Of a stretch of 32,000 bases of DNA, positions 1 through 32,000 are shown piece after piece. A program made the translations under genes and the position numbers. The notes under the pieces were generated by a model. It did not search any database. It saw only the letters and a list, made by a program, of their open reading frames with translations, and had not been told where the DNA came from. The stretch's first letter is position 1, and every line of letters starts with the position of its first letter. This DNA comes from an uncultured Mycoplasmatota bacterium (GTDB lineage: Bacteria; Bacillota_I; Bacilli_A; RF39; UBA660), in the NCBI GenBank assembly GCA_948466395.1, contig CAOKAG010000004.1, positions 9,078 through 41,077 of the forward strand, in the 5' to 3' direction.

Positions 1-464
1 TTAGAATTAATTTAGAACAAGAAATCATTAGCATGGAAATTCCTGAAACCGATGATGAAGAAATTGTTATTGATTATAATAAAAATAAAGGAAAACGAAT
101 CCTAATTGTAGATGACTCAAAAATTAATTTAAAAGTAGCGAATCAAATATTAAAGCCCTATGATTTTAATATAAAACTAGTAGAAAGTGGTTATGAAGCT
201 CTAGAACTTTTAGAATCTGGAACCTTTGATTTAATCCTTATGGACATCATGATGCCTAAAATGAATGGTGTCGAAACACTAAGACGCTTAAAAGAAATGG
301 ATGGCTTCAATATTCCAGTTGTTGCCTTAACAGCCGATGCCATAGAAGGCACTGAAGAAAAATATAAAAATGCTGGATTTAATGCTTATTTATCCAAACC
401 AATTGATCGTTATGAATTAGATCGTGTTTTAAATAAATTTTTAGGAGGAAAAGAAAATGAATAA
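1..464 (+). CDS. C-terminal receiver (REC) domain of a hybrid sensor histidine kinase; 5' end cut by the window edge
   Basis: The frame is open from base 3 to the TAA at 462-464, with no stop upstream of the tracked ATG at 33. CheY-like motifs are present: IVDDSK acidic pocket, LILMDIMMP phospho-acceptor Asp, VALTA, LSKPI Lys. Confidence 0.75.
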   Translation, partial: RINLEQEIISMEIPETDDEEIVIDYNKNKGKRILIVDDSKINLKVANQILKPYDFNIKLVESGYEALELLESGTFDLILMDIMMPKMNGVETLRRLKEMDGFNIPVVALTADAIEGTEEKYKNAGFNAYLSKPIDRYELDRVLNKFLGGKENE

Positions 465-1206
465 TGTTGATTTATTAAAACAAAACAATGTAGATATAAA
501 TGCCGCTTTAGAACTATGGGGAGACATGGATTCTTACAATGAAAGTTTAAAAGAGTTCAAAGAAACTTTGAACTCCAAACTTGCAAGTTTGGAAGGTTAT
601 AAAAATGCTGAAGATTGGAACAACTACTCTATTTTAGTTCACAGTATGAAAAGTGAAGCTAAATATTTAGGATTTATGAAAGACTCTGAAATTTTCTTAA
701 GTCATGAATTAGAAAGTAAGAAAAACAATAAAGAGTACGTAAACGACCATTTTATTGAATTAAGAGAAACGGTTTTTAAAATAGAAAACTTACTAAAGGT
801 TTATTTTAATGAAGACAATGGCAAAAAAAAAATAGTAATAGCTGATGACTCAAATATCATCTTAAATTTTCTTGAAAAAATATTAAATCAAAATGAATTT
901 GAAATTTTAAAAGCAAAAGATGGTAGTGAAGCGCTTACTTTCCTTTCTTCAAATTACATCTATGCGATTTTATTAGATTTAAATATGCCTGGAATAAACG
1001 GTTTTGATGTCTTAAACTATTTAAAAGAAAACAAATTAATCGATGAAATACCAGTCATCATTATCACAGGAGACGATACAGAAGAAACCATTAATAAAAC
1101 CTTTACTTACCCTATTCTAGATGTTTTAAATAAACCTTTTAATGATAAAAATATTGAACGTATCTTAGAATCCATTAAAAGCTTTTATGAACATAAAAAT
1201 TCCTAA
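457..1206 (+). CDS. HPt-REC fusion protein: histidine phosphotransfer domain plus an output-less receiver
   Basis: N-terminal HPt signature HSMKSEAKYLGF. C-terminal REC motifs IADDSN, LLDLNMPGINGF, IIITGD, LNKPF. AGGAGG lies 8 nt upstream of the ATG, and the CDS overlaps the upstream CDS by 8 nt. Confidence 0.8.
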   Translation: MNNVDLLKQNNVDINAALELWGDMDSYNESLKEFKETLNSKLASLEGYKNAEDWNNYSILVHSMKSEAKYLGFMKDSEIFLSHELESKKNNKEYVNDHFIELRETVFKIENLLKVYFNEDNGKKKIVIADDSNIILNFLEKILNQNEFEILKAKDGSEALTFLSSNYIYAILLDLNMPGINGFDVLNYLKENKLIDEIPVIIITGDDTEETINKTFTYPILDVLNKPFNDKNIERILESIKSFYEHKNS

Positions 1207-1228
1207 AATACTAGGAATTTTTTTTTTA
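1198..1228. terminator. Rho-independent terminator, probably bidirectional, between convergent genes
   Basis: 8-bp stem AATTCCTA / TAGGAATT with a 6-nt loop, followed by a T-run of about 10 on the plus strand and preceded by an A-run. Confidence 0.6.
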
Positions 1229-1238
1229 ACTTACTCTT

Positions 1239-2363
1239 TTAAATAATTTTTTGCTTTCTTTTACTAATCACATTATTAATGACAACAAATAACAAGATAA
1301 AACAAATAAGAAGACTCACATTTATTAAAATTGGTTTCATATGACTAAAATCAATGACTTCTAAACTTTTAATAAGTTCATTATTCTTAATATAGTAATA
1401 AGAAGGAAGAATCTGACTAAATTTTACAACACTTTCTGGTAAAAAGTCCATGGGTACAAATGCTCCACATAAAAAACTACTTCCCAATGCAATCACATTG
1501 ACAATGCCATTAATAGCTTCTTTATTACGCACTAAAGTAGACAATAAAACCGCTAGTGACAAAGAAAGAATCATGAAAATAAAACTATTTAAAACATAAA
1601 GAAGTCCATACATGGTAAACATAATCTCGCCAACTAATAGAACACTTAATAATAAATACACGCCCCATAAAAAGACAGCAAATAAACCATTAGAAAGCAA
1701 TAAAAGTCGATTAAATTTCTTATAATTCATACTTGAAACTAATGTTCTCTTATTAATTTTTTCCGTTTTAAAACTACTAATAATTAAGCAAATAACAAAA
1801 ACACAACCCGCTAGAAACGTATAATTCGCCATATTATAAAAACTGGCCGCATTATTTAAACCCTTTGTATCCAATTTAGTTAAAACGTCAATTGATACGT
1901 CACTATCCAAAGAAATATGTATTTTTTCTATGATTTCTTCATTGGATAAAGGATATTCTTTATAAATTGTATAAAGATTTAAGTAGCGTTCCAAATACAT
2001 CTTAGCTAAACTTGCTTCATAATTTCCATTCGATTTTACAAAAACAAGCCCCTCTTCTTTCTCGAATGAAGCTGGAATACGAATAAAATAATGAATATCC
2101 CTATAAAATAAAGCATCATCGACCTTCTTTTCATCTAAAGAAACAAACGTACATCGTTCTTTCAAGTACTGTTCTAAATCTTGACTCAATAAACCCTTAT
2201 CGTCATTAATAATAAAGACTTTTGGCTTCGTAGCTTCAAAATTAAACGTTTGGCTTTCGGTTTTAAAATTAAACGTTCCAAAAAAAACTAAAATAAAAAC
2301 ATAAAGAAAAACCACCATCCTATTTTTCTTTAAAATACTTAAAAATGCTTTAAATACTGTCAT
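1239..2363 (-). CDS. ABC-2 family transporter permease
   Basis: N-terminal TM helix, a large extracytoplasmic loop, then about 5 C-terminal TM helices. Last gene of an ATPase-permease-permease operon. I prefer the ATG at 2363 (GAGGTG RBS 6 nt upstream) over the tracked GTG at 2372. Confidence 0.75.
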   Translation of the reverse strand: MTVFKAFLSILKKNRMVVFLYVFILVFFGTFNFKTESQTFNFEATKPKVFIINDDKGLLSQDLEQYLKERCTFVSLDEKKVDDALFYRDIHYFIRIPASFEKEEGLVFVKSNGNYEASLAKMYLERYLNLYTIYKEYPLSNEEIIEKIHISLDSDVSIDVLTKLDTKGLNNAASFYNMANYTFLAGCVFVICLIISSFKTEKINKRTLVSSMNYKKFNRLLLLSNGLFAVFLWGVYLLLSVLLVGEIMFTMYGLLYVLNSFIFMILSLSLAVLLSTLVRNKEAINGIVNVIALGSSFLCGAFVPMDFLPESVVKFSQILPSYYYIKNNELIKSLEVIDFSHMKPILINVSLLICFILLFVVINNVISKRKQKII

Positions 2364-3510
2364 ATTTCTCACCTCTTAAAATAACAATAGAAATTAAAAA
2401 CAACACCAAAGAAAAAAGGATTAAACTGATTAAATTCATAAAAAAGCGTTCTGGAGTATCATAATAATAAAGAGCATAAAAACCATCTGTAATCATATTA
2501 GCAGGATTTAGTTTATTAAGAATAGGAACGTTTTTATCAATCACGTATTTCATTGTAATTCCCATCATACCTGATAAAACGGAACAAAACATGGTACCAG
2601 CAATAATAATACCAATTTTAGTATTTTCATTTTTCTTTAAAAGAACTGAAATAAACACCCCAAAAGCAAGACCCGCAAGACTTCCAAAAAGAATTAAAAG
2701 CAACACATAGAAAATAGAATCGCCATAATCGACATGTAAAACAACTACCGTAAACAAAAACAGTAAAAGAACACCTATAAGCAATGCAACATAACTCGCA
2801 AGAGCACTACTTCCAATCAATTTCAATTTTTGTATGGGCGCAACACTCACTCTTTTTCCATTAGCACTCATATTGGCAAGTTTCTGATTAATCGCATACA
2901 TACCTAAAATGCCCCCATACAAACACGCCATAGCAATTAAAGTATAATACTCAATCATTGTATAACTTAAATGAGTTTTAGAATCATCTTGAATAGAGCT
3001 TTCCTGATTTGTCATTACTTTTTCATAAATTTGAGCAATAAAAGACGCATCATTTCTAATCGAATCTTGATTCATTTCAATAAGATGATTAAAAAGGGTC
3101 TTTTTTTCTTCAATTTCTTCAATTACGAATTTAAAAGTTGTTTCATCAATACCATTCTCAGAAATAACTAATTTCGCTTCCTTTTCTAAATTTAAATAGC
3201 CAACAATTTCCTTTTTTTTAGTCAAAGACCGACACGTTTCTTCATCTTCATAACGGATAGAAAAAAGTTGCGTTTTACTTCCCTCTTCTCCTAAAACTTG
3301 AAACGTTTCTTTATATAACGTATTTTCTAGAAAAACTTGATTTTCAACAATACCAATAGGAATCACTTTAAAAGTTTCCCCTTTTTCAATATCACTAAAT
3401 GCAAAATAAAACAAAAGACCTAAAATAATTGGAAAAGCGTACGTCCAAAAAATTAAAATCTTATTTTTAAAAAGGGTTTTTAAAGTATAATTAAAATTAT
3501 GAAAAAACAT
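2350..3510 (-). CDS. ABC-2 family transporter permease
   Basis: Same topology as the downstream paralogue. Its ATG overlaps the TGA stop of the ATPase gene (TGATG), which implies translational coupling. The tracked TTG at 3513 is one codon upstream. Confidence 0.75.
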   Translation of the reverse strand: MFFHNFNYTLKTLFKNKILIFWTYAFPIILGLLFYFAFSDIEKGETFKVIPIGIVENQVFLENTLYKETFQVLGEEGSKTQLFSIRYEDEETCRSLTKKKEIVGYLNLEKEAKLVISENGIDETTFKFVIEEIEEKKTLFNHLIEMNQDSIRNDASFIAQIYEKVMTNQESSIQDDSKTHLSYTMIEYYTLIAMACLYGGILGMYAINQKLANMSANGKRVSVAPIQKLKLIGSSALASYVALLIGVLLLFLFTVVVLHVDYGDSIFYVLLLILFGSLAGLAFGVFISVLLKKNENTKIGIIIAGTMFCSVLSGMMGITMKYVIDKNVPILNKLNPANMITDGFYALYYYDTPERFFMNLISLILFSLVLFLISIVILRGEKYDSI

Positions 3511-4448
3511 CAATCTCGTAACTCCTTTCCTGTTAGTTCTAAGAACACATCATTTAAAGTAGGACGTTCCGAATAAATCTTTTCATATTTTAATTTATGT
3601 TCATTTAAATACTCTAAGATTGTCATTAAATTATTCTTTCCTTTTAGAAAAGAAACCACAAGAAGTTTATCATCATACCGACAATCTAAAACATTATTAA
3701 GTGCTTCTATTTCTTTTAAGTTTTTTTCTTTTAACGCATCCATCTCTACACTGATTTTTTCTTCTATACGAGCCAGTTTCTTTAACTCATCAGTGGTGCC
3801 ACTAGCTAAAACTTTCCCTTTATCTAAAATGATAATACGATCACATAAAATTTCAACTTCTTCCATATAATGTGTCGTATAAATAATGGTAGCCCCTTCT
3901 TTTCTAAGCGTCTTAATCCCTTCTAATATACGATTTCGACTCTGTGGATCAACCGCAACCGTCGGCTCATCTAAAAAGATAATCTTAGGCTGATGAGCAA
4001 CACCACAAGCAATATTTAACCTTCTAAGAAGCCCTCCTGACAATTGTTTTGGATAATACTTTTTATACGCTTCTAACCCTACTAATTCTAAAGCCTTTTC
4101 AATACAAGTTTTTCTCTTTTCCTTATCAGTAATATAAAGCCCACAAAAATAATCAATGTTTTCATAAACCGTTAACTCTTCAAAAACCGCAACATCTTGA
4201 AAGACAACCCCAATTTCTCTTTTGACTTCATACAAATCAGGACGCATCTCTTTTCCCAAAATCGTAATATGACCTGTATGAAATTTTAAAAGAGATAAAA
4301 TACAATTAATCGTCGTGGTTTTTCCACTTCCATTAGGGCCTAATAAACCTAATATCTCTCCCTCCCGCACTTCTATCGATAAATCATCCACCGCTTTAAC
4401 GCCTTTGTAATCTTTTGTTAAATTTTTTACTTCTATACAATTTGCCAT
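3510..4448 (-). CDS. ABC transporter ATP-binding protein (ABC-2 / DrrA-like, with a C-terminal extension)
   Basis: Walker A GPNGSGKTT, Q-loop, signature LSGGLLRR, Walker B IIFLDEPT, H-loop TTHYMEE. GGAGAAAAA RBS before the ATG. Confidence 0.9.
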   Translation of the reverse strand: MANCIEVKNLTKDYKGVKAVDDLSIEVREGEILGLLGPNGSGKTTTINCILSLLKFHTGHITILGKEMRPDLYEVKREIGVVFQDVAVFEELTVYENIDYFCGLYITDKEKRKTCIEKALELVGLEAYKKYYPKQLSGGLLRRLNIACGVAHQPKIIFLDEPTVAVDPQSRNRILEGIKTLRKEGATIIYTTHYMEEVEILCDRIIILDKGKVLASGTTDELKKLARIEEKISVEMDALKEKNLKEIEALNNVLDCRYDDKLLVVSFLKGKNNLMTILEYLNEHKLKYEKIYSERPTLNDVFLELTGKELRD

Positions 4449-4506
4449 TTTTTCTCCTTATCTATATGATTGTTTTAATAACAACTAATTCCTATCACTA
4501 TCATTC

Positions 4507-4535
4507 ATTATAATTTTATAACAAAAAAAAGTAAA
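4507..4535 (-). promoter_or_regulatory. Putative sigma-A promoter of the ABC-2 operon
   Basis: The minus strand reads TTTACT-N17-TATAAT, about 60 nt upstream of the ATPase ATG. Confidence 0.4.
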
Positions 4536-4560
4536 TAAAAAATAAAATCGCTTTCCTATT

Positions 4561-5640
4561 TTATTTTCTATTTATCAAATCAATAACCACATATTCTGCA
4601 ACCGCTCCAGTCTTAAATTGAATTGTCCAATTTCCAATCCCTGAACTGACTAGAAAAGTCGTATTTTTTCTTTTTTGAAGCCCATAAGACTGATCGTCGA
4701 TATTAAACAGTTTAGAAATATACTTTATAGGCAACAATTGTCCACCATGCGTGTGTCCCGATAAAACTAAATCCATTCCCGCCTCAGATTCTTGTTTATA
4801 ATCATTAGGTTCATGGTCAAGAACAAGACTATATTTTTGTTCATCCAAATCTTGAGTCAATTCTTGTGCACTCATTCGACTCTTAGTTTGGGCGTCTTGT
4901 CTTCCAATCAACGTCAAATTCTCTAATAAATCAATGGATTGATCCTCGAGTATAACCACATGATTTTTAATCAGTTCAAGTCTTAAATCACTTTCATTAT
5001 ACCCTCGATACTTAAAATAACCTTTATCATGATTCCCAAAAACAAAATAGACTCCATACTTTGTTTTTAATTGACCCAATCCAGAACACGCTTTAATCAT
5101 GTCTTCTTTACTGGTATCATCATCTACATAATCTCCCGTAATCACAACAATATCAGGAGAAGTTTTATTAATTCTTTCCATATAAGAAATAAAACGATTC
5201 CCATCCATTGTAGAACCAATATGACTATCTGTAATTTGAACAATTCTAAAACGATCCACTCCAATATCTTTTGTTGTTTCTATCACATAATGCGTCTCAA
5301 CTACGTGATGCGCTAAATAATAACCATAAGAAAGATAAAGAAACGTAACGATAAAAGCTAAGACTAAACGAGCAAAAGAACCGAAACGTTTTTTAAACAC
5401 TTTTTTAATAATAAAACCCAATAAATCAAAAAGAAGTAAAAAAACAAAAAAATGCAAAAGTACAATCAGTCCATTAATAAAATTTTTAAAAAAGAAAATA
5501 AGGAATGCCACAATAGGAGTAAAAGGAATGCTCCACGAAAGAAAGGAATTTTTCATATTTAGTTTTTGAACAAGACGATAAATTCTTTTAAATAAAAAAA
5601 ACAAGAGAATGAAAACAAACAAAATCAAAACAACCTTCAA
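4561..5640 (-). CDS. Membrane-anchored calcineurin-like metallophosphoesterase
   Basis: About 4 N-terminal TM helices, then motifs DSHIG, GDYVDD, GNHD, GHTHGGQ. TTG start with a GGAGGTG RBS 5 nt upstream. Confidence 0.85.
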   Translation of the reverse strand: MKVVLILFVFILLFFLFKRIYRLVQKLNMKNSFLSWSIPFTPIVAFLIFFFKNFINGLIVLLHFFVFLLLFDLLGFIIKKVFKKRFGSFARLVLAFIVTFLYLSYGYYLAHHVVETHYVIETTKDIGVDRFRIVQITDSHIGSTMDGNRFISYMERINKTSPDIVVITGDYVDDDTSKEDMIKACSGLGQLKTKYGVYFVFGNHDKGYFKYRGYNESDLRLELIKNHVVILEDQSIDLLENLTLIGRQDAQTKSRMSAQELTQDLDEQKYSLVLDHEPNDYKQESEAGMDLVLSGHTHGGQLLPIKYISKLFNIDDQSYGLQKRKNTTFLVSSGIGNWTIQFKTGAVAEYVVIDLINRK

Positions 5641-5709
5641 AAAAACACCTCCAATTTTGTTTTTAATAAGCTATTAAATTTTATTCAAATACTTTATCAT
5701 TAGAATATT

Positions 5710-5874
5710 TTAACAAGAATCTAATGAAAGAACAACTGCTCCTCTTTCTTTTTTTCTAATTTCAATTCTTTCTGTCGCTTCAATGTATCCCTCGATAAAT
5801 TCTTTTTGTTCATACAAGAAATTAAGTAGCCATTCTAATTGTTCTTTTTTAGTTAAAGTTCTTATTTCAGACAT
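5710..5874 (-). CDS. Small hypothetical protein, 54 aa (MSEIRTLTKKEQLEWLLNFLYEQKEFIEGYIEATERIEIRKKERGAVVLSLDSC); absent from the ORF track
   Basis: ATG at 5874 is preceded by GGAGG with 6-nt spacing. The frame runs open to the TAA at 5710-5712. The ORF sits between a terminator hairpin and the phosphoesterase gene on the same strand. Confidence 0.5.
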   Translation of the reverse strand: MSEIRTLTKKEQLEWLLNFLYEQKEFIEGYIEATERIEIRKKERGAVVLSLDSC

Positions 5875-5950
5875 AGACTACCTCCTTCTTTATTACTATA
5901 TTGTATTAAAAAGAAAACATTTTTTGCATAACATTTATCTATTTAAAATA

Positions 5951-5982
5951 ATAAAAAAAAACTCTTTAATGCACAAGAGTTT
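5951..5982 (-). terminator. Rho-independent terminator, the second of two downstream of tRNA-Met
   Basis: Stem AAACTCTT / AAGAGTTT (8 bp) with an 8-nt loop, followed on the minus strand by a T-run. Confidence 0.55.
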
Positions 5983-6030
5983 GAAACGACCTGATAGTTT
6001 TAAATCATTGTCTTCTAATATAGTTCTATA

Positions 6031-6056
6031 AAATAAAAAACTAGATAACTCTAGTT
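6031..6056 (-). terminator. Rho-independent terminator immediately after tRNA-Met
   Basis: Stem AACTAGA / TCTAGTT (7 bp) with a 4-nt loop, followed on the minus strand by a T-run. Confidence 0.5.
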
Positions 6057-6066
6057 ACTTTTTAAA

Positions 6067-6143
6067 TGGTAGCGCCGGGGAGATTCGAACTCTCGACCTA
6101 CCGGGTATGAACCGGTTGCTCTAGCCAACTGAGCTACAGCGCC
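6067..6143 (-). tRNA. tRNA-Met (anticodon CAU), elongator type, with encoded CCA
   Basis: The reverse complement GGCGCTGTAGCTCAGTTGGCTAGAGCAACCGGTTCATACCCGGTAGGTCGAGAGTTCGAATCTCCCCGGCGCTACCA folds as a cloverleaf. Anticodon stem ACCGG/CCGGT, loop TTCATAC, T-loop TTCGAAT. One A:C mismatch in the T stem. Confidence 0.9.
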
Positions 6144-6320
6144 ATAACAAGAACAACTTAATCTTATCATAATTTATGCCATCTTACAACATTAATTGCA
6201 TACTTTTTTAAAAAAAAGAAATAAATCCCTTAACGCTTTTCGATTTTTTCAAAAGCAAGAATTTTCTTACCTTATAATCATTCACAAGTTTAATCAATCT
6301 ACTTACTTCAAATTTTATAT

Positions 6321-6358
6321 AAAATAAAAAATAAGAATTTAGCTTATTAACTAAATTC
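6321..6358 (-). terminator. Rho-independent terminator of the 6364-6723 gene
   Basis: Stem GAATTTAG / CTAAATTC (8 bp) with an 8-nt loop, followed on the minus strand by a T-rich run. Confidence 0.5.
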
Positions 6359-6363
6359 AGTCA

Positions 6364-6723
6364 TTAAATCCATCTGGAAATATAAATATTGCGCTTTGTA
6401 TCTTCTTCATATTTATTAAAAATAGAAATAATATTTTCAACAATAGTCTTTAAAATATTTGTACAAGTATTGGTCACTTTAACTCTAAAAATTTCTTGTT
6501 GCATTCTTCGGCGGAAAAAATAATCATCAATATACTTTCCTAAAACATAATCAATTCTCTTAACCATATTGATCTCTTCACGATTATCTAAATCAGCTTT
6601 AAAAATAAAATCTTCATAAATTTTAATTAACTTTTCCGTCACTGAATCTTCTTCAAAATATTCAAAATTAATAATACGATAAAAATTCGGACAAATATTT
6701 AATACTAACTTATTCTTATCCAC
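6364..6723 (-). CDS. Hypothetical protein, about 119 aa; no family recognised
   Basis: Open frame. I prefer the GTG at 6723 (GGAGGAG RBS 7 nt upstream) because the tracked ATG at 6753 falls inside the predicted -10 box of its own promoter. Confidence 0.55.
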   Translation of the reverse strand: MDKNKLVLNICPNFYRIINFEYFEEDSVTEKLIKIYEDFIFKADLDNREEINMVKRIDYVLGKYIDDYFFRRRMQQEIFRVKVTNTCTNILKTIVENIISIFNKYEEDTKRNIYISRWI

Positions 6724-6751
6724 TGCTTTACTCCTCCATCTATTATATACC

Positions 6752-6802
6752 ATAATACTACAAATAGTACCATTTGTAAATAAGAGAACTTGATGTTATA
6801 AT
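6752..6802. promoter_or_regulatory. Back-to-back divergent promoters with overlapping -35 boxes
   Basis: Minus strand: TTTACA(6780-6775)-N17-TATTAT(6757-6752). Plus strand: TTGTAA(6774-6779)-N17 ending in TGt-TATAAT(6797-6802), an extended -10, placed 27 nt before the ATG of the VanY-like gene. Confidence 0.45.
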
Positions 6803-6829
6803 ACATTTAAATAGAAAAGAGGTCTTTCA

Positions 6830-7795
6830 ATGACTCCAAAAAAACATTTAAAATTAAAAAAGAATGTATTGTACATAGGATTATTTAGTCTTACTTTGAT
6901 AATCTTTCTAGTAAATTTAGGTTTACATTTTTATCAAAATTACAAATACAAACAAACTAATGAATACAAACTTATTACGATTGGCTATACCAAAGAAGAA
7001 GCAACCCTCCTTTTAAAATCCTTTAATGAAGAAGAGGAATTAAAAAAAATTTTAGACCAAAAGAAAAATGAAAAATTAATTCAGTTAATACAAGAAAAAT
7101 ATTATATGAAAAAAAATTTAGACCGCTATTTAGCGTATATTGAAAAAAATAAAGACACCTCTATAAATGAAGTGGTCACATTAGTAAACGTTCATCGTGA
7201 TTCTGATTATTATGAAAACACAATCGAAGCCGATCTTAATAAAGGCATACTTTTAAATGTAAATAAATATTATTATTTGAATGAAGAATACATCCCAGAA
7301 ACATTAGAAAAAATAAGCATTCGTTACGCTTACGCTGGAAATAATATGATAAGTGAAGCCAATACAGCTTTTTATGACTTATGTAAAAGTGCTGAACAAG
7401 ATGGGTTAACCCTTATTGTTAATTCAAGTTATAGAAGTTACGAAAATCAAGTCAATACTTATAGAAGCATTAAAAATGCCAAAGGCGAAAGAGAAGCCGA
7501 TAAAACAGCGGCAAGACCAGGTCATAGTGAACATCAAACAGGCTTATCAGTAGACGTGTTTGAAAAAAATAACCAATCCACTCTAACTTTTAAAGACTCA
7601 GAAGCCTATTCATGGCTAAAAGAAAACGCTCATAACTTTGGATTTATAGAACGCTATCCTGAAGGAAAAGAAAACATTACGGGATACAACCCTGAAGCTT
7701 GGCACTGGCGTTATGTCGGAACAGAAGTGGCTAAAATGATTCATGATGAAAACATCACGTTTGATGAATATTATGCTTTTTATGTAGAAAATTAG
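6830..7795 (+). CDS. D-alanyl-D-alanine carboxypeptidase, VanY / M15B zinc peptidase family, signal-anchored
   Basis: N-terminal TM helix. M15B motifs SSYRSYENQ, PGHSEHQTGLSVD (HxxxxxxD) and EAWHWRYVG. AAGAGG RBS. Confidence 0.9.
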   Translation: MTPKKHLKLKKNVLYIGLFSLTLIIFLVNLGLHFYQNYKYKQTNEYKLITIGYTKEEATLLLKSFNEEEELKKILDQKKNEKLIQLIQEKYYMKKNLDRYLAYIEKNKDTSINEVVTLVNVHRDSDYYENTIEADLNKGILLNVNKYYYLNEEYIPETLEKISIRYAYAGNNMISEANTAFYDLCKSAEQDGLTLIVNSSYRSYENQVNTYRSIKNAKGEREADKTAARPGHSEHQTGLSVDVFEKNNQSTLTFKDSEAYSWLKENAHNFGFIERYPEGKENITGYNPEAWHWRYVGTEVAKMIHDENITFDEYYAFYVEN

Positions 7796-7809
7796 AAAAG
7801 AGGTTTTTT

Positions 7810-8775
7810 ATGCTTTTAAATTTAATCATTCTAATTGTTGGTTTTGTCATCCTTGTAAAAGGTGCCGATGTTTTTGTCGATGCGGCCTCTAGTTTAGCTA
7901 AAAATTTTCATCTTTCCAAAATGTTAATTGCTTTAACCATTGTCGCCTTTGGAACCAGTGCCCCAGAATTTGCGGTTTCCATAAAAGCCATGATCAGTCA
8001 AACTGGAGACATTGTATTAGGCAACGTCATTGGAAGTAACATTTTAAATATTTTATTAATTTTGGGGGTTTCAAGTTGTATTCACGCTTTAAATGTAAAA
8101 AGTGCTACGATAAAAAAAGAACTCCCCATTACCATGCTCATAACAACCCTTTTTATCATTCTCATCAACGATGTTTTTTTAGGAAATGGTAGTGAAAATA
8201 TGCTTACCAGATCCGACGGCTTGATAATATTACTGTTCTTCTCTATCTTTATATATTATCTTTTTACCATTATGAAAAATAAAACCGATAATAATAGCGA
8301 TGAAGATGAAAAACCAAAATACAATATTTTTTTATCTTTTATATTTACAGCTTTAGGAATTATTTGTTTAGTGTTTGGAAGCAACGCTGTGGTCGATTCT
8401 GCTAGTGAAATTGCCAAAATAGTAGGGGTCAGTGAACGCGTCATCGCCCTAACCATTATCGCTTTAGGAACCAGCCTTCCAGAACTGGTTACAAGTATTG
8501 TAGCAACAAAAAAAGGAGAATACGATATAGCCATTGGTAACGTTGTAGGAAGCAATATATTTAATATAGGTATAGTTTTAGGGATTCCAATAACCATTTT
8601 TGGTAGCATTCATTCTATCACATTTAATTCTCTTGATTTACTCATCATGCTTCTATCGGCGATTCTTCTTTTCTTATTTAGTTTTAAAGATCATAAAATA
8701 AGTCGCAAACAAGGTCTTATTTTTCTATTAATCTTTATAGTATATTACAGCCATTTAATTTTCTCTTCCCTATAA
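7810..8775 (+). CDS. CaCA family cation/Ca2+ exchanger (YrbG-like)
   Basis: Two alpha-repeats (GTSAPEF...GNVIGSNILNILLILG and GTSLPELVTS...GNVVGSNIFNIGIVLG) separated by an acidic loop; about 10 TM helices. Confidence 0.9.
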   Translation: MLLNLIILIVGFVILVKGADVFVDAASSLAKNFHLSKMLIALTIVAFGTSAPEFAVSIKAMISQTGDIVLGNVIGSNILNILLILGVSSCIHALNVKSATIKKELPITMLITTLFIILINDVFLGNGSENMLTRSDGLIILLFFSIFIYYLFTIMKNKTDNNSDEDEKPKYNIFLSFIFTALGIICLVFGSNAVVDSASEIAKIVGVSERVIALTIIALGTSLPELVTSIVATKKGEYDIAIGNVVGSNIFNIGIVLGIPITIFGSIHSITFNSLDLLIMLLSAILLFLFSFKDHKISRKQGLIFLLIFIVYYSHLIFSSL

Positions 8776-8776
8776 C

Positions 8777-8806
8777 AAAAAGAAACGCTAAAACGTTTCT
8801 TTTTTT
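8777..8806. terminator. Bidirectional rho-independent terminator between convergent genes
   Basis: Stem AGAAACG / CGTTTCT with a 6-nt loop, an A-run upstream and a T-run downstream. Confidence 0.7.
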
Positions 8807-8849
8807 GTTCTAAAAACACATTTTACTAAAATTAACTAAAAACTAATCT

Positions 8850-9989
8850 TTATTTAAATAAAATAAAGATTAAAAACAAAGCATAAATAACAGTTACAAT
8901 CCAACCATTTAGTTGATCTTTTTGAGACGATTTACCTTTAATGCCTATGGCCATAGTAATGAAATACCCACCAATAAGTCCCCCAATATGAGCTGCATTA
9001 TCAATTCCAGAAAAAGTAAAGCCAAAAAATAAATTCAGTAAAATAACGGGAATAATTTGTGTTCTCATGGTATTACCTAAATAAACACGAAAATGATATC
9101 CAAAATAAAGTAAACTACCCAGTAATCCAAAAATAGCACCACTTGCCCCAACAGACAAAGAAGTCTGACAAACACAAGACATCAAGCTCCCTGTTACAGC
9201 ACTGACTAAATAAACACCTAAATACTTTGCTCGTCCTAAAAAAGTCTCCAATTGAGTTCCGATGACATATAAAGAATACATATTAACAAGCAGATGAATT
9301 AATCCGCCATGTAAAAAAGTACCTGTTATCAATCGCCAAAATTCACCATTTTTAATAGCAAAAGAAGAAACCGCCCCTAAATCATAAAGTGTCTTTCCAT
9401 CCATGGCTCCATGACTAAAAATATAAGAAAGCATAAATAAAACAGTACTCAATGCCATCAAAATAGGCGTTACAATAATTTTCTTAGGACGAAAAGTCGA
9501 CTCATAAATTTTATTATTTTTTTGAGTTTTAGCGTTAATTCCTTCTGTAACATTTAAAATTAGATCAATCCCTTGAGTATCTTTTAACAATTTATTTTCA
9601 ATATTTGGAAAAAATTTTGTTATTTTCTTAGTTTCTTTATCACTAACATCTTTTAAAAAGATGGATTTAATGTATTTATCATCAGATAACTTTACTTCAT
9701 CATTCACATCTAAAAAAATATTAAGAGTGGTCATTGAAAACGATAAAGTTTTCTTTTTAATTTGATGCACCACATTTCTAATCTTATAAAGATCGGTAAT
9801 AAATTGTTCATTATTATAAATATAATTAGAATTAATACGAACAATCTTATATTTCGCTTCACTATTTTCAAGCCATACCTCATCTTTTACACCATTAACA
9901 ATGATGGGGGTATAATTCTCTTCTGTTATAAAATAATGCACCAATCGCATAACGATTTCATCTTTTTTAGTAATTGTAATTGTATTCAT
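8850..9989 (-). CDS. gluP: Rhomboid intramembrane serine protease, GluP/YqgP-like, with an N-terminal cytosolic domain and no TPR tail
   Basis: Catalytic motifs GASGAIFGLLG and HIGGLIGG, plus WRLITGTFLHGG. The N-terminal DEVWLENSEAKYKIVRIN resembles the YqgP N-domain. The start is set at the ATG at 9989 (AAGGAGG RBS), not the tracked 10055. Confidence 0.85.
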   Translation of the reverse strand: MNTITITKKDEIVMRLVHYFITEENYTPIIVNGVKDEVWLENSEAKYKIVRINSNYIYNNEQFITDLYKIRNVVHQIKKKTLSFSMTTLNIFLDVNDEVKLSDDKYIKSIFLKDVSDKETKKITKFFPNIENKLLKDTQGIDLILNVTEGINAKTQKNNKIYESTFRPKKIIVTPILMALSTVLFMLSYIFSHGAMDGKTLYDLGAVSSFAIKNGEFWRLITGTFLHGGLIHLLVNMYSLYVIGTQLETFLGRAKYLGVYLVSAVTGSLMSCVCQTSLSVGASGAIFGLLGSLLYFGYHFRVYLGNTMRTQIIPVILLNLFFGFTFSGIDNAAHIGGLIGGYFITMAIGIKGKSSQKDQLNGWIVTVIYALFLIFILFK

Positions 9990-10049
9990 TACATCCTCCT
10001 TGTAATAATATTTTAGTACAAAACATATAGTTAGTAAAGAGGTGACCTT

Positions 10050-10382
10050 ATGCATCTACTTATCTTTACTCTATTTTTTTTAACCAGCCATATTTTACTC
10101 TTTTTGTCATTAAGAAAAATTATTTTATCTAATAAAATAGACAACGACTTATTATTCATTTATTTAAGCAATCTCATTCTCTTATTAAGTGTCATTTACT
10201 TTTACTTTTCTATTAAAAACCTTATGTTTTCCTTTTATCTTTCTTTTTTTCTTATGACTTTTTCTTATTTACTCCTCTATCATATAAAAAATATTTTAGG
10301 AAAATACCAGCTCTGTACTCTTCCCTATTTTTTCTCTTGCGTTTATATTTTCTCTAAAATTTTAATGCTCTTTTTATTTTAA
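10050..10382 (+). CDS. Small polytopic membrane protein, 110 aa; function unknown
   Basis: AAGAGGTG RBS 5 nt before the ATG and about 4 hydrophobic helices. The composition is low-complexity (F/L/I/S), so coding status is uncertain. Confidence 0.4.
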   Translation: MHLLIFTLFFLTSHILLFLSLRKIILSNKIDNDLLFIYLSNLILLLSVIYFYFSIKNLMFSFYLSFFLMTFSYLLLYHIKNILGKYQLCTLPYFFSCVYIFSKILMLFLF

Positions 10383-11261
10383 TTGATCAAGATACGTTTG
10401 AAAATAATCAGGAAGAGGCACTTCGAAATGCATTTTTTCTTGAGTAATGGGATGAACAAAATCAATGGTTCGTGAATGAAGAAATTGACCATACTCTTTT
10501 AGAACTTGATGCCCATAAACCGGATCATTAAAAACAGGATAACCAATATAATGTAAATGAACCCTTATCTGATGTGTTCGTCCTGTTTCCAAATTTAAAG
10601 AAACCAACGTATTCTTTTCATAACGCTGAAGTACTTTTAAATACGTAATCGCTGACTTAGAATGATTACGCGTTACTGCCATCTTTTTTCTATTTTTTTC
10701 ATCTCTTCCAATAGGAGCGTCAATTTTAGCACTATCATGCAAAAAAACCCCATTTAAAAGAGCAACATACTCTCTTTTTATTTCATGTCTTGTAAAACCA
10801 TCACTAAGAATTTGATGCGCTTGATTGCTTTTAGCCACCAACATGACCCCAGAGGTATCTTTATCTAAACGATGCACAATACCAGGACGCCCTTCACCAT
10901 TTAAATCACTTAATGAATTTGTATAGTACAAAAGACCATTGGCTAATGTATTAGTCATATTGCCACTTCCTGGATGAACCACTAACCCACTCGGTTTATT
11001 AATAACCATAATGTCGTTGTCTTCATAAAGAATGTCTAAATCCATTGAAACAGGCTCTAATTGACTTTCTTCTTTCAGTTCTTGAACAATTTCTATTACA
11101 TCATTTAATTTTACTTTATAACTGGGTTTAACCATTTGATCACAAACCAATATAAAGCCTAAATCAATCATTTTATTAATCGTACTTCTTGAATAAGAAA
11201 GCTCATCGACTAAAAAACGATCAATTCGCTCTCCTTCACATTTCTTTACTACCATTTTCAC
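10374..11261 (-). CDS. rluD: 23S rRNA pseudouridine synthase, RluD family
   Basis: N-terminal S4 domain (RIDRFL). Catalytic HRLDKDTSGV. Also PSGLVVHP and RTHQIRVHL. Overlaps the lspA 3' end. Confidence 0.9.
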   Translation of the reverse strand: MKMVVKKCEGERIDRFLVDELSYSRSTINKMIDLGFILVCDQMVKPSYKVKLNDVIEIVQELKEESQLEPVSMDLDILYEDNDIMVINKPSGLVVHPGSGNMTNTLANGLLYYTNSLSDLNGEGRPGIVHRLDKDTSGVMLVAKSNQAHQILSDGFTRHEIKREYVALLNGVFLHDSAKIDAPIGRDEKNRKKMAVTRNHSKSAITYLKVLQRYEKNTLVSLNLETGRTHQIRVHLHYIGYPVFNDPVYGHQVLKEYGQFLHSRTIDFVHPITQEKMHFEVPLPDYFQTYLDQLK

Positions 11262-11709
11262 GTTTATCTTCTCCTTTAAAAATAGCGATAATAAGTAAAA
11301 ACACCCCTATAACAATAAAAACATCAGCCAAATTAAAAACGGGATAATTATAATTGAACAATTTAAAAGATAAAAAATCTCGAACATACCCAATAAATAA
11401 TCGATCAATTAAATTCCCACAAATACCACCAAACAAGAAACCAAAAGCGATATTGTTACGATTATTTAATTTAAAACTATATAAATAACGAAATAAAATA
11501 AACAAAGCAATAAAACTCACAAAAATCAAAAACTCCACTCGATAATTAAAAATACTCCATGCTGCTCCATAATTTTCTAAGTAATGTAAAGAAAAAAAAT
11601 GAGGAATAATAACCAAGCTTTCAAGCTTTAAAAAGACGCTCACAATAATTTTAGAAATTTGATCTAAAAACAAAGCAACAACTGATACAATAAATATTTT
11701 TCTATTCAT
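11236..11709 (-). CDS. lspA: Lipoprotein signal peptidase II
   Basis: Four TM helices with motifs NYGAAWS, GNLIDR, GYVRDF and FNLAD. GGGAG RBS. Confidence 0.9.
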   Translation of the reverse strand: MNRKIFIVSVVALFLDQISKIIVSVFLKLESLVIIPHFFSLHYLENYGAAWSIFNYRVEFLIFVSFIALFILFRYLYSFKLNNRNNIAFGFLFGGICGNLIDRLFIGYVRDFLSFKLFNYNYPVFNLADVFIVIGVFLLIIAIFKGEDKRENGSKEM

Positions 11710-11744
11710 ATAAAAAAGCTCCCAAAACCATTATACTCGATTCA

Positions 11745-11966
11745 TTAGATTTCAACAAGTATCACATCTTCTCCAATTTTTTTTATTTGCTTCATACTTA
11801 CATTTAATTCTTCTTTTGCTCCAAAAAATCGAAAAAACCTTTTCGGTTCTACCACAAAATATTTAATAACCCCTTCGTCTTCAAGCTCAATATCGGTTAT
11901 TCTCCCAAGCCTTCGACCATCAAATAAACTTATCACATCTTTCATTTGTAAATCAGAAACACGCAT
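11745..11966 (-). CDS. ylmC: YlmC/YmxH family PRC-barrel protein (sporulation-associated)
   Basis: MRVSDLQMKDVISLFDGRRLGRITDIELE... matches the YlmC/YmxH pattern. The ATG at 11966 has an AAGGTGG RBS; the tracked start at 11975 is 3 codons upstream. Confidence 0.8.
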   Translation of the reverse strand: MRVSDLQMKDVISLFDGRRLGRITDIELEDEGVIKYFVVEPKRFFRFFGAKEELNVSMKQIKKIGEDVILVEI

Positions 11967-11995
11967 AAAAACCACCTTTATAAATCATATTCACT

Positions 11996-12026
11996 AAAAA
12001 AAAAAATATCTATTTTTTAGATATTT
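11996..12026 (-). terminator. Rho-independent terminator of the FN3-protein gene
   Basis: 9-bp stem AAATATCTA / TAGATATTT with a 5-nt loop, followed on the minus strand by a T-run of about 11. Confidence 0.7.
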
Positions 12027-12928
12027 TATTCACTTTCAAAAGAAGGCTCTGGACTAAGAGGTTCTTCTAAAGTTTTCGCCGAACCCACTTTACATACATT
12101 TGATTCTTCATTTTTATTAATACAGACTTGATAATAATAAAGCGTATTAGGGTTTAAATTATCAATCATTATTTCATTATCAGTCGTATTAAAACAGCTT
12201 TGATCATAATTTTCAGAATCCAATCCGTAACGACAAATCACATCTAAATCCTGACCACTTACTTCATAATTTAATTGGATAGAATGAGTGGTAACATCTT
12301 GAACTTGTAAAAGATCAAAACTGTAATCTTTTTTACTTAAAACGCCAGTTAAAGTTACTTTACTAATAAACGTTTTATTCATCACATCATCTTCTAAAGT
12401 CACATCTTTACTCATCCATAGTTTAATACGATAGCTAACACTTTTCTTAGACCCTAAAGTACCTTTCGCAAACTCATACTTTTCAGCAACAGTATAATTA
12501 TCTCGATGTTCATTCGTATAATAACTTTCTGTTGCAACTGGATACGTATTTAATTTATGATACGTTTGATCATTAACTTTAAATTCAATAAATTCACTAT
12601 TCAAACGATTCTCTGCATCCATCACTTCTAAATTAATATTATAATCAACAATGGTATTACAAGTATTTTCAATAGTAAACGTATAAGGTTCTAATAAATC
12701 AGCTTCTTCATCTGTAAGAGGAAAAGCATTATCTAATTGAATAGCTGGACTCTCATTTGTCAAATTAAGTTTCAAACAGTCACTAGTTAAACGGTTGACA
12801 TCTTTTTGAATAACATTAGTAGCCCAATAAGCATAACTCACACCAATCACCATTGCTAAAAAACACAAAACACTCACGCCAATAATGATTCTTTTTTCCA
12901 TATTCATTCTCTTTTTTGTTTCTTGCAT
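12026..12928 (-). CDS. Secreted or signal-anchored protein with a C-terminal fibronectin type III-like domain
   Basis: AAGGAG RBS. The N-terminal hydrophobic segment ends in GVSYAYWATN, which resembles the SipW-dependent signal motif. The C-terminus (THSIQLNYEVSG...LNPNTLYYYQVCI) is FN3-like. The gene has its own promoter and terminator. Confidence 0.7.
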   Translation of the reverse strand: MQETKKRMNMEKRIIIGVSVLCFLAMVIGVSYAYWATNVIQKDVNRLTSDCLKLNLTNESPAIQLDNAFPLTDEEADLLEPYTFTIENTCNTIVDYNINLEVMDAENRLNSEFIEFKVNDQTYHKLNTYPVATESYYTNEHRDNYTVAEKYEFAKGTLGSKKSVSYRIKLWMSKDVTLEDDVMNKTFISKVTLTGVLSKKDYSFDLLQVQDVTTHSIQLNYEVSGQDLDVICRYGLDSENYDQSCFNTTDNEIMIDNLNPNTLYYYQVCINKNEESNVCKVGSAKTLEEPLSPEPSFESE

Positions 12929-13004
12929 AAAAGTACTCCTTACTTTTTTAGTTTTTCCTTATTTCATTTTTATATTTTTTAAGGCTTTACTATTTTACAA
13001 TTAA

Positions 13005-13033
13005 ATTATAACAAACAAGAATCTTTTTAGCAA
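13005..13033 (-). promoter_or_regulatory. Near-consensus sigma-A promoter for the FN3-protein gene
   Basis: The minus strand reads TTGCTA(13033-13028)-N17-TATAAT(13010-13005), about 75 nt upstream of the ATG. Confidence 0.5.
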
Positions 13034-13060
13034 TATAAAAATAGTAAACGTTCCTTCCTT

Positions 13061-13522
13061 TTATTTAGAATCAGTGGTTCCAAAGCCGCCTTTACGCACA
13101 CCTTCAGCCTGATCGTCATCGACAACTAAAAATTTTTGAAAAATAACTTGACCAATCACATCCCCTTTTTTTATTTCCAAATCATGATCTAAAATATTAT
13201 AATATTGAAAATAAAAATGCCCATCATTCGTTTCGTTGCCATAATAATCCGCATCAATAATACCGATACTATTGCTCATAACCAATCCTTTTTTAGGTCC
13301 ACTACTTCGATTCACTAAAATATAGTACTCATCCTCTCCACAATAAGCCTTTAATCCAGTTGGTATAAGCGTCGGTTTTCCTCCTAATTGGAATGGTGGA
13401 ATAACAATATCTTCTGCGGCCTCTACATCGTATCCAGCACTGTTTTTAGTCTTTCTAACTGGTAAATGTATCTCTTTATCTTCCCATCCCTTAGCAATTT
13501 CAAATCCTCTTTGTCTTAACAT
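13061..13522 (-). CDS. dut: dUTP diphosphatase (trimeric dUTPase family)
   Basis: Motifs SAGYDV, NRSSGPKKG, IGIIDADYYG, GDVIGQ and a C-terminal RKGGFGTTD. The ATG at 13522 overlaps the nrdG stop (ATGTTAA); the alternative ATG at 13534 is 4 codons upstream. Confidence 0.85.
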   Translation of the reverse strand: MLRQRGFEIAKGWEDKEIHLPVRKTKNSAGYDVEAAEDIVIPPFQLGGKPTLIPTGLKAYCGEDEYYILVNRSSGPKKGLVMSNSIGIIDADYYGNETNDGHFYFQYYNILDHDLEIKKGDVIGQVIFQKFLVVDDDQAEGVRKGGFGTTDSK

Positions 13523-14091
13523 CGACAAGCACATCCTTCCATACTTACTTCTTCATTATTTTTGATTAAATCTTTATTATCAATATATAAAACTAGTTCT
13601 CCCTTTTCTAAACTCTTTTTCACATCAATAATTCTTTGATTGCTACTTCCAACATATCGTATTTTCTCACTCGCTAATTTCAAAACAAATCGTCCTTCAA
13701 GTAAAACATCAATATTATTTAAAATATCTTTTAAATATTCATCTGTTTCCATTTGTTCCATTAACTCTTCCCACGTATAGCCTGTATACGACCAAATAGT
13801 TTTAGTAGGATACAATTTTTTCACATTGGTGACTAAATCACGAATTGTTTTTCTAGACTTTGGAAACAAGGGGTCGCCTCCTGATAAAGTCAAACCACTA
13901 CACCAATCTTTTTCAAGTTCTTGATAAATTTCCTTGATGGCCTCATCATCAAAAAGAAGACCATCGTTTTCATCCCAAGTTAACGCATTTTGACACGCTG
14001 GACAGTGATGCAAACACCCACTGGTCCATAAAACAACTCGTAGCCCTTCTCCATTTAGCATATCCGCTTTTGTAATATTGTGATAGTTCAT
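13516..14091 (-). CDS. nrdG: Anaerobic ribonucleoside-triphosphate reductase activating protein (radical SAM)
   Basis: MNYHNITKADMLNGEGLRVVLWTSGCLHHCPACQN carries the CxxxCxxC-type cluster of NrdG. AGGAGG RBS before the ATG at 14091; the tracked start at 14130 lies inside nrdD. Confidence 0.9.
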   Translation of the reverse strand: MNYHNITKADMLNGEGLRVVLWTSGCLHHCPACQNALTWDENDGLLFDDEAIKEIYQELEKDWCSGLTLSGGDPLFPKSRKTIRDLVTNVKKLYPTKTIWSYTGYTWEELMEQMETDEYLKDILNNIDVLLEGRFVLKLASEKIRYVGSSNQRIIDVKKSLEKGELVLYIDNKDLIKNNEEVSMEGCACRC

Positions 14092-14101
14092 AAAAAACCT
14101 C

Positions 14102-16258
14102 CTACATACTTTTTCTTTCTGATATTTCAATCATCTTCGCCTTGTTAAGTCTTGTATCGCCATGAACACGCGAATAAGACAAATACCCATTCATTCGATC
14201 AATTTTCGTTAAATCGGAACTGCCACATTTTGGACAGGTATCCATATCAAGCTCTTCATGTCCACAATTATTACAATAAGATAAAGATAAATTTACTCCT
14301 TCATAGAAACCTTTTTCCATTGCTCTTTCAACATAAGTAATCATAGCCTCTTGATTATAATTTAAATTGTATCTGACATACTGAATCCTTCCTCCACGGA
14401 ACAAATCCCAAAATCTTCCTTCTAAATCTTGTTTTTCAATTCCTGTAATGTCTTCCCAAACGCCACAGTGGAAACTATTGCTCACATATTCTCTTGAAGA
14501 AACGCCTTCAATCACGCCATATTTTTTTCTAAATTGCTCTACCTGTAAACCACATAAATTTTCTGCTGGTGTTCCATAAATCGCATAGATAATTTTGTCT
14601 TCTTTTTTATAGTCATTAATTTTACAATTAATATACTTCATCACTTCAAGCGCAAATGCTCCATCTTCTACCAAAGATTTTCCATTGTAAAGCATTTGTA
14701 ACTCATTCAAAGCGGTAATTCCAAAAGAAGCTGTTGAAGATTTTAATAAAGGTTCAATGCAATCATTTGGTTTTAAGTTTCCTCCATAAAAGCCTCCTTC
14801 ACAATAAGCAAGAGGATTGATGCTAGCTTTTTTCTTACCTAAATAATTATAAGTACGAATATGGATTTTACGAATCATTTCTAAATAATAATCCAAAACT
14901 TCATAAAAATCTTTTTGTTCTTCACGAGCTTTTGCTAAAATCATCGGTAAATGTAAAGACACGGCTCCAATATTAAATCGTCCAATAAAAACAGGTTTAT
15001 CGTCTTTATCCGCTGGTTCCATTCCCCCTCTTTCAAAATAAAGTCCTAAAAAAGCACGACATCCCATTGGGCTAATGACACGACCATATTTTTTATAGAC
15101 ATCAGGAACATAGCCTTCTCCAGTTAACGATAGATAATCAGGATACATCGTTTTGGAACTACATTCAATGGCTTCTAAAAAGTTTTCTCGCAAGCTTTTT
15201 CCTTCTCCATGTAAATTTTTATCATAAAGAAAAACTAATTTAGGAAATAAAGTTGGTTTCTTGTGTCCTTCTTTTCCTTGACCCTTTCGATGCGTTTGCA
15301 AAATAATTCTAGAAACCATTTTACCAAAGCGAGAAGTATCAATCCCGAAAGTAAACGTAACAAATGGATAATCGCCACGAGAAGACCCAACACTATTTAA
15401 TTTGTATTCAATCCCTTGATACCCTTGTTCACATTCCCTTTCTACCTTTTTAAGAGCATACGCATCTGCTCCTTCACTATCCGCATCCTCTCCCTTAATT
15501 TCTAAATATTCTTGATAATATTTCTTATAACTTTTCTCCGCATAAGGCGCTAAAATCGTATCCACTTCAGGAACGGTAAATCCTCCATATTGCATCGCTG
15601 CAGTATTGATAATGACGTCCCCCATTACATCAAACGCTGTATCCAGTGTCTTTGGTTCGTTATACCATAGATTGCCCATTTCGAATCCTCCATGCATAAC
15701 ATTACCAACATCACACAAACAACAATTCATTGTATCTCTTCTAGCACTCATATCGTGAACATAAATATACCCATCTTCACAAGCTTCAACCTCAGCAGTA
15801 GTTAAGAAGAATTTCTTATACAGTTCTTTATTTAAAGACCCATACACCAAACTTCTTTGAGTAGAAACTAAAGCACTATCGGTATTGGAATTTTCTTTAT
15901 CGCCAATATAATTAATGGCTTGAGCCTTTTTATAAACTTTATCTAAAATATGAACAAATTCCTTTTTATAATTACGATACTCACGATAACTTTTTGCAAC
16001 CAAAGGATTCACTTTTTCTAAAGCCGCCTCAACACAATTATGGATTTGTTGAACCTCAGGATTCGTTGTTTGTGTTTCTAAAAACTCTAAAACAATCGAC
16101 ACAACTTCTTCCTCCGCTTGTGGTGTTAACTCTATCATCACTCTTTCAGCACTTTTTCGTATCGCCACTTTTATTTTCTCCGCATCAAAATCCTGTTGAT
16201 TACCATTTCTTTTAATAATTTTAAGCTTTTTTGCTAAATCTTTTTCTTTCTTATTCAT
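14102..16258 (-). CDS. nrdD: Anaerobic (class III) ribonucleoside-triphosphate reductase
   Basis: N-terminal ATP-cone (KIIKRNGNQQDFDAEKI). C-terminal zinc ribbon CNNCGHE...CPKCGS, followed by the glycyl-radical region RMNGYLS. GGGAGAG RBS. Confidence 0.95.
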   Translation of the reverse strand: MNKKEKDLAKKLKIIKRNGNQQDFDAEKIKVAIRKSAERVMIELTPQAEEEVVSIVLEFLETQTTNPEVQQIHNCVEAALEKVNPLVAKSYREYRNYKKEFVHILDKVYKKAQAINYIGDKENSNTDSALVSTQRSLVYGSLNKELYKKFFLTTAEVEACEDGYIYVHDMSARRDTMNCCLCDVGNVMHGGFEMGNLWYNEPKTLDTAFDVMGDVIINTAAMQYGGFTVPEVDTILAPYAEKSYKKYYQEYLEIKGEDADSEGADAYALKKVERECEQGYQGIEYKLNSVGSSRGDYPFVTFTFGIDTSRFGKMVSRIILQTHRKGQGKEGHKKPTLFPKLVFLYDKNLHGEGKSLRENFLEAIECSSKTMYPDYLSLTGEGYVPDVYKKYGRVISPMGCRAFLGLYFERGGMEPADKDDKPVFIGRFNIGAVSLHLPMILAKAREEQKDFYEVLDYYLEMIRKIHIRTYNYLGKKKASINPLAYCEGGFYGGNLKPNDCIEPLLKSSTASFGITALNELQMLYNGKSLVEDGAFALEVMKYINCKINDYKKEDKIIYAIYGTPAENLCGLQVEQFRKKYGVIEGVSSREYVSNSFHCGVWEDITGIEKQDLEGRFWDLFRGGRIQYVRYNLNYNQEAMITYVERAMEKGFYEGVNLSLSYCNNCGHEELDMDTCPKCGSSDLTKIDRMNGYLSYSRVHGDTRLNKAKMIEISERKSM

Positions 16259-16291
16259 TGAACTCTCCCACTTCTATTTTCTATTTAGTTC

Positions 16292-16300
16292 ATTTTAGCA
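16292..16300 (-). promoter_or_regulatory. Predicted extended -10 promoter element of nrdD
   Basis: The minus strand reads TGcTAAAAT. No good -35 lies at 17 nt, which is consistent with activator dependence. Confidence 0.4.
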
Positions 16301-16315
16301 CTCTTTTTCTAATAT

Positions 16316-16337
16316 TTTTGTTGCAATTGCAACAAAA
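16316..16337. promoter_or_regulatory. 22-bp perfect palindrome: putative operator shared by the divergent nrdD and Crp/Fnr-family genes
   Basis: TTTTGTTGCAATTGCAACAAAA is perfectly self-complementary. Its core TGTTG-N6-CAACA has CRP-type half-site spacing (compare TGTGA-N6-TCACA). Confidence 0.5.
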
Positions 16338-16346
16338 GAAAGTTTT

Positions 16347-16355
16347 TGTTAAAAT
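16347..16355 (+). promoter_or_regulatory. Predicted extended -10 promoter element of the Crp/Fnr-family gene
   Basis: The plus strand reads TGtTAAAAT, 34 nt upstream of the ATG at 16389. Confidence 0.35.
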
Positions 16356-16388
16356 TATTTTAGAACAAATTTGAAAGGGCTTGAAACT

Positions 16389-17024
16389 ATGCTAGATCAT
16401 GGGCAAAAAAAAATAAAAGATTTACAATTAGAAGTCATGTCAAACTGTGTCAATATAAAAAAAAAGAATTTTAAAAAAGGCGAATACATTTTAAGCTTTG
16501 GACTCAGACAAAAAGTCATCGGCTTTATTCTATCAGGAAAAGCAGACATCATTCGAATTACAATTGATGGAGAAGCTTCAATTATTCAAAAATTAACCCC
16601 AGGCTCAATTTTTAATGATGCCTTTTCTTGTTTTTCCCAAGATAGCGTTTTTGTCATCAGTAAAACCGATACTGAAATCTTTTTCATTGATTACCCCATT
16701 ATTTTTAAAAATTGTCCAGTTAAATGTCCCTATCACTATCATCTAATAGAGCATTTACTAAACTTAATCACCGAAAACAATATAAAAGCCAATGAAAAAA
16801 TTGAGATTCTAACTCATAATAAAATTCGTGATCGAATTCTTGCCTACATTTCAATAACTATTGGAACTTCAAACGCCACTTCAATAACCCTTCCCTATTC
16901 TTTTACAGAATTAGCTGAATATTTATGTGTGGATCGAAGTAGTTTAATGCGTGAACTAAAAAAAATGGAAGAAGAAAAGATAATTAAAAGAGAAAATAAA
17001 ACCCTTACTTTATTAAACGCTTAA
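16389..17024 (+). CDS. Crp/Fnr family transcriptional regulator
   Basis: N-terminal cNMP-binding-like beta-barrel (GEYILSFG...GKADIIRITIDGE). C-terminal HTH FTELAEYLCVDRSSLMRELKKMEEEKII. I prefer the ATG at 16389 over the tracked TTG at 16371. Confidence 0.85.
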   Translation: MLDHGQKKIKDLQLEVMSNCVNIKKKNFKKGEYILSFGLRQKVIGFILSGKADIIRITIDGEASIIQKLTPGSIFNDAFSCFSQDSVFVISKTDTEIFFIDYPIIFKNCPVKCPYHYHLIEHLLNLITENNIKANEKIEILTHNKIRDRILAYISITIGTSNATSITLPYSFTELAEYLCVDRSSLMRELKKMEEEKIIKRENKTLTLLNA

Positions 17025-17799
17025 CATTGCTTATAGCATTTTTTTCAATTCGAGACACTTGAGCTTGACTAATGTGTAGAGCTTCTGCAATTTCCATTTG
17101 TGTTTTCCCAATAATAAAACGTTCCATTAAAACATTTCTTTCTCGTTCTTTAATCTTATTTAAAGCTCTTCTTAATGAAATCAACATATCCTTATCTTGA
17201 TTCGAATCTTTCTTATCAGCAATTTGATCCATCAAATAAATCGTATCTCCCCCATCATTATAAATGGGTTCAAAAATACTTTTCGGTTCTTTTAACGAAT
17301 CTAAGGCATAATTAATTTGATATTCCGAAATAGACAACGTTTTAGCAATCTCTTCATTCGTAGGATAATTCCCATGATTTTTTAAATACTCCTCTTTAAA
17401 CTTCAAAATTTGATACGCCAAATCTTTTATGCTTCGACTTACCCGTATAGATGTATTGTCTCGAATGTATCTTTTAATCTCTCCAATAATAAGAGGTACG
17501 GCATAAGTCGATAACTTTAAATTGTAAGACAAATCAAAATTATCAATAGCTTTTATAAGCCCTATCACTCCAATTTGAAACAAATCATCTAAATTATGTT
17601 TATCTTTATTAAATCGTTTTAATATACTTAAAACTAATTTTAGATTTGCTTCAATTAATTTATCTTTAGCTTTTAAATCCCCACTTTGATACTGTTTAAA
17701 TAATTCATTCATTTCACTTTGCTTTAAAACAATAATTTCACTTGTGTTAATACCAGTAATATCTACGCTCTTTTTATTCAAAATATACAGTCCTTTCAC
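17005..17799 (-). CDS. sigG: Sporulation sigma factor SigG (sigma-70 group 3)
   Basis: Close by-eye match to B. subtilis SigG: DLFQIGVIGLIKAIDNFD, STYAVPLIIGEIKRYIRDN, FEPIYNDGGDTIYLMDQIAD, GKTQMEIAEALHISQAQVSRIEKNAI. The start is either the tracked GTG at 17799 or the TTG at 17781, which gives MNKKSVDITGINTSE with AAAGGA 9 nt upstream. Confidence 0.85.
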   Translation of the reverse strand: MKGLYILNKKSVDITGINTSEIIVLKQSEMNELFKQYQSGDLKAKDKLIEANLKLVLSILKRFNKDKHNLDDLFQIGVIGLIKAIDNFDLSYNLKLSTYAVPLIIGEIKRYIRDNTSIRVSRSIKDLAYQILKFKEEYLKNHGNYPTNEEIAKTLSISEYQINYALDSLKEPKSIFEPIYNDGGDTIYLMDQIADKKDSNQDKDMLISLRRALNKIKERERNVLMERFIIGKTQMEIAEALHISQAQVSRIEKNAISNVKRLIK

Positions 17800-17878
17800 T
17801 ACTGTTTTGTCATAAAAAGAATTTTTTTATTCATTTTTATGTTAAAATAGATAAAAAAGATGAGAAAGTGTAAAAAAT

Positions 17879-18829
17879 ATGGAAAAAGTAAAAAGAAAAA
17901 AAGGATTTATTCTCTTAAATGATTTAAATAAAAATCCAAATTTTAAAATCATTCCTTGGAAAAATAATGAATTAATGAAAAAGGAATACGGTCACTCGAA
18001 CATCAAATACATTTTCTATTATGAAGGAGATCTCTATTTTTATAAAGCTTTAAAACTAGATCAATGCTATTATGAATTATTAGCAGAAGAGCTGGCAAAA
18101 GATTTTAATTTACCAACCGCTCATTATGATTTAGCTTACAGTAAAACTTATAAATCTGGTGTTTTAACAAAAAATTTCAAACAACCAAATTATACCTATT
18201 ATAAAGGCTACGCTATTTTAGAGGATTATTTAAGAAATTGTATTCATAAGAAGGATGAGAACTGCTCCATTTATGAGCTAGAAGAAGAAATGGAATCCTT
18301 TAATAGTTTAGAAGGAATTTGGGCCGTTTTTGAATACCGCTATCGAAACCGGTTAAATAAAGTAGAAATCGTTAATAAGCTTACGAATCAACTTGTCGAC
18401 ATCTTTATCTTTGATTTATTAATTGGGCAAACCGACCGTCATGAAGAAAATTGGGGAATAATGGAACGAGAGGAAGAAGTTTTCTTGCAACCAATATTTG
18501 ATAACGATGCCCTTTTAGAAAAGGATTTTATATTAACCCCTCATAGGAATACAGAAGTAGATTATTCACTTAAATTTGACGAAAGTTTAGAAAAAATAGT
18601 CACCGAGTTTATTACCGTTTCTGCTCCCGAATACATTGAAAAAATAAAAAATAAACTACCCTTAATTTCCGAAGATAATATTATAAAAATACTAAAAAAA
18701 ATAGAAACAAGAACGTTTTCTCCTCTACCTTTAAATATAAAGGAAAAAATTCTTACAAATTTTAAAACGATTAGAAAAATTATAAATACGTCTCTTATTA
18801 ATTATGAAGAAAATAAAAAAACAAGATAA
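17879..18829 (+). CDS. HipA_C-like (PI3/4-kinase-fold) protein kinase domain protein, short form
   Basis: Catalytic-loop-like LLIGQTDRHEENWGIM (compare the HipA GNTDDHxxN motif), followed by the Mg-binding-like PIFDNDALL. At 316 aa it lacks a HipA-type N-terminal domain. Confidence 0.6.
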   Translation: MEKVKRKKGFILLNDLNKNPNFKIIPWKNNELMKKEYGHSNIKYIFYYEGDLYFYKALKLDQCYYELLAEELAKDFNLPTAHYDLAYSKTYKSGVLTKNFKQPNYTYYKGYAILEDYLRNCIHKKDENCSIYELEEEMESFNSLEGIWAVFEYRYRNRLNKVEIVNKLTNQLVDIFIFDLLIGQTDRHEENWGIMEREEEVFLQPIFDNDALLEKDFILTPHRNTEVDYSLKFDESLEKIVTEFITVSAPEYIEKIKNKLPLISEDNIIKILKKIETRTFSPLPLNIKEKILTNFKTIRKIINTSLINYEENKKTR

Positions 18830-18855
18830 TTCCGCTCTTGTTTAAAATAAATAAC

Positions 18856-18888
18856 AAAAAAAGTTTACTTTAAAAATAAACTTTTTTA
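18856..18888. terminator. Bidirectional rho-independent terminator between convergent genes
   Basis: Stem AAAAAGTTTA / TAAACTTTTT with a 9-nt loop. It overlaps the TAA of the permease gene. Confidence 0.6.
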
Positions 18889-20202
18889 TTTGGTTTTCAA
18901 AGACTTAAAGATTTTCTTCCATAAATCTTGACTTGAATAATTTAAAATCCCTACTTTATAAATACGCAATCCAAAATGGAATAAAAGATACGTTACCGTT
19001 CCACAAATAACTGTAGAAAGAATAAGCTCTAATAAACTAATTTGACCGAGTAAAAAAATAACTGGAGCAATCAAAAATGAAAGCATGGGAACATAAGCCA
19101 TAATTTTCACAAATAAAGCACCATCAAAAGCAGAGGCCATAATGGCAATGTAATACCCCACAAGCAATACAATCATTAAAGGGGTTTGAAGTTGTTGATA
19201 ATCTTCAATATTTGTTGTCATAGAAGCCAAAACACCCGCAAGAATGGCGTAAGCAAGAAAACTAAACAAAAATAACAGAATAATAAAAGGTAGCCCTTGA
19301 ATAAGTAAATCTAAAACACCTGTATTTTTAACCGTTTCTAATGTTTCACTTATATAACTTGTAACATCAGCATTGGCGGACAAAATCGATGATCCTAATA
19401 ATTTTCGTACTAAAAATGCAAGAAGCACATCAAAAAATAAAACGAAAGCTTGCACTAAAACAAAAAGCGTTGATGAAATAATCTTTGAAGAAAAATGGAC
19501 TTTAGGAGAAACATTTGAAATAATAATTTCCATGCTTCGAGTTGACTTTTCATCGTTAATCTCTGCACCAATCATTTGAGTTAACATAGTAATAAGCAAA
19601 AAGAAAGGAACAATCAAAACGACAATCAACCCCGAAGAAACAATATCTTTTCCTTCGGCATTGGAATCTAATTCAGGATTAGTAACACTTTTATTGATAG
19701 AAACATTACTAGTAAGTGCTGTTATTTCCTGTTCACTCATCCCACTATTTTGTAACACATAAGAAGATTTTACATGATTCAAACTATTTTGAAATAACTG
19801 CTCAGTTAAAGTATCAATGGGATCAAAACTAATTACTTCCGCCACTAAATATTCCAAATCAGAAGGAACAATTTTTAAAATAATATCCTCTTTTTCTTTT
19901 ATTTCTTCTTTTAACTCCTCTACCGACTTAGTGGTTGAAACGAGTTCATAATGACCTAAATCCTTTAATGACTCTGCCAAGCCATTAAAATTCGCTTCGA
20001 ATATCGGATACGTATTCATCTCATCCATCACATAAACTTTAGTAACGTTTTGAAAGTCTCCTCCAAAAAAACTAATAATTCGATCAACATTAATGACTCC
20101 GATTAATAAAATCAAAATTAAAACATTAGCCACTTTAAACCATTTCGTATCAATTTTCTTTTTTAAACTTTGTTTAATCAAAAACTTTAATTTAGTTTTC
20201 AT
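18886..20202 (-). CDS. ABC-2 family permease, NatB-like
   Basis: TM1, then a large extracytoplasmic loop of about 170 aa, then about 5 TM helices. The ATG at 20202 has an AGGTGA RBS and overlaps the ATPase 3' end. Confidence 0.75.
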   Translation of the reverse strand: MKTKLKFLIKQSLKKKIDTKWFKVANVLILILLIGVINVDRIISFFGGDFQNVTKVYVMDEMNTYPIFEANFNGLAESLKDLGHYELVSTTKSVEELKEEIKEKEDIILKIVPSDLEYLVAEVISFDPIDTLTEQLFQNSLNHVKSSYVLQNSGMSEQEITALTSNVSINKSVTNPELDSNAEGKDIVSSGLIVVLIVPFFLLITMLTQMIGAEINDEKSTRSMEIIISNVSPKVHFSSKIISSTLFVLVQAFVLFFDVLLAFLVRKLLGSSILSANADVTSYISETLETVKNTGVLDLLIQGLPFIILLFLFSFLAYAILAGVLASMTTNIEDYQQLQTPLMIVLLVGYYIAIMASAFDGALFVKIMAYVPMLSFLIAPVIFLLGQISLLELILSTVICGTVTYLLFHFGLRIYKVGILNYSSQDLWKKIFKSLKTK

Positions 20203-21094
20203 ACGATTCACCTACTTTTTCTAAGAAAATTTCATTGAGTGTTGCATCCTCAACCGCAAATTTAGTGACATTTTTACACTTTTTAACATAATCAAAAACC
20301 TCTTGAATATTTTCATCACTTTCAATTTTGATAACCCATTCATTTTCATTTTGAACCACATCCAAAACCCCTTTAATTTTTTTCAAATCCTCTACTTCTT
20401 TAAAATCACAAACCACATGAATATTCTTTTTTCGATAATCTTTTTTTATTTGTTTTAATTCTCCAGATAAGACACTTTTTCCTTTTACCAAAACCACTAA
20501 CTTTTCACAAAACATTTCAACATGTTCCATACGATGAGAAGAAAAGATAATACTGGTTTTTTGTTTTTTTAATTTTCGAATAACATCCATAAACATCTGA
20601 ACATTAATAGGATCCAACCCTGAAAAAGGTTCATCCAAAATTAAAAGCTTAGGTTCATTAATAATCGCTGTAATAAACTGTACTTTTTGTTGATTTCCTT
20701 TCGACAATTCTTTAAGTTTACGTTCTTTGTAATCCGATATTTGAAAATACGCCAACCATTCATCTAATTTTTTTAGAATGGTTTCTTCTTTCATTCCTTT
20801 TAAAATACCATAATAAAGCACTTGTTCCTTAACCGTCAATTTGGTAAGCAAACTTCTTTCTTCGGTTAAAAAACCTAAACGATCCGTCATGGTATAATCT
20901 ATGGGTTTGCCATCCATCGTAATTGATCCACTACTTAATTCAAGAAGCCCATTAATCATCCGAAACGTCGTCGTTTTACCAGCACCATTAACACCAAGAA
21001 GACCGAAAATTTCTCCTTCATCTACCGTAAACGATAAATCATCCACCGCTTTATTTTTTCCATAATATTTTGTTACATGATCTACTTTTAGCAT
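20192..21094 (-). CDS. ABC transporter ATP-binding protein, NatA-like
   Basis: Walker A GVNGAGKTT, signature LSKGNQQK, Walker B LLILDEPFSGLD, H-loop SSHRMEH. The start is ATG 21094 or the tracked GTG 21106. Confidence 0.9.
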   Translation of the reverse strand: MLKVDHVTKYYGKNKAVDDLSFTVDEGEIFGLLGVNGAGKTTTFRMINGLLELSSGSITMDGKPIDYTMTDRLGFLTEERSLLTKLTVKEQVLYYGILKGMKEETILKKLDEWLAYFQISDYKERKLKELSKGNQQKVQFITAIINEPKLLILDEPFSGLDPINVQMFMDVIRKLKKQKTSIIFSSHRMEHVEMFCEKLVVLVKGKSVLSGELKQIKKDYRKKNIHVVCDFKEVEDLKKIKGVLDVVQNENEWVIKIESDENIQEVFDYVKKCKNVTKFAVEDATLNEIFLEKVGESYEN

Positions 21095-21159
21095 TGACCT
21101 ATCCACACTCCTTTTTTAATTATAACATTTATAATAAAGGAAATAAACCTTTCAATTAA

Positions 21160-21189
21160 ATTATACCCCCCCCCATTCTAAATTGTCAA
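21160..21189 (-). promoter_or_regulatory. Consensus sigma-A promoter with a G9 homopolymer in the spacer, upstream of the NatAB-like operon
   Basis: The minus strand reads TTGACA(21189-21184)-atttagaatGGGGGGGGG (18 nt)-TATAAT(21165-21160). The C9/G9 run occupies 21166-21174. Confidence 0.6.
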
Positions 21190-22395
21190 TTTATTTTTAG
21201 ATCTTTTCCTTAACTTTAAAATCAAAAGTAATAGAAGAATCAAAACAACAAGCAAAACCAAACCCATTTTATAATCAGTATAACGATAAGAAATGTTATC
21301 CTTTAAATAAATCTCTTGTGAGTATAGAAGCTGATCATGATAAAAAACATGAACGTTTCCTAAAAAATCATTTACTTTAATAGTTCGATTTAAAACATCT
21401 ACCCCTTCATAACGATAAGTTAAGACTGCTTCTTTATCTAAATAGATAGGAACCGTTTGTTCGACATAAATCGGATACTCTAAAATTTCTCCATCTTGAA
21501 CCGTTAAAGTAGCAACGGGTTCCTCAACTGGAAAAACATTCTGATAAGAGTAATGTTCATTAAAATAATTATAAATTTCTAAAGAATCAACAATATGATT
21601 AGGAAAACCATTTTGATAAGGTGAACGAGCAACAATCAATAAATAATGCACCCCTTGATATTCTGCAATACTTGAAAGACACAATCCAGCCTCTTTTGTA
21701 AAACCTGATTTAGAACCTAAAATATTTTTAACATCTAAAAAATATTTTTCAGAAGGACCGACTAAGGTGCTATAAAGGTCTAAATGATTCGTCGTTTCAT
21801 AATAACGCGTCGTATAAATTTCTTTAAACACCTCATTTTTAAGCGCATACAAAAGTAATTTCTGAACATCTTCTAAAGTAGAATAATGATCAATAGCATC
21901 ACGTCCAACTGGATTACTAAAATGCGTCGCAGTCATACCAATTTCTTCTTTTAAATCATTCATCATTTTCACAAAATGATCTATAGAGCCCGCTGTCAAA
22001 ATCGCCAAAGCTTGGGAAGCTTCAACACCACTTGGTAAAAGCGTTCCATAAAGTAAATCACGAATAGTCACTGTTTCATTTCTTTTAAAACCCGCCATGG
22101 CGTAACCACTTGTATTATAAAAAGCTTCATTAGGAAGTGTGACGCGTTTATCTAAATCCTCATGATTTAAAATGACAACCATTGACGTCATGACCTTAGT
22201 CAAACTAGCAATTGAAATTTGCTCATCACTTCCCTTTTGAATCACGGTCTTGCCCTCATCTAAATTGTAAAGAAGATAATGAGTTGCTTTAAAATTTAAA
22301 TGTTCAAAGTTCAAATACGCATAATCCGTTTCTTTTGCTTCAACTAGAGAAAAAAAGAAAAAGCACAACACAAGAAAAAAGTTTATTCTTTTCAT
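21178..22395 (-). CDS. Serine-type D-Ala-D-Ala carboxypeptidase (S11, PBP5/DacB-like) with signal peptide and C-terminal TM anchor
   Basis: SxxK motif SLTKVMT and KTG-like KSGFT. The SxN position reads SGV. C-terminal hydrophobic LVLLVVLILLLLLIL followed by KLRKRSK. AGAGG RBS. Confidence 0.85.
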   Translation of the reverse strand: MKRINFFLVLCFFFFSLVEAKETDYAYLNFEHLNFKATHYLLYNLDEGKTVIQKGSDEQISIASLTKVMTSMVVILNHEDLDKRVTLPNEAFYNTSGYAMAGFKRNETVTIRDLLYGTLLPSGVEASQALAILTAGSIDHFVKMMNDLKEEIGMTATHFSNPVGRDAIDHYSTLEDVQKLLLYALKNEVFKEIYTTRYYETTNHLDLYSTLVGPSEKYFLDVKNILGSKSGFTKEAGLCLSSIAEYQGVHYLLIVARSPYQNGFPNHIVDSLEIYNYFNEHYSYQNVFPVEEPVATLTVQDGEILEYPIYVEQTVPIYLDKEAVLTYRYEGVDVLNRTIKVNDFLGNVHVFYHDQLLYSQEIYLKDNISYRYTDYKMGLVLLVVLILLLLLILKLRKRSKNKLTI

Positions 22396-22413
22396 AGCCT
22401 AACCTCTAAAAAA

Positions 22414-22443
22414 ATTATAGCATATTTTAAAAAAACAAGTAAA
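22414..22443 (-). promoter_or_regulatory. Putative promoter of the S11 carboxypeptidase gene
   Basis: The minus strand reads TTTACT-N18-TATAAT, with a TGc extended -10. Confidence 0.4.
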
Positions 22444-22465
22444 AAAAAGAAATCCGAAGATTACT
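22441..22465 (-). terminator. Rho-independent terminator of the ytxH-like gene
   Basis: Stem AGTAATC / GATTTCT (one mismatch) with a TTCG tetraloop, followed by T8 on the minus strand. It overlaps the stop codon. Confidence 0.5.
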
Positions 22466-22859
22466 TATTTTCTAATTTTTCAATAGCCTGTTTTGTGACT
22501 TCAATCGCTTTTTCTCTTAAAGCATTCACAGCCTCTTCTAAAATAGGTTCACTTTTATCCTTTACATATCTTGCTAATTTTTTACAATCCGCTTCAATTT
22601 TTTTAGCTTTATTCTTTGCCGCCTTTAAAACCGTTTCTTTATCTAATGCTTTTAAATCGTTCTCTAATTTTTCTATTTTTTCTGAAACATATTTTTTTAC
22701 ATCTTTTACTTTAACGTTTTCCAACTTTTCTTTTAATTCTGCAATTTTATTTTTTAAATCTTGTCTTGTTTCCTTTCCACTTTTTGGAGCGAACAACACT
22801 CCTAATCCAGCACCAATTGCTGTTCCAGCAACTAACGTTGCAATTGTTTTTTTCTTCAT
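22461..22859 (-). CDS. YtxH-like general stress protein
   Basis: The N-terminal GTAIGAGLGVLFAPKSGKETRQDLK is the YtxH signature. The remainder is a K/E-rich coiled coil. Confidence 0.8.
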   Translation of the reverse strand: MKKKTIATLVAGTAIGAGLGVLFAPKSGKETRQDLKNKIAELKEKLENVKVKDVKKYVSEKIEKLENDLKALDKETVLKAAKNKAKKIEADCKKLARYVKDKSEPILEEAVNALREKAIEVTKQAIEKLENK

Positions 22860-22932
22860 ATTTCACCATCCCTATTATAAGTATAGTATTAAAAGGCAAA
22901 AAAAACAAACGAATTTATAAAACAATTGACAT

Positions 22933-23760
22933 TCATTTGTTTAAATCGTAATCATCTAAGAAAGAAACTTTTTGATCATTCACTCGATACCCTAAAATAC
23001 AATTCAAATTAACATTATCTAGACTTTTAAAAATATTATGATCAATATCATCACTTTTTTCTCTTAACAATTGAATGAAAGCCTTAATCTCTTTTCGTTT
23101 ACTATTCTTTTCTAAATCATTTTTTTCTGTAAACGAACAAGCACAATTTAAAAAGGCCAAGCGATTATAACTCACCCAATCTTTAATGGATTTTTCTTTA
23201 ATAAGATACATCGGACGAATAAGTTGTAAGCCTTTAAAATGGTCACTATAAAGTTTAGGCATCATAGTTTTCACTTCGGAGGCATAAAACATAGACATTA
23301 AAGTCGTTTCAATAACATCATCAAAATGATGGCCTAAAGCAATTTTATTGCACCCCAGTTCTTGTGCTTTATTATAGAGATGCCCTCTTCTCATTCTGGC
23401 ACACAAATAACAAGGGCTTTTTGGATTCAATTTGTTCGCCACCTCAAAAACATCGGTATCAAAAAATTCTAAATCAATATTTAATAATTGACTATTCTTT
23501 TTGATTAAATCAATATTTTTTTCACTATAACCCGGATTCATCAAAACAAATTTTAAATCAAAAAATACTTTTCCATGACGTTTCAATTCTTCTAAACACT
23601 TAGCCATTAAAAAAGAATCTTTACCTCCACTGATACAAACCATAATCTTATCGTGATTTTCTATTAATTGATAATCATTAATGGCTTTGACAAAAGGATG
23701 CCAAATTTCTTTTCGGAAACGTTTGATAATGCTTCTTTCAATGTTTTTATAGTCTTCCAT
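22933..23760 (-). CDS. ttcA: tRNA 2-thiocytidine biosynthesis protein TtcA-like PP-loop ATPase
   Basis: PP-loop CISGGKDS. Cys motifs PCYLCARMRRGHLY and LNCACSF. ALGHHFDD. The ATG at 23760 (MEDYKNIERS...) overlaps the upstream CDS by 14 nt; the tracked start at 23859 lies inside that CDS. Confidence 0.8.
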   Translation of the reverse strand: MEDYKNIERSIIKRFRKEIWHPFVKAINDYQLIENHDKIMVCISGGKDSFLMAKCLEELKRHGKVFFDLKFVLMNPGYSEKNIDLIKKNSQLLNIDLEFFDTDVFEVANKLNPKSPCYLCARMRRGHLYNKAQELGCNKIALGHHFDDVIETTLMSMFYASEVKTMMPKLYSDHFKGLQLIRPMYLIKEKSIKDWVSYNRLAFLNCACSFTEKNDLEKNSKRKEIKAFIQLLREKSDDIDHNIFKSLDNVNLNCILGYRVNDQKVSFLDDYDLNK

Positions 23761-24223
23761 TTGAATTCCTTTCATTATCGATAGTACGATTATAAAAAAT
23801 TTCTTCATAAAAACAAATCTTTTGCTGATAATCGTTTTCCTTTTTCTTAAAACGAGCAAAACCTTCTTCTGTTAGTCGATCCTCTTTTCGAAATAAAAGA
23901 AGCTGATAAAAATTTTGATGCATTCTATTTTCATGAATCAAACCTTCTTCTAAACACTTTACCATCATTTCTAAGTCTTCCTTAACAAAAGATTCTTGAC
24001 TGGCTTCTAAACGTTTAATCAATTCGACCATCGTCGCCATCATTTTCTGAATCTTTTTTTCTAAATCTTCTAATAAACAATAAGGCTCATCTAAAATAAT
24101 ATCAGTTAAAAGAAAAGGAAAACGCTTGACCATTTCAAAAATGGCTCTTTGCCTTTTCATTTCATAAACCGTTAAAAAAATCACTTTTTGCTTTAACGTA
24201 TCAAACCAATTCTCATAAATCAT
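23747..24223 (-). CDS. Hypothetical helical protein, about 158 aa; no family recognised
   Basis: Open frame packed between the PerM-like and TtcA-like genes. The TTG at 24232 abuts the PerM stop codon, and an ATG at 24223 lies 3 codons in. Confidence 0.5.
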   Translation of the reverse strand: MIYENWFDTLKQKVIFLTVYEMKRQRAIFEMVKRFPFLLTDIILDEPYCLLEDLEKKIQKMMATMVELIKRLEASQESFVKEDLEMMVKCLEEGLIHENRMHQNFYQLLLFRKEDRLTEEGFARFKKKENDYQQKICFYEEIFYNRTIDNERNSNGRL

Positions 24224-24232
24224 AATTCTCAA

Positions 24233-25348
24233 CTACAAACCTTTCTTCTTTAATTTTACATAAATGAATTCTCTAAACAAAGCATAAAGAATCGATGCCA
24301 GTGGAAGCCCAATAAGCATGCCCACAATTCCAAACAAACTTCCTCCTACACTTATAGCCAGTAAGGTCCACATAGGAGATAATCCTACTGATTTACCAAC
24401 CACTTTTGGATAAATAAAATTTCCTTCAATTTGTTGTACTACTTGGAAAACGATTATAAAAATAAGCGCATCTAAAGGATCAGATGTAAAAATTAAAATA
24501 GCGCCTATAACCATAGCAATTAAAGCACCAAAGATAGGAATTAATGCGGTTATAGCGGTTAAAACCGAGATAATTAAAGTATAAGGGAATTGGAAAAGTG
24601 ATAACGCCAAAAACATAAGAAGACCTAAAAGAGTGGCTTCTAAACATTGACCCGTAATAAATTTAGTAAAAGTTTTATTCACTTGTTGACCAATAGTCAA
24701 TATTTTTTCAGCTTGTTTTTTATTAAAAAGAGCTAAAATTACTTTTCTACATCCTTCACTTAAATATTCCTTGCAACTAAGCATATAAATTGCGAAAATA
24801 ATCGCTGTAAAAAAAGTAATAAATCCAGAAATTAAACTTCCTACAAAACCTGAAGCACTACTTAATAAATAATTTAAAACATTAGATAATAAATCTGTCA
24901 TCGTTCCACTATTAGAAAAAAACGTTTCTATTTCACTTTGCATATCAGGATATTGATTTAATAAATCTAAAATATAATTTTTCGTATTTTCGATTAAAGT
25001 GGGAAGATTATTTATAAGTACAGCAATATTTTCTATCAATTGAGGAAGAAGTAAAAAAGCAATTGAAAGCATAACAAAGATAAAAATAAGTAAAGAAATT
25101 GAAATAGAAAGAATTCTTAAACGCTCTTTTCTTATTTTGACTTTTTTAACAAGAAACGTTTCTATTTTATTAACTAAAATATTTAAAATAAAAGCGAGAA
25201 CCCCTCCTAAAATAAAAGGAAGAAAAACAAAATAAATTTTACTTAAAAAACGAAGAAGCACATCAAGATGATGCATTCCCCAAAAAGAAACCACAAAAAT
25301 TAAAATCAATAAAATAAGCTGTTTCATTCCTAAAACGTCTTTTTTCAT
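24233..25348 (-). CDS. AI-2E family transporter (PerM / UPF0118)
   Basis: About 8 TM helices and the characteristic C-terminal region QQIEGNFIYPKVVGKSVGLSPMWTLLAI. GGGGTGA RBS. Confidence 0.85.
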   Translation of the reverse strand: MKKDVLGMKQLILLILIFVVSFWGMHHLDVLLRFLSKIYFVFLPFILGGVLAFILNILVNKIETFLVKKVKIRKERLRILSISISLLIFIFVMLSIAFLLLPQLIENIAVLINNLPTLIENTKNYILDLLNQYPDMQSEIETFFSNSGTMTDLLSNVLNYLLSSASGFVGSLISGFITFFTAIIFAIYMLSCKEYLSEGCRKVILALFNKKQAEKILTIGQQVNKTFTKFITGQCLEATLLGLLMFLALSLFQFPYTLIISVLTAITALIPIFGALIAMVIGAILIFTSDPLDALIFIIVFQVVQQIEGNFIYPKVVGKSVGLSPMWTLLAISVGGSLFGIVGMLIGLPLASILYALFREFIYVKLKKKGL

Positions 25349-25445
25349 ACAATTTCACCCCTAAATCATAAATTGGCTTTATTTTATCTCAGTTTCTTTT
25401 TTTTGTCTATAAAAAAAAGCTCTTTTAAAAGCCTTTAATATCACT

Positions 25446-25522
25446 TGGTAGGATGTACGGGTTTCGAACCCGTGAATACCACCTTGAGAGGGTGGCGTGT
25501 TAAACCCCTTCACCAACATCCC
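25446..25522 (-). tRNA. tRNA-Glu (anticodon CUC), with encoded CCA
   Basis: The reverse complement GGGATGTTGGTGAAGGGGTTTAACACGCCACCCTCTCAAGGTGGTATTCACGGGTTCGAAACCCGTACATCCTACCA has a Glu-type body. Anticodon stem CCACC/GGTGG, loop CTCTCAA, T-arm ACGGG-TTCGAAA-CCCGT. Confidence 0.85.
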
Positions 25523-25590
25523 AAAAAAATAATGCCTATCTCTTAAGACATTATTATGTTATCATACATACATTTTTTTTTCAATAGCAA

Positions 25591-25998
25591 TTAACGTCCT
25601 CTACTCTCAGTTGCTGTTTTATCTTCTGTAAAATTTTTTAAATCTTCAACAGTTTGAGGGACAACCCGCCAAATTTGATCTACTGTATAACCTAGTTTTA
25701 TTAATTCACTACTTAAACGTGACAGTTTTTCTTTAATAGTTAAATCATCTTCAGGACGATAGGGAATTAGATATTTTCCTATTTGATGGCTATGAAACTC
25801 AAGTAATTTTTCTATGCGTCCAAAATAATACTTTTCAGCAATAACGTACTTCTCTTTCATTCGGTGACGTAACTTTTCATCTGGAATTTCATTAAGATCA
25901 CTTGGTTTTATATCAACAAAATTACTAGGATGCATTCCACTTTCTTCAATTATCGTATATAATGTATCAATATCTTCTGATGAAAAAATATCATTCAT
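25591..25998 (-). CDS. Hypothetical protein, 135 aa; no family recognised
   Basis: AGGAGTG RBS 5 nt before the ATG and non-repetitive composition. Confidence 0.6.
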   Translation of the reverse strand: MNDIFSSEDIDTLYTIIEESGMHPSNFVDIKPSDLNEIPDEKLRHRMKEKYVIAEKYYFGRIEKLLEFHSHQIGKYLIPYRPEDDLTIKEKLSRLSSELIKLGYTVDQIWRVVPQTVEDLKNFTEDKTATESRGR

Positions 25999-26070
25999 AT
26001 TATCACTCCTATTCTATATATATTATACCCAAAAACTAAATTTAATAAAAGGATTTTTGTCTAGTTTACG

Positions 26071-26451
26071 TCAAGTCAAAAATGATTCCTTTTCTAAATC
26101 AATAGAATCATAAGCCCCTAAATCATACACTTGATACCCCAAACCTTTTAAAGTATTATAAGCCAGTTTACTTCTATTGCCACTTCGACAATAAACAAGC
26201 AATACTTTGCTTTTATCAAGAAAAGAGAGATTTTCACGAATAACATCATGAGGAATATTTAAGGCTCCAACCAAATGCCCTTTACTAAATTCTTCCTCTG
26301 ATCGAACATCCAAAAGAATATAATTATTTTCATAAAGAATTTGTTCCAATGTTTTTTCTTCTTGAATTCCTTGTTTAGAATCAGAATTTTCACACCCTGT
26401 AATACAAAAAATAAAAAGTAAACATCCCAAAATAAAAATAATCTTTTTCAT
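26071..26451 (-). CDS. Rhodanese-domain lipoprotein
   Basis: Lipobox CITGC and active-site loop CRSGNRS. The ATG at 26451 has an AAGGAG RBS; the tracked GTG at 26460 is 3 codons upstream. Confidence 0.85.
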   Translation of the reverse strand: MKKIIFILGCLLFIFCITGCENSDSKQGIQEEKTLEQILYENNYILLDVRSEEEFSKGHLVGALNIPHDVIRENLSFLDKSKVLLVYCRSGNRSKLAYNTLKGLGYQVYDLGAYDSIDLEKESFLT

Positions 26452-26518
26452 AAAATCCACTCCTTATACACGATTTTATTATAACATAAAAAAAGTAAAA
26501 CAGTGTTTACTTTAAAAT

Positions 26519-26899
26519 TTAATCAGCAAAGGTTAAAATAAAACCATTATTATCAAAAATAGCAAATTCATTTTTACCATAAAAAGTTTTATGAAGTTCA
26601 CTAGCCAGTTGAACCTTCTCTTTCAAACTTTCATATAATTCCAAAACATTAGACACTGTGATAAATAATGTAAAGCAAGGCTTAATCTCATCACAATTTA
26701 AACTTGGGTACTCTTGAATCAAATTTTTTTGTTCTTGAACCATCAGCGTAACGTTATCTTTCTTAAGAATAGCAAATTGTAAATCCTCTCCTGTCTCGGG
26801 AACTGTTAATATTTTTTGAAAGCCCAACCTCTCTTCATAAAATTTTAGTGTTTCAAAGACACTCTTAACCATTAAATTAGGTGTTAAATTTTCATACAT
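26519..26899 (-). CDS. VOC (glyoxalase / bleomycin-resistance) family protein
   Basis: The size and the pattern MVKSVFETLKFYEERLGF...GKNEFAIFDNNGFILTF are typical of the VOC fold. GGAGGAAG RBS. Confidence 0.7.
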   Translation of the reverse strand: MYENLTPNLMVKSVFETLKFYEERLGFQKILTVPETGEDLQFAILKKDNVTLMVQEQKNLIQEYPSLNCDEIKPCFTLFITVSNVLELYESLKEKVQLASELHKTFYGKNEFAIFDNNGFILTFAD

Positions 26900-26963
26900 C
26901 TCTTTCTTCCTCCAACTTTAAAATAACAAAAAAATAAAAAAACGTATTGTAAAAAAAAGACAT

Positions 26964-27734
26964 TTAATTTTGTATAAGCTCAAGAGGAGAAAAACCCGTA
27001 TATCTTTTAATTTCTTTTATAAAATGAGATTGATCATAAAAACCACATAAAGAAATAATTTCCATTAAATTTTTTTGTTCCAATAATAAAGTTAAACACA
27101 AATGTAATCTTAAAATATTTAATAATACTTTAGGAGACACACCATAGTATTTCTTAAAAATTCGATTTAAATGCCTAGAATGATAACCAAAAGTTTTTGC
27201 CATTTCATAAACCCGTTGCTCTCGTGGTTCTTTATACAACCTATCCACCCATAAAAGCATTCTTTTATCTTCTATAGGTGTGACTTTCGATAATAAATAA
27301 TCTTTTAATAATCGCTTTCTATTAAAATCCTCTTTTATCATAAAAATAGTTTTTAAAGAAACACGATCATCAATTTCTTCAAAAAGAATAGGATGATCCA
27401 TTACTTTTGAGGCCTCTATATGAAAGAGGAGAAAAAAACTACTCGGTTTTAAACGCACACCCAAAATATCAATTTTTTGCTTAAGTTCTAAAACCATCGT
27501 TTCTTTGCTAAAACCAGCAAAACAAATAATTTCATTTGTAAAATCAATAACAATATCAATACAAGCATCAGGTAAAATAGACACCGCTATCTCATTAGAG
27601 CAAATCCTTTTTGATTGCATACTCCAAAAACACATCACGTAATCCTTTAACTCTTCTATTTCCTGTTCTTGATAATCTACATTTTTTTGAAACGCCTTAT
27701 TTAATAAATAAGGAACTTGTTTAGGATAAAACAT
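26964..27734 (-). CDS. AraC family transcriptional regulator
   Basis: C-terminal dual-HTH region (EMAKTFGYHSRHLNRIFKKYYGVSPK...GFYDQSHFIKEIKRYTGFSP). Confidence 0.85.
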   Translation of the reverse strand: MFYPKQVPYLLNKAFQKNVDYQEQEIEELKDYVMCFWSMQSKRICSNEIAVSILPDACIDIVIDFTNEIICFAGFSKETMVLELKQKIDILGVRLKPSSFFLLFHIEASKVMDHPILFEEIDDRVSLKTIFMIKEDFNRKRLLKDYLLSKVTPIEDKRMLLWVDRLYKEPREQRVYEMAKTFGYHSRHLNRIFKKYYGVSPKVLLNILRLHLCLTLLLEQKNLMEIISLCGFYDQSHFIKEIKRYTGFSPLELIQN

Positions 27735-27772
27735 AAACGTACCAAAATTAAAAAAAGTTCTAAATCAGAACT

Positions 27773-28228
27773 TTATTTTGTACAAGTTGCTCCAACACTT
27801 GATGATTCATACATAGCTTTGATATCATCAATTTTGATTTTACCATCTTTAATTAATTGACCATTAGCACTATCAATTTCAATCATTTTTTTCGTGTCTA
27901 CTTTACTGTAATCAACTTCTAATGTACTCGTTAAAGTATCACCATCGATTTTAAGATCATAATTATAATGTTCAACATCTTTATAAGGTTCATAAATCGC
28001 TTCAACAGCTTCCTTATAGTTCTCTAAAACATCTTTAGAACTACTTGTTACTTTTTCAATAGATTTTACTTTTGTAACCGTATCTTTTGAATACTCTACT
28101 TCATAACGTAAATCCATACCTAAACCATTTTGGTTCATACTTCTTGTACATGTCATTGTTTTAGTTTCATTTCCACAACCAGTTAAACAAAACAAAGACA
28201 CAACAATTAGCATCATTAATTTTTTCAT
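27773..28228 (-). CDS. YehR-like (DUF1307) lipoprotein
   Basis: Lipobox LTGCGNE. The pattern ...YEVEYSKDTVTKV...LEVDYSKVDTKKM resembles the YehR family as I recall it. Confidence 0.7.
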   Translation of the reverse strand: MKKLMMLIVVSLFCLTGCGNETKTMTCTRSMNQNGLGMDLRYEVEYSKDTVTKVKSIEKVTSSSKDVLENYKEAVEAIYEPYKDVEHYNYDLKIDGDTLTSTLEVDYSKVDTKKMIEIDSANGQLIKDGKIKIDDIKAMYESSSVGATCTK

Positions 28229-28302
28229 ATAAACACCTCTTCCTATTTAATTGTATCATAAATAATTAAAAAAATGTACAAAAAAAGTAGAAAAAGCTCT
28301 AC

Positions 28303-28719
28303 TTAATCAATTTGAACGTATTTTTTTTCTGGAAGTTCTTTCTTTTCTTCCATTTTAGGAAGATCTAACTTCAAAACACCATTTTTAAACTGAGCACGAA
28401 CATCTTCTGTTTCTAGAGTTTCGCCAACATAAAAACTTCTTGAACACTCTCCAAAATACCTTTCACGACGAACATATTTTCCGTCTTCGTTTTCCTCTAT
28501 TTCTTTTTTCTTAGAAGCATGGATAGTTAAATAACCATTTTCTACTTCAATTTTAATCTCTTCTTTTTCATATCCTGGTAGATCAACAATTAAAGAAAAA
28601 CCGTCTTCACTTTCTTTAATATCCGTTTTCATGACTTTTGTTTCACTTTCTCTAAAAAAGGGATCACTAAAAATATCCTCTAAAAGTCCAAAATCATTTC
28701 TTCTTGGTATCATCATCAT
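28303..28719 (-). CDS. Hsp20 / alpha-crystallin small heat-shock protein
   Basis: Alpha-crystallin domain (DIKESEDGFSLIVDLPGYEKEEIKIEVENGYLTI...GVLKLDLPK). The ATG at 28719 has an AAAGGA RBS; the tracked start at 28752 is 11 codons upstream. Confidence 0.9.
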   Translation of the reverse strand: MMMIPRRNDFGLLEDIFSDPFFRESETKVMKTDIKESEDGFSLIVDLPGYEKEEIKIEVENGYLTIHASKKKEIEENEDGKYVRRERYFGECSRSFYVGETLETEDVRAQFKNGVLKLDLPKMEEKKELPEKKYVQID

Positions 28720-28790
28720 AAATAATCCTTTCCTTTCTTTTTTATAATACACAATACCATAAAAAGTATACCATTACTTTTTACATTTTA

Positions 28791-28833
28791 ATCCTACCAC
28801 TTTAAATTAGCACTGTCAACACAAAAGTGCCAA
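28791..28833 (-). promoter_or_regulatory. CIRCE-like inverted repeat overlapping a predicted hsp20 promoter
   Basis: 28807-28833 reads TTAGCACTG-N9-AAGTGCCAA, which matches CIRCE TTAGCACTC-N9-GAGTGCTAA at 15 of 18 arm positions. On the minus strand, TTGACA(28819-28814)-N17 (ending TGg)-TAGGAT(28796-28791). Confidence 0.5.
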
Positions 28834-28839
28834 TTTGTA

Positions 28840-30063
28840 TTATTCTGGAATTTTCATAATAAAATAACCATGACTTGCTTCATCCCCATTGTAAGCATAT
28901 AATTTTCCTTTACTCACACCTAGATGATTATATTTGATAGCAAGGATGCCTTTCTCATTACTTTTAGAATTTCTTGTTCCATCATACACCACTTTAAACT
29001 TGCCATCACTTAGATATTCAATATCAGTAATCACAATCTCTCCCTCATTCACTGTAGCTACAATTCTTAATGTACTAGGAATTTTTTGTTTTACATTTTC
29101 TTGAAAAGTATAATAAACTTCTTTATTATAAATGGTATCCTGATCAATAACATAATTTCCATCTTTTCGTGCTTCTTCTAAAGAATAATCATTAGGAAGA
29201 AGCTCTAACTTACGAAATTGCGTATCAATTGAACAAGAATTACCAATACCATAATTGATGTATACTTTATTAAAAATTTTCCCCTTTATAAAACCATACT
29301 CTGTAATCGTATAATCCTGTTCTCGATTATAATAGTACTGCTTTCCATCGCAATCTAAAAGTTCATATTGACTAATAATTTTTTCCATTTCCTTTTTTAA
29401 AGCATCATAACTTCTTGGCCCTGAAAAAATAGCATTATAATTGCAACACTCTTCACTTAATTTCATAAATTTAGGAACATCCAATCTTTTTTTGGACGCT
29501 TCTGATAAATGAGTACTCACCCCATACGGAAATTGATATAAAACAACTAAGCCGCCTAAGAAAAAAACAAAAAAGAGCCATTTTAGTTTAAACTTTCTTT
29601 TCTTTGGAACAACTTTCTTTTCTTCTTCAAAAACCTCTTCAATAATTTCTTTTCGTTTTGTTTCAATTTCTAAATCTGGAAGAGCTTTCTTTTCTTCAAT
29701 CTTTTTAGACGTTTCTTTTACCTTTTTTGAAACTTTTTTTTCTACGTTCTTCTCTAACTTTTCTTTGGCTTGATTTTTTTTAGTTTTTTTTAGTTCATCT
29801 TGTTCTAAAGCCTTTACTTTATTTTTAACTTGCTCTTCTTTAACTTTTTTTACTTCTGTTTTTTTTACCGTCTCTTTTTTAACAGCACTCGTCTTTTTCT
29901 TGACTTCACTTGACTTCTTTTTTACCTCTGTACTTTTAGTTTTAGCACTTTGGTTAACTTTTTTTTGTACTTTTTTCTTCTTGTTTTTTATCTCTTTTTT
30001 TTTCGTAGTCTGACGATTCAGTTGCTTTTTCTTCTTTTTTACATTTTTCTTCCTCTGTGCCAT
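28840..30063 (-). CDS. Single-pass membrane protein with a Lys-rich cytoplasmic tail of about 160 aa and an extracytoplasmic DUF4362-like C-terminal domain
   Basis: The ATG at 30063 has an AAGGTGA RBS. The tail has about 60 Lys in roughly 160 residues by my count. TM helix WLFFVFFLGGLVVLY. The C-terminus ARKDGNYVI...LRIVATVNEGEIVITDIEYLSDGKFKVVYDGTRN resembles the DUF4362 pattern as I recall it. Confidence 0.7.
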   Translation of the reverse strand: MAQRKKNVKKKKKQLNRQTTKKKEIKNKKKKVQKKVNQSAKTKSTEVKKKSSEVKKKTSAVKKETVKKTEVKKVKEEQVKNKVKALEQDELKKTKKNQAKEKLEKNVEKKVSKKVKETSKKIEEKKALPDLEIETKRKEIIEEVFEEEKKVVPKKRKFKLKWLFFVFFLGGLVVLYQFPYGVSTHLSEASKKRLDVPKFMKLSEECCNYNAIFSGPRSYDALKKEMEKIISQYELLDCDGKQYYYNREQDYTITEYGFIKGKIFNKVYINYGIGNSCSIDTQFRKLELLPNDYSLEEARKDGNYVIDQDTIYNKEVYYTFQENVKQKIPSTLRIVATVNEGEIVITDIEYLSDGKFKVVYDGTRNSKSNEKGILAIKYNHLGVSKGKLYAYNGDEASHGYFIMKIPE

Positions 30064-30155
30064 CTTCTTCACCTTATTTTCTTGGAAATATTATAACTAA
30101 ATTACTAAAAAAAAGAAACTCTTTTTCATTAATTTCCCCAAAAAAAAGAGACGTT

Positions 30156-31433
30156 TTATTCCTTTGGCTTTAAAATCGTCACTTCCATATTTTTAACATC
30201 AATTTTATCCATGACTTGCAATACTTTATCAAACGTAATGGATTCAATATGTTCTTTTAAATCATCGACAATTTCTCCATAAGAAATAATCTCCTCTTGC
30301 ATCATTTCATTCACATTCTGAATATCATCATAGTTTAAAACTAAAGTAGCAATACTTGAATTCACTTTTCTTTTAAAATTTTCTTCCGTCATTTTTAATT
30401 TCTTAAATTGATTCTTCACTTCTTTAATAGCGTATTCAGGATAACTGGTTTCCATTGAAACCGTTAATAAAACATACTCTCCACAAAAATGACGATTAAA
30501 ACTTAAATAATGAATCAATTCTTTTTCCATTAACTCTTCTTTTAAGTCACTGGTTGAACCAAAATTACTATTTAAAATCAAAGACATAATGACCCTTAGT
30601 TCAATAGGATCCACCATTTTAAAATTACTTATAGGTGTTTTGATCGTAATCTTAACTTTTGTATTTTCCACATTTCCAGTTATTTCACATTTTTCTTTGA
30701 CCACATTTACAGGCTCTTTAATTTTCTTCATCTTTGGATGACGATAATTAGGAATCTTTTTTTTCTTCAATTGATTCTCTGTAACCTTAAAAATATCATA
30801 AGGATTAACATTCCCTGTTACAATTAAAAACATATTTTCTGGATGATAAAACGTATCAAAAATCAATTCTATATCCTCTAGAGTAATTTTTTTTATATCT
30901 TCTTTTTCTCCAGTAATAATTTCTTTATATTTATATTTATGAAAAACATTTTCATAATTCTTATAAAAAATTTGACTATCAGGAGAATCCTTTTGCATGC
31001 CTAACTCCTCTAAAATAATATTTCTTTCTTTATTGACATTCTTTTTATTAAAACATGGCGTCAATACAAATTCTAACAAATGTTCTAAATTTTCTTTAAT
31101 AGCTTGAGTAGTATAAACATGATAACACGTATATTCAAATGTTGTAAAAGCATTAACATCGCTTCCATACTGATTAAAAAAATCCGTTGCAGTGGTTCCA
31201 TCAGGTTCATAAAACTTTAAATGCTCTATAAAATGAGCAATCCCACTAGGTACTTTATGGTATTTCACTTCATTATTATTCTTAAATTCTTGATGAATCG
31301 AACCATATTTTACACCAAGAGCCATAAACGTTCCTTTAACTTTATCATTCTTTAAAACATACGTGGGTAATTTATCTAAAATCTTCTCATACCAAACGCT
31401 TTCATCTAATCCTTTTAAAACAATTTCTCTCAT
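30156..31433 (-). CDS. M16 family zinc peptidase (insulinase-like), active subunit
   Basis: HxxEH zinc motif HFIEH with a downstream ERNIILEE glutamate. The ATG overlaps the upstream TGA stop (ATGA). Confidence 0.85.
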   Translation of the reverse strand: MREIVLKGLDESVWYEKILDKLPTYVLKNDKVKGTFMALGVKYGSIHQEFKNNNEVKYHKVPSGIAHFIEHLKFYEPDGTTATDFFNQYGSDVNAFTTFEYTCYHVYTTQAIKENLEHLLEFVLTPCFNKKNVNKERNIILEELGMQKDSPDSQIFYKNYENVFHKYKYKEIITGEKEDIKKITLEDIELIFDTFYHPENMFLIVTGNVNPYDIFKVTENQLKKKKIPNYRHPKMKKIKEPVNVVKEKCEITGNVENTKVKITIKTPISNFKMVDPIELRVIMSLILNSNFGSTSDLKEELMEKELIHYLSFNRHFCGEYVLLTVSMETSYPEYAIKEVKNQFKKLKMTEENFKRKVNSSIATLVLNYDDIQNVNEMMQEEIISYGEIVDDLKEHIESITFDKVLQVMDKIDVKNMEVTILKPKE

Positions 31434-32000
31434 TTGTCTTCCCCCTTACTTTCAAGTTCATAAACAAAATTAATTTTAAACTTTTTTCCTAAATTGACTA
31501 AATCTTTTATTGTAACGCTCTCATATTTTTCTTTTAAATCCTTATATAAAGGCGTTCCTGTAATACTATGAAAAGCATAATTGTTCATCAAGCTATTTTG
31601 ATTATCAACCACAATATCTAAAGACGTATAAAGTTGTTTTTTAGCAGTTTCAAACTCCTCTTTACTAATTTTACCACTCATCATTTCTTTCATACTCTTT
31701 TTAATAAGCTTAATGGCTAAGGCCACATTCTTTTTATCTAATCCCACATAAACATAAAACATATTATCGTATTTTGAAACAATCGACGATACGCTATAGC
31801 AAAGTTCATTTTCTTCTCTTAAAGCCTTATAAAGTTTAGCATTCAACCCCCCACTACACAAAATTTCATCAAACAAAGTCAACGTAATAAAACGTTCCTC
31901 TTTCGTTAAATCTCTCATATTAAAACCAACCACTAAACTGGTTTGATTAAAATCAGCGGTTTCTTTGACCTTTAATTCACGACTTCGTCTTTTATTATCC
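31430..32000 (-). CDS. M16 family peptidase, C-terminal part; 5' end beyond the window
   Basis: The frame stays open upstream of the tracked GTG at 31933, reading ...ELKVKETADFNQTSLVVGFN. The sequence is typical of an M16 C-terminal domain and the gene is translationally coupled to the downstream M16 gene. Confidence 0.75.
   Translation of the reverse strand, partial: DNKRRSRELKVKETADFNQTSLVVGFNMRDLTKEERFITLTLFDEILCSGGLNAKLYKALREENELCYSVSSIVSKYDNMFYVYVGLDKKNVALAIKLIKKSMKEMMSGKISKEEFETAKKQLYTSLDIVVDNQNSLMNNYAFHSITGTPLYKDLKEKYESVTIKDLVNLGKKFKINFVYELESKGEDK

Follow-up and report, generated by a model that had tools for sequence, protein, structure and literature searches.

A probable guanine-tract promoter ahead of an ABC-2 exporter operon in uncultured gut bacteria: conserved layout, tract-length alleles and cargo insertions in relatives

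A run of guanines in the spacer of a promoter, here termed P1, ahead of a two-gene ABC-2 exporter operon in an uncultured Mycoplasmatota bacterium is real and probably serves as an adjustable control point rather than being a chance sequence. The architecture of this promoter, its conservation, the changes of tract length between strains, the relaxation of length in promoters split by insertions and the association of similar promoters with exported proteins were observed directly. The type of mechanism is already known; new here is a spacer-tract promoter in a lineage and in a gene class where none had been noted before. All coordinates refer to the window, which is the whole 32-kb stretch of DNA that was analysed, and all features with coordinates lie on its minus strand.

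Promoter P1 and the genes around it

Read from 21189 to 21160, P1 comprises the exact consensus -35 hexamer TTGACA (21184..21189), a 9-nt portion of the spacer outside the G run, atttagaat (21175..21183), a G9 homopolymer (21166..21174) and, abutting the latter, the exact consensus -10 hexamer TATAAT (21160..21165), with a spacer of 18 nt in total. A promoter scan of positions 18500-23500 returned P1 as the sole 12/12 match, and the pattern TTGACA-N15-19-TATAAT occurs once on the two strands of the whole 32-kb window, at P1. The G+C content of the window is 29.3%, and the G9 tract is its only G/C run of at least 7 nt, the next longest being a single C6 and a number of 5-nt runs. From the base composition of the window, about 0.006 G/C runs of 9 nt or more are expected. 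The region upstream of P1 is A-rich. An initial annotation of this DNA had described the exact hexamers, the 18-nt spacer and a G9 run located 3 nt past the stop codon of a carboxypeptidase gene and about 65 nt from an ATPase gene; its coordinates were all correct, and so was its statement that the window holds no other long G/C homopolymer.

The upstream gene encodes a Peptidase_S11 D-Ala-D-Ala carboxypeptidase (21178..22395; Pfam PF00768). Its stop codon TAG (21180-21178) is housed in the 9-nt portion of the P1 spacer, the G tract begins 3 nt further on, and in the window strain the -35 box lies inside the final codons of the gene (...K-L-T-I-stop). On the other side, 65 nt separate the TATAAT of P1 from the ATG of the ATPase gene (21094). 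Sequence reading places a Shine-Dalgarno-like AAAGGAG at 21108..21114, and AGGAGG-type sites are present at the equivalent place in relatives. The gene for the ABC transporter ATPase (20192..21094; 300 aa; Pfam ABC_tran and DrrA1-3_C) overlaps by 11 nt with that for an ABC-2 permease (18886..20202; 438 aa; Pfam ABC2_membrane_3). A protein identical to the ATPase is present on mouse-gut contigs, and one identical to the permease is already on record.

The operon resembles the NatAB sodium exporter of Bacillus subtilis in combining, within two genes, a DrrA-type ABC ATPase and an ABC-2 permease as judged by Pfam domains. Unlike NatAB, it reached no NCBIfam equivalog or subfamily cut-off: the best models for the ATPase were DrrA-type and remained below threshold (188.7 bits vs a cut-off of 312), and the permease had no NCBIfam match. 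The designation "NatAB-like" of the initial annotation is therefore justified at the domain level only, and the NatAB name should not be used for the operon.

Elsewhere the window encodes a SigG-like sporulation sigma factor, an anaerobic ribonucleotide reductase and signal peptidase II, as well as a second ABC-2 exporter, which has no G run. Mobile-element genes were not found in the 32 kb, and the remainder of the window is ordinary chromosome.

Conservation and tract length among relatives

A scan of one genome per species yielded 80 loci encoding relatives of the ATPase, all of them in uncultured gut "Bacilli" or "Tenericutes" MAGs from mouse, rabbit, chicken, human and ruminant hosts. At least 13 species, with ATPase identities of 77-94% to the window protein, have a common P1 geometry of -35 hexamer, exactly 9 nt, a G run (usually G10) and TATAAT. 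Of these species, 8 have TTGACA as their -35 hexamer and 5 have TTGCTT, TTGCTA or TTGCCA. The 9-nt portion of the spacer is constant in length and unrelated in sequence between the 13 species, and TATAAT is unchanged in 12 of them, the exception (locus L006) reading G11+ATAATT. The structure recurs in dozens of independent assemblies from varied projects, assemblers and hosts. Judged by its sequence, P1 is a real, conserved sigma-A-type promoter layout, and its hexamers, spacing and tract all appear to be under selection, the pattern expected for a working promoter.

Two conspecific contigs from independent mouse-gut samples, which match the window over 8.0 kb at 99.7% and 6.6 kb at 99.6% identity, carry G10 where the window carries G9. 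The comparison revealed 17 SNPs and only 2 indels, both within this promoter, one of them being the change from G10 to G9. No other homopolymer run in the overlap differed in length. Since the only two indels in 8 kb fall at the promoter and the other homopolymers are equal, the G9 tract is a real allele, and an assembly or homopolymer error at this position was rejected as unlikely. The other indel is a 7-nt deletion in the window (AAAAAGA, at 21198..21199), situated in the A-rich run just 5' of the -35 box. As a result of this deletion the overlap between the -35 box and the carboxypeptidase reading frame is peculiar to the window strain, where the protein ends in KNKLTI instead of the KKKK of its conspecifics; an exact look-up of the 405-aa carboxypeptidase gave no record because of this differing tail. 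The initial annotation had placed the -35 box in the last codons of that gene, which is true of the window and a peculiarity of its strain.

Further alleles were gathered by look-up of exact ATPase sequences. The 47 intact P1 alleles, which come from consensus assemblies and in part share ancestry as samples of the same species, comprised 41 with G10, 4 with G11 and 2 with G9, and one of the latter is the window itself. G10, corresponding to a 19-nt spacer, thus makes up 87% of the intact alleles; none deviates from it by more than one G, and G8, corresponding to 17 nt, was absent among the 47. The species P0030 was represented by eight G10 and two G11 alleles, and P0042 by five G10, one G11 and one G9. 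The usual natural state of P1 is G10 with a 19-nt spacer, and the G9 of the window is a rarer allele. The variation of tract length between strains and relatives that had been proposed from the window alone was thereby found, as G9, G10 and G11 in conspecific contigs and relatives; the proposed flip from a spacer of optimal length (17 nt) to a poor one (19 nt) does not agree with the prevalence of the 19-nt form and the absence of G8.

According to the rules established for Escherichia coli and B. subtilis, a 19-nt spacer is poor and 17 nt is optimal, and by such standard spacing rules the 18-nt allele of the window is predicted to be stronger. It may be that most strains have a weak P1, or that spacers containing a G tract work best at another length. 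Poly(dG)-poly(dC) has a tendency to adopt an A-like helix, in which the rise is shorter; this, we infer, could contribute to the 19-nt puzzle.

Closer to the ATPase gene, direct sequence reading identified an extended -10-like motif, TGTTATAAT (21119..21127), as a candidate second promoter, P2. TGnTATAAT is kept about 20 nt 5' of the ATG in 12 of the 13 species, with the form TGTTACAAT in L003, and likewise in L005 and L014, two relatives without a G tract. L012 is without the proximal motif, and there the G-tract P1, at 32 nt from the ATG, is the sole promoter-like element. The upstream region would accordingly contain two putative promoters in tandem, a distal P1 with the G tract and a proximal P2 of the extended -10 type. 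Because P2 is conserved, any effect of the P1 tract should be a modulation rather than an on/off decision. Of the phase-variable switch suggested by the initial annotation, the mutable tract in a conserved promoter layout is retained, and the on/off behaviour gives way to modulation.

We see about an even chance that P1 is a real promoter whose tract, by slippage, tunes the exporter operon above a basal level supplied by P2. In this mechanism P1 would drive the two-gene operon, and slipped-strand mispairing would add or remove single Gs and set the distance between -35 and -10 at 18, 19 or 20 nt. Each change in spacing would alter the strength of P1 heritably and reversibly, most likely as a volume control over P2 expression and not as an on/off switch, and switching within populations may be frequent. 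It draws on the footprint across 13 species, with P1 the sole promoter-like element in L012, on the tract-length alleles, on the relaxed length in split promoters and the contingency-like metagenome class described below, and on the establishment of this mechanism in other bacteria. Against it count the strong preference for G10 with its 19-nt spacer, the tight modal length, which fits a fixed, non-switching element under stabilising selection as well, and the conserved P2, which may supply most of the expression.

We regard as possible, if somewhat doubtful, an alternative in which G10 is a fixed sequence- or structure-specific part of P1 that stabilising selection holds at ten, with G9 and G11 as mildly deleterious slippage mutants. 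The tract could then act as a rigid GC-rich spacer segment, provide a -14/-13 G contact or form the binding site of a regulator. Such a role agrees well with the predominance of G10 in 41 of 47 intact alleles from 13 species, none of them off by more than one G, and with the constancy of the 9+10 geometry while the adjacent bases diverge. It agrees less well with the repetitive nature of the tract, as non-repetitive sequence could serve spacing or contact without the mutational cost, and a 10-G run kept for long in a genome of 29% G+C suggests that the repetitiveness is useful. A candidate G-tract-binding regulator was not identified.

Cargo elements within the tract of relatives

In two related species, P0033 and P0042, three elements with different cargo lie exactly within the P1 G tract. 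The initial annotation, made from the window, could not have known that the tract is an insertion point in relatives. Contigs with an identical ATPase gene were the same rightwards from the G run and unrelated leftwards, and longer flanks revealed the insertions. In P0033 the empty site (contig L343) reads ttgacaaacacattc-G10-tataat and the occupied site (contig L339) reads ttgacaaacacattc-G7-cGAATGGAGCTTATACCCAAA ... 3664 nt ... TTTGGGTATAAGCTCCATTCta-G10-tataat. Within this insert lie an MBL-fold (Apyc1-like) gene, a CoaD-like gene and coaE, together with a LysR regulator gene and an ORF of 95 aa. In P0042 the same tract is occupied by a MatE element of 1752 nt (contig L351) or by a YhcG and NUDIX element of 1872 nt (contig L353), both with like termini.

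The elements measure 1.8-3.7 kb and have terminal inverted repeats of about 20 nt. Occupied and empty sites have flanks of 99.4-99.9% identity in the pairs L339 vs L343 and L351 vs L350, and of about 96% in the pair L353 vs L352. On the three contigs with both junctions read, the inserts have a left-hand run of G6-7 and a right-hand run of G7-10; the latter is G6-G10 on the remaining occupied contigs, and empty sites have G10. The flanking G runs are compatible with a 6-7-bp target duplication in G10 and equally with a site-specific recombinase's crossover core.

All three elements share a noncoding left-end block of 265 nt, which is 90% identical between the two species, compared with 78% for the flanking genes, and whose hairpins are maintained by compensatory changes. 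The block had no Rfam match and no conserved ORF, and we know of no counterpart to this structured sequence. An nhmmer search with it against 2.76 Mb of collected sequence recovered the seed copies only. The genes called in the three elements encode no transposase or recombinase domain according to Pfam; the exact element pattern had 0 matches in viral contigs, and blastn against plasmids and phages returned one spurious match of 39 nt. Neither the terminal-repeat motif (up to 3 mismatches) nor the left-end block was found in the window, whose site is thus empty, and no cargo element was seen at the P1 site of the other 11 species, where G10 is kept regardless. Paired G10 motifs at L059 were considered as a further docking site and rejected, being a 1-kb gene duplication with G10 in a short upstream ORF.

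Mobile insertion cassettes (MICs) are non-autonomous elements which carry passenger genes and end in inverted repeats of the IS type. Like them, the inserts of the relatives end in terminal inverted repeats, are flanked by direct repeats, carry passenger genes and encode no transposase themselves. They differ from MICs in that the searches turned up no autonomous IS or transposase to match and in that the flanking repeat consists purely of G, a consequence of the homopolymeric target. The literature search yielded nothing specific on elements that target poly-G.

Insertion parts the -35 from the -10 hexamer of P1. Under the tuning mechanism preferred here, this uncoupling would constitute a second, coarser change of P1 in the two species. 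In the split promoters the tract next to TATAAT was G10 in 8 of 13 cases and G7 or G6 in 3 of 13, and a deviation of two or more Gs was found in these 3 of 13 split promoters vs 0 of 47 intact ones (p=0.008; samples of the same species share ancestry). Since the tract decayed only where the promoter was split, its length seems to be selected only as part of an intact P1, which is indirect evidence. A tract fixed at ten Gs as a component of P1 would relax in the same way.

The tract might also be kept mainly as a docking site, attB-like or as a preferred target, for non-autonomous cargo elements, with its promoter context being secondary. We consider this unlikely. It would account for three elements of different cargo in two species being positioned exactly in the tract with G runs on both sides, for the near identity of flanks between occupied and empty sites (99.4-99.9%) and for a left-end block that is more alike between species than its surroundings and has hairpins with compensatory changes. 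On the other hand, element, terminal repeat and left-end block are all missing from the window, the other 11 species keep G10 without a visible element, no transposase or recombinase was found, and three insertions in two species could represent a single hot spot. A docking function also fails to explain why the -35 and -10 hexamers are perfect, conserved and a fixed distance apart, or why similar promoters are enriched ahead of exported proteins, as described below.

Chance, a sequencing or assembly artefact, a fortuitous consensus, or membership in a terminator, a G-quadruplex or a SigB-type -10 box is extremely improbable: AT-rich DNA yields many partial promoter matches (27 observed vs 24 expected in the scanned region), some Logan contigs (L374, L376 and L377) end at the tract and two-colour Illumina chemistry is known to produce spurious poly-G, but this reading is refuted by the conservation of the layout across dozens of independent assemblies, and the sole 12/12 match coincides with the sole long G/C run of the window while all other homopolymers in the overlap agree with those of the conspecific contigs. 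A terminator of the upstream gene was not detected between 21094 and 21180, nor a C run complementary to the G run. The G9 tract is single, with no other G run of at least 5 within kilobases, and therefore does not form an intramolecular G-quadruplex. A SigB-type -10 box was discarded as sequence reading gave no GTTTAA-like -35 box at SigB spacing.

Similar promoters in metagenomes and in known systems

Metagenomes were scanned with the pattern TTGACA-N7-11-G7-N0-6-TATAAT, which itself demands the motif, so that the result describes recurrence, position and polymorphism and not genome-wide frequency. At least 122 matches were obtained at no fewer than 120 loci, on contigs of 26-70% G+C, many of which are labelled human gut. 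Among the matches listed, the G run abuts TATAAT in 91 of 122, though the pattern permits a gap of 0-6 nt; this suggests that position matters and not length alone, in favour of the tract as a fixed part of the promoter. The commonest distance from TTGACA to the tract is 9 nt (45 of the 122 listed), and tracts of G9-10 and spacers of 18-19 nt are modal. The tract differed between samples at the same locus, with series of G7/8/9/10, G9/11, G9/9/9/10, G10-13, G11/12/15 and G10/10/12 among the matches listed. The range between samples thus extends from G7 to G15 in the listed members of the class, a breadth that argues against a fixed length. The initial annotation had called such an arrangement unusual in a Firmicute; this no longer holds, given its recurrence on many contigs, mostly labelled human gut and with 26-64% G+C, among the matches listed.

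The first downstream genes were compared with the other ORFs of the same contigs by means of a crude hydrophobicity rule for signal peptides. Among the matches listed, a signal-peptide-like start was found by this rule in 31 of 44 distinct first downstream genes vs 62 of 288 background ORFs (OR 8.7, p=3e-10), and a lipobox in 12 of 44 vs 11 of 288. Sampled products included a SpaA-domain adhesin, a beta-helix/Listeria-Bacteroides-repeat protein and a CAP-domain protein with an LPSTG motif. Ahead of the signal-peptide-like genes the spacer was again mostly 18-19 nt among the matches listed. Exported and surface proteins are the usual targets of phase variation, and this enrichment also speaks against a fixed, non-switching element. 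The class has the profile of a contingency locus. The exporter operon itself was encountered in none of the matches listed (tblastn with its proteins). In viral contigs, a scan for G9-TATAAT, meant as an unbiased check on where the -35 box lies, returned mostly one unrelated phage gene family, with TTGACA at 7-10 nt in about 7 of 100 matches, and was uninformative in this respect. The literature search gave nothing specific on the raw motif or on spacers with poly-G in promoters of Firmicutes or gut metagenomes.

Long G runs in an AT-rich background are familiar from Campylobacter jejuni, where G8-G13 runs are conspicuous in a genome of about 30% G+C and hypermutable between and within strains. 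The C. jejuni tracts are mostly intragenic and act by frameshift, unlike the present tract in a promoter spacer. In Neisseria, the G tract of porA also abuts TATAAT, and opc and fetA have poly-C promoter tracts. Phase variation by spacer repeats is established for porA, hifA/B, the Bordetella fim genes and vlp of Mycoplasma hyorhinis (PMC3899988). The porA promoter of Neisseria meningitidis contains poly-G between -35 and -10, and the gain or loss of one G alters the spacing and the transcript level (PMC3899988). P1 has the features of this class in that its tract lies between -35 and -10 and differs in length between close strains.

With porA, whose product is an envelope protein, P1 shares a G tract in the promoter spacer. 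The differences are the Gram-positive, spore-forming gut lineage, an ABC-2 exporter instead of a porin, the modal 19-nt spacer across 13 species and the candidate second, proximal promoter; an effect on expression is presumed here by analogy. The tract is porA-like in its place within a promoter spacer, in a new lineage, and the interpretation offered by the initial annotation is partly supported. M. hyorhinis vlp (poly-A) and Haemophilus influenzae hifA/hifB (TA repeats) likewise undergo phase variation through the length of a simple-repeat spacer (PMC3899988). As further points of likeness, vlp belongs to a small AT-rich genome, and the hif promoter is located between two genes (PMC3899988). 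Whereas vlp and hif have A or TA repeats in a single promoter that turns surface lipoproteins or fimbriae on and off, the arrangement described here combines a G repeat, putative tandem promoters and an exporter operon.

Only tentatively do we extend these observations to the proposal that the order -35, 9 nt, G(n), TATAAT defines a widespread, undescribed class of contingency promoters in gut Firmicutes, mainly ahead of surface and exported proteins. In at least one clade the G tract of such a promoter would, in addition, be the place to which a new family of cassettes lacking a transposase is dedicated, the cassettes integrating between -35 and -10. To our knowledge, phase variation by simple repeats has been worked out nearly wholly in a few pathogens, namely Neisseria, Haemophilus, Campylobacter, Helicobacter and mycoplasmas. 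Judging from the P1 locus and the metagenome class, uncultured gut Firmicutes seem to employ this device too, mostly ahead of genes for exported or surface products. Differences of a single base in length that are taken as assembly noise could hold regulatory information, which is of relevance to strain-level heterogeneity, to escape from phages and immunity and to the reading of homopolymer "errors" in MAGs. The modal 19-nt spacer poses a testable question, namely how the sigma-A holoenzyme handles a spacer containing a G tract. If the cargo elements are indeed specific for G-tract promoters, they would represent a new example of mobile DNA aimed at a regulatory motif, with the promoter being rewired upon insertion and excision. 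If both the class and the docking site are confirmed, one short sequence would combine fine control by slippage of a single G, coarse control as the promoter is split and restored, and a site at which accessory genes can land.

Cargo elements within the promoter G tract of relatives

Three cargo elements were detected in loci of two related species. The locus of species P0033 (L339) carries a 3664-nt element at 1455-5118 with the passengers MBL-fold, CoaD-like, CoaE and LysR, while the two loci of species P0042 harbour a 1752-nt element with the passenger MatE (L351:8179-9930) and a 1872-nt element with the passengers YhcG and NUDIX (L353:6971-8842). In these relatives, not in the window, the insertion point of all three is precisely the promoter G tract, and G runs flank the elements on either side. 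Each element is delimited by terminal inverted repeats, and all have in common a noncoding left end of 265 nt, in which hairpins are conserved and for which no Rfam match was obtained. No Pfam match to a transposase or recombinase was present among the genes of the three elements.

Sequence variation around the promoter G tract, and other features of the window

Over 8 kb, the window showed only two indels relative to the two conspecific mouse-gut contigs. One is the shortening from G10 to G9 in the spacer of promoter P1, the other a deletion of seven nucleotides (AAAAAGA) at 21198-21199, in the A-rich run directly 5' of the -35 box. This deletion turns the carboxypeptidase tail KKKK* into KNKLTI* and draws the -35 box into the open reading frame. 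Of the 17 SNPs between the window and these contigs, 10 are in the 1.2-kb carboxypeptidase gene (at 21412-22381) and just one is in the 2.2-kb ABC operon (18886-21094). A recombination boundary at the G tract could be the source of this uneven SNP density on either side of the promoter. Several short Logan contigs (L374, L376 and L377, also L327 and L328) start at or just past the G tract, and the first base of L377 is exactly the start of TATAAT. Such starts could result from length heterogeneity within a sample, from poly-G read trimming or from a loss of coverage.

The second ABC-2-type exporter of the window (1239-4448), consisting of a DrrA-type ATPase and two ABC2_membrane_3 permeases, has no G tract upstream. 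A solitary gene for a SigG-like sporulation sigma factor and a divergent neighbouring gene for a HipA-like kinase are located at 17005-17799 and 17879-18829. The sigma factor gene places the organism in a lineage of spore formers, despite the label 'Tenericutes' on several related MAGs.

G runs at other loci and in metagenome and viral sequences

All G/C runs of at least 8 nt in 495 kb of related loci were G runs on the strand of the ABC genes. Additional runs of this kind occur in relatives, elsewhere in the intergenic DNA around the ABC operon: G11 (L022:2558), G10 (L026:5328) and G9 (L039:5325, L040:5309 and L061:5406). In samples of one species (L359, L360, L361 and L363), a minus-strand G run, read as C7 or C8 at about 9806, 8565 or 3732, varies in length; it adjoins the suf operon and precedes a minus-strand gene of 173 aa by approximately 10 nt.

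Metagenome sequences yielded two related groups of G-tract promoters (L106, L115, L137, L152 and L193; L121, L147, L156 and L195). In both groups, the promoter is followed by a conserved leader with a hairpin (...acaggccgacgaccggaactggacagcctgcctgt...) and then by small lipoprotein genes (MKMAKKFLAVALAGVLALSVLTGC...), and both the distance from TTGACA to the tract and the tract length differ among samples. In a family of phage contigs, most of which come from a single IMG/VR sample set, a G9-10 run precedes TATAAT and the conserved sequence ..ccttgttyggaggrctctgtcATGcttaag.. (L204, L210, L214, L219-L221, L223, L231, L233, L234, L240, L241, L248 and L260). These contigs are unrelated to each other 5' of the G run. 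They are another instance of similarity that begins at a G run.

G tracts in coding sequences

The more distant relative L059 has G10 at 864-873 and at 5980-5989, both within a short upstream open reading frame (MSKVNKKFTKTLILLGGG...). Each of these frames precedes one copy of a duplicated membrane-protein gene; the repeat is approximately 1 kb long with 90% identity, and the complete copy encodes 592 aa. Here the lineage uses a G tract in another way, of the frameshift type. In some strains of species P0030 (L359-L368), the carboxypeptidase frame has 416 aa vs 401 aa, because an upstream stop codon is missing, and it extends across the -35 box as well as the G tract (...LTNTFGGGV*). In these strains, the length of the G tract would also change the C-terminal tail of the carboxypeptidase.
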